In this document: one piece after another, positions 1-15,563 of the stretch
Numbering within the stretch: the stretch's first letter is position 1
How the letters are laid out: each line of letters begins with the position of its first letter
Source of the DNA: a virus
Lineage: Duplodnaviria; Heunggongvirae; Uroviricota; Caudoviricetes
Length of the DNA stretch: 15,563 nucleotides
IMG/VR virus record: IMGVR_UViG_2718217897_000008
Strand: one strand, 5' to 3'
Notes under the pieces: generated by a model
The model's database searches: none
Seen by the model: only the letters and a program-made list of their open reading frames with translations
What the model was told of the DNA's origin: nothing
Made by a program: the position numbers and the translations under genes

Positions 1-750
1 TCAGTCAATTGTTTTGTTTATTCCATCTGTGACGCCGATTATTTTCTCAAAATAATGAGATGGCGTGACACCATAATAATCTTTAAATGCACATATGAAA
101 TATGAAGTACTGTTATAGCCACATTTCTGGGCTACGACATTGATAGAATAAGAGTTTGAAGTTATGAGTTTTTTTGCATACCTCATCCTAGTATCTCTCA
201 ATATTTCAGTAAATGACGTTCCTTCATCCCTTAATCTTTTTTTTATTAAACTTTCACTCGTATAAATCAATTCCGCAATATCTTTTAAATGCCATTGCCG
301 CTCAATATTAAAACTGATTATTCCAGTAATTTTACAGGTAAATGTATTTATATTTGTTAGTATAAATGAATTTACACTTTCGCGTTTTTTGAACATGGCA
401 AGTAAGGATATACATAGTCTTTCTTTTAACCAAAGGGAGTGTGAGTCTGCTATTTTAATCCCTTCAAACAGAGAAAAAACAAGCGATAATGGAGGTTCCT
501 CTTCAGCAATATAGCCATTCTTATCAAGAGTAAATTTGCCAGGCAGCTCATTATTCACGTCGATAAAAAAGGATAAACATGTTTTCTTATCTATATCAAC
601 AATTCTTAGTTTAGAGGGGCATACTGGTAACTCCCTTCTAATTTTGTCGCTTACAATAAACAATGAATTTTTTTTGAACGAGATAACTCTCCTGTTTATA
701 ATTAAATCAAATGATTGACAGATGAAAACTACGGAGCAAACATAATCCAT
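1..750 (-). CDS. appY: AraC/XylS-family transcriptional regulator, 249 aa (AppY-like)
   Basis: 249-aa ORF with a C-terminal AraC-type helix-turn-helix region (translation ...[24 protein letters not shown]...); length and position at the prophage end match AppY as I recall it; long AT-rich upstream region 751-1320. Confidence 0.75.
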
Positions 751-1425
751 CTTGCACCTATCATAAAATTAAAACAAGTTGATAGCAGTCAAATAACAAC
801 CAATTAAATACACAATCATAATCAGGATGATGTGCATTTATATTTTTATACACAAAATTATAGTTTGCAAATTTTAATAAATTTCATTTAAGATTAAATT
901 ATTATATGTATATTGTTTTTTATTCTAACGTATTTCAAAGTTACATTTTTCAACGCTTACTATACTTTTTATTAACATAAACTCACTACAACGCACCTGA
1001 AACCTCTTGCTATATATATGTCAACCGTTTGAATTTAAAATAAAAAGAGTATCATTTTTACTTGCATTTCTTATCAAGTCACATTCAACAACAGTAAAAA
1101 AACATTATTAGAACCATTCAATTAACAAAAAACCAACATCCAGCTTGCTTAATTTTTCTTTATTAAACGACATTGAAAATCAATTGATAAAATACATCTA
1201 AACAACCTTTTGGGGCGCAAAAGCATAACATCAAACAAACAAATAACACACCGAAAAAACTCACAATTAATAACCTATGATATACATACTGTTTATTATG
1301 GTTGAATAAGCCACTCGATATCTGGTGCTACGGAAGTGTCCACACGGTTTAGCAGCACCCGATACTTTTTCCAGGCTTCCAGCAACGAGTTTTCTTCCTC
1401 CGTTGCATATACAGCTCACCTTTTT

Positions 1426-1719
1426 TCACCCACGATTAACCAACAGCCAGACCAGCAGACACGCCACCACCGGCACAGCAAAATCCATCAGGCTTGCCAC
1501 ATCCCATGCACGTGTATCAAAACCGCCCCACCACGGCATATTCATTCGCTTGCCATGCCCGAACATTTCGATCCAGCGATATTCTGCCTGGGTGTGTTCA
1601 CGCGCAATGAAGAACGTACAACCGGCTATCGCCCCGTAAGCCCAGTTCCCGGTAAAAAGACCAATCAGTAGCTGCGCAGCCACAGCACAAAGCGCATGAA
1701 GGAAAGGTGTTATATCCAT
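1426..1719 (-). CDS. hypothetical small integral membrane protein, 97 aa
   Basis: ATG at 1719 preceded by a strong Shine-Dalgarno (AAGGAGGAG on the coding strand, 1721-1729); hydrophobic N- and C-terminal segments (AVAAQLLIGLF..., FAVPVVACLLVWLLV); the two overlapping plus-strand ORFs are low-complexity and look antisense. Confidence 0.55.
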   Translation of the reverse strand: MDITPFLHALCAVAAQLLIGLFTGNWAYGAIAGCTFFIAREHTQAEYRWIEMFGHGKRMNMPWWGGFDTRAWDVASLMDFAVPVVACLLVWLLVNRG

Positions 1720-1764
1720 TACTCCTCCTTTATCCGATATCGCTTCGGGAAACGGATAACAACT

Positions 1765-1962
1765 TTAATTCTGACTCAAGTTTTCGTTCTCAATTTCAGC
1801 ATCCCTTTCGGCATACCATCTTATAACGGCGGCAGAGTCATAAAGCACCTCATTACCCTTGCCACCGCCTCGCAGAACGGGCATTCCCTGTTCCTGCCAG
1901 TTCTGAATGGTACGGATACTCGCACCGAAAATGTCAGCCAGCTGCTTTTTGTTGACTTCCAT
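1765..1962 (-). pseudogene. nohD: terminase small subunit Nu1 remnant, 65 aa (N-terminal DNA-binding domain only)
   Basis: Translation MEVNKKQLADIFGASIRTIQNWQEQGMPVLRGGGKGNEVLYDSAAVIRWYAERDAEIENE matches the lambda Nu1 N-terminus; it diverges after about residue 59 and stops at 65 aa, whereas Nu1 is 181 aa, and no terminase large subunit follows. Confidence 0.8.
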
Positions 1963-2200
1963 TGTTCATTCCACGGCCAAAAACAGAGAAAGGAAACGAC
2001 AGAGGCCCAAAAGCTCGTTTTCAGCACCTGTCGTTTCCTTTCTTTTCAGGGGGTATTTTAAATAAAAACATTAAGTTACGACGAAGAAGAACGGAAATGC
2101 CTTAAACCGGAAAATTTTCATAAATAGCGAAAACCCGCGAGGTCGCCGCCCCGTAACCTGTCGGATCGCCGGAAAGGACCCGCAAAATGATAATAATTAT
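1963..2200. other. lambda-type cos site: cosB R-sites at 1991-2002, 2029-2040 and about 2086-2100; cosN 12-nt cohesive-end sequence at 2140-2151; right-end side beyond
   Basis: Reverse complement of 2140-2151 is GGGCGGCGACCT, the lambda cohesive end; flanking sequence matches the lambda left and right ends as I recall them; perfect 12-bp inverted pair AGGAAACGACAG / CTGTCGTTTCCT between cosN and the Nu1 start. Confidence 0.8.
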
Positions 2201-2350
2201 CATCTACATGTCACAACGTGCATCTACGCCATCAAACCACGTCAAATAATCAATTATGACGCAGGTATCGTATTAATTGATCTGCATCAACTTAACGTAA
2301 AAACAACTTCAGACAATACAAATCAGCGACACTGAATACGGGGCAACCTC

Positions 2351-2545
2351 ATGTCAACTAAGAACAGAACCCGCAGAACAACAACCCGCAACATCCGCTT
2401 TCCTAACCAAATGATTGAACAAATTAACATCGCTCTTGAGCAAAAAGGGTCTGGGAATTTCTCAGCCTGGGTCATTGAAGCCTGCCGTCGGAGACTAACG
2501 TCAGAAAAGAGAGCATATACATCAATCCAGAGTGATGATGAATAA
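2351..2545 (+). CDS. ylcI: small ribbon-helix-helix-like DNA-binding protein, 64 aa (YlcI/DUF3950-like; homolog of the lambda right-end ORF)
   Basis: 64-aa ORF starting immediately after the lambda right-end homology; basic N-terminus followed by a predicted strand-helix-helix pattern (IRFPNQMIEQINIALEQKGSGNFSAWVIEACRRRL). Symbol is tentative. Confidence 0.55.
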   Translation: MSTKNRTRRTTTRNIRFPNQMIEQINIALEQKGSGNFSAWVIEACRRRLTSEKRAYTSIQSDDE

Positions 2546-2906
2546 ACATCCCGGTTTCTTCCACCATCGCACCGGAAAAGCGACTATGAGGGTAACCCTG
2601 CGTCTGTCAGCACAGTAAAACCCGGTGTGCATCGTTTTTGATTATTCCCGCACACTCACGCAGAAGGAATTCCCCGTCGGGCTACGGTCATGGTTAATGC
2701 GGGAATACGGCGACGATACAGCGCAGCTAAAAGGGTAATGGACAGAAAGAGCGGTTTATTTCATTCCACAGGATTCTGAGTGCCCCCCCCTCCTCCAATA
2801 GGCTGAGCATCCACCTATATAGTTTTAATTTTCATCAATCCATTTAACTATCGTTTAATTGTTGTCACATAGGATTCTGCCGTTTTTAACAATGCAGGAT
2901 AATAAG

Positions 2907-3200
2907 ATGAAAAAAATGTTGTTTTCTGCCGCTCTGGCAATGCTTATTACAGGATGTGCTCAACAGACGTTTACTGTTGGAAACAAACCGACAGCAGTAA
3001 CACCAAAGGAAACCATCACCCATCACTTCTTCGTTTCGGGAATTGGACAGGAGAAAACTGTTGATGCAGCCAAAATTTGTGGCGGCGCAGAAAATGTTGT
3101 TAAAACAGAAACCCAGCAAACATTCGTAAATGGATTGCTCGGTTTTATTACTTTAGGCATTTATACTCCGCTGGAAGCGCGTGTGTATTGCTCACAATAA
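2907..3200 (+). CDS. borD: Bor outer-membrane lipoprotein (serum resistance), 97 aa
   Basis: Translation MKKMLFSAALAMLITGC... with a lipobox (LITGC) and near-identity to lambda Bor as recalled; the ORF-track start at 2859 is an upstream extension, the homologous start is ATG at 2907. Confidence 0.85.
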   Translation: MKKMLFSAALAMLITGCAQQTFTVGNKPTAVTPKETITHHFFVSGIGQEKTVDAAKICGGAENVVKTETQQTFVNGLLGFITLGIYTPLEARVYCSQ

Positions 3201-3210
3201 TTGCATGAGT

Positions 3211-3228
3211 TGCCCATCGATATGGGCA
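3211..3228. terminator. inverted repeat between convergent bor and Rz (possible bidirectional terminator, no clear U-tract)
   Basis: TGCCCATCGATATGGGCA dyad in the 31-bp gap between the bor stop (3200) and the Rz stop (3232). Confidence 0.35.
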
Positions 3229-3231
3229 GCT

Positions 3232-3693
3232 CTATCTGCACTGCTCATTAATATACTTCTGGGTTCCTTCCAGTTGTTTTTGCATAGTGATCAGCCTCTC
3301 TCTGAGGGTGAAATAATCCCGTTCAGCGGTGTCTGCCAGTCGGGGGGAGGCTGCATTATCCACGCCGGAGGCGGTGGTGGCTTCACGCACTGACTGACAG
3401 ACTGCTTTGATGTGCAACCGACGACGACCAGCGGCAACATCATCACGCAGAGCATCATTTTCAGCTTTCGCATTAGCTAACTCCTTCGTGTATTTTTCAT
3501 CCAGTGCAGCAACATCACGCTGGCGCATCTGCATGTCAGTAATTGCCGCGTTCGCCAGCTTCAGTTCTCTGGCATTTTTGTCGCGCTGGGCTTTGTAGGT
3601 AATGGCGTTATCACGGTAATGATTAACAGCCCATGACAGGCAGACGATGATGCAGATAACCAGAGCGGAGATAATCGCGGTTACTCTGTTCAT
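3232..3693 (-). CDS. rzpD: Rz inner-membrane spanin (i-spanin), 153 aa
   Basis: Near-identity to lambda Rz ([44 protein letters not shown]...); N-terminal transmembrane segment; ATGA start/stop overlap with the upstream endolysin. Confidence 0.85.
3291..3473 (-). CDS. rzoD: Rz1 outer-membrane lipoprotein spanin (o-spanin), 60 aa, embedded in Rz in another frame
   Basis: Translation [24 protein letters not shown]...[16 protein letters not shown]: lipobox plus proline-rich region characteristic of Rz1, nested within Rz. Confidence 0.8.
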
Positions 3694-4187
3694 TGCTGAC
3701 CCCACAAACAGATTTCACGCTCAATCTCACGACGAGTCATGAGACCTTTCCATTGCTTACCGCCAGCATATGTCCAGCGACGTAGCTGATCACATGCGCC
3801 TTTGATATCGCCCTGGTTTATTTTGCGAAGAAGCGTCGATGTTCTGAAATTGCCAGCGCCCACGTTGTAAACGAACGAGTAAAGAGCGCCGCGCGTTGTT
3901 TCCGGTATATCAACTTTTATGTACGGGTTAATTTGTCTGGCGACCGTGGCAAGGTCTTTATTCAGGAGGGCTTTGCATTCTGCTTTGGTATACGTTTTAC
4001 CGAGCATGATGTCTTTTCCTGTATGCCCGTGACATACAGTCCATACACCAACAATATCTTTGTATGGTATGTAGCTGACACCTTCCAGACCATCGTTACC
4101 ACTTGGGCCAGTGATTAACACTGATGCTATAGCAATTGCTCCGCCACCAATAGCAGCAGCAACGGCTTTTCGTAATGATGGAGGCAT
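3690..4187 (-). CDS. rrrD: SAR endolysin (phage 21 R-type lysozyme), 165 aa
   Basis: Gly/Ala-rich signal-anchor-release N-terminus ([20 protein letters not shown]) followed by the E-x8-D-x5-T lysozyme catalytic triad spacing ([17 protein letters not shown]); one-nucleotide overlap with the holin stop. Confidence 0.85.
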
Positions 4188-4402
4188 TATTCACCTCTCG
4201 CAGCCTTGCGCTTATCTTCTTTAATCTTGAAATAAAGGTTTGTCAGGTACGTCAGCAGGCCAAATACCAGGCTACCCAGCACACCTATTGCTGCCCACTG
4301 TGAGGGCGTGACTTTATCGAGCAGCTGTAAAAACCAGTAACCGGCACTACCTGCTGAGGTGCCATAGGCGACACCCGTTGTTAACTTATCCATGGATTTC
4401 AT
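4187..4402 (-). CDS. essD: pinholin (S21-type class II holin), 71 aa, with dual-start motif
   Basis: Translation [28 protein letters not shown]...[36 protein letters not shown]: two transmembrane segments, Met1/Met4 dual start typical of holin/antiholin pairs, GAGGTGG Shine-Dalgarno upstream; the ORF-track start at 4447 is an upstream extension. Confidence 0.8.
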
Positions 4403-4990
4403 AACCCCACCTCGCAGACAAAGCGGGTGTAAATTGAGGGAATACAACGTATCGCAAAAAAGCAGAAACGTAACAGACTCGGAGTCAGTGAATAACTCAG
4501 GTATTGAGTTATCAGCTAATATCGAGACTCAAAAAATGGAAAAACCAGCTCGACGGCGGGTTTAAGCTGTGTGACGAAGTAACCACTCTTAACAGCATAA
4601 CCAATTTTTTACGTACGTAAACCACTGAATGATATTTATGAGAATGCTACCGAGTGTTCAAAACACCACCACAAATATATAAGAAAACCTCAACAAATAA
4701 CCAATAAATAATTTCCGGCGTTATTTTTAGTTGATTTAAATTAAACCACTGAATTATAGAACCCCCATAAATAACAGCCATTAATATAAATTAGCTAATA
4801 GGTTTATTTTTGTTCAAATAAGAGCCATAAATAGGTTTCGATAGAAAAAGTTCAGATAAAAATAGAGATCTACTTCACAAATTAAATGAGAAACTAAAAC
4901 TTACATCTTGAAATAATCACATTGATTAGATGAATATTTATCGCGCAGTGACATCATTTTTTAATAATAGTTCAAAAAAAAGGGCTCACG

Positions 4991-6073
4991 ATGAAAAAAT
5001 TAACAGTGGCAATTTCTGCTGTAGCTGCATCAGTACTGATGGCGATGTCTGCTCAGGCAGCTGAAATTTATAATAAAGACAGTAACAAGCTGGATCTGTA
5101 CGGGAAAGTTAATGCCAAGCACTACTTTTCCTCTAACGATGCAGATGATGGTGATACTACTTATGCCCGTCTTGGCTTCAAAGGTGAAACCCAAATCAAC
5201 GATCAACTGACTGGTTTCGGTCAGTGGGAATATGAATTCAAAGGCAACCGCGCTGAATCTCAAGGTTCCTCCAAAGACAAAACCCGTCTTGCATTTGCAG
5301 GCCTGAAATTCGGTGACTACGGCTCAATCGATTACGGCCGTAACTACGGTGTAACATACGACATCGGTGCGTGGACTGACGTTCTGCCAGAATTCGGTGG
5401 CGATACCTGGACCCAAACAGATGTGTTCATGACTGGTCGCACCACTGGTGTTGCAACCTATCGTAACAACGACTTCTTTGGTCTGGTCGATGGCCTGAAC
5501 TTTGCTGCTCAGTATCAGGGTAAAAATGACCGCACTGACGTAACTGAAGCCAATGGTGATGGTTTCGGTTTCTCCACTACTTATGAGTATGAAGGATTCG
5601 GCGTGGGTGCAACCTATGCTAAATCAGATCGCACTGACGGTCAGGTCGCCTATGGTAAGAGCAAATTCAATGCCTCCGGCAAAAATGCGGAAGTATGGGC
5701 TGCAGGCCTGAAATATGATGCGAACAATATCTATCTGGCTACCACATATTCTGAAACTCAGAATATGACCGTTTTTGGTAATAACCATATTGCAAACAAA
5801 GCACAAAACTTTGAAGCAGTAGCACAATATCAGTTTGACTTCGGTCTGCGACCATCTGTTGCTTACCTTCAGTCAAAAGGTAAAGACCTTGGTGTTCATG
5901 GTGACCGAGACTTAGTCAAGTATGTCGATGTCGGTGCTACTTACTACTTTAATAAAAACATGTCCACTTTTGTTGATTACAAAATCAACTTAATTGACGA
6001 TAGTAAGTTTACCAAAACAGCTGGTATTGATACCGACGACATCGTCGCTGTAGGTCTGGTGTATCAGTTCTAA
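4991..6073 (+). CDS. nmpC: general porin of the OmpC/OmpF/PhoE family (NmpC/OmpD-like), 360 aa, apparently intact
   Basis: Signal peptide [23 protein letters not shown] then AEIYNKD...; porin family blocks ([26 protein letters not shown], ends ...VAVGLVYQF with C-terminal Phe); no interruption. Confidence 0.85.
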
Positions 6074-6080
6074 TCTGATT

Positions 6081-6123
6081 ACGAAAAAGATATGTTGCGG
6101 GAGGCTTTGCCTCCCCAACATAT
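6081..6123 (-). terminator. rho-independent terminator on the minus strand (candidate tR' of the late operon)
   Basis: 15/16-bp stem (ATATGTTG(C)GGGAGGC / GCCTCCCCAACATAT) with a 3-nt loop, followed on the minus strand by a CTTTTTCGT U-tract. Confidence 0.5.
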
Positions 6124-6211
6124 AAGTGGCTCCCTCAAGCCACTTCCTTTAGAAGCACAACCTTGCTTCTAACTATATAAACCTTCTGTTATATATTACC
6201 CTTTATTTTTG

Positions 6212-6236
6212 GGGGCGTCTCAACGCCCCATTTTTA
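6212..6236 (+). terminator. rho-independent terminator on the plus strand (likely nmpC terminator)
   Basis: GGGGCGT-CTCA-ACGCCCC hairpin followed by ATTTTT(AATAATTTTT). Confidence 0.55.
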
Positions 6237-6262
6237 ATAATTTTTAGTAAACAATTGGCATA

Positions 6263-6646
6263 TTAATTAGAGTTATTAACAACGATATCCATCTCTAACC
6301 GGATATCTAATGCCATTAACATCCCTTCAATTATGCCCTCAGCCTTCTGTAACCTTTTCCCGATATAACCATCAGAGCAGCAATGCTTACCTGCCAGTGA
6401 CATGAATGTCATACCGACTACATAATAATCTACTAATAAATCATGCAAATCGCTGTTGTTCTTTTTCAGACGGGCCATGCACCCGCAAATGATCATCGCG
6501 TCATCGTCACAACATTGTGGGCGAGATTTTACTTTTGAAGGAATTAATCCCTTAAAACCGGCGGCAATGGACGACCAGGTCACATCTTCATGATTATTAG
6601 CCGCCCACGCTCCCCAACGCTCAAGAACCATCTGAATATCACGCAT
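6263..6646 (-). CDS. quuD: late-gene antiterminator Q, 127 aa
   Basis: Translation [31 protein letters not shown]... with Cys-rich zinc-binding region; GGAG Shine-Dalgarno before the ATG at 6646 (the ORF-track start at 6661 is 5 codons longer); sits at the end of the nin region ahead of the late promoter. Confidence 0.8.
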
Positions 6647-6731
6647 CAACTTACTCCACAAAACTCAGACCAGAACGCCAATTACAAGCAAAAATCAACA
6701 AAACAGTATTAGTTGATTGTTATCTCTGACT

Positions 6732-6869
6732 TCATACTCCTGCTCCTGTCAGTGTTTTGGCGTAATTCTTCAGTATTCGGTAATCGGTCAAAACAGAACC
6801 GGGGAAACGATATAAGCGCAGGCGCATCCAGCGGTGGCGAAGAAGTTCTGCCATATAAAACTCAAACAT
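6732..6869 (-). CDS. ylcG: small nin-region protein, 45 aa (YlcG-like)
   Basis: Hand translation [45 protein letters not shown]; start overlaps the rusA stop (TGATG), conserved position between rusA and Q. Confidence 0.6.
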   Translation of the reverse strand: MFEFYMAELLRHRWMRLRLYRFPGSVLTDYRILKNYAKTLTGAGV

Positions 6870-7231
6870 CATTCATCTCCCTGTTCAGTGATGGTCAGTT
6901 CCAGCTTTCCACCTTTGACAACCGGCATCTTCACAACGCGGTAATCAACGACCTGAGCATCATCCAGCCAGAAACCTGCTTTGGTGAGTGCGTCAAAAGC
7001 GGCCTTTTGTAGATTATCCAGGTCACGGCGACGGCGATCCGGCATGTGACACTCAATGCGGATTTTCACAGGCATAGCCAGGCCGATATCCAGCATTGCG
7101 TTTTTAATGATTCGGGCGACGTTTTCGCGGTATGCCTGCCCCTCTGCGCTGATGTGCGTGCGCCCGCGATTATGGCGGTAATAGCGATTATTGCTCGGCG
7201 GCCAGGGTAATGTGATATTGTAGGTATTCAC
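6869..7231 (-). CDS. rusA: RusA Holliday-junction resolvase, 120 aa
   Basis: Translation [39 protein letters not shown]... matches RusA as recalled; length 120 aa; overlaps the ybcO stop. Confidence 0.85.
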
Positions 7232-7518
7232 GCCTTAATTACCCCCTCTTTCAGCCAGATAACCTGCGTTCTCGCCATACCTTCCAGCGCGCATTCTTTT
7301 GCATATCCAGCGTCAACAAAATGCGTGCGACGGTCGATCTCGTCGTGACAGGCAGAACATGCAATGGTGGCAATCAGGTCTGGCGGTTTGATACCGGTAC
7401 CGCACAATCCAGCCAGCCGGATATGTGCCAGTACAGACGTTTCAGGATTGCCATTACATACGCCAGGGATTCTTACCTGGCATTCCCGACCACGCGCTGC
7501 TTTTCTCAAATCAGCCAT
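7228..7518 (-). CDS. ybcO: DUF1364-family protein (putative nuclease), 96 aa
   Basis: Translation [38 protein letters not shown]... with Cys/His cluster; start overlaps the ninE stop by 8 nt; the ORF-track start at 7557 is an upstream extension. Confidence 0.7.
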
Positions 7519-7681
7519 GATTCCTCCTTGCTGCCAGTCGCAACCATTTTTTATCAACCAGGCTGGCGGTATATCCGAGCAGTGTTGGTATTTCGGATGG
7601 TTTCAGCTCAGGCTTACGCTTACGACGATTTGGTACTTTGTAGATGTGTCCGTTCATGACACGAATAAGCGGTGTAGCCAT
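7511..7681 (-). CDS. ninE: NinE, 56 aa
   Basis: Hand translation [56 protein letters not shown] closely matches lambda NinE; TAATG overlap with the ybcN stop; absent from the ORF track because it is under 60 aa. Confidence 0.8.
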   Translation of the reverse strand: MATPLIRVMNGHIYKVPNRRKRKPELKPSEIPTLLGYTASLVDKKWLRLAARRNHG

Positions 7682-8136
7682 TACGCCTCCTGCTTATCAC
7701 GCAGCAGCTGGAACTCGCAGCTCTGCGGAATAGTCAGGTGGCAGCCAATATTCATCGCCCAGGCTTCAACCTTACACAGGAAGACATACATCTCTCCGGT
7801 ATCAAGGTCGGAGGTATGGCGTAACGACTGGATAGTGGTGATATCACCGGTTACGACATCAACCAGGTCTTTGGTTTCATAACCGAGATATGTGTGTTTG
7901 AGAGCATCTTTTACCCAAGCTGGAGTGGCGAACGTTTTACCCCTGCTGATGAGGTATTCACTGATTTCGCTGTACCACATGTGGCTGAGTGCATTCTGGG
8001 AAAGACTGCGTTTCTCACGCCACGGTTTAAGCACCATGCGAAAGCATTTGCCCTCCTCCAGATAAGGCTGGATCTGCCGACCGATAGCGGTGAAGTTGCC
8101 GCGATGTAATTTGATGCCGTCTTGTGAGAGGTTCAC
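7681..8136 (-). CDS. ybcN: NinB-family protein, 151 aa
   Basis: 151-aa ORF with a GTG start preceded by GGAGGTG; position directly upstream of ninE as for lambda ninB. Confidence 0.75.
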
Positions 8137-8234
8137 GCTTCACCTCCGCAGAGGTCAAACGCTAGATGCAAAGAATTGCAGGTGCATTTCTGCATCTGTG
8201 AAGGGAGAAGAGAGTTTGGATTGTATGTGCGCAT
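8133..8234 (-). CDS. ylcH: small protein, 33 aa (YlcH-like)
   Basis: Hand translation [33 protein letters not shown]; its stop overlaps the ybcN GTG start (GTGA). Confidence 0.5.
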
Positions 8235-8257
8235 AAACGTCCCCGTTTAGCGCAGAA

Positions 8258-8286
8258 GTCACCGGAGTTGTTCAGGCTCCGGTGAC
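8258..8286 (-). terminator. 10-bp perfect-stem hairpin between ybcM and ylcH (possible tR2-like nin-region terminator or attenuator; weak U-tract)
   Basis: GTCACCGGAG - 9 nt - CTCCGGTGAC, followed on the minus strand by UUCUGCGCU. Confidence 0.35.
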
Positions 8287-8350
8287 ATAATTATGCCGTG
8301 TTGATTTCCCAAAATCAAAATCGATAGAATTGCTCCTTCTTAAAACACTT

Positions 8351-9148
8351 TTACTCTCTGGAAGCTTTTCTTATCTCTCTTGGTGTTATATTAAAACGAT
8401 TATGAAATCTTTCAGTAAAACGAGAAGGACACTTATAACCATTTTCTCTGGCAATCTCGCTTATAGGTTTTACCGTCGTTTGTATAGCAGACAACGCATT
8501 ATTTAACCTCACATCGTCCAGTATACTTTGGAAACTTACCCCCTCGCTTGCTAGACGGCGATGTAATGTAGAAACAGAAATGTAGAGATATCGAGCAACC
8601 TTGTTTGCTGTCCATTTTGTGCCGGGTTCGGATAGCAGCAGGTTATAACAACGACTTATCAATGATTGTTTACTATATGATAAAAGTAAATGATTAACAT
8701 GATTCACTCCTAACGAAAGTAGAACGCCCATTGCTAAGTGCTCCTGAATTTTAGTTGAGAAGCCTCGGGAAACAGATGTTTTTAGTTGCTCCCAACAATA
8801 TATTAACTCAGGATTCTGAGGTAAAAAGAAACTTGTTTTGTTACGTATTTGATCAGTTACCGTATAAAGTTTTTGGAAACTCTCAATTAAATCAATGGGT
8901 AAGTAAAGCATTTCTGCAAGATAAAGCCCTGCTTCAGGATAATTCTCAATATAAAATTCATAACCACAAGGAAATAATATTATTTGATTATTATCAACAG
9001 TTAAAGTATGCGTCTCCCAATTGATAACTTTCTTTCCCTGACGGATACGACACAAAGCTGGCATAAGAGGCTTAACCCTATGAATCTCATGATGTTTATG
9101 CATCCGTATTTCTTCGATCTTTAAGTTAGTCTTACCTCTTGCCAGCAT
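8351..9148 (-). CDS. ybcM: AraC/XylS-family transcriptional regulator, 265 aa
   Basis: C-terminal AraC-type HTH ([42 protein letters not shown]...[27 protein letters not shown]); AT-rich codon usage; directly downstream of ybcL. Confidence 0.8.
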
Positions 9149-9157
9149 ACTCTCACC

Positions 9158-9709
9158 CTACTTTATCTCATAAACTGGTGTTATCTCAGCGGTTGCGATT
9201 TTATTAGCATTAAGCATATAACCAACTAACGCTCCGCTGGAGTTAGAATCTACAGGAATCTTTTCAGTTTTTAGAGCCCATACTTTAAACTGGTAATGAT
9301 GTGGTTTATCTCCTTTAGGAGGACATGCGCCACCAAACCCAGCATAGCCAAAATCATTTCGGCCTTGAACAGCACCAGTCGGCAGTTTTGTTCCATCACG
9401 TCTCCCTGCATCAACGGGCAAATATGTTACTGTTGCTGGAATATTAACAACAGTCCAATGCCACCAACCACTGCCTGTAGGTGCATCTGGATCATATACA
9501 GTTACGGCAAAGCTTTTGGTACCTTCAGGAACACCAGACCAGGTTAATGAGGGCGATGTATTACCACCTTCACACCCAAATCCAGAAAAGACATGAGACG
9601 TTGTAAGTTGCTCTCCTGTTTTTATTTCATTACTAGTGACCTGAAATGCTGCAGCCTGCGCAGAAAATGTTATGAATGCCAATACAGTTGAAACGATAAG
9701 TGTTTTCAT
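9158..9709 (-). CDS. ybcL: secreted PEBP/RKIP-family (UPF0098) protein, 183 aa
   Basis: Signal peptide MKTLIVSTVLAFITFSAQAAA; PEBP-like motifs (YDPDAPTGSGWWHW, HHYQFKVWAL). Confidence 0.8.
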   Translation of the reverse strand: MKTLIVSTVLAFITFSAQAAAFQVTSNEIKTGEQLTTSHVFSGFGCEGGNTSPSLTWSGVPEGTKSFAVTVYDPDAPTGSGWWHWTVVNIPATVTYLPVDAGRRDGTKLPTGAVQGRNDFGYAGFGGACPPKGDKPHHYQFKVWALKTEKIPVDSNSSGALVGYMLNANKIATAEITPVYEIK

Positions 9710-9925
9710 AAAAACCTCTTTGTTATGACCTATCGTTATTTTATTTGATATTCCTTTATCTCATTATGCATAAAGGCGCAATGTTCATGCAAAAGCAATC
9801 ACAATTGTACCCCCAACCCAATTATTTGCCACAATATACACAAAGCACATTGATACTATCTAAAAACTCTGCTTTATTATTAGTAATACCTACGAAAGTC
9901 GGTGTTATTTTTTAACCTACCATTC

Positions 9926-9975
9926 AAAATACGTGACATACACCATTTTGCTCATAATAATTTGTCACGTATTTT
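9926..9975. repeat. 50-bp dyad element: perfect 13-bp inverted repeat AAAATACGTGACA / TGTCACGTATTTT with a 24-bp spacer
   Basis: Direct read: 9926-9938 is the exact reverse complement of 9963-9975; lies in the ybcK-ybcL intergenic region. Confidence 0.6.
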
Positions 9976-10173
9976 CAGTATTTGAATCTGCGACCAAGAG
10001 TTCTCACCTAACAAATGATTAAGATTGTATAGCTCATTTACTACCCCAATACAGCCGTACAAAACTCGCTTGTGGGAGCAAACAAAGTAATTACCCATTA
10101 AGTTTCGTCAAAGATAATTAATTCTGTCTTGCACTTTATCACCATAGCATAACTTAAAATCCGAGATCATTAT

Positions 10174-11700
10174 TTAGAAATAAATCTCACCATCAACCAT
10201 ATATTTGAGAGCACTTATCGCCTGCTGGGCGGATATTACTTTCATTAAAGGATAGTGTTTAAAAACAATGCCATTCATAAAATAGATATCACAGGTTTTA
10301 TTATCCGTATTAATTATGATTTTTTCGAATGTTTTATAGGCAAGTGTACGGCATAACTCTCGTCCATTTTTACTGGTTAAGTCAATAGCATAAAAATCAC
10401 TGAATGAATTTACACCTTTACTCTTCAAAGTTTTCAATGATACCGAAGCCCTTCGTAATTCCTTATCTAATAGTCTTATTTTCTCTGCTATAGCGGTAAC
10501 TTCAGGCGCGACAGACAATGCAACGATTAAATTATTAATTTTCATCTGAAGCTCAATAATTTTTAACTCTAAAGTTTCATTAGCATCTTTCTTGTTTTCA
10601 ACTGGTTGAATTTTGCTACAATTAAAAAGCAATTCATTAATGATATTATAATCAACCAAATCTCTTTTTATTGATGGCCTGTCACATCGATGTAATCTTC
10701 TCATCGGACAAACATAATAGCCATGCAAACTTCCAGATACCGCATGAACAATCATGGTATTACCACAAGCCTCACACTTCATAACTGTTCGAAGTAGATT
10801 TATTAGCATAGGATTCTTGCTACTATTGCTAATACCAAAAGGTGCCAACCGAATTTCCTGTACAGCGTAAAACAAATCATCTGATATGACTCTGGGATAA
10901 TAGCCAGCGATTTCACTTATCCCTTTCCCTCTTGCACGATATGAAGGTACGCATATACCTATCAGAGCTTTATTCGCTAATAATTTTTCAATTACAGAAG
11001 GTCCCCATGCACTTTCTTTTCCTGAGAAATTCTTTACAGCATGATCATTTAAATACTTGGCTATTGCATTCAATGAGCGCCTTTCCATCCTGAGTTTAAA
11101 AATTAGCTCAATAGTTTTCACCCTGTCGGGGTCTGGAACAAAAGCCGTTCTTTTGTCATCTAAGGAGAGCCATCTCGGACAAGACGCCGTCATAATCGTA
11201 CCTGATTCCAGTGCATCCTGCCGTTTTTTCTTCCATGATAATTTAACCCGACTTGACTTTATCTCGCTTTCTTCATTTGCCCTTTGTGCTATAAGTATGG
11301 CTTTTATTAATGAATATGGCTCATTCAAAGAGTCAATATTATAGACTGTATTGTCGCAAAGAGTTATAACATCAATACCGTGATTCAAAATCAATTTCAG
11401 ACGTTCAATCGCTTCACCGACTTTTTCTCTTGAAAGTCTGTCCAGACTTTCAACTAACAATGTAGTTCCTGGCAATATATAACCATGCTCTATAGCATCT
11501 AAAAATTCCGAAAAAGCTCCTGATTGTGCATGCTTTCCTTTGAATGCACTTAATCCTAAATCTTCATATGTTATGGTATCAAGATAATAATCACTATTTA
11601 CCTTTAATCATTCAGCAATAAGTCTTCTCTGTCGGTTTAATGAGTCGCCAGACATCTGACCTGGTGATGAAAATCGCATATATGCTATGGCTTTTTTCAT
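10174..11700 (-). pseudogene. ybcK: large serine recombinase (resolvase domain, recombinase domain, zinc ribbon) interrupted by an in-frame TGA at codon 31
   Basis: ATG at 11700 gives MKKAIAYMRFSSPGQMSGDSLNRQRRLIAE (catalytic-serine motif) then TGA at 11608-11610; the same frame continues LKVNSDYY...ILPGTTLLVESLDRLSRE... into the 433-aa ORF, total 508 codons. The track ORF begins at a TTG. Confidence 0.75.
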
Positions 11701-11884
11701 GGTGACACCTGCTAACGTATGCTTTTATAAACCTTAGTGGTGGGATATAATTTTTGTTTAATTTTTATTTAAAAAGACAATTAAGGTCACATTATCTTGA
11801 ATATACAACAATAATCGTATTGCAATTTTCTTACGCCATAATCTTGAAAGCACAAAAGAATACATAAAAAATAAAGACATTAAC

Positions 11885-11924
11885 AAAAAGCATAAAACGA
11901 GGCTCATATAAATATAAGAGCCTC
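11885..11924 (-). terminator. rho-independent terminator downstream of emrE
   Basis: GAGGCTC - 12 nt - GAGCCTC hairpin followed on the minus strand by GUUUUAUGCUUUUU, about 30 nt after the emrE stop. Confidence 0.55.
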
Positions 11925-11954
11925 CATATTTTAGTCGTTTAGAAACAAATTATT

Positions 11955-12287
11955 TTAATGTGGTGTGCTTCGTGACAATAAATTAATAACCAACACACCG
12001 GCACAAATCAACATCATGCCTATAATGGCTGGCAGGTCCAGCCGTTGGCCGAAAAATCCCCATGACAGTAAGCTAATCAGGACAATACCGACTCCTGACC
12101 AGATACCATAAGCAATCCCTGTAGGAATATAAGCCAGCGTCTGAGCTAATAACCAGAATGATGCACAATAACAAATAATTGTACCAACAGATGGCCATAA
12201 CCGTGTAAAACCTTCTGAAAACTTCATTAAGGTTGTACCAATGACCTCTGCAAGTATTGCACCACCAAGATAAATATAAGGGTTCAT
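11955..12287 (-). CDS. emrE: EmrE small multidrug resistance (SMR) efflux transporter, 110 aa
   Basis: Translation MNPYIYLGGAILAEVIGTTLMKFSEGFTRLWPSVGTIICYCASFWLLAQTLAYIPTGIAYGIWSGVGIVLISLLSWGFFGQRLDLPAIIGMMLICAGVLVINLLSRSTPH, recognised as EmrE (four TM helices, conserved membrane Glu in TM1); the ORF-track start at 12341 is an upstream extension. Confidence 0.9.
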   Translation of the reverse strand: MNPYIYLGGAILAEVIGTTLMKFSEGFTRLWPSVGTIICYCASFWLLAQTLAYIPTGIAYGIWSGVGIVLISLLSWGFFGQRLDLPAIIGMMLICAGVLVINLLSRSTPH

Positions 12288-12302
12288 AGCATATTCTTTC
12301 CT

Positions 12303-12337
12303 GTTCAAACTGGAGAGAATTGTACTACAGTTTGAAC
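12303..12337 (-). promoter_or_regulatory. 10-bp perfect inverted repeat in the ren-emrE intergenic region (terminator for ren or leader structure for emrE)
   Basis: GTTCAAACTG - 15 nt - CAGTTTGAAC, 16 nt upstream of the emrE start codon on the transcribed strand. Confidence 0.4.
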
Positions 12338-12354
12338 TCAACTCACCTGTTTCA

Positions 12355-12657
12355 TCATTGTGTTCCCATTGATGTTCTTTTATATACCCTCAGTACCCGT
12401 TTCATCGCGGCACTCTGGCGACACTCCTTAAAAATCAGATTCGTGCTCACCTTTCCTTCCCGTTCTTCTCTGGTAGCGAACCGGTAATACACCGTTCGCC
12501 AGACCTTACCATCAACGACCAGGATTCCTGCCCGCGCCATTTTAGCCGCAGCCTGATTTATGCTGGTTACGGTTGCACCTGTTACCGCGGCAACGTCCTG
12601 TGCACAGAAGCTCTTATGCGTCCCCAGGTAATGAATAATTGCCTCTTTGCCCGTCAT
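12355..12657 (-). CDS. renD: Ren (Rex-exclusion resistance protein) homolog, 100 aa
   Basis: Translation MTGKEAIIHYLGTHKSFCAQDVAAVTGATVTSINQAAAKMARAGILVVDGKVWRTVYYRFATREEREGK... closely matches lambda Ren as recalled; ATGA overlap with the upstream P fragment. Confidence 0.8.
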   Translation of the reverse strand: MTGKEAIIHYLGTHKSFCAQDVAAVTGATVTSINQAAAKMARAGILVVDGKVWRTVYYRFATREEREGKVSTNLIFKECRQSAAMKRVLRVYKRTSMGTQ

Positions 12658-12890
12658 ACACTTGATCCTTTCAGTCCGAACTTAGCTTTGATTTCTGCGA
12701 TCTTCGCCAGAGCCTGTGCACGATTTAGAGGTCTACCGCCCATGACAGGAAGTTGTTTTACTGGTTCAGGTATCGCCTCACCACGGTTAATTCGCGCGGT
12801 CATACAGGACAGTTCATCGGCAGCCTTGCGCCGTAATTCCGCGTCAGTCAGCGCATTGGCCCGCATGTTCTGGTACAAGTTGGTAACCAA
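12654..12890 (-). pseudogene. C-terminal fragment of replication protein P (helicase loader), about 80 codons
   Basis: Translation ...VTNLYQNMRANALTDAELRRKAADEL..TARINRGEAIPEPVKQLPVMGGRPLNRAQALAKIAEIKAKFGLKG..V matches the lambda P C-terminus; homology runs a few codons further upstream (AYW) to a stop at 12918-12920; no O gene or N-terminal P present. Confidence 0.8.
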
Positions 12891-12900
12891 CCAGTAAGCA

Positions 12901-13266
12901 ATGGGATATGCCTCTGGTTATGTCTGGTTGAATCCACCATACAGCAATATTTCCCCTTTTGTGAAAAAGGCAGCCACTGAAAACAAATTCAGCAGTGTGG
13001 GATGTGTAATGTTATTACCTGCTGACACATCTGTCGGATGGTTTCATGAAGCGATACAAACCGCCAGTGAGGTCAGATTCATCACGGCAGGACGACTGGC
13101 ATTTATTAACCCACTCACCGGGAAACACGTCAGTGGAAATAATAAAGGCTCGATGCTCATTATCTGGCACCCATACCCCCGTACACACTGCCACTTTACG
13201 ACCGTTGATCGTGGAGAGTTGATGGCGTTCGGCTCAAGGATTCTTGCCCGTCGGGAGGCTGCATGA
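12901..13266 (+). pseudogene. 5'-truncated phage Dam-family N6-adenine DNA methyltransferase fragment, 121 codons
   Basis: Begins essentially at the catalytic NPPY motif (GYVWLNPPYS) followed by a ...MLLPADTSVGWFHE...VRFITGRLAF pattern typical of phage Dam methylases; the N-terminal SAM-binding half is missing and the ORF abuts the P fragment head-to-head. Confidence 0.6.
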
Positions 13267-13346
13267 CAACCACGGAATGCATTTTTCTGGCAGCGGGCTT
13301 CATATTCTGTGTGCTTATGCTTGCCGACATGGGACTTGTTCAATGA
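13263..13346 (+). CDS. candidate small hydrophobic peptide, 27 aa (single predicted TM helix)
   Basis: ATG overlaps the upstream stop (ATGA) and its stop overlaps the next ATG (ATGA); translation MTTTECIFLAAGFIFCVLMLADMGLVQ. Below the ORF-track size cutoff; speculative. Confidence 0.35.
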   Translation: MTTTECIFLAAGFIFCVLMLADMGLVQ

Positions 13347-13558
13347 CACCTCAGCAGGAAAACGCCCTTCGCAGCATAGCCCGTCAGGCTAATTCTGAAA
13401 TCAAAAAAGCCAGACAGCAGTTTCCGGATAAAAACGTCGATGACATTTGCCGTAGCGTACTGAAGAAGCACCGCGAAACGGTAACGCTGATGGGATTCAC
13501 ACCGACTCATTTAAGCCTGGCGATCGGCATGTTAAACGGCGTCTTTAAGGAGCGATGA
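13343..13558 (+). CDS. hypothetical phage early-left protein, 71 aa
   Basis: Translation MTPQQENALRSIARQANSEIKKARQQFPDKNVDDICRSVLKKHRETVTLMGFTPTHLSLAIGMLNGVFKER; translationally coupled to the upstream small ORF; the track ORF starting at 13244 is an out-of-context extension. Confidence 0.5.
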   Translation: MTPQQENALRSIARQANSEIKKARQQFPDKNVDDICRSVLKKHRETVTLMGFTPTHLSLAIGMLNGVFKER

Positions 13559-13656
13559 ACATGAAAAGCAAAATCATCAGGGAGCTACAGGCTCCTTTTT
13601 TATTATTCGCATTCACCCTCAAGCGTATTAACCAACAATTCAGGGATTAATGGAAG

Positions 13657-13875
13657 ATGGCAGACATCATTGATTCAGCATCAGAAATCGAAGAATTACA
13701 GCGCAATACAGCAATAAAAATGCGTCGTCTGAACCACCAGGTTATATCTGCCACTCATTGTTGTGAGTGTGGCGATCCCATAGATGAACGAAGACGCCTG
13801 GCCGTTCAGGGTTGTCGGACTTGTGCAAGCTGCCAGGAGGAGATCGAACTTAAGAACAAACAATGGGGATTGTGA
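13657..13875 (+). CDS. TraR/DksA-family C4 zinc-finger protein, 72 aa
   Basis: C-x2-C ... C-x2-C pattern (CCECGDPIDERRRLAVQGCRTCASCQ) with preceding acidic helix, typical of phage/plasmid TraR-like proteins. Confidence 0.7.
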   Translation: MADIIDSASEIEELQRNTAIKMRRLNHQVISATHCCECGDPIDERRRLAVQGCRTCASCQEEIELKNKQWGL

Positions 13876-13922
13876 TGGCCTCAAAGCAGCAAATTTCAAC
13901 ATCGTCCAACTGAGGTGTAAAA

Positions 13923-14201
13923 ATGTTCAGAATCATTTTGCCTAACACCTGGTACGTCGACCACCACGGCACTCCCTGCAAAATCCTGCGTTCTACCCAC
14001 AACAAAGTTCACTACATCCGAAAAGGCAGAACATGTATCGCCAGCATGTTCCGCTTTAATCATGACTTTGAACCTGTGAATAAAGCTGATGCAGATCGGA
14101 TAGCAGAAGAGATCGAAACGGCAGAACACATTAAGAAGTTACGTGACATGCGTTCAAAAAGCAGAGGTAACCATGGAATCATACAGCCTCACACTCGATG
14201 A
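13923..14201 (+). CDS. hypothetical protein, 92 aa
   Basis: ATG at 13923 preceded by a GAGGTG Shine-Dalgarno at good spacing; no recognisable motif. Confidence 0.5.
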   Translation: MFRIILPNTWYVDHHGTPCKILRSTHNKVHYIRKGRTCIASMFRFNHDFEPVNKADADRIAEEIETAEHIKKLRDMRSKSRGNHGIIQPHTR

Positions 14202-14544
14202 GGCCTGTCAGTTTCTTAAGATATCCAGACCAACCGCCACCAACTGGATACGAACAGGCCGCCTACAGGCAACACGTAAAGATCCAACCAAGCCAAAATC
14301 TCCTTACCTCACAACACGGCAAGCCTGCATTGCGGCGCTTCAGTCTCCGCTGCATACTGTCCAGGTGAGCGCGGGTGATGGCATAACAGAGGAAAGAAAA
14401 TGTCACTCTTCCGCAGAAATGAAATATGGTATGCCTCGTATTCGCTCCCGGGCGGGAAACGAATTAAGGAATCTCTTGGCACAAAGGACAAGCGGCAAGC
14501 TCAGGAGTTGCACGACAAGCGAAAAGCAGAACTCTGGCGAGTAG
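14173..14544 (+). CDS. xisD: excisionase-like (AlpA/Xis-family HTH) ORF, unusually extended so that it overlaps the integrase start by 145 nt; possibly a pseudogene
   Basis: [31 protein letters not shown] has the Xis/AlpA-type HTH; GAGGT Shine-Dalgarno before the ATG at 14173 (the track ORF starts 10 codons earlier at 14143); the frame runs on to 14544, well past the int ATG at 14400. Confidence 0.5.
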
Positions 14545-15563
14545 AAAAGCTAGGGGATTTACCTGATGTCACTTTTGAAGAGGCCTGCCTAAGATGGCTT
14601 GAGGAAAAAGCTGATAAAAAATCTCTCGATTCAGATAAAAGCCGGATTGAGTTCTGGCTTGAACATTTTGAGGGTATAAGGCTTAAAGATATCTCGGAGG
14701 CAAAGATTTACTCTGCTGTAAGCAGAATGCATAACAGAAAGACGAAAGAAATATGGAAACAGAAAGTTCAGGCCGCCATCAGGAAAGGTAAAGAACTGCC
14801 TGTTTATGAACCAAAGCCAGTACCAACTCAGACAAAGGCAAAGCATCTTGCCATGAGAAAGGCCATTCTCCGTGCTGCAGAACGCGACTGGAAGTGGCTG
14901 GAAAAAGCGCCTGTCATCAAGATACCAGCGGTCAGAAACAAGCGAGTCAGATGGCTGGAAAAGGAGGAAGCAAAACGCCTTATTGATGAGTGCCCCGAAC
15001 CACTGAAATCTGTCGTCAAGTTTGCGCTGGCAACTGGTCTGAGAAAGTCGAACATCATAAATCTGGAATGGCAACAAATCGACATGCAGCGACGAGTTGC
15101 CTGGGTGAATCCAGAAGAGAGCAAATCAAACCGCGCCATTGGTGTGGCGCTGAACGATACCGCCTGTAAAGTGTTGCGTGATCAAATAGGCAAGCATCAC
15201 AAATGGGTGTTTGTACATACCAAGGCGGCTAAGCGAGCAGATGGAACATCAACGCCTGCGGTCAGGAAGATGCGCATCGACAGCAAGACATCATGGCTAT
15301 CAGCTTGTCGTCGTGCAGGAATTGAAGATTTCCGTTTCCATGACCTCAGACACACCTGGGCAAGCTGGCTGATTCAGTCAGGCGTCCCATTATCAGTGCT
15401 TCAGGAAATGGGCGGATGGGAGTCCATAGAAATGGTTCGTAGGTATGCTCACCTTGCGCCTAATCATTTGACAGAGCATGCGAGGAAAATAGACGACATT
15501 TTTGGTGATAATGTCCCAAATATGTCCCACTCTGGAATTATGGAGGATATAAAGAAGGCGTAA
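14400..15563 (+). CDS. intD: P4-type tyrosine integrase, 387 aa
   Basis: C-terminal catalytic-domain motifs (...[10 protein letters not shown]..., [23 protein letters not shown] with the catalytic Tyr); N-terminal arm-binding-like domain; terminal position next to xis. Confidence 0.9.

What the first reader, a model, noticed from the sequence alone, without database searches (positions are those of the whole stretch)
1426..1719. Orphan 97-aa membrane protein with a near-consensus RBS at the morphogenesis deletion scar
This ORF sits exactly where the terminase large subunit should follow Nu1. It has an AAGGAGGAG Shine-Dalgarno and predicted transmembrane segments, and I cannot place it in any family from memory. 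Small membrane proteins at prophage ends are frequent superinfection-exclusion or abortive-infection effectors.
Basis: inference. Interest (0 to 1): 0.45.

Follow-up and report, generated by a model that had tools for sequence, protein, structure and literature searches.

The report
Tail-fibre-linked phage membrane protein, function unknown
The 97-residue ORF is a real, intact gene, but it is not an orphan: it belongs to a very common, uncharacterised family of small phage inner-membrane proteins that normally sit just after tail-fibre genes, and a 6.5-kb deletion in a decayed E. coli prophage has placed it next to a broken packaging gene.

Summary
The ORF (1426-1719, minus strand, 97 aa, ATG, AAGGAGGAG Shine-Dalgarno at 1722-1730) is there as described. 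It is a real gene: it gives a full-length match to PHROG 1443 (E 2.8e-58), has dN/dS of about 0.12, and folds as a confident three-helix membrane model.

It is not an orphan. The same gene occurs in 1,899 of 5,426 complete E. coli genomes, in 72 sequenced phages including phage 21, and in prophages across Proteobacteria. No source gives it a function, and it has no Pfam, NCBIfam or PADLOC match.

Its native position is the last cistron of the side-tail-fibre operon. Here it abuts a 60-codon Nu1 stump because a further 6,515-bp deletion, with 2-nt microhomology, removed J'-stf'-chaperone-fibre from a DLP12 prophage that was already degraded.

In diverse phages the conserved neighbour is an upstream tail-fibre or tailspike gene. 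Downstream neighbours vary. Virulent phages with the same fibre and chaperone lack the gene, so it is accessory.

Entry-level superinfection exclusion or envelope conversion is the best guess (about 0.4) and is untested. This is an ordinary hypothetical gene that offers a modestly interesting lead.

The parts
1426..1719 (-). 97-aa gene of the PHROG 1443 family (identical to WP_000355602.1, 'Ybl63'). It is a predicted three-helix inner-membrane protein. Residues H8, R40, E41, W72 and P83 are invariant, and Q44, A45 and E46 are nearly invariant.
   Evidence: ORF; PHROG match; alignments A1 and A3; AlphaFold2 model; dN/dS 0.12; identical annotated CDS in REL606 and AST19.
1722..1730 (-). Native Shine-Dalgarno sequence AAGGAGGAG. 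Its first two A's (1729-1730) overlap the TAA stop (1730-1732) of the lost upstream fibre gene.
   Evidence: Sequence; identical in REL606, where the fibre CDS ends 10 nt before the ATG.
1730..1782 (-). The last 53 nt, including the stop codon, of the deleted tail-fibre-domain gene. This is the fibre carrying a Peptidase_S74 intramolecular chaperone domain.
   Evidence: Alignment to REL606 and AST19; Pfam match on the REL606 protein.
1781..1782 (.). Deletion junction: a 2-nt microhomology (TT) where 6,515 bp present in AST19-type DLP12 are missing.
   Evidence: Base-by-base comparison. The junction is absent from all 5,426 complete E. coli genomes.
1765..1962 (-). Truncated nohD (Nu1, terminase small subunit): 60 Nu1 codons fused out of frame to the fibre-gene tail (…AEIENE|NLSQN*).
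   Evidence: Pfam Phage_Nu1 E 3.7e-37, covering profile positions 1-64 of 164; alignment to intact nohD of LR-28.
1296..1406 (-). C-terminal remnant of a tail fibre assembly (Tfa) gene, downstream of the 97-aa gene.
   Evidence: RefSeq pseudogene annotation at the same coordinates in REL606 and AST19.
1..750 (-). appY, the host-side flank. It marks the right end of the DLP12 prophage.
1987..2043 (.). 26-nt inverted repeat in the cos region upstream of nohD', probably the terminase-binding R sites of cosB.
   Evidence: Repeat found. The assignment to cosB rests on my knowledge of the lambda cos sequence.

Best explanation
SHOWN. The ORF is an intact copy of a widespread, uncharacterised phage gene family (PHROG 1443). 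It encodes a protein of about 97 aa with three membrane helices. Its native place is the last, tightly coupled cistron after the receptor-binding (side tail fibre or tailspike) genes of lambdoid and many other tailed phages of Proteobacteria. In this window it lies beside a Nu1 stump only because a second, 6.5-kb deletion in an already decayed DLP12 prophage removed everything from Nu1 codon 61 to 53 nt before the end of the fibre gene, stop included. The gene's own ribosome-binding site was kept.

INFERRED. The protein is not a virion part or a fibre-assembly factor. It is an accessory inner-membrane protein that travels with receptor-binding modules. It most likely changes the infected or lysogenic cell so that phages cannot enter again, either by blocking DNA entry at the inner membrane or by altering synthesis of the envelope receptor. 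It would do this through a conserved His...Arg-Glu-x-x-Gln-Ala-Glu cluster predicted to lie at the cytoplasmic membrane face.

In this particular strain the gene may simply be a recently stranded passenger. It would be transcribed, if at all, by read-through from the DLP12 late promoter.
For: Identity and family:
- Full-length PHROG 1443 match.
- 72 phage records, including phage 21, where it is annotated 'putative membrane protein'.
- 1,899 of 5,426 complete E. coli genomes carry it.
- 434 clusters at 50% identity, all stand-alone proteins of about 60-146 aa among the best 150 listed.
- Hosts span gamma-, beta- and alpha-proteobacteria and Desulfovibrio.
- Purifying selection, dN/dS 0.12.

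Origin of the present position:
- The window equals AST19-type DLP12 minus 6,515 bp, with a TT microhomology and 4 SNPs elsewhere.

Linkage to receptor-binding genes:
- Phage 21: J-stf-92aa-97aa. PhiR63_1 and REL606: stf-93aa-fibre-97aa.
- P2-like phiHAP-1: fibre-tfa-member-sheath.
- T1-like HC6: directly after an 859-aa unannotated protein that I take to be a tail fibre from its position.
- Comamonas and enterobacterial prophages: after J or the fibre.
- In 7 of 10 diverse IMG/VR loci scanned one by one, the nearest large upstream ORF hits tail fibre or tailspike PHROGs. The pooled scan of 24 upstream ORFs gave almost only tail families.
- Downstream neighbours are heterogeneous: capsid and scaffold, holin and endolysin, sheath, or the prophage end.

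Accessory, not needed for the fibre:
- The partner protein PHROG 1361 ('putative lateral tail fiber chaperone') and its fibre occur in 143 phage records, including T5-like and T1-like virulent phages. None of those appear among the listed hits for the 97-aa gene.

Retention in decayed prophages:
- This window, LR-28, and a JGI contig where it sits alone beside toxin-antitoxin and IS genes.

Topology:
- K+R count is 5.7 (N-tail plus long loop) versus 0.5 (short loop plus C-tail), which predicts N-in/C-out with the conserved motif in the cytoplasm.

Precedent:
- HK97 gp15, a small inner-membrane exclusion protein encoded inside a tail operon (PMC3594210).
- Cor and Imm (PMC11436027).
Against: - No experiment or database annotation links the family to any function.
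- It does not look like a classical moron. No promoter-like or terminator-like site flanks it above chance, in the window, in phage 21 or in REL606. It starts 10-13 nt after the preceding gene, so expression from a repressed prophage is not evident.
- Only about 3 residues per side are predicted to reach the periplasm. Direct contact with an incoming tail or an outer-membrane receptor is therefore unlikely.
- A few members occur in virulent phages (T1-like phages, Aeromonas jumbo phages).
- In several phages the lysis cassette follows directly, which fits a lysis-related role equally well.
- The 100% identity of this copy to intact prophage copies says nothing about selection in this strain.
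Confidence: 0.4

Rival explanations
1. Lysis-associated membrane protein. The family would be a holin-like, antiholin-like or lysis-timing factor expressed late with the fibres, by analogy with T4, where holin gene t directly follows tail-fibre gene 38 (my knowledge).
For: - In a Comamonas prophage the member's stop overlaps the start of a 125-aa multi-TM ORF. That ORF is followed by a 99-aa TM ORF, a PHROG 3108 protein with a GLQES motif, and an Rz/Rz1-like pair.
- In Aeromonas phage 62AhydR11PP the member follows PHROG 3108 and a two-TM protein.
- Among diverse IMG/VR loci, holin and endolysin PHROGs recur downstream.
- The protein is small, has three TM helices and appears to be expressed late, as holins are.
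Against: - In about 59 lambdoid phage records the complete S/R/Rz cassette lies about 20 kb away, while the member stays glued to the fibre genes.
- In phiHAP-1 the next gene is the tail sheath. In podovirus-like contigs the next genes are scaffold and capsid.
- There is no match to any holin PHROG or Pfam family.
- The strict conservation of a polar motif across classes of Proteobacteria is unlike holins, which diverge fast (my knowledge).
Confidence: 0.15
2. Morphogenetic helper for the receptor-binding protein. The family would be a membrane-anchored factor needed for folding, trimerisation, processing or attachment of the upstream fibre or spike.
For: - It is always on the same strand, just downstream of fibre or spike genes, and often overlaps or abuts them.
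- It has no promoter of its own, so it should be made together with the fibres.
Against: - The same stf plus 92-aa chaperone pair functions in more than 100 virulent T1- and T5-like phages that lack the gene.
- The upstream fibres and spikes belong to many unrelated PHROG families.
- Some of those fibres carry their own intramolecular chaperone (Peptidase_S74).
- The protein is almost wholly buried in the membrane.
- It is retained in prophage remnants that have lost every fibre gene (this window).
Confidence: 0.12
3. Small membrane enzyme or transporter subunit that gives the host a benefit unrelated to phages, such as lipid or envelope metabolism or stress tolerance. It would merely hitch-hike in the recombination-prone fibre region.
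For: - The invariant His, Arg-Glu and Gln/Glu cluster at one membrane face resembles an active or binding site.
- Very small membrane enzymes exist: DgkA has 121 aa and three TM helices (my knowledge).
- The gene is retained in degraded prophages.
Against: - The strict synteny with receptor-binding genes would be unexplained.
Confidence: 0.13
4. Abortive-infection toxin or effector.
For: It is a small membrane protein in a prophage. Some Abi effectors, such as RexB-type proteins, are membrane proteins (my knowledge).
Against: - No PADLOC match.
- No partner sensor gene is conserved next to it. Downstream genes vary, and the usual upstream partner is a fibre chaperone found in virulent phages.
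- It is present in up to 7 copies per genome with a strong ribosome-binding site, which does not fit a poised toxin.
Confidence: 0.05

Closest known systems
PHROG 1443 (for example phage 21 CPT_21_24 'putative membrane protein'; E. coli WP_000355602.1, 'Ybl63')
   Same: Same family over its full length. The protein is 100% identical to copies in REL606, AST19 and phage PhiR63_1, and 94.8% identical to the phage 21 protein. It has the same position after the side-tail-fibre genes.
   Different: Nothing in the protein differs. Only the context differs: here the upstream fibre genes are deleted and a Nu1 stump abuts the gene.
HK97 gp15 (YebO-like inner-membrane superinfection-exclusion protein encoded inside the tail operon)
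   Same: It is a small inner-membrane protein encoded among tail genes of a lambdoid phage. It blocks DNA entry without touching the outer-membrane receptor (PMC3594210). This is the best functional analogy for the present gene.
   Different: There is no detectable sequence or fold similarity. gp15 is a classical moron, with its own promoter and terminator, and is expressed from the prophage. The present gene shows neither signal and sits at the end of the fibre operon, not between the tail chaperone and the tape measure.
Cor (phi80, N15, T1) and Llp (T5): receptor-masking lipoproteins encoded next to receptor-binding protein genes
   Same: These are accessory genes placed beside the tail-tip or fibre genes. 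They protect against phages that use the same receptor (PMC11436027 for Cor; gene position and Llp from my knowledge).
   Different: Cor and Llp are outer-membrane lipoproteins with a lipobox. The 97-aa protein has no lipobox: position -1 to C11 is Leu, and C11 is not conserved. It is predicted to be a polytopic inner-membrane protein.
T4 Imm and P22 SieA (inner-membrane DNA-injection blockers)
   Same: They are small or polytopic inner-membrane proteins that exclude superinfecting DNA.
   Different: No Pfam match to Imm_superinfect or any other family. Those genes are expressed early or from the prophage and are not linked to fibre genes.
P2 Z/fun slot (lysogenic-conversion gene between tail-fibre-assembly gene G and sheath gene FI)
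   Same: In the P2-like phage phiHAP-1 the family member occupies exactly this slot, between tfa and the sheath gene. In P2 that slot holds an exclusion gene active against T5 (my knowledge).
   Different: This is a positional analogy only. No homology to Z/fun was tested or is known.

Membership tests
PHROG 1443 (uncharacterised phage protein family) | Full-length match to the family HMM | tested here: met
   E 2.8e-58, residues 1-96 on profile positions 1-96 of 97. Distant members from phiHAP-1 and Aeromonas phages hit the same PHROG.
PHROG 1443 (uncharacterised phage protein family) | Conserved motif H8 / R40-E41 / Q44-A45-E46 / W72 / P83 and a three-helix layout | tested here: met
   Alignments A1 and A3; AlphaFold2 model with pLDDT 90.7.
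Moron (Hendrix/Juhala sense) | Own promoter and terminator flanking the gene | tested here: not met
   Consensus scans find no flanking site above chance in the window, phage 21 or REL606. The stop of the upstream gene overlaps the Shine-Dalgarno sequence. A simple consensus scan can miss weak promoters.
Moron (Hendrix/Juhala sense) | Base composition different from neighbouring genes | tested here: inconclusive
   The gene is 53.4% GC. Neighbours are 45.0% (fibre), 40.4% (93-aa gene), 49.4% (stf) and 56.4% (J). It is higher than its immediate neighbours but within the range of the prophage.
Moron (Hendrix/Juhala sense) | Present or absent between otherwise related phages | tested here: met
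   The fibre plus chaperone module occurs without the gene in T1- and T5-like phages.
Known superinfection-exclusion or defence families (T4 Imm, SieA/SieB, PADLOC systems) | Sequence homology to a characterised family | tested here: not met
   Pfam: only PhoR at E 0.066, below the cutoff. NCBIfam: none. PADLOC: none.
Known superinfection-exclusion or defence families (T4 Imm, SieA/SieB, PADLOC systems) | Reduces plating or DNA entry of superinfecting phage when expressed | not testable with these tools
   Needs a wet-lab assay.
Cor/Llp-type receptor-masking lipoproteins | Signal peptide with lipobox, [LVI][ASTVI][GAS]C | tested here: not met
   The N-terminus is MDITPFLHALCAV. It has no basic n-region, position -1 is Leu, and the Cys is not conserved in the family.
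Holins | Encoded in the lysis cassette next to an endolysin, or matching a holin family | tested here: not met
   In lambdoid phages and in this window the lysis genes lie elsewhere (essD/rrrD/rzpD at about 3232-4447). There is no holin PHROG or Pfam hit. A lysis cassette is adjacent only in some non-lambdoid phages.
Tail fibre assembly proteins (Tfa / Caudo_TAP) | Homology to Tfa, soluble chaperone | tested here: not met
   No Pfam or PHROG Tfa hit. The protein is a membrane protein. A separate Tfa remnant lies downstream at 1296-1406.
Terminase large subunit (the gene expected after Nu1) | Homology to gpA / Terminase_GpA | tested here: not met
   No such hit. The terminase large subunit gene is deleted here, as in the AST19-type relatives.

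The most novel reading that the evidence does not exclude
PHROG 1443 could be a new, Proteobacteria-wide class of factor linked to receptor-binding-protein genes. It would be a minimal, 97-aa inner-membrane enzyme or inhibitor. Its invariant His / Arg-Glu / Gln-x-Glu cluster at the cytoplasmic membrane face would block or alter the synthesis or export of the surface glycan, or the inner-membrane entry channel, used by the phage whose fibre gene it follows. This would be a compact, portable 'receptor conversion plus fibre' cassette shared by siphoviruses, myoviruses and podoviruses.
Probability: 0.15. Interest if true: 0.7.

Novelty: new member of a known kind. Interest (0 to 1): 0.3.

Why it matters
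As it stands, this is an ordinary 'hypothetical protein' in a decayed prophage, and the apparent oddity of its position is explained by a nested deletion.

The family has some value as a lead. It is carried by a third of complete E. coli genomes, often in several copies. It is conserved from Escherichia to Comamonas, Sphingomonas and Desulfovibrio prophages. It has an unusually rigid polar motif for so small a membrane protein. It is almost always welded to the receptor-binding genes. It has no name, no Pfam entry and no literature.

If it proves to be an exclusion or receptor-conversion factor, it would add a very common new family to the short list of entry-level phage defences. It would then be relevant to host-range prediction and to phage-therapy failures in E. 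coli.

Tried and rejected
- Pfam, NCBIfam and PADLOC scans of the protein gave nothing above threshold. PhoR N-terminal domain scored E 0.066. It recurred weakly in 4 of 32 family members, which I judge to be similarity in transmembrane composition.
- A profile search of PDB sequences gave one chance hit at E 0.3.
- Foldseek against BFVD found nothing at E up to 0.001.
- The afdb50 structure library was not available.
- Literature searches by accession, PHROG id, FIG id and the UniRef name 'Ybl63' found nothing relevant. Keyword searches for tail-fibre-linked exclusion proteins found only general reviews.
- The Tai tail-assembly-interference systems (PMC11364771) were considered and dropped. 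In phi80 they are orf63/orf64, not in the fibre operon.
- Rfam found no RNA family anywhere in the window.
- A search for a dedicated promoter or terminator found nothing above chance.
- The viral-contig search with alignment A3 failed for lack of a conserved block. The search with P0192 found no relatives.
- My crude ORF caller on GC-rich genome loci gave only rough neighbour statistics. I do not lean on them.
- The antisense ORFs on the plus strand (1325-1639, 1336-1671, 1696-2061) were treated as spurious. Conservation and the dN/dS signal follow the minus-strand frame.

Full report
THE OBSERVATION

The window carries an ATG-initiated ORF on the minus strand at 1426-1719 that encodes 97 residues. 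AAGGAGGAG lies at 1722-1730, two bases before the ATG. The protein is hydrophobic. An AlphaFold2 model built on a 24-sequence alignment is confident (mean pLDDT 90.7) and shows three helices: 4-23, 26-53 and 74-96. The physical description is therefore correct.

The ORF is a real gene and not a chance reading frame:
- It matches the phage family PHROG 1443 end to end (E 2.8e-58).
- It has 453 related clusters at 90% identity in a database of 5.8 billion proteins.
- A profile search of 1.8 billion representatives finds 434 clusters at 50% identity. All of the best 150 listed are stand-alone proteins of about 60-146 aa.
- Thirty-nine distinct alleles from E. coli prophages give a pooled dN/dS of 0.12.

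WHERE THE WINDOW COMES FROM, AND WHY THE ORF FOLLOWS Nu1

The window is the right part of the E. coli cryptic prophage DLP12. The order is appY at 1-750, then the ORF, a Nu1 fragment, cos, ylcI, iss/bor, rzpD/rrrD/essD, an ompC-like porin, quuD, and so on to intD.

The closest complete genomes, such as AST19, MIN14 and REL606, have the same DNA with only 4 SNPs. They carry an extra 6,515 bp between the Nu1 gene and the ORF. That segment holds a J remnant, a truncated stf, a 93-aa gene and a 234-aa tail-fibre-domain gene.

In the window, identity to the appY-side part (window 1 to 1782) ends at 1782. Identity to the other part, beyond the deletion, starts at 1781. The deletion therefore has a 2-nt (TT) microhomology. 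It leaves 60 Nu1 codons fused out of frame to the last 53 nt of the fibre gene (…AEIENE|NLSQN*).

This exact junction is in none of the 5,426 complete E. coli genomes.

However, the ORF is not a newcomer in the terminase slot. It is the last gene of the side-tail-fibre operon, and what lay between it and Nu1 has been lost in two steps. The strong Shine-Dalgarno sequence is its native one. In REL606 the TAA stop of the fibre gene overlaps it.

NOT AN ORPHAN

- The identical protein is annotated as a hypothetical protein (WP_000355602.1; UniRef name 'Ybl63') in a cluster of 1,313 members.
- The gene is found in 1,899 of 5,426 complete E. coli genomes. Genomes that carry it have a median of two copies and up to seven.
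- It occurs in 72 sequenced phages. Most are lambdoid coliphages, including phage 21, where it is called 'putative membrane protein'.
- Relatives occur in prophages of Leclercia, Pantoea, Aeromonas, Halomonas, Comamonas, Acidovorax, Sphingomonas, Chelativorans and Desulfovibrio.
- No source gives a function. Pfam, NCBIfam and PADLOC have no model for it.
- Literature searches by accession, PHROG id and name found nothing.

ANATOMY OF THE PROTEIN

Among close relatives (55-93% identity) the segment R40-EHTQAEYRWI-50 is invariant, and most of the G56-D68 segment (G-K-R-x-N-M-P-W-W-G-G-F-D) is invariant or nearly so. H8, Q16, W72, D79, P83 and C87 are also invariant. Among distant relatives (30-54% identity) H8, R40, E41, W72 and P83 stay invariant, and Q44, A45 and E46 nearly so.

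Basic residues are concentrated in the N-tail and the 40-73 loop (5.7 K+R on average). The short 23-26 loop and the C-tail have 0.5. By the positive-inside rule the protein should be N-in/C-out. The conserved polar cluster would then lie at the cytoplasmic face, with only a few residues exposed to the periplasm. This is a prediction and has not been measured.

Fold searches returned only generic helical bundles. A PDB profile search found nothing. A weak, sub-threshold similarity to the PhoR membrane domain recurs in 4 of 32 members. I read it as compositional.

GENOMIC CONTEXT ACROSS THE FAMILY

The constant neighbour is an upstream gene for a receptor-binding protein, on the same strand:
- Phage 21: J, stf, a 92-aa gene, then the member.
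- PhiR63_1 and REL606: stf, a 93-aa gene, a fibre with a Peptidase_S74 intramolecular chaperone, then the member.
- The P2-like myovirus phiHAP-1: fibre, tfa, member, sheath.
- A T1-like virulent phage: an unannotated copy directly after an 859-aa unannotated protein, which I take to be a tail fibre from its position.
- Comamonas and enterobacterial prophages: after J or the fibre.
- Ten diverse metagenomic viral contigs scanned one by one: in seven, the nearest large upstream ORF hits tail-fibre or tailspike PHROGs, and three have no hit.
- A pooled scan of 24 upstream ORFs: the most frequently matched families were almost all tail families, and the rest had no annotation.

Downstream genes are heterogeneous. 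They include scaffold and capsid, holin and endolysin, sheath, HNH endonuclease, or the prophage end.

The 92-93-aa upstream partner (PHROG 1361) is present in 143 phage records. These include many T5-like and T1-like virulent phages, where it is annotated as a putative lateral tail fibre chaperone. Those phages do not appear among the listed hits for the 97-aa gene. The 97-aa protein is therefore not required for that fibre. It is an accessory gene found mainly in temperate phages.

It is also kept in decayed prophages: this window, LR-28, and a JGI contig where it stands alone beside toxin-antitoxin and IS genes.

WHAT IT MOST LIKELY DOES

It is shown that this is an accessory, late-operon-linked, polytopic inner-membrane protein that is co-inherited with receptor-binding modules.

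I infer, with a confidence of about 0.4, that it acts at the level of phage entry or the cell envelope. It would either exclude superinfecting DNA at the inner membrane, as HK97 gp15 does from within a tail operon (PMC3594210), or interfere from the cytoplasmic face with the synthesis or export of the receptor. Cor, Llp and the P2 Z/fun slot are positional analogies (PMC11436027 and my knowledge).

Several points weigh against a textbook lysogenic-conversion gene:
- It has no promoter or terminator of its own by consensus scan.
- It is coupled to the preceding cistron.
- Its periplasmic exposure is predicted to be minimal.
- A few members occur in virulent phages.

RIVAL EXPLANATIONS

- Lysis-related role (0.15). 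This is supported by adjacency to lysis-like cassettes in Comamonas, Aeromonas and some metagenomic phages. It is contradicted by the lambdoid, P2-like and podovirus-like contexts.
- Fibre-morphogenesis helper (0.12). This is contradicted by the virulent phages that have the same fibre without the gene, and by the diversity of upstream fibre families.
- Unrelated small membrane enzyme (0.13).
- Abortive-infection effector (0.05). There is no PADLOC hit, no conserved partner, and several copies occur per genome.

In this particular strain the copy is identical to those in intact modules, so its retention says nothing about selection. It may be silent, or read through from the DLP12 late promoter.

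COMPARISON WITH KNOWN FAMILIES, AND NOVELTY

The gene is a member of PHROG 1443, with every defining feature met. It fails the membership tests for Imm/Sie families, PADLOC systems, Cor/Llp lipoproteins, holins, Tfa and terminase (see the membership table). As a sequence it is already catalogued. As a function it is unassigned. If the leading reading is right, it would be a new family within a known kind, the entry-level exclusion proteins.

VERDICT

This is an ordinary hypothetical prophage gene whose odd location is explained by a nested deletion. The family's abundance, its rigid motif and its strict linkage to tail-fibre genes make it a reasonable, modest-priority target for a simple plating experiment. 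Interest 0.3.

Noticed in passing
window 1780-1783: The 6,515-bp deletion junction (TT microhomology) that distinguishes this window from AST19/REL606-type DLP12 is found in none of 5,426 complete E. coli genomes. The rest of the window differs from AST19 by only 4 SNPs (546, 2861, 5354, 11379).
   Followed up: yes
window 2782-2790: A run of nine C's followed by TCCTCC lies about 115 nt upstream of the iss/bor start (2907). A homopolymer of this length could be a slippage-prone tract affecting iss/bor expression.
   Followed up: no
L088:6970-7521 and L006:2499-2996: PHROG 3108 proteins ('unknown function') in a Comamonas prophage and in Aeromonas phage 62AhydR11PP share a GLQES...FxQFE motif. 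They sit beside multi-TM ORFs, and in the Comamonas prophage they also sit beside an Rz/Rz1-like pair with an embedded lipobox ORF. This is probably an unrecognised endolysin family. There is no Pfam hit and no PDB sequence hit.
   Followed up: partly
L003:4710-4988 (phage 21) and L001:7445-7726 (REL606): The 92-93-aa gene just upstream of the family member in lambdoid phages (PHROG 1361) occurs in 143 phage records, including T5-like, T1-like and JenP1-like virulent phages. In BASEL phages it is annotated as 'putative lateral tail fiber chaperone'. It has no Pfam family.
   Followed up: partly
window 2187-2214, minus strand: A 10-of-12 sigma-70-like match (GTGACA, 16 nt spacer, TATCAT) lies in the cos-nohD intergenic region. 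It points towards nohD' and the 97-aa gene. The number of such sites in the region is not above chance.
   Followed up: no
window 4991-6073: An intact 360-aa ompC-like porin gene (nmpC position) lies in this DLP12. In K-12 the equivalent gene is interrupted by IS5 (my knowledge).
   Followed up: no
L122 (Collinsella sp. MAG contig JAGZNZ010000051.1): A 2.8-kb contig binned as the Gram-positive Collinsella carries a copy 96% identical to the E. coli gene. This is almost certainly E. coli prophage contamination of the bin.
   Followed up: no
L089:1395-1694 (JGI contig Ga0633755_000005): A family member stands alone, with no phage structural genes within 6 kb, next to a MqsA/RelE-like toxin-antitoxin pair, a Fic protein and a transposase fragment. 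This is another example of the gene surviving prophage decay.
   Followed up: no
window 1987-2043: A 26-nt inverted repeat (85% complementary) lies between cosN and nohD'. It matches the lambda cosB R-site arrangement (my knowledge). cos appears intact although the packaging genes are gone.
   Followed up: no

Follow-up and report, generated by a model that had tools for sequence, protein, structure and literature searches.

Packaging of phage lambda DNA starts at cosN-cosB and ends only when a downstream cosQ-cosN is reached (PMC9026076). The best published account of what such a cos site does when it is located in the bacterial chromosome concerns the cryptic prophage DLP12 of E. coli K-12 (PMC3945230). 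De Paepe et al. found frequent recombination between lambda and this prophage, with 10 of 19 junctions adjoining cos, and suggested breaks at the cos sites of lambda and DLP12 as a possible cause; all tested recombinants were viable, including those that carried the nu1 gene of DLP12 (PMC3945230). Another relevant system is the Rpp protein of the Gram-negative cos-type PICIs, which blocks packaging of the helper phage (PMC6739421). Here the cos end of a stretch of 15,563 nucleotides, called the window below, is compared with these systems. An earlier note on the same DNA had pointed out an intact cos site beside a truncated Nu1 gene, and had proposed two functions for this arrangement.

The cos end of a DLP12 prophage

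The window is the cryptic lambdoid prophage DLP12, from appY to intD, according to the annotation of the matching regions in strains REL606 and GF4. When a set of 5,426 complete genomes of E. coli was searched by megablast with the whole window, many strains were about 100% identical to it but always as two to five joined pieces spread over 19–27 kb, and one deletion aside the window is 99.96–100% identical to the DLP12 of REL606 and GF4. The order in REL606 and GF4 is appY, tail-fibre remnants, the small terminase, ylcI, iss/bor and rzpD-rrrD-essD, continuing with an ompC-like porin, quuD, rusA and, further on, ybcK, emrE, ren, P', intD and tRNA-Arg, and the DLP12 of K-12 is arranged likewise and contains nohD. 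The map of the window runs opposite to that of lambda, with appY at positions 1–750 on the minus strand and intD at 14400–15563 on the plus strand. What is considered here is the DLP12 end that carries cos and nohD, and the E. coli strain has a DLP12 of the B/GF4 type.

The cos site, described as fully intact in the earlier note, is a complete one of the lambda type, located at positions 1963–2181 on the minus strand with cosQ, cosN, I2, R3, I1, R2 and R1 all present. From cosQ to the start of Nu1 (start codon at 1960–1962, minus strand) an ungapped alignment with lambda shows seven substitutions in 219 bp and no indels. Six of these fall between the subsites, at positions 2168, 2079, 2050, 2018, 2008 and 1977, and cosQ, cosN, I2, R2 and R1 are identical to lambda. 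The packaging-termination subsite cosQ (2175–2181, minus strand) has the exact motif GGGTCCT, which equals lambda bp 48473–48479 when counted from the right end, and it is spaced from cosN as in lambda with a single substitution between the two. The cosN core of 16 bp (2138–2153), taken by the definition in PMC9026076 as the cohesive end plus 2 bp on each side, matches lambda at 16 of 16 positions. Its 12-nt cohesive-end sequence, GGGCGGCGACCT, is located at 2140–2151 and is identical to that of lambda, and the same cosN is found in the DLP12 of K-12, in the DLP12 of REL606 and in phage PhiR34_1. I2 (2102–2134, minus strand), corresponding to lambda bp 18–50, is required for cos cleavage, and replacement of these base pairs in lambda is lethal for packaging (PMC4856287).

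The cosB part consists of R3-I1-R2-R1, with R2 inverted relative to R3 and R1, and its spacing to cosN is exact. R2 (2028–2043) and R1 (1987–2002), both on the minus strand, match lambda at 16 of 16 positions each, and the interval between R3 and R2 that contains the IHF site I1 (2044–2086, minus strand) has two substitutions, at 2079 and 2050, both of which are also present in the complete phage PhiR34_1. R3 (2087–2102, minus strand; lambda bp 50–65) is identical at 15 of 16 positions, the exception being a G54 to A change at window position 2098. In the review by Murialdo and Feiss R3 is given as bp 50–65 with TerS contacts at bp 55–63, and the packaging-defective R3 mutations are found at bp 56, 58 and 59 (PMC9026076). 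G54A lies just outside the contacted segment, at a position that is conserved among R1–R3. The same allele is present in phage PhiR42_1 and in 76 IMG/VR contigs, and 49 of these contigs have a full Nu1 of 181 aa. G54A was therefore rejected as an inactivating lesion; its apparent neutrality follows only from its occurrence in complete prophages and phages.

The cos site is 100% identical over 213 bp to that of PhiR42_1, a complete lambdoid phage with a genome of 48.7 kb that contains Nu1, A, W and B. A literature search returned no paper describing the PhiR phage series, and the viability of PhiR42_1 is taken from its record only. Judged by this identity, the cos site of the window is probably competent for terminase cleavage and initiation of packaging. 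The earlier note had described it as preserved nearly base for base, and the seven differences in 219 bp agree with this, but such preservation is not special to cos, which is 96.8% identical to lambda as compared with 96.7% (26 differences) for the whole lambda-homologous block of 782 bp at 1781–2562. The cos site is not more conserved than its flanks, and nothing suggests that selection keeps it here. The region is also widespread, being contained in 4,784 of the 5,426 complete E. coli genomes in a median of two copies and a maximum of 13.

Truncation of Nu1 by a deletion

The truncated small terminase gene occupies positions 1765–1962 on the minus strand and encodes 65 aa, namely Nu1 residues 1–60 with a K48R substitution, followed by NLSQN and a stop codon. 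The translation is MEVNKKQLADIFGASIRTIQNWQEQGMPVLRGGGKGNEVLYDSAAVIRWYAERDAEIENENLSQN, where the NLSQN tail is encoded by the junction and is unrelated to Nu1. The product matches Pfam PF07471 (Phage_Nu1) with E=3.7e-37 over profile positions 1–64 of 164, and the gpNu1 DNA-binding domain in PDB entry 1J9I with E=3.6e-37; it also matches 6HN7_B (TerS residues 1–98) and 7LW0, the crystal structure of a 56-residue construct of the same domain. In tblastn searches Nu1 matched the window only with residues 1–62, and neither gpA (E<=1) nor gpW of a complete relative gave any match in the 15.5 kb. A Nu1 reduced to its DNA-binding domain and the loss of the large terminase, both stated in the earlier note, are thus borne out.

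The stub keeps the recognition helix (residues 17–24), the wing (31–39) and all of the published homodimer-interface residues of the DNA-binding domain, I11, F12, G13, S43, A44, I47 and A51. An AlphaFold model (pLDDT 77) contains beta1, alpha1, alpha2, the wing and alpha3 (43–61) with no residues past alpha3, and it superposes on 7LW0 with an rmsd of 1.2 A; 1J9I and 6HN7_B are also matched by the model, and a fold search gave a weaker match to RppC (6HLK) with a TM of 0.72. The stub probably folds as a wHTH dimer. The central oligomerisation domain and the C-terminal TerL-binding domain (layout in PMC9026076) are absent. The upstream sequence and the start context are those of functional phages, and the region contains four promoter-like sites as compared with 5.5 expected from shuffled sequence.

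Comparison with the GF4 locus by BLAST locates the junction. Window positions 1–1782 correspond to GF4 locus positions 501–2282 with 100% identity, and positions 1781–15563 correspond to 6117–19898 with four mismatches and one gap, leaving an overlap of 2 bp, AA, at 1781–1782. In the parental sequences GAGAACGAAAA continues into GCTGCG in Nu1, and GTTGATGAA continues into CTTGAGTCAG at the 3' end of a gene with a tail-fibre domain, and only the AA is common to both. Measured against GF4 the deletion amounts to 3,836 bp, and against REL606 to about 6.5 kb, and it took Nu1 from codon 61 onward, a J fragment and tail-fibre genes. Its right-hand partner is the last 53 nt of the tail-fibre-domain gene (1730–1782, minus strand), mapped by the GF4 annotation (gene at locus positions 2230–2934) together with the BLAST coordinates, and this sequence is out of frame in the stub. 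The deletion also put an ORF of 97 aa (1426–1719, minus strand) directly downstream of the stub. The annotations of REL606 and GF4 list its product as a hypothetical protein, and it matches phrog_1443 (function unknown) with E=2.8e-58 and no Pfam family; it is a neighbour outside cos.

A single illegitimate deletion with a 2-bp overlap would account for the loss of the whole stretch between Nu1 codon 61 and the 3' end of the tail-fibre-domain gene. The cos site and the 65-aa stub would then be what the deletion spared, the stub as a by-product and cos intact because the deletion missed it. A further reason for the intact cos would be that DLP12 is young, or that recombination keeps it similar to active phages.

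The left breakpoint, after GAGAACGAAAA at about lambda bp 371, is common to at least eight other deletions with differing right-hand partners. These partners include the hairpin between E and FI, the stf repeats, four others, and, in a different DLP12-like remnant, a terminator located upstream of an NfeD-like gene; a further one is presumably a site just upstream of gene D. As the breakpoint is found in at least nine independent deletions, deletion formation is not fully random. A second peak of breakpoints is located after GGCAAGGGTA at codon 36/37 (about bp 300), with the C-terminus of stf and cosB itself, as a tandem duplication, among the partners, and also what is presumably a portal-gene fragment. 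The overlaps are 2–4 bp where the parental sequences are known. A break at codon 36 destroys the wHTH fold, and the hotspots therefore look mutational rather than selected. A quasi-site for Hin, Gin, Cin or Pin, or a secondary lambda att site, was also considered for the breakpoint and was dropped after a poor match by eye to the consensus sequences.

Among the 5,426 complete E. coli genomes no single alignment spanned the junction, and the sole match of at least 80%, strain LR-28, consists of two separate pieces of a differently rearranged DLP12. The 65-aa product is absent from the called gene products of an index of 153 billion genes, and a 28-mer across the junction is absent from GTDB-representative genomes and from JGI metagenome contigs. 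The allele thus appears to be private, and the comparative data give no sign that selection has maintained the architecture; its uniqueness argues against long-term selection and would still be compatible with a recent adaptive event. A protein search with the stub found 146 short proteins from the Nu1 N-terminus, nearly all in clusters of one to few, with breakpoints spread from residue 5 to residue 89, many of which destroy the domain. A conserved family of orphan Nu1 DNA-binding domains was rejected because of these tiny clusters and scattered breakpoints. Twelve other loci with a truncated Nu1 were checked, and 11 of them keep both cosQ and the cohesive end, while the sequence of the twelfth begins within cosN and could be scored for neither. 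Several of these loci have no exact R1, R2 or R3. An intact cos beside a Nu1 stub is the usual state of a decaying lambdoid prophage.

Packaging, interference and recombination

Most probably the locus is the cos end of DLP12 as left by a one-off deletion, a case of ordinary prophage decay in which any residual action is passive. The premises of the earlier note, a complete cos, a Nu1 with only the DNA-binding domain and no gpA, hold, but neither of the functions that it proposed is supported. It is extremely improbable that the junction arose in sequencing or assembly and that the real genome has an ordinary B/GF4-type DLP12, even though the junction was found in no other public sequence searched, since the parental sites share only 2 bp while misassemblies usually span long repeats, and independent assemblies show clean deletions of a comparable kind that have this left breakpoint. 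One of the proposed functions was cos-dependent hitchhiking; on this reading a lambda-type terminase provided in trans by a helper would package the adjacent chromosome or the whole DLP12 remnant, and cos would be kept as a transfer signal. Every subsite is present with the correct spacing, a complete phage has an identical cos, and lambda docL particles reportedly arise when host DNA is packaged in situ from the cos of a prophage. Lambda also transfers plasmids whose only lambda element is cos (PMC6739421), but the requirement for a downstream cosQ-cosN to terminate packaging (PMC9026076) speaks against hitchhiking. From the cos of the window packaging would head toward the Nu1 side, that is to appY, ompT and envY, and in GF4, the closest complete genome, no second cosN-like sequence was found at three or fewer mismatches in 25 nt within the 49.9 kb in this direction, which hold core genes only (ompT, envY, nfrAB, cus, pheP, ent/fep). 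The DLP12 copies of REL606 and GF4, which are identical to this one, have only a 66-nt fragment of xis and part of P and lack O, and one would therefore not expect the element to excise, replicate or form concatemers; a monomer of about 15.5 kb would be far under the lambda packaging size, and in other remnants R-site mutations accumulate. With no second cos in the 49.9 kb of GF4 and no replication module, hitchhiking is left unsupported, and mobilisation of the locus by a helper is very unlikely. Initiation by a helper terminase is plausible from the sequence of the site. A superinfecting or co-resident terminase of the lambda type should bind cosB and nick cosN, and at most packaging would start toward appY-ompT-envY and, with no downstream cos, finish improperly, making productive packaging of the locus unlikely. 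At most, defective particles like docL could form. Membership among the PICIs or other satellites was rejected, as AlpA, a primase and an Rpp-like gene are all missing from the annotations of identical DLP12 copies and cosB is of the phage type; the only PICI-defining feature present is the integrase (intD).

The other function suggested for the locus was a dominant-negative decoy, with the stub occupying the cosB of incoming lambdoid phages. A related reading is that the stub forms an Rpp-like heterodimer with the DNA-binding domain of TerS, and in either case it would poison the assembly of the terminase. The fold would be suitable, with the recognition helix, the wing and the whole dimer interface retained, a 56-residue construct of the same domain having been crystallised (7LW0), and the model matching 1J9I, 7LW0 and more weakly RppC (6HLK); the upstream sequence and start context are as in functional phages, and Rpp itself is a mimic of the TerS DNA-binding domain able to block lambda packaging (PMC6739421). 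The allele is private, however, the orphan domains form no conserved family, the second breakpoint peak at residue 36 destroys the fold, the promoter-like sites do not exceed the number expected from shuffling, and binding of lambda TerS to DNA is weak and non-specific in vitro (PMC6739421). The predicted Kd is about 28 uM for the homodimer of the DNA-binding domain as compared with 0.37 uM for Rpp-TerS, and it is the extra dimerisation domain that lets Rpp out-compete the self-association of TerS (PMC6739421); the stub has neither this domain nor the central oligomerisation domain of TerS, and should therefore compete poorly. A PADLOC match of the stub to mad1 of the MADS system (E=1.8e-12) was rejected as a defence lead, since full-length Nu1 of lambda and of PhiR42_1 matches mad1 equally well, a generic HTH similarity at the domain level, and no other mad components were found in the two neighbouring ORFs that were scanned. 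With a private allele, scattered Nu1 breakpoints and weak DNA binding by lambda TerS, the decoy function finds no support and is very unlikely. Rpp-like interference by the stub is conceivable but unsupported, and the comparative data do not seem to point to a defence role. We would give hardly any credence to the combined scheme, in which the stub, transcribed together with the late genes of DLP12, is a minimal inhibitor of the Rpp type while the chromosomal cos acts as a terminase sink, together lowering the phage yield.

Nicking of cosN would break the chromosome and thereby stimulate its recombination with the phage. A reading that is compatible with prophage decay, and that we hold tentatively at somewhat less than an even chance, is that the chromosomal cos, together with the near-identical block of 782 bp, forms a break-stimulated exchange point with lambdoid phages, where infecting phages swap lysis, bor and ylcI-cos modules. 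Such exchange has been shown between lambda and the DLP12 of K-12 (PMC3945230), and the window is 96.7% identical to lambda over 1781–2562 and shares 98.5–99.3% identity with several complete phages. However, only about 370 bp of homology are left on the Nu1 side, and exchanges with a right-hand crossover there should be rarer than in K-12. Recombination would also be an effect of the site and not evidence for a maintained function, and the reading is carried over from the DLP12 of K-12.

As an instance of prophage decay the locus adds one state to those of a prophage carried by most E. coli, and as such it matters little. It illustrates that cryptic prophages retain cis-acting phage sites long after the loss of the matching enzymes, and that the retained sites are targets for incoming phages, by cutting at cos and by recombination from which mosaic phages arise. 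Should the stub interfere with the packaging of lambdoid phages, a defence factor would have arisen from a terminase gene in a single deletion step, and if it acted like Rpp, a decaying prophage would have turned its own terminase fragment into a defence.

Comparison with known systems

Cosmids and cos-bearing satellites such as SaPIbov5 and P4 are all mobilised by a cis-acting cos and a helper terminase alone, but they replicate to multimers or concatemers, which gives two cos sites at a packageable distance, and the DLP12 remnant has no replication module. A related case is that of the lambda docL particles, which Sternberg and Weisberg reportedly described in 1975 as the result of in situ packaging from a prophage cos. 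In that case a single chromosomal cos is said to be used by the terminase, with packaging rightwards into host DNA. The terminase reportedly comes from the same induced prophage, and the particles are said to be defective, with no proper right end, and not to be a maintained transfer mechanism. A paper in NAR from 1992 is also said to deal with cutting of the E. coli chromosome by lambda terminase, at nohA and nohB.

The Rpp of the Gram-negative cos-type PICIs, for example EcCICFT073, is like the stub a small TerS-like wHTH protein with the dimer interface of the TerS DNA-binding domain. Unlike the stub, Rpp has an additional dimerisation domain and a higher affinity for TerS. It also recognises a different cosB and belongs to an inducible, replicating island, and it is conserved across species, none of which applies to the locus in the window.

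The cos sites of lambda, PhiR42_1 and PhiR34_1 have the same subsite order, orientation and spacing as that of the window, but in the window the site is a single chromosomal copy that lacks a terminase and a partner cos and is not part of a concatemer. The same locus and gene order are found in the cos-nohD (nohB) region of DLP12 (qsr') in E. coli K-12 and B. Outside the deletion the window is about 100% identical to the DLP12 of the B/GF4 type, and cos is near-identical. K-12 has a full NohD of 181 aa that works in lambda (PMC3945230), and in B/GF4 a Nu1 of 191 aa is fused to a J fragment, whereas in the window Nu1 ends after residue 60 and a further 3.8–6.5 kb is missing. The feature is thus of an already known kind, the cos end of DLP12, in what appears to be a unique state of decay.

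Recurrent deletion breakpoints in Nu1

Codon 60/61 of Nu1 (lambda bp ~371), directly after GAGAACGAAAA, is the left breakpoint common to at least nine independent deletions, and the right-hand partners of these deletions differ from one another. The break is found at window position 1781/1782, in the compared loci L084, L087, L090, L094, L096 and L100–L102, and in the short Nu1 N-terminal proteins P0001–P0004, P0010 and P0019. For several of the deletions the right-hand partner begins at the base of a GC-rich hairpin, and where the parents are known the junctions overlap by 2–4 bp only.

A second recurrent breakpoint is located at codon 36/37, after GGCAAGGGTA, and is followed by eight different tails (loci L097, L098 and L099, proteins P0091–P0098 and P0104). 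Among its partners in DNA are the C-terminus of stf, with a GGTA overlap, the part of cosB directly ahead of R2, and a putative fragment of the portal gene. Helix 3 is removed by this break, which therefore cannot be attributed to selection for an intact DNA-binding domain.

Rearranged loci and variation in cosB

L098 (2816–3744) contains a tandem partial duplication within a prophage, in the order cos, Nu1(1–36), a second copy of cosB starting just before R2, and then full-length Nu1, A and W, and is in effect a doubled cosB/R2–R1 array 5' of an intact terminase operon. The Logan contig L099 (1–3425) has its first bases inside the cohesive-end sequence (GGCGACCT...) and contains cosB, Nu1(1–36) and a stretch of about 230 bp, presumably portal gene, and these adjoin a module of integrase, AlpA and Bro-N; it is thus a satellite-like island adjoining a cos remnant.

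The G to A change in R3 at window 2098 (lambda bp 54), a position conserved among R1–R3, is a common natural allele. It is shared by the DLP12 of E. coli B, by phage PhiR42_1 and by 76 IMG/VR contigs, in most cases alongside an intact Nu1, whereas the DLP12 of K-12 instead has C53 to T. In the cos regions of several other Nu1-truncated remnants (L094, L096, L097, L100 and L101), an exact R1, R2 or R3 has been lost while cosQ and the cohesive end are still retained, which is consistent with a relaxed constraint on cosB after loss of the terminase.

Neighbouring genes and related systems

An ORF of 97 aa (window 1426–1719, minus strand, phrog_1443; no Pfam family) has a strong Shine-Dalgarno sequence and lies 45 nt downstream of the stop codon of the Nu1 stub, on the same strand. 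It follows the Nu1 stub in the window, but a gene with a tail-fibre domain in the B/GF4 DLP12. In L001 (6696–7596), a DLP12 variant of E. coli LR-28, a gene of the DNA primase family is present as a fragment that overlaps nohD (180 aa), and two small hypothetical genes follow, one being the 97-aa ORF; this arrangement suggests a satellite-derived insertion beside Nu1.

The Nu1 DNA-binding domain matches the PADLOC model mad1 of the MADS defence system, a profile of 60 positions, with E-values of about 1e-11 to 1e-12, both in the window (1768–1962, minus strand) and in lambda and PhiR42_1, where Nu1 is full-length. MADS therefore has as its first gene a Nu1-like wHTH that stands alone. In the window nmpC, the ompC-like porin gene of DLP12 (4991–6073, plus strand), is an intact ORF of 360 codons, uninterrupted as in GF4, whereas the K-12 copy is split by an IS5 and the REL606 copy by an IS1.

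Follow-up and report, generated by a model that had tools for sequence, protein, structure and literature searches.

In phage lambda the exclusion gene ren is followed directly by the nin genes, as stated in an initial annotation of the DNA studied here; ninB comes after a gap of 73 bp. EmrE, encoded at the corresponding position in the DLP12 prophage of E. coli, exports cationic drugs via proton antiport. In K-12 the order of genes at this position is renD-emrE-ylcJ-ybcK-ybcL-ybcM-ylcH-ybcN. The emrE gene has been described as a moron of prophage Perceval, expressed from the prophage (PMC9928086), and ybcLM as an autoregulated operon tied to oxidative stress (PMC8464067), and YbcL in UPEC has been found to dampen neutrophil migration (PMC4810123).

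The window analyzed here, a stretch of 15,563 nt, corresponds to a cryptic E. coli prophage of the DLP12 type, in which every gene has been named previously, and the block between its ren and nin genes is the known emrE-ybcK-ybcL-ybcM accessory set of DLP12-type lambdoid prophages. The block (8351-12287) is 100% identical to that of the DLP12-like prophage at argU in E. coli AST205, and the remaining window is mostly 99.99-100% identical to the same prophage, positions 1783-2261 being different. K-12 DLP12 agrees with the window in gene content, order and position, with 99.8% nucleotide identity over the block and shared protein accessions for YbcL, YbcM and YbcN, but its ybcK is intact, as opposed to the W31* allele of the window, and its ren is truncated by IS3, while that of the window is complete. 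The nmpC gene is intact in the window; in K-12 it is presumably interrupted by IS5.

The same block is also found in viable phages. In the ECOR-derived phages PhiR68_2, PhiR34_1 and PhiR70_1, the ren-to-ninE stretch, block included, is 99.6-99.7% identical to the window, and the phage 82 record (X92588) matches window positions 6731-8367 at 96%, reaching into the last 17 nt of ybcM. In these phages the modules for replication and immunity are complete and ybcK is intact, whereas the P gene of the window's prophage is truncated and fused to a methyltransferase fragment. Perceval, 4A7 and Lambda_4C10 (emrE-ybcK-esterase) and the O157:H7 prophage at icd (emrE-ybcK only) use the same site and share emrE-ylcJ-ybcK with the window at 96-97.5% identity (window 10133-12896), but in place of ybcL-ybcM the former carry an oppositely oriented alpha/beta hydrolase and the latter an unrelated 280-bp spacer. 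An origin of this spacer by deletion from the esterase cassette was considered and rejected, as the common sequence amounts to only some 27 nt beside ybcK.

Composition and gene content of the block

Homology breakpoints and GC content define a variable interval at 8320-12381, slightly larger than the 8351-12287 delimited initially; this interval and all features below lie on the minus strand. At its 8320 edge, homology to phages with other cargo ends at 8319/8320, and at the opposite edge homology to lambda, SfI, Stx phages and the P-ren region of PhiR5_1 begins at 12382. The extra DNA between ren and the nin segment amounts to 4.06 kb. The initial annotation had viewed the block as AT-rich foreign cargo, co-directional with its neighbors, between ren and a NinB-family gene, and gene calls, Pfam matches and GC content agree with this view: ybcM, ybcL, ybcK, ylcJ and emrE all share the direction of ren and ybcN. 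It had also listed four genes, and the family assignments stand, although the small fifth gene ylcJ had been missed and ybcK is broken here. GC content is 36.3% in 8320-12354 versus 48.4% and 48.0% in the phage flanks, GC3 is 0.26-0.35 versus 0.44-0.61, and 300-nt windows differ in composition between block (13) and flanks (16; Mann-Whitney p = 7e-6). Uniform composition, together with the presence of the block in lambdoid phages, had been named as evidence against the idea of an inserted block; the block does occur in PhiR68_2, PhiR34_1 and PhiR70_1, and up to the end of ybcM in phage 82, but its GC and codon profile is distinct. Elsewhere in the window, GC also drops below 40% in AT-rich islands around appY (1-1400) and upstream of nmpC (4401-5200). 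An Rfam scan of the whole window returned no matches.

On the ren side, the block begins with emrE (11955-12287), encoding a 110-aa multidrug/quaternary-cation efflux transporter of the four-helix SMR fold (Multi_Drug_Res PF00893, E 1.9e-34) that matches PDB 3B5D over its full length (1-110, E 5e-69), retains the conserved membrane-embedded Glu14 in MNPYIYLGGAILAE and belongs to PHROG 1395, categorized as 'moron'. It is followed by ylcJ (11758-11907), annotated in RefSeq and encoding a hydrophobic protein of 49 aa (YlcJ PF23688, E 2.4e-35). The flanking ren gene (12355-12657; PHROG 142 Ren-like, E 6e-42) has its last ~9 codons within the variable interval, and its product matches lambda Ren at 90% identity across residues 1-92, the C-termini being divergent. 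On the other flank, the conserved nin segment starts with ylcH (orf33, 33 aa; 8133-8234), annotated in AST205 and in the phage 82 record and located between the block and ybcN (7681-8136). YbcN matches PHROG 72 NinB/Orf (E 3.7e-52), but scores 21.7 bits against Pfam NinB, under the 23.8 cut-off, and is 23% identical to lambda NinB (BLASTP E 0.34); it is thus best regarded as a distant NinB-family member at the same position. Features of the phage 82 record, mapped onto the window, place a putative nin promoter and a conserved inverted repeat (TTGATTT..AAATCAA) right at the cargo boundary (8290-8319), with the -35 at 8313-8318 and the -10 at 8290-8295; our scan matched TTGATT-17-CATAAT at 8318-8290, and the repeat is retained in all six cargo variants compared.

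The nin-proximal part of the block is the ybcL-ybcM pair. The ybcL gene (9158-9709) encodes a periplasmic PEBP/RKIP-like protein of 183 aa with a signal peptide (PBP PF01161, E 3e-42); PDB 1FUX covers residues 20-183 (E 1.6e-112), which correspond to the mature protein minus its hydrophobic leader, MKTLIVSTVLAFITFSAQA. Annotated in RefSeq and 265 aa long, the AraC/XylS-family regulator YbcM (8351-9148; HTH_18 and HTH_AraC) bears a C-terminal double helix-turn-helix domain (HTH_18 at residues 185-261, E 9.5e-17) and an N-terminus with a weak, sub-cut-off ExsA_N-like match (E 6.5e-4). The proposal that both genes form a functional pair is supported, since they lie 9 nt apart, are conserved together in E. 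coli (at two loci), E. albertii and Plesiomonas, and YbcM binds upstream of ybcLM in ChIP-exo assays, with autoregulation (PMC8464067). The accompanying statement that their signal is unknown no longer holds entirely, for a ybcM deletion raises sensitivity to H2O2 8-fold (PMC8464067). The region upstream of ybcLM (9710-9864) is kept in the DLP12-type locus, in E. albertii and in a second type of E. coli locus, beside fliE. Its promoter hexamers, detected by scanning (GTGGCA-17-TACAAT at 9832-9804), are identical to a constitutive promoter mapped by genomic SELEX to the ybcK-ybcL spacer and flagged as H-NS bound, and the same study placed promoters in both spacers of the K-12 block (PMC3946193). 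A consensus promoter and terminator scan of the block yielded counts equal to those of shuffled sequences, and the case for autonomous expression in the strain of the window is hence drawn from the K-12 literature.

The ybcK recombinase gene

The ybcK gene (10174-11700) encodes a large serine recombinase, as judged from its translation and from Pfam, PHROG and RefSeq assignments, but is a pseudogene here. A single in-frame TGA at codon 31 (11608-11610), TGG in PhiR68_2, parts the catalytic serine from the remaining protein, so the frame is not uninterrupted in the window, and RefSeq lists the gene as a pseudogene ('internal stop') in AST205, which carries the identical block. The conceptual product contains Resolvase (residues 4-161, E 4e-18), Recombinase (PF07508, E 2e-14) and Zn_ribbon_recom (PF13408, E 8e-8) domains, with the motif YMRFSSPGQ at residues 7-15 (R-x-S-S at 9-12) and zinc-ribbon cysteines at 309, 312, 331 and 339. 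It matches PHROG 95 'integrase' (E 4e-120), and a sequence search against PDB gave no match at E <= 1e-3. The gene is intact in 79 of 80 IMG/VR loci, and its A- and B-type alleles differ at 38 synonymous and 13 non-synonymous codons, a pattern of purifying selection that keeps ybcK intact in most relatives. Our literature search found no publication pairing 'ybcK' with 'serine recombinase'.

A cargo hotspot with exchangeable modules

In related viable phages, at least five different sets of cargo end at the same two breakpoints as the block (8319/8320 and ~12382-12395), which identifies the ren-nin slot as a cargo hotspot. Alternative cargo with the same flanks comprises PD-lambda-1 and Rha, an acyltransferase and a lipoprotein, Rha and hypothetical proteins, or emrE-ybcK and an esterase. 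Complete phage genomes with the same flanks and wholly different cargo indicate that the cargo is dispensable for phage growth. Our literature search yielded no publication that treats the ren-nin slot as a hotspot.

The block itself comes apart in several ways. Three arrangements are seen among 80 IMG/VR loci: emrE-ylcJ-ybcK alone (~38), with ybcLM (30) or with the esterase (~9), and they diverge within ~40-70 nt of the ybcK stop codon. A locus beside fliE, with emrE-ybcL-ybcM but not ybcK, is present in 2593 of the 5426 complete E. coli genomes. A non-phage nature was rejected for this fliE-type locus on account of the remnants that it keeps, namely the end of ren, ylcH and a fragment of the Q gene; its ORFs are intact and under purifying selection. 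Alignment of the window to one such locus (L008) is continuous except for a 2083-bp ylcJ-ybcK segment (9865-11947), replaced there by 4 nt, and the emrE/ybcL joint varies in length across loci (13, 115 or 2083+ nt). In E. albertii, emrE-ybcL-ybcM lies next to a tyrosine integrase, again without ybcK, and in Plesiomonas ybcL-ybcM is found alone between ychF/pth/prs and lpp/eptA. A comparison of contexts outside prophages, as had been proposed, locates ybcL-ybcM among Plesiomonas housekeeping genes; the whole block is seen only within ren/ylcH flanks.

Taken together, these data make it quite probable that the block is moron cargo of a DLP12/phage-82-type prophage, made up of separately exchanged modules in a hotspot and not driven by the recombinase. 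In this reading the hotspot runs from the 3' end of ren to the promoter-proximal side of the nin segment (ylcH-ybcN), and the block combines three or more modules with separate histories: emrE, ylcJ-ybcK and the ybcL-ybcM operon. Judging from the breakpoints, ordinary mosaic recombination among phages, of a homologous or illegitimate kind, most likely assembled and exchanged the modules at conserved boundaries, and YbcK would presumably not be their mover. Recombination at repeated boundaries finds support in PhiR26_1, where window 8166-8319 recurs internally as a 156-nt copy (80% identical) between two cargo modules, and in locus L105, where a duplicated 229-nt DUF1367 5' end flanks the recombinase module. 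In K-12, sigma-70 promoters that belong to the modules and lie in AT-rich spacers bound by H-NS have been published (PMC3946193), and the modules may be transcribed likewise here, where the ybcLM hexamers are present. YbcM activates or autoregulates ybcLM and aids peroxide tolerance.

As one of the four genes encodes a large serine recombinase, it had been suggested that the whole block arrived as its own small element, which YbcK would have inserted between ren and ninB. In favor of this view, the block that contains the recombinase gene is AT-rich and sharply bordered, and YbcK homologues in other genera are located at prophage termini, like integrases. While the foreign cargo and the ybcL-ybcM pair of the earlier interpretation stand, this part of it is not supported, and we consider it very improbable. 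The borders at 8319/8320 and ~12382 are the same for cargo without any recombinase; parts of the block occur without ybcK, as in the 2593 fliE-type genomes, and ybcK without ybcLM; and, unlike elements mobilized by a recombinase (Tn4451/Tn5397, SCCmec, serine-integrase prophages), the block was not seen with the same ends in a different target. In addition, ybcK, broken here and confined to one slot in 80 viral loci, sits mid-block: emrE/ylcJ separate it from the ren-side border (12381), 681 bp away, and ybcL-ybcM from the nin-side border (8320), at a distance of 1.85 kb. The search for recombinase target sites revealed only short chance matches as direct or inverted repeats around the block or the ybcK segment, although att sites share only ~2 bp and could escape inspection of the sequence alone. 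An anti-phage defense island, like other cargo in the hotspot, is an extremely improbable reading as well. Relatives do hold defense genes in this slot (PD-lambda-1 in PhiR26_1, SIR2 in L105) and the neighboring ren is an exclusion gene, but no PADLOC model matched any block protein (nor the alternative esterase), and EmrE, YbcL and YbcM have characterized non-defense roles.

A narrower version, in which the ylcJ-ybcK segment alone is or was a self-contained element, either a minimal recombinase module or what is left of a recombinase-integrating element, inserted at the emrE/ybcLM joint of an older cargo, is still unlikely in our judgment, but has more in its favor. The segment is a clean indel with respect to the fliE-type locus, and its absence from the E. 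albertii outgroup makes insertion the parsimonious direction; moreover, in nearly all relatives the gene is intact and under purifying selection, and single-gene YbcK-family modules with non-coding flanks of 100-600 bp are seen repeatedly in the accessory slots of prophages that are unrelated, and also on a plasmid-like contig. Against it, ybcK is present in one or two copies in each of the 1426 E. coli genomes that carry it and occupies the same slot, within the emrE/ylcH-ybcN frame, in all 80 viral loci examined, so that nothing points to continued mobility. Repeats were not seen at the junctions, and nine YbcK-family loci lacked conserved ends, apart from ~68 promoter-proximal nt shared by two of them and a 188-nt match, in inverted orientation, close to ssrA. 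The variable emrE/ybcL joint fits a module boundary generated by illegitimate recombination. Even so, the conservation of an intact recombinase leaves room for an active role, such as secondary integration or cassette capture downstream of ybcK. It is conceivable, if distinctly doubtful, that YbcK-type recombinases are single-gene hitchhikers (~2.1 kb, with their own flanks) that colonize hotspots of tyrosine-integrase phages, here at the emrE/ybcLM joint, and that they might offer a second integration route or a means of cargo capture.

Relation to morons and large serine recombinases

As textbook K-12 annotation, the block itself changes nothing. It does provide a clear example of cargo that has outlived its phage: in about half of E. 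coli genomes, emrE and ybcLM are all that survives of a decayed prophage next to fliE. Were YbcK active, it could account for the exchange of cargo at the hotspot, or offer a new enterobacterial integrase. With regard to known systems, YbcK has the same resolvase-recombinase-zinc ribbon architecture as the large serine recombinases (phiC31 Int, Bxb1 Int, A118 Int, TnpX, TndX and CcrAB), but its gene is not located at an element boundary in E. coli, and its host phage already has a tyrosine integrase, IntD, adjoining tRNA-Arg. Phage morons (Hendrix, Juhala; e.g. lambda bor and lom) have their own promoters, are dispensable for the phage and are useful to the host. The block shares with them its nature as extra DNA between genes that adjoin each other in relatives, its atypical composition, its dispensability and its usefulness to the host, but departs from them in being a stack of several modules instead of a single gene, and in that one of these modules encodes a site-specific recombinase, which is no typical host-benefit gene.

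A DLP12-type prophage and its AT-rich block

The window is a defective lambdoid prophage of the DLP12 type, reversed in orientation relative to K-12, and the AT-rich block singled out by the initial annotation (8351-12287, minus strand) is a long-known and fully annotated part of DLP12. The E. coli AST205 chromosome carries the block at 100% identity and matches the window at 99.99-100% over 731-1782 and 2262-15563; the sole unmatched stretch, 1783-2261, comprises 479 bp that are replaced there by ~1.86 kb of tail-fibre genes. The gene order begins with appY, tail-fibre remnants and the lysis genes rzpD, rrrD and essD, and proceeds through the nmpC/ompC porin to quuD, ylcG, rusA, ybcO, ninE, ybcN and ylcH; these are followed by the block itself (ybcM, ybcL, ybcK, ylcJ and emrE), by ren, fragments of P and of a methyltransferase, and small genes, and finally by intD, which adjoins tRNA-Arg just beyond the window. 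The prophage is defective: at 12654-13266, replication gene P is reduced to its last 78 codons, a remnant that abuts a DNA adenine methyltransferase fragment in the opposite orientation, and O, cII, cro and cI are lacking by comparison with the viable lambdoid phage PhiR68_2. The sequence ahead of the porin gene (4991-6073; nmpC/ompC-like, 360 aa) is very rich in AT (4401-5200, 28-36% GC); the gene itself is intact, and two viable relatives, Perceval and PhiR68_2, carry the same porin.

As an observation, the description of the block as co-directional genes of lower GC inserted where lambda passes directly from ren to the nin genes is correct. Its limits are exact, 8351 being the ybcM stop and 12287 the emrE start, and Pfam upholds the assigned families: AraC (HTH_18), PEBP and SMR, together with a serine recombinase bearing Resolvase, Recombinase and Zn_ribbon_recom domains. 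YbcL and EmrE match PDB entries 1FUX and 3B5D, respectively. The block genes, ren and ybcN all lie on the minus strand, and the ren-ninB gap in lambda spans just 73 bp. GC content is 36.3% in the block against 48% on either side, a significant difference in 300-nt windows (p = 7e-6), and GC3 is lower still. Passed over were ylcJ, a small gene within the block seen with Pfam, ylcH, a 33-aa gene ahead of ybcN, and further AT-rich islands at appY and upstream of nmpC. The flanking gene reported as ninB is ybcN, which belongs clearly to PHROG 72 (NinB/Orf) but scores under the Pfam cut-off and shares 23% identity with lambda NinB; it is a distant relative of NinB only. An Rfam search matched no RNA family, and defence-system models returned no match to the block proteins.

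The reading of ybcL-ybcM as a module is right, yet already published: YbcM binds upstream of ybcLM, and ybcM deletion lowers H2O2 survival 8-fold (PMC8464067). According to another report, UPEC YbcL, freed by lysis, suppresses neutrophil migration (PMC4810123). In prophage Perceval, emrE has been described as a moron (PMC9928086), and sabinene tolerance is altered by overexpression or deletion of ybcK, according to the literature. Both the emrE-ybcK and the ybcK-ybcL spacer hold constitutive sigma-70 promoters together with H-NS according to genomic SELEX (PMC3946193), and the ybcK-ybcL promoter (GTGGCA-17-TACAAT) occurs in the window at 9832-9804.

A cargo hotspot between ren and ybcN

Comparison of the window with related phages by BLASTN delimits a variable interval at 8320-12381. 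On the nin side, the homology of every alternative cargo phage ends at 8319/8320, 31 nt beyond the ybcM stop and coincident with the -35 of a promoter annotated upstream of orf33 in the phage 82 record (X92588), which itself reaches 48 nt into the cargo and spans the ybcM end. At the ren end, the window becomes homologous to lambda, SfI, Stx phages and PhiR5_1 from 12382, within the final ren codons. An inverted repeat, TTGATTT-N3-AAAATCAA (8300-8319), lies exactly on the cargo border and overlaps the -35 of that putative nin promoter; its stem is conserved and its loop variable in six of six cargo variants, and it may mark a boundary for recombination or serve in regulation.

Between these same two borders, PhiR26_1 carries PD-lambda-1 and Rha, PhiR30_1 an acyltransferase and a lipoprotein, and PhiR5_1 Rha and small ORFs, while emrE-ybcK plus an esterase in the opposite orientation make up the cargo of Perceval, 4A7, Lambda_4C10, 1W, 3W, D2 and Turner. 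The full emrE-ylcJ-ybcK-ybcL-ybcM set is present, at 99.6-99.7%, in PhiR68_2, PhiR34_1 and PhiR70_1; the same block at this position in lambdoid phages is one half of what the initial annotation had named as telling against its reading, uniform composition being the other. Because related viable phages have varied cargo between the same borders, the interval is a general hotspot for cargo in the lineage, one that the emrE-ylcJ-ybcK-ybcL-ybcM block occupies in functional phages too.

Modular arrangements within and beyond E. coli

The block genes occur in four arrangements: A, as in the window, K-12 and PhiR68_2; B, emrE-ylcJ-ybcK with the esterase; C, emrE-ylcJ-ybcK with a 280-bp spacer, as in the O157:H7 prophage at icd; and D, emrE-ybcL-ybcM without ylcJ-ybcK. 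The 80 IMG/VR loci recovered with YbcK (~38 of type C, 30 of type A and ~9 of type B) share a constant frame, with emrE on one side of ybcK and ylcH-ybcN on the other. Arrangement D adjoins fliE (e.g. L008, E. coli EC4, 8686-10936), is ~92% identical to A and was found with a junction-spanning probe in 2593 of 5426 complete E. coli genomes; the A-type block is present in 670 E. coli genomes and ybcK in 1426, the fliE-side locus being far commoner than the DLP12 version. With the ren stop region, ylcH and part of the Q gene still in place, the D locus, which abuts an IS200/IS605 transposase, is what remains of a lambdoid prophage that decayed except for its cargo. Its three ORFs are intact, synonymous changes greatly exceeding non-synonymous ones. 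At this fliE-type locus the empty site reads GTTATCTCAAGGATAATTATT.

In E. albertii, emrE-ybcL-ybcM lies at a different site and forms an outgroup to A and D. There, a P4-type tyrosine integrase directly adjoins the three genes (L097, 4403-7798), and the islet seems to interrupt an operon for an oligopeptide ABC transporter. One Plesiomonas genome carries ybcL-ybcM alone amid housekeeping genes. Compared with D and E. albertii, arrangement A has a clean extra segment of 2083 bp (9865-11947), located where the emrE module meets the conserved 155-nt ybcLM upstream region.

YbcK and the assembly of the cargo

The proposal that the block arrived as its own recombinase-driven mobile element is not supported. 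Its outer borders are common to recombinase-free cargo, ybcK sits mid-block and in the same slot in all 80 viral loci examined, and E. coli genomes hold just one or two ybcK copies. Neither direct nor inverted repeats were found bracketing the block or the 2083-bp segment. On the other hand, PhiR26_1 holds between two cargo modules an internal 156-nt copy (L004, 3999-4153; 80% identical) of window 8166-8319, which suggests that cargo was stacked by recombination at this boundary sequence. Likewise, in an uncultured lambdoid contig (L105), a duplicated 229-nt DUF1367 5' end (7623-7851 and 10609-10831; 82.5% identical in nucleotides, 97% in amino acids) flanks a YbcK-homologue module of recombinase, KGG and DinI, with a SIR2 gene in the same interval. 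Repeated boundary sequence within such composite cargo points to ordinary inter-phage recombination as the favoured route.

The ybcK copy in the window, an annotated pseudogene, is dead: codon 31 (11608-11610) is an in-frame TGA, unremarked initially, in place of TGG in PhiR68_2, and W31* cuts the catalytic serine (residues 11-12) off from the rest of the protein. The allele is rare (1 of 80 IMG/VR loci) and K-12 ybcK is intact; across its relatives ybcK shows no general decay, being intact in the other 79 loci, and A- and B-type alleles differ by 38 synonymous and 13 non-synonymous codons.

Homologues of YbcK at 40-60% identity occupy three kinds of location: the final prophage position after tail-fibre assembly genes, adjoining host DNA, as in Atlantibacter (540 bp from the ssrA 3' end), Erwinia (beside lepA), Ewingella and Yersinia; the stretch from the replication genes to Q in further lambdoid prophages (Pantoea and the L105 contig); and a plasmid-like contig in Citrobacter. 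The Atlantibacter homologue (L092, 9530-10432; 59% identical) ends a prophage with a Mu-like tail and sits where the integrase of that prophage is expected; the far end, beyond the sequence seen, might carry a tyrosine integrase. A comparison of the flanks of YbcK-family loci revealed no recognisable end sequences in common. In phages that have IntD, YbcK would be a second recombinase, of the serine type. Given the locations of its homologues and the classification of YbcK among integrases by PHROGs, this conserved recombinase family looks like the integrases of phages.

Follow-up and report, generated by a model that had tools for sequence, protein, structure and literature searches.

A TGA codon at position 31 of ybcK, a large serine recombinase gene in a defective lambdoid prophage of Escherichia coli

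The stretch of DNA analyzed here (15,563 nucleotides, referred to as the window) carries on its minus strand the large serine recombinase gene ybcK, whose reading frame is interrupted near its 5′ end by a TGA codon. The locus raises the question of whether this stop is real and what followed from it: whether the gene was lost through a single base change, whether the protein is still made in some form, and whether the loss had any bearing on the neighboring genes. The reading that we put at a probability of roughly 0.9 is that the change (W31*) is a loss-of-function mutation that arose recently, is restricted to a small E. coli lineage and was probably neutral. The positions of the features are listed in Table 1.

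The interrupted reading frame and its gene family

The frame starts with an ATG (11700-11698) and ends with a TAA (10176-10174) on the minus strand, giving 508 sense codons and the terminator. Its sole internal stop is the TGA (11610-11608) at codon 31, 20 codons past the catalytic Ser11 in the motif Y-M-R-F-S-S-P-G-Q. The initial annotation gave the coordinates, the position of the stop in the frame and the length of 508 codons, and all of these are correct. Two of the 509 codons in the coding frame are stops (the internal TGA and the terminal TAA), as compared to 54-56 stops in the other two frames of the same region and an average of 40, and never fewer than 26, in 500 shuffled versions of the ybcK sequence, which has a G+C content of 35.5%. 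The frame is therefore truly coding.

The stop-corrected protein matches three Pfam families, PF00239 (Resolvase, 5.5e-19), PF07508 (Recombinase, 2.3e-14) and PF13408 (Zn_ribbon_recom, 7.9e-08), and it matches a PHROG 'integrase' family at 4e-120. A domain match of YbcK to B. subtilis CisA has been published (PMC6637259). Residues R9, S11, Q15, D87, R88 and R91 are invariant among 26 homologues, as are the zinc-ribbon cysteines C309, C312, C331 and C339 in the homologue alignment. Neither the full-length protein nor the catalytic domain found a meaningful match in sequence searches of all PDB chains, and as a result the catalytic residues are assigned from the family alignment. The three domains and the invariant catalytic residues bear out the assignment of the gene, made at the outset, to the large serine recombinases.

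The conceptual, stop-corrected ORF contains the N-terminal resolvase-type catalytic domain as well as the C-terminal recombinase domain and four-Cys zinc β-ribbon of this family, but the frame of the window copy is broken by the TGA at codon 31. The window copy is thus a pseudogene of a large serine recombinase family member, by descent, and not a functional member.

The gene is found by megablast in 1,423 of 5,426 complete E. coli genomes, annotated as "recombinase family protein", and nearly all of the roughly 1,400 positive genomes have a single copy. A search of the literature turned up no study of how YbcK functions as a recombinase. A reading of the locus as a defense system was dropped, as the PADLOC models gave no match for YbcK, YlcJ, YbcL or YbcM.

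Table 1. Positions of the features at and around ybcK. Coordinates are those of the window unless another locus is named.
Feature	Position	Strand	Remarks
ybcK pseudogene, large serine recombinase frame interrupted once	10174..11700	-	508 codons; Resolvase, Recombinase, Zn-ribbon
Premature TGA, codon 31 of ybcK	11608..11610	-	Ancestral TGG, Trp31
Mutated base	11608		T on plus strand, A on coding strand
Residual 30-codon ORF, M1-E30	11611..11700	-	Keeps R9 and the Ser11 nucleophile, nothing more of the enzyme
Codon 11 (TCA), predicted catalytic serine	11668..11670	-	From family alignment
Codons 87-91, D-R-L-S-R catalytic motif	11428..11442	-	D87, R88 and R91 invariant; now 3′ of the stop
TTG codon 76, first in-frame start-type codon past the stop	11473..11475	-	Without Shine-Dalgarno
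ATG codon 170, first in-frame ATG past the stop	11191..11193	-	Product would have recombinase, zinc-ribbon and coiled-coil parts only
AT-rich accessory block, emrE-ylcJ-ybcK-ybcL-ybcM	8351..12287	-	From G+C profile and annotation
emrE	11955-12287	-	Accessory block
ylcJ	11758-11907	-	Accessory block, upstream of ybcK
ybcL	9158-9709	-	Accessory block
ybcM	8351-9148	-	Accessory block
ren; ylcH/ybcN	12355-12657; 7681-8234		Genes flanking the accessory block
YbcK-type recombinase loci compared	L013, 2698-4224; L020 (phage Perceval), 11038-12406

Occurrence and ancestry of the TGA allele

The TGA allele differs from the common allele by a single base, the type of difference that a consensus error could give, and in that case the true base would be G and ybcK would be intact. 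A 61-nt probe centered on the TGA has an exact match in 8 of 1,189 genomes, the other 1,181 differing from it by at least one base. The carriers are E100341 (Gambia), AST19 and AST205 (Japan), and five laboratory derivatives of EC0026B (UK), and the eight records thus represent four independent isolates from separate projects in three countries. The same TGA is present in the assemblies of all four isolates and in five re-sequenced derivatives of one of them. Moreover, the carriers share nested derived substitutions (see below), as expected of real inheritance, and the site lies outside any homopolymer run (GAATGATTA). The change is real and extends beyond one assembly; with TGA in four independently sequenced isolates, an assembly error is effectively ruled out, and the sequencing error for which the initial annotation had left room finds no place in the independent assemblies.

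In the three records inspected (E100341, AST19 and EC0026B), RefSeq/PGAP lists ybcK as a pseudogene with the remark 'internal stop', and the pseudogene state is therefore already known, being recorded in public annotation. The ybcK allele of E100341 is identical to that of the window, and this isolate has IS3 and IS679 insertions that are absent from the window. AST19 differs from the window at 3 of 13,783 aligned bases, including an extra G322A change in ybcK.

The ancestral codon is TGG. Over the 161 nt around the TGA, K-12 DH10B and the B derivative B95.deltaA differ from the window only in having TGG as codon 31, and in both strains YbcK is an intact protein of 508 residues. A change of T to C on the plus strand at 11608 does therefore restore the Trp codon, as had been proposed. 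A coding-sequence alignment was made of 14 ybcK sequences, including 11 that do not carry the TGA (K-12, O157 EDL933, six chromosomal alleles down to 95.6% identity, and phages Perceval, PhiR68_2 and Turner), and codon 31 is TGG in all 11. The window allele is the intact allele of phage PhiR68_2 with the G93A change only. At the protein level, 25 homologues from a large protein database were aligned. Trp31 is found in all 20 of those from Enterobacterales, down to about 42% identity, and a Tyr in the other five, which are more distant and of Alphaproteobacteria type. Position 31 therefore holds a conserved aromatic residue. The comparison with ybcK orthologues suggested earlier thus places the stop at a codon that is conserved as sense, and no orthologue sampled outside the carriers has a stop there.

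With the catalytic residues and the four zinc-ribbon cysteines invariant and an aromatic residue conserved at position 31, the ancestral YbcK looks like a competent enzyme. The intact gene is under strong purifying selection (dN/dS of about 0.07), as the Nei-Gojobori values are 0.06-0.09 for K-12 against divergent intact alleles, with dS up to 0.18, and 0.05-0.07 for three other distant pairs.

Two later substitutions are found in the TGA lineage, both 3′ of the stop. G322A (Gly108Ser) is common to AST19 and EC0026B and affects a column that is invariant in the family, and C965G (Ser322Cys) is confined to EC0026B. The two changes are nested and each is nonsynonymous, although these are just two events and carry no statistical weight. 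They are consistent with one origin of the TGA followed by decay, and are suggestive at most of relaxed constraint. Haplotype identity among the carriers likewise points to a single origin. Over the 5.1 kb from emrE to rusA, the window differs from a B strain by three SNPs, one of which is the TGA itself, indicating that the mutation is recent.

The history that we propose has the following steps. A G-to-A change on the coding strand of ybcK would have converted TGG to TGA (Trp31 to stop), once, in a haplotype almost identical to those of E. coli B and phage PhiR68_2, and the TGA would then have been inherited within a small lineage that includes the four sequenced isolates. Translation would end after 30 residues and give no active recombinase. 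This loss would probably be neutral, with the prophage already defective and ybcK transcriptionally silenced in K-12.

A different lesion was noted in the E. coli YbcK variant P0003 (478 residues), which has an in-frame deletion of 30 residues (alignment columns 201-230) at the start of the recombinase domain. It represents a second, independent and probably inactivating lesion of ybcK.

Expression past the stop

The 30-residue peptide retains R9 and S11, and has lost D87, R88 and R91, the dimerization helix, the recombinase domain, the zinc ribbon and the coiled coil. Inactivation of the recombinase by one point mutation, as first suggested, agrees with these observations: one base change turns a conserved TGG into a stop, the full-length enzyme should be lost as a result, and from the sequence the product of the TGA allele would be absent. 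The initial annotation also raised readthrough of the stop and internal restart as routes to a protein product, and neither is supported by the analysis.

UGA is the leakiest stop codon of E. coli and is misread by the near-cognate tRNA-Trp, which inserts Trp. As Trp is also the ancestral residue 31, such misreading would give wild-type YbcK; a trace of it is possible in principle, and the TGA allele is then maybe not an absolute null. That the level is high enough to make the allele a hypomorph rather than a null is very unlikely, however. A U as the fourth base is the most efficient context for termination at UGA, and the stop here (GAA-UGA-UUA) is in this strongest context. No Rfam family was found over the whole window at the gathering score, and the sequence 3′ of the TGA is identical to that of the TGG alleles of K-12 and B, leaving no candidate for a downstream recoding element. 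The stop is found in just 8 of the 1,189 genomes, with TGG in the sampled orthologues, and this lack of conservation argues against programmed recoding, either by readthrough or with selenocysteine. In addition, ybcK is poorly transcribed.

An internal restart could give an N-terminally truncated, catalytically dead DNA-binding protein with a function of its own. The frame downstream of the stop, 433 codons in length, still matches the Recombinase and zinc-ribbon domains, and it has an in-frame ATG at codon 170. There is no in-frame ATG or GTG between the stop and this codon, however. The nearer candidates are all TTG codons, for which a Shine-Dalgarno sequence is missing or too near the start codon, and any restart product from codon 76 onwards would be without R9 and S11. 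Promoter-like sites in the region are no more common than in shuffled sequence, and the nonsynonymous changes at the invariant G108 and at S322 fit decay rather than a maintained product. We consider a functional restart product highly improbable, and truncation after 30 residues with loss of the enzyme is the reading that we carry forward.

A consensus scan for promoters and terminators around ybcK gave counts no higher than those in shuffled sequences, and found no minus-strand terminator 3′ of ybcK. The early promoter and the N antitermination system, the normal drivers of the genes of the nin region, are deleted in the window prophage. In K-12, a Rho/NusG-dependent terminator in the ybcK leader keeps ybcK off (PMC4150792), and the DNA of ybcK is a site of polyphosphate-dependent silencing by Hfq (PMC10954037). 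Deletion or overexpression of ybcK is reported to alter sabinene tolerance in BL21(DE3), with no mechanism given (PMC7181518). In view of this reported phenotype, we describe the loss of ybcK as probably neutral and go no further than that.

The published Rho-dependent terminator of ybcK falls somewhere in the leader region around the small upstream gene ylcJ (window 11758-11907). The window and E100341 differ by one base in ylcJ (11861), and the annotations of strains ST648 and 99COLEC give ylcJ a frameshift.

The host prophage, its cargo block and known recombinases

The window is a defective lambdoid prophage of the DLP12 type, adjoining a tRNA-Arg gene. Its gene order starts with intD, a few early-left genes, a truncated methyltransferase gene abutting a truncated P gene, ren, emrE, ylcJ and ybcK, continues with ybcL, ybcM, ybcN, ninE, ybcO, rusA, quuD and a porin gene, and ends with the lysis genes, bor/iss, the terminase small subunit and a tail-tip remnant. 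The prophage has lost N, cI, cro, O, most of P, and its head and tail genes, and is therefore defective and immobile in any case.

Several features of the prophage lie away from ybcK. The truncated DNA adenine methyltransferase gene (12898-13266, plus strand) directly adjoins the truncated P (12654-12899, minus strand), and this joint (window 12654-13266) marks the deletion that took out the exo to O region, with N, cI and cro among the genes lost. Positions 1-1780 of the window do not align colinearly with the prophage of AST19, which is nearly identical otherwise; the two differ in how the terminase small subunit is joined to the tail-tip remnant, implying a different or larger deletion in the strain from which the window derives. 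The porin gene (4991-6073), annotated as ompC, is an intact ORF of 360 codons. We take it to be the counterpart of nmpC of K-12, the K-12 copy presumably being interrupted by an IS element.

The ybcK gene is part of an AT-rich stretch (positions of about 8,200 to 12,350) with a G+C content of 31-44%, as compared to about 50% in the flanks. In the genomes with an intact ybcK that were inspected (K-12, B and phage PhiR68_2), the block likewise lies between ren and ybcN, and complete lambdoid phages that encode a tyrosine integrase and excisionase of their own also carry it. The only repeats within the AT-rich block are short matches in two copies, such as chance alone would give, and none is at the borders; a recombinase-bounded element was therefore rejected as a candidate.

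The stop was initially thought to have perhaps fixed this cargo block in place, and one could suppose that the loss was selected because it immobilized the emrE-ybcK-ybcL-ybcM genes or removed a harmful recombinase activity. Nothing speaks directly for such a selected loss, the nearest point being the stress phenotype reported upon perturbation of ybcK in BL21(DE3). K-12, B and PhiR68_2 all have the block between ren and ybcN and an intact ybcK with it, complete phage genomes that encode their own tyrosine Int and Xis contain it, and no repeats bound it. The prophage of the window was already immobile. Moreover, ybcK is present in about 1,400 complete genomes, in single copy in nearly all of them, and the stop is confined to one small lineage. 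With the same site occupied in the presence of an intact gene, and without bounding repeats, nothing suggests that YbcK mobilizes the block or that its loss fixed the block in place. An adaptive inactivation is thus exceedingly improbable, and a neutral loss is the reading that we retain.

The slot between ren and ybcN (window positions of about 8367-12382; locus L016, 791-4459) is a variable cargo site in lambdoid phages. In PhiR68_2 the block is identical to that of the window; Perceval and 4A7 have emrE-ybcK together with an alpha/beta hydrolase gene, Turner has emrE-ybcK with small ORFs, and PhiR26_1 has a PD-lambda-1 defense gene and Rha. The emrE and ybcK genes travel together, and the genes downstream of ybcK vary among the phages.

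YbcK-type recombinases are located between the replication genes and the antiterminator Q in complete lambdoid phages that encode a tyrosine Int and Xis. In phage Perceval the tyrosine integrase and excisionase genes are at the canonical place, and YbcK is therefore not the integrase of this phage. A Pantoea dispersa homologue (42% identity) has the equivalent place in a lambdoid prophage, with the replication genes on one side and Q on the other (locus L019, 7001-8518), and a Yersinia homologue sits between two prophage remnants. From the purifying selection on the E. coli and coliphage alleles, YbcK looks like a selected accessory recombinase. It may carry out an unrecognized task in phage development other than integration, in which case the W31* lineage would be a natural knock-out; we offer this tentatively, as a possibility rather than the expected outcome.

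By itself, the loss of an uncharacterized prophage recombinase through a single base change in one small E. coli lineage matters little. For annotation, ybcK in this lineage should be called a pseudogene rather than be split into two ORFs, and W31* could be used as a naturally occurring null allele for the function of YbcK. What may be worth more work is that lambdoid phages with an integrase of their own have, in the nin region, a serine recombinase that is conserved and under selection.

The closest known counterpart is YbcK of K-12 (UniProt P77698; RefSeq WP_000709082.1, a DLP12 recombinase family protein), which is the same gene at the same locus, with the same neighbors (emrE, ylcJ, ybcL and ybcM). 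Only 2 of 1,527 bases differ between the two copies, giving W31* and a synonymous change at I249. The K-12 gene is an intact ORF of 508 residues with TGG at codon 31, whereas the window copy has TGA.

The case also resembles other grounded (cryptic) prophages of E. coli, as a point nonsense mutation occurred in a prophage already stripped of genes and was followed by nonsynonymous changes. In comparison to the general decay of such prophages, however, the decay of ybcK is limited to one lineage, and most E. coli genomes keep ybcK intact under purifying selection.

Among the characterized enzymes, the integrases of phiC31, Bxb1 and A118 as well as SpoIVCA/CisA and TnpX have the three-domain plan (Resolvase, Recombinase and zinc β-ribbon) in common with YbcK. 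The R-x-S nucleophile motif, the D-R-x-x-R motif and the four zinc-ribbon cysteines of the large serine recombinases are found in YbcK as well. Unlike the phiC31, Bxb1 and A118 integrases, YbcK is not the integrase of its phage, as the phages that carry it have a tyrosine Int and Xis. In addition, YbcK in the window ends at residue 30, unlike the functional large serine recombinases.

Follow-up and report, generated by a model that had tools for sequence, protein, structure and literature searches.

[quoted passage not shown] The best explanation of the whole, to which we give a probability of roughly 0.6, is an orf61-to-t2 exo-xis segment made up of a real 27-aa gene, an Orf61 of 71 aa, and a leader-like ORF that runs through terminator t2. 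[quoted passage not shown]

Setting of the locus and its overlapping frames

The window belongs to a DLP12-type defective prophage of E. coli B/C. Positions 13263-13875 are about 97% identical to the conserved lambda exo-xis block (megablast and alignment with lambda, 4A7, PhiR30_1, and REL606), which bears out the original prediction in placing the chain in the xis-proximal part of a lambdoid early-left operon. The dam fragment that precedes it matches Pfam Dam (PF05869, E 4.9e-35) with only profile positions 60-168 of 169 covered; the match to the full-length dam of phage PhiR30_1 begins at 12896, and the PGAP annotation of REL606 lists dam as incomplete, with its N-terminus missing. Here a deletion joined the truncated dam directly to an opposite-strand P/ren fragment, and pL was lost with it. 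Because pL is deleted, this copy is probably a relic with poor expression; on the E. coli B/C chromosome it is probably not expressed at all, and the whole chain may here be silent. The promoter scan of the window found no plus-strand sigma-70 consensus promoter between 12600 and 14450, and Rfam gave no match within 12800-14300. The chain and its neighbors are listed below.

Features of the chain and of its flanking genes, in window positions
Feature	Positions	Strand	Remarks
dam (DNA N6-adenine methyltransferase) pseudogene, N-terminally truncated	12896..13266 (ORF 12901-13266)	+	TGA stop overlaps ATG 13263
Shine-Dalgarno GGGAGG	13253..13258	+	4 nt upstream of ATG 13263
27-codon ORF, hydrophobic one-helix peptide MTTTECIFLAAGFIFCVLMLADMGLVQ	13263..13346	+	equals lambda complement(30925..31008)
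orf61 in-frame 'N-terminal extension' (93-aa form)	13277..13342	+	judged non-coding in this frame
orf61 proper, 71-aa three-helix protein	13343..13558	+	REL606 WP_000188870.1; homolog of lambda Orf61 and phi24B vb_24B_7c
Shine-Dalgarno AAGGAG	13547..13552	+	8 nt upstream of ATG 13561
29-codon leader-like ORF	13561..13650	+	31 codons from ATG 13555; crosses t2, stops 6 nt before orf73
Intrinsic-terminator-like hairpin AGGGAGCT-ACA-GGCTCCTT and T-run, predicted t2	13579..13606	+	hairpin 13579-13597
orf73 homolog, TraR/DksA-type zinc-finger protein	13657..13875	+	Pfam zf-dskA_traR 1.2e-8, PHROG 54; aligned to lambda orf73

Three successive ATGA overlaps, each with a TGA stop, connect the truncated dam, the 27-aa ORF, the 71-aa ORF, and the 31-aa ORF, as originally predicted. 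The dam|27-aa and 27-aa|71-aa junctions are found again in hundreds of related loci, and the same CGG(G)AGGnnGCATGAC junction sits before orf61 homologs directly behind unrelated methyltransferases, while in lambda the equivalent of ATG 13263 overlaps the stop of another upstream gene, orf63. The third overlap is weaker: of the 131 haplotypes, 80 have GTG in place of ATG 13555 and 2 have lost it. These overlaps are not chance products of one sequence, and the tight coupling claimed for the genes is upheld. The original prediction had named, as what would count against it, a confident annotation of the 71-aa protein together with coincidental coupling; the annotation exists (see below), but the coupling is not coincidental.

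The 27-codon frame and the start of Orf61

The profile search that had been proposed for the 71-aa protein recognized PHROG 303 (E 4.7e-36) over residues 1-71, and tblastn to lambda J02459 returned 97.9% identity over two frameshifted pieces. The claim that none of the products is recognizable consequently fails, as Orf61 is the identity of the 71-aa protein, the hairpin equals the terminator t2 already predicted in the literature, and a 31-aa ORF in this block has been reported as translated in lambda ribosome profiling, according to the summary in a review (PMC8614690, citing Liu 2013). Orf61 has been described as pro-lytic, and deletion phenotypes have been published (PMC6213356, PMC8614690). 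The gene order in the window is orf61–t2–orf73, and the pairing of orf61 with a TraR-like gene is also seen in Klebsiella phage RCIP0098 and in two further loci, L231 and L234. AlphaFold2 models the 71-aa Orf61 with a pLDDT of 87.9 and helices at residues 3-26, 32-49, and 54-64; a homeodomain-like three-helix fold has been proposed for the protein (PMC8614690), and a Foldseek search of our model against the PDB gave no match with E <1 and no homeodomain among its top matches. Several other assignments were set aside. ZapA, the PGAP name on many copies, stays below the PF05164 gathering threshold (16.1 bits where 23.8 are needed, and only within residues 3-35) and has no NCBIfam match; the Pfam match to Viral_DNA_Zn_bi is below threshold; and lambda Ea8.5, a hybrid homeodomain/zinc-finger protein suggested by the 93-aa length and the Cys/His-rich extension, was discarded because the region aligns to lambda orf61 instead, the 93-aa form having no match with E <0.01 among PDB chains, where solved Ea8.5 homologs were sought. 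The stretch GFTPTHLSLAIGMLNG has a weak ankyrin-repeat similarity, which is taken as motif resemblance only.

Comparative data place the N-terminus of Orf61 at ATG 13343, as originally predicted and in preference to the published 93-aa annotation. About 20 distant relatives (68–78 aa, 30–65% identity) recovered with HMMER from 1.8e9 representatives align from residue 1 onward, starting at the equivalent of ATG 13343, and none of them carries the extension; the published 61/93-aa N-terminal extension therefore looks mis-annotated. Another putative homolog at 51% identity (L232) comes from an E. coli assembly full of indels and was set aside as uninformative. The arrangement of upstream gene, ATGA, and orf61 without the extension occurs in phage RCIP0098, L231, and L234, where the upstream neighbor is a methyltransferase in the latter two and has no Pfam match in the former, and in phage SfI the junction falls within the first codons of the 71-aa ORF. 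Furthermore, the extension frame evolves neutrally, with an omega of about 1.3 or higher and none of its four changes common to at least three haplotypes being synonymous (G7R, H18Y, and T20A are among them), and in 4A7 and ev207 ATG 13277 is closely preceded by a TGA.

The 27-codon ORF that covers the same segment has no annotation in the lambda reference record and appears in database deposits only as 'hypothetical protein'. Its start, stop, and length are kept at 300 of 306 loci, a Q27* variant restores the overlap as TAATG, and 282 of 317 copies share one and the same peptide; in the set of loci where this ORF and the 29-aa ORF were both scored intact, it persists in 21 that carry an orf61 indel. 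Across the 306 loci (131 haplotypes), the frame holds 31 polymorphisms, 16 of them at codon position 3. With an expected synonymous fraction of 0.28, changes on at least two haplotypes are synonymous and non-synonymous in a ratio of 11:5 (P 7e-4) and those on at least three in a ratio of 8:1 (P 2e-4), with a modest signal when singletons are included (15:16, P 0.011); these polymorphisms are phylogenetically non-independent, because all copies are at least 90% identical. Omega lies between 0.17 and 0.41, similar to Orf61 and Orf73, and the sense frame has the best synonymous excess of all six, although one antisense frame sharing its third positions is also enriched (8:4 against 10:2). This pattern indicates purifying selection on the 27-aa frame, which is probably a real gene.

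The product agrees with the original description in being strongly hydrophobic, with a GRAVY of 1.62 and a best 19-residue Kyte-Doolittle window of 2.33. It contains neither Lys nor Arg and has no polar tail. Absence of Lys and Arg is unusual for membrane-inserted micro-proteins, and basic residues are usual in type I toxins. The peptide is likely to be translated and could reside in the membrane, and our best guess is that this small product modulates a protein of the host inner membrane, contributing to phenotypes now credited to orf61. The mosaic (recombination) junction falls exactly at the ATGA of the 27-aa ORF in both upstream contexts, dam and orf63. No diverged homologs were found by tblastn, and a 27-aa-like ORF is mostly absent from distant orf61 homologs; it is therefore a lineage-specific insertion, and Orf61 does not need it. 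In Yersinia phage vB_YenM_30.14, an analogous transmembrane-like ORF of 31 aa sits between a methyltransferase gene and orf61, coupled through ATGA, and does not vary among the five known phages.

The short frame across the predicted terminator t2

The third ORF of the original prediction (13555-13650) is present, but encodes 31 aa rather than 32. Conservation in the haplotypes points to ATG 13561 as its conserved start, since 127 of 131 keep this codon, whereas 82 of 131 have GTG in place of ATG 13555 or have lost it. L231, Salmonella phage L237, and 18 IMG/VR contigs carry diverged copies in which frame, start, and stop are placed alike, the stop lying always 2–8 nt from the next ATG or overlapping it; what looked like an ATGA overlap in phage L237 concerns a frame without annotation and was disregarded. 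Within the population, omega for the 29-aa ORF is 0.5–1.2 and not significant. Such weak constraint on the peptide suggests a leader-like ORF, more like a cis-acting element than a conserved peptide. The 'orf2313' of lambda ribosome profiling is presumably the 31-aa ORF described here, the sole one of that length on the coding strand of the block.

The hairpin and T-run that had been noticed inside this ORF form 8 pairs with a 3-nt loop followed by TTTTATTATT (RNAfold -10.2 kcal/mol, z = -3.2 vs shuffles), and the MFE and centroid folds of 13565-13615 consist essentially of the terminator hairpin alone. An identity with tL3, which we take to adjoin exo within lambda 31088-31348 (the pKD46 fragment), was rejected, the hairpin lying near lambda 30680 and matching t2. 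Its sequence is identical to the predicted t2 in Table 4 and to Table 3 of PMC4195576; a published BPROM promoter, p1 (-35 TCATCA, -10 TTTTATTAT), overlaps t2, and lambda RT-qPCR gave lower mRNA downstream of t2, an indirect sign of termination (PMC4195576). Among diverged sequences, stems GGGAGC/GCTCCC and GGTCGC/GCGGCC fold before the T-run (-7 to -17 kcal/mol) in 18 of 19 distinct cases. These two stem versions, which in an ungapped alignment pair in registers one base apart, alter the encoded residues (E/S, A/R) yet keep a GC hairpin before the T-run. Hairpin and 29-aa ORF are both conserved across divergent phages. The next gene, orf73, lies outside the interval originally singled out and is relevant only as the gene preceded by this ORF and t2; its lambda counterpart, Orf73, is an RNA polymerase binder that acts as an inhibitor of rRNA promoters (PMC9239242).

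In the model that we propose, positions 13263-13650 constitute a polycistronic string, transcribed early from pL in lambda, whose cistrons would be coupled by termination-reinitiation. The ATG of the 27-codon ORF overlaps the stop of the gene that happens to precede it (dam here, orf63 in lambda), and the ORF would yield a conserved single-helix membrane micro-protein with uncharged flanks. The stop of this ORF in turn overlaps the true start of orf61, which encodes a 71-aa three-helix Orf61 and not one of 61 or 93 aa. The 29-codon ORF, with a strong Shine-Dalgarno and a start 2 bases past the orf61 stop, then crosses t2 and ends 6 nt before orf73; its translation would melt or occlude t2 and bring ribosomes to orf73. 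On transcripts without N antiterminator modification, read-through into orf73...xis-int would hence depend on translation, giving the 29-aa ORF an attenuator-like role.

Alternative readings, significance, and known systems

Two alternatives deny the 27-aa ORF a product. According to one, which we consider unlikely, 13263-13342 is a non-coding leader or insertion remnant with neither frame productively translated, and the third-position pattern reflects chance, hitch-hiking among close copies, or a constraint on antisense, RNA, or DNA signals, for instance the weak BPROM promoter p2. The segment is missing from divergent orf61 loci, the ATGACA repeats that flank it (13263-13268, 13343-13348) suggest insertion, the enrichment of the antisense frame and the P value with singletons fit the same view, and PMC8614690, in its summary of the lambda Ribo-seq, names only 7-aa and 31-aa ORFs as extra in the block and not the 27-aa ORF. 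Yet the sense frame beats the other five, the ORF boundaries and the overlap recreated by Q27* are preserved, the antisense ORF spans the mosaic junction and has C-termini that differ between phages, and a 3-nt periodicity is not expected from RNA or DNA signals. The other alternative holds that the literature is right, with 13277-13342 coding for the first 22 residues (Cys/His-rich, MHFSGSGLHILCAYACRHGTCS) of an Orf61 of 93 aa, and the 27-aa ORF being an untranslated out-of-frame artefact. The orf61 frame indeed continues upstream without a stop as far as TTG 13244, all complete haplotypes retain ATG 13277, 93 aa are annotated in many records and underlie the published Orf61 models (PMC8614690), and the PHROG 303 and PHROG 26061 profiles take in the extension (146.6 against 123.8 bits). 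This profile backing, however, stems from near-identical, auto-annotated sequences, and the published AlphaFold and RoseTTAFold models place residues 1-23 differently and leave them out of the comparison statistics (PMC8614690). Moreover, GGA directly adjoins ATG 13277, leaving no usable Shine-Dalgarno spacing. Together with the neutral evolution of the extension and its absence from distant relatives, these points make the 93-aa form highly improbable.

The interpretation toward which the original prediction pointed takes the small ORFs to be effectors in their own right: the 27-aa peptide would depolarise membranes as a toxin or counter host defence, and the 29/31-aa peptide would serve host takeover in trans. 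Their site is favorable to it, as the early accessory region affects host replication ('bin' ORFs) and the lysis-lysogeny choice (PMC9239242; PMC4195576; PMC6213356), even if the lambda exo-xis region as a whole is dispensable in the laboratory (PMC4195576). The hydrophobicity of the 27-aa peptide equals that of type I toxins, and the short hydrophobic helix of such toxins is present, but the basic or polar flank is not, the Rfam search of 12800-14300 gave no antisense RNA antitoxin, and the sole nearby minus-strand promoter-like site (13269 to 13240) is directed away from the ORF. For the 29-aa ORF, the C-terminal motif AFT(L/F)(K/N)RIN(Q/K/R)QFR is conserved, and three lineages encode its Arg by different synonymous codons (CGT, CGC, and CGA), although the codons at this end of the ORF overlap the Shine-Dalgarno of the next gene and the pattern search itself forced part of the conservation. 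On the other hand, residues at the hairpin vary freely to hold base pairing, population omega is near neutral, and there is no Pfam, PHROGs, or NCBIfam match reaching the cut-off of a family. The analysis lends no support to a toxic, anti-defence, or host-takeover role of these peptides; the effector interpretation is rather improbable on this evidence, and the original prediction, taken as a whole, is partly supported.

The reading that we prefer, with a 27-aa gene, a 71-aa Orf61, and a leader-like ORF through t2, bears modestly on published work. Every published orf61 deletion also removed the 27-aa ORF, the conserved micro-ORF falling exactly in the deleted interval, so part of the orf61 phenotypes may be its own. 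It is possible, if doubtful, that lambda and Shiga-toxin phages encode a conserved 27-aa early membrane micro-protein under the mis-annotated orf61 N-terminus, accounting for some of the effects on lysis-lysogeny, adsorption, and host replication that have been ascribed to orf61, and that the 29-codon ORF and t2 form a portable translation-sensing attenuator gating Orf73. Were this the case, attribution to the 27-aa peptide would be clearest in lambda, where orf61 itself is frameshifted, and if the peptide is made, work on Shiga-toxin prophage induction that uses orf61 deletions would need separating alleles. Furthermore, structural models of Orf61, its deletion phenotypes, and database names ("ZapA", 93-aa Orf61) depend on a start codon contradicted by the comparative data. 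The ORF-through-terminator cassette, which recurs before TraR-like genes in several phage lineages, is a simple candidate for translation-dependent control of early genes.

Compared with lambda Orf61 and phi24B vb_24B_7c, the protein described here is the same, in the same place upstream of t2 and orf73 and with the same predicted three-helix body. The window frame is intact, whereas lambda is truncated by an extra A in an A-run; the upstream gene is dam instead of orf63; and, unlike in the Orf61 literature, our evidence puts the start 22 codons further downstream than in the published 93-aa form. The chain-end gene is a close homolog of lambda Orf73, comparable to F-plasmid TraR (PMC9239242). 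The 27-aa peptide resembles small single-helix membrane proteins and type I toxins, for which KdpF, AcrZ, MgtS, Hok, Ldr, TisB, and Ibs serve as a comparison set, in having fewer than 30 aa, one hydrophobic helix, and a mobile-element location, and differs from them in sequence, in its lack of basic residues, and in having no identified antisense RNA gene. With respect to the t2 and p1 of lambda and phi24B, AAAATCATCAGGGAGCTACAGGCTCCTTTTTTATTATT is identical and occupies the same place between orf61 and orf73 (PMC4195576); that region was called intergenic, whereas in the window a conserved 29-codon ORF encloses it, and it is now seen to recur in P22-like and other phages, where its stems are altered. 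Lastly, a short ORF with a good Shine-Dalgarno that overlaps an intrinsic terminator directly upstream of a putatively regulated gene, and whose peptide is weakly constrained relative to the RNA structure, is reminiscent of trpL-type attenuators and translation-suppressed intragenic terminators. The folds of 13565-13615 gave no alternative antiterminator hairpin, and the ORF showed no run of regulatory codons. Unlike trpL-type leaders, which stop before the terminator, the 29-codon ORF goes right through it, so any control would be exerted by ribosome occlusion.

The coupled chain within the lambda exo-xis block

The chain of small ORFs joined by ATGA overlaps is real and not coincidental: the arrangement described in the original prediction matches both the ORF listing and the sequence, and the last member lies at its predicted position, although it comprises 31 codons rather than 32. 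The accompanying view that every product is unrecognisable fails for the 71-aa protein (Orf61) and the hairpin (the published predicted terminator t2), and probably also for the 31-aa ORF, and the chain is mostly a rediscovery of the known lambda exo-xis block.

Features of the chain (window positions)
Feature	Position	Strand	Remarks
dam fragment	12901-13266	+	TGA stop overlaps ATG 13263 (ORF listing and sequence)
27-codon ORF	13263-13346	+	TGA stop overlaps ATG 13343
71-codon ORF (orf61)	13343-13558	+	TGA stop overlaps ATG 13555
Last ORF	13555-13650	+	31 codons from ATG 13555
Terminator-like hairpin and T-run	13579-13606	+	8 pairs, 3-nt loop

Megablast matched 182 phage records, in most of which homology begins exactly at 13261-13263, and alignment with lambda, 4A7, PhiR30_1, SfI and ev207 identifies 13263-13875 as the exo-xis segment orf61-intergenic-orf73. 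The lambda sequence in this alignment came from contaminant contigs recovered from unrelated assemblies; in it, one extra A in an A-run (window ~13402-13407; ~2060 in lambda contig L009) truncates orf61, a gene described as one that "appears to be truncated" in lambda (PMC8614690). Related loci were collected from IMG/VR, metagenomes, GTDB genomes and GenBank phages (376), 306 of them complete across 13263-13660 and resolving into 131 haplotypes. An orf61 indel is present in 24 of the 306, and Orf61 seems, from these alleles, to have been lost repeatedly while the adjacent small ORFs stay intact. A conserved early block is made up of orf60a, orf63, orf61, orf73 and ea22 (PMC8614690). Deleting orf61 increases lysogenisation and weakens both induction and adsorption, mostly in phi24B (PMC6213356); Orf73, a homolog of TraR, binds RNA polymerase (PMC9239242). 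Lambda-identical sequence carrying the orf61 frameshift was found on contigs (L009-L022) that are about 48.4-48.5 kb long or fragmentary and of low coverage, in assemblies labelled Shewanella, Pseudomonas, Bradyrhizobium, Kitasatospora, Oceanobacillus and others, and very likely represents lambda DNA contamination or spike-in. The lambda-type block is also present in GenBank "Campylobacter phage CJLB-4" (48,361 bp).

The 2.1 kb around the chain are 100% identical to E. coli B REL606, BL21 relatives, E. coli C and ATCC 8739, and the REL606 copy is located in a DLP12-type prophage at tRNA-Arg. The REL606 plus strand carries intD, a partial xis, a DUF4222 gene, a TraR/DksA gene, the 71-aa hypothetical protein WP_000188870.1 and a dam pseudogene, the dam end of this string adjoining a replication-protein-P pseudogene, ren, emrE and ybcK on the other strand; Pfam and PHROGs assignments are consistent with these annotations. 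This gene order, with the dam pseudogene set against the P pseudogene, hence indicates deletion of the early-left operon part comprising exo, bet, gam, N and pL. A promoter scan of 12600-14450 found no plus-strand sigma-70 consensus promoter, and the chain in its E. coli B/C host is probably a poorly expressed relic. At the deletion junction of this defective prophage (12890-12901), the minus-strand P' start and the plus-strand dam' start fall within ~10 nt of one another, leaving no intergenic promoter region. Further downstream, an excisionase-like ORF (14173-14544) aligns with PHROG 2907 along the whole profile (1-116 of 117) and shares about 145 nt with the start of the integrase (14400-15563); at this position in REL606, PGAP annotates only a 66-nt HTH pseudogene.

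Start, fold and neighbours of Orf61

Comparison with distant relatives points to ATG 13343 as the corrected start of Orf61 (71 aa), which is a new point. Ahead of 13343 the orf61 frame stays open; a 93-aa form from ATG 13277 is given in many records and for the published phi24B protein, and PHROG 303 scores higher for the 93-aa than for the 71-aa form. Relatives beyond the near-identical E. coli set, however, contradict the 93-aa start: an exhaustive HMMER search yielded about 20 representatives (30-65% identity, 68-78 aa) with residue 1 aligned to residue 1, and in Klebsiella phage RCIP0098, metagenomic contig L231 and L234/L235 the homolog starts in an ATGA overlap with the upstream gene, without the extension (13277-13342). 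Furthermore, a mosaic junction falls within the first codons of the 71-aa ORF in phage SfI, a TGA directly precedes ATG 13277 in 4A7 and ev207, and common changes in the extension frame include G7R, H18Y and T20A.

Synonymous and non-synonymous changes per frame (neutral synonymous fraction in the 27-aa frame, 0.28; copies of the 27-aa ORF are all 90% or more identical, and allele counts are not independent evolutionary events)
Frame	Changes	Syn:non-syn	P	omega
27-aa ORF	all (31)	15:16	0.011	0.41
27-aa ORF	on 2 or more haplotypes	11:5	7e-4	0.17
27-aa ORF	on 3 or more haplotypes	8:1	2e-4	0.05
Orf61 (71 aa)	all	23:28	0.003	0.44
Orf61 (71 aa)	2 or more	16:8	4e-5	0.18
Orf61 (71 aa)	3 or more	16:7	2e-5	0.16
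orf61-frame extension	all	6:18	0.78	1.3 or more
orf61-frame extension	3 or more	0:4	1	1.3 or more
29-aa ORF	all	5:15	0.7	1.2
29-aa ORF	2 or more	5:7	0.22	0.5

The protein belongs to the Orf61 family; the PGAP name ZapA falls under the Pfam threshold, and the protein is not a member of Ea8.5. The AlphaFold2 model of the 71-aa body (pLDDT 87.9) contains helices at 3-26, 32-49 and 54-64, and Foldseek returned no significant match to it in the PDB; the published label is "homeodomain-like". The likeness of the C-terminal GFTPTHLSLAIGMLNG (residues 50-66) to the ankyrin-repeat consensus is close enough to bring up, with weak E-values, DARPins and long ankyrin-repeat proteins; it probably reflects a shared helix-turn-helix motif rather than homology.

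Orf61-family genes lie directly downstream of DNA methyltransferases in the window (12896-13558) and in related loci L107, L109, L231, L233 and L234/L235. The adjoining enzymes belong to at least four unrelated Pfam families (Dam PF05869, N6_N4_Mtase PF01555, MT-A70 PF05063 and D12 PF02086), the L107 protein upstream of orf61 gave no Pfam match, and the junction motif ...(T)EAA* (CGG(G)AGGnnGCATGAC) is common to the window, L231, L234 and L107. The recurrence of unrelated methyltransferase families beside a common junction motif suggests that Orf61 may be functionally linked to orphan phage methylases, for example as a controller or partner.

An ORF through the predicted terminator t2

The hairpin and T-run noted in the last ORF (-10.2 kcal/mol, z = -3.2 against shuffles) are identical to the ARNold-predicted t2, which overlaps the BPROM-predicted promoter p1 (PMC4195576, Tables 3 and 4) and downstream of which lambda mRNA levels drop (PMC4195576). 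According to a secondary account (PMC8614690, citing Liu 2013), ribosome profiling of lambda revealed further ORFs in the block, 7 and 31 aa long; the chain's last ORF is the sole 31-aa ORF on the block's coding strand, and is probably the one that account refers to. ATG 13555 is GTG in 80/131 haplotypes and lost in 2, whereas ATG 13561, with AAGGAG 8 nt upstream, is retained in 127/131; the conserved ORF is hence 29 codons long, and the overlap at the third ATGA is incidental.

The 29-aa sequence is near neutral within the population (omega 0.5-1.2, not significant). Even so, the ORF is found again, its start, frame and stop placement preserved, in divergent contexts: in L231, where Orf61 is 65% identical, in 18 IMG/VR contigs and in a P22-like Salmonella phage, there after methyltransferase genes and without an intervening orf61. 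Its consensus is M(K/T)ALITR(E/S)L.(A/R)PF(L/Y)(L/F)LAFTFNRINRQFREH, the C-terminal conservation being partly forced by the search pattern and overlapping the next gene's Shine-Dalgarno sequence. Its stop codon either overlaps the next ATG or sits 2-8 nt ahead of it, and what follows usually encodes a TraR homolog. Together with the terminator, this 29-32-aa ORF forms a portable cassette (Salmonella phage L237, 895-993; L231, 637-729; also loci L238-L255), which in some phages precedes genes of other kinds. Recognition of this ORF-through-terminator cassette in several phage lineages is new. Two stem versions are retained (GGGAGC/GCTCCC and GGTCGC/GCGGCC); going from one to the other alters encoded residues (E to S, A to R), but a GC hairpin still precedes the T-run. 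Constraint hence seems to bear more on RNA structure and on translation as such than on the peptide, and the ORF is read as leader-like. We infer that its translation would occlude t2 and would hand ribosomes to the next gene.

A candidate membrane micro-ORF of 27 codons

Population-genetic evidence supports the hidden 27-aa, putatively membrane-directed micro-ORF as a probable gene, a point that is likewise new. Position 3 of its codons holds 16 of the 31 distinct changes, and its frame is the best of the six; one antisense frame, which shares the same third positions, gives 8:4 against 10:2, and that antisense ORF spans a mosaic junction, its tails differing between phages. For Orf73, omega is about 0.32 (earlier 230-locus set). 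The ORF is intact in 300/306 loci, including 21 in which orf61 bears an indel, and the peptide is identical in 282/317 copies. A Q27* variant recreates a TAATG overlap, and orf61 starts with the GTG of GTGA in 16 haplotypes.

ATG 13263 is overlapped by the TGA of both known upstream genes, dam and orf63, with GGGAGG 5' of it in the dam context, where the junction CGG(G)AGGnnGCATGAC is one that also directly precedes orf61 in distant phages. An ATGACA direct repeat (13263-13268 at the 27-aa start, 13343-13348 at the orf61 start) bounds an 80-nt unit containing the ORF, suggesting that the unit may be an insertion that separated the orf61 ribosome-binding site from its coding body. A few records and UniRef already carry the exact peptide sequence under the name "hypothetical protein"; it is unannotated in the lambda reference record and was not found in the literature searched. 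All published orf61 deletions also removed this micro-ORF.

The product is very hydrophobic (GRAVY 1.62; best 19-residue window 2.33) and contains no basic residues. No antisense RNA was found at the locus, and no Rfam family matches the region. The peptide partly resembles type I toxins, sharing their hydrophobicity but lacking the basic flank. In Yersinia phage vB_YenM_30.14, an unrelated 31-aa hydrophobic ORF, invariant among Yersinia copies, occupies an analogous place, ATGA-coupled between a methyltransferase and orf61.
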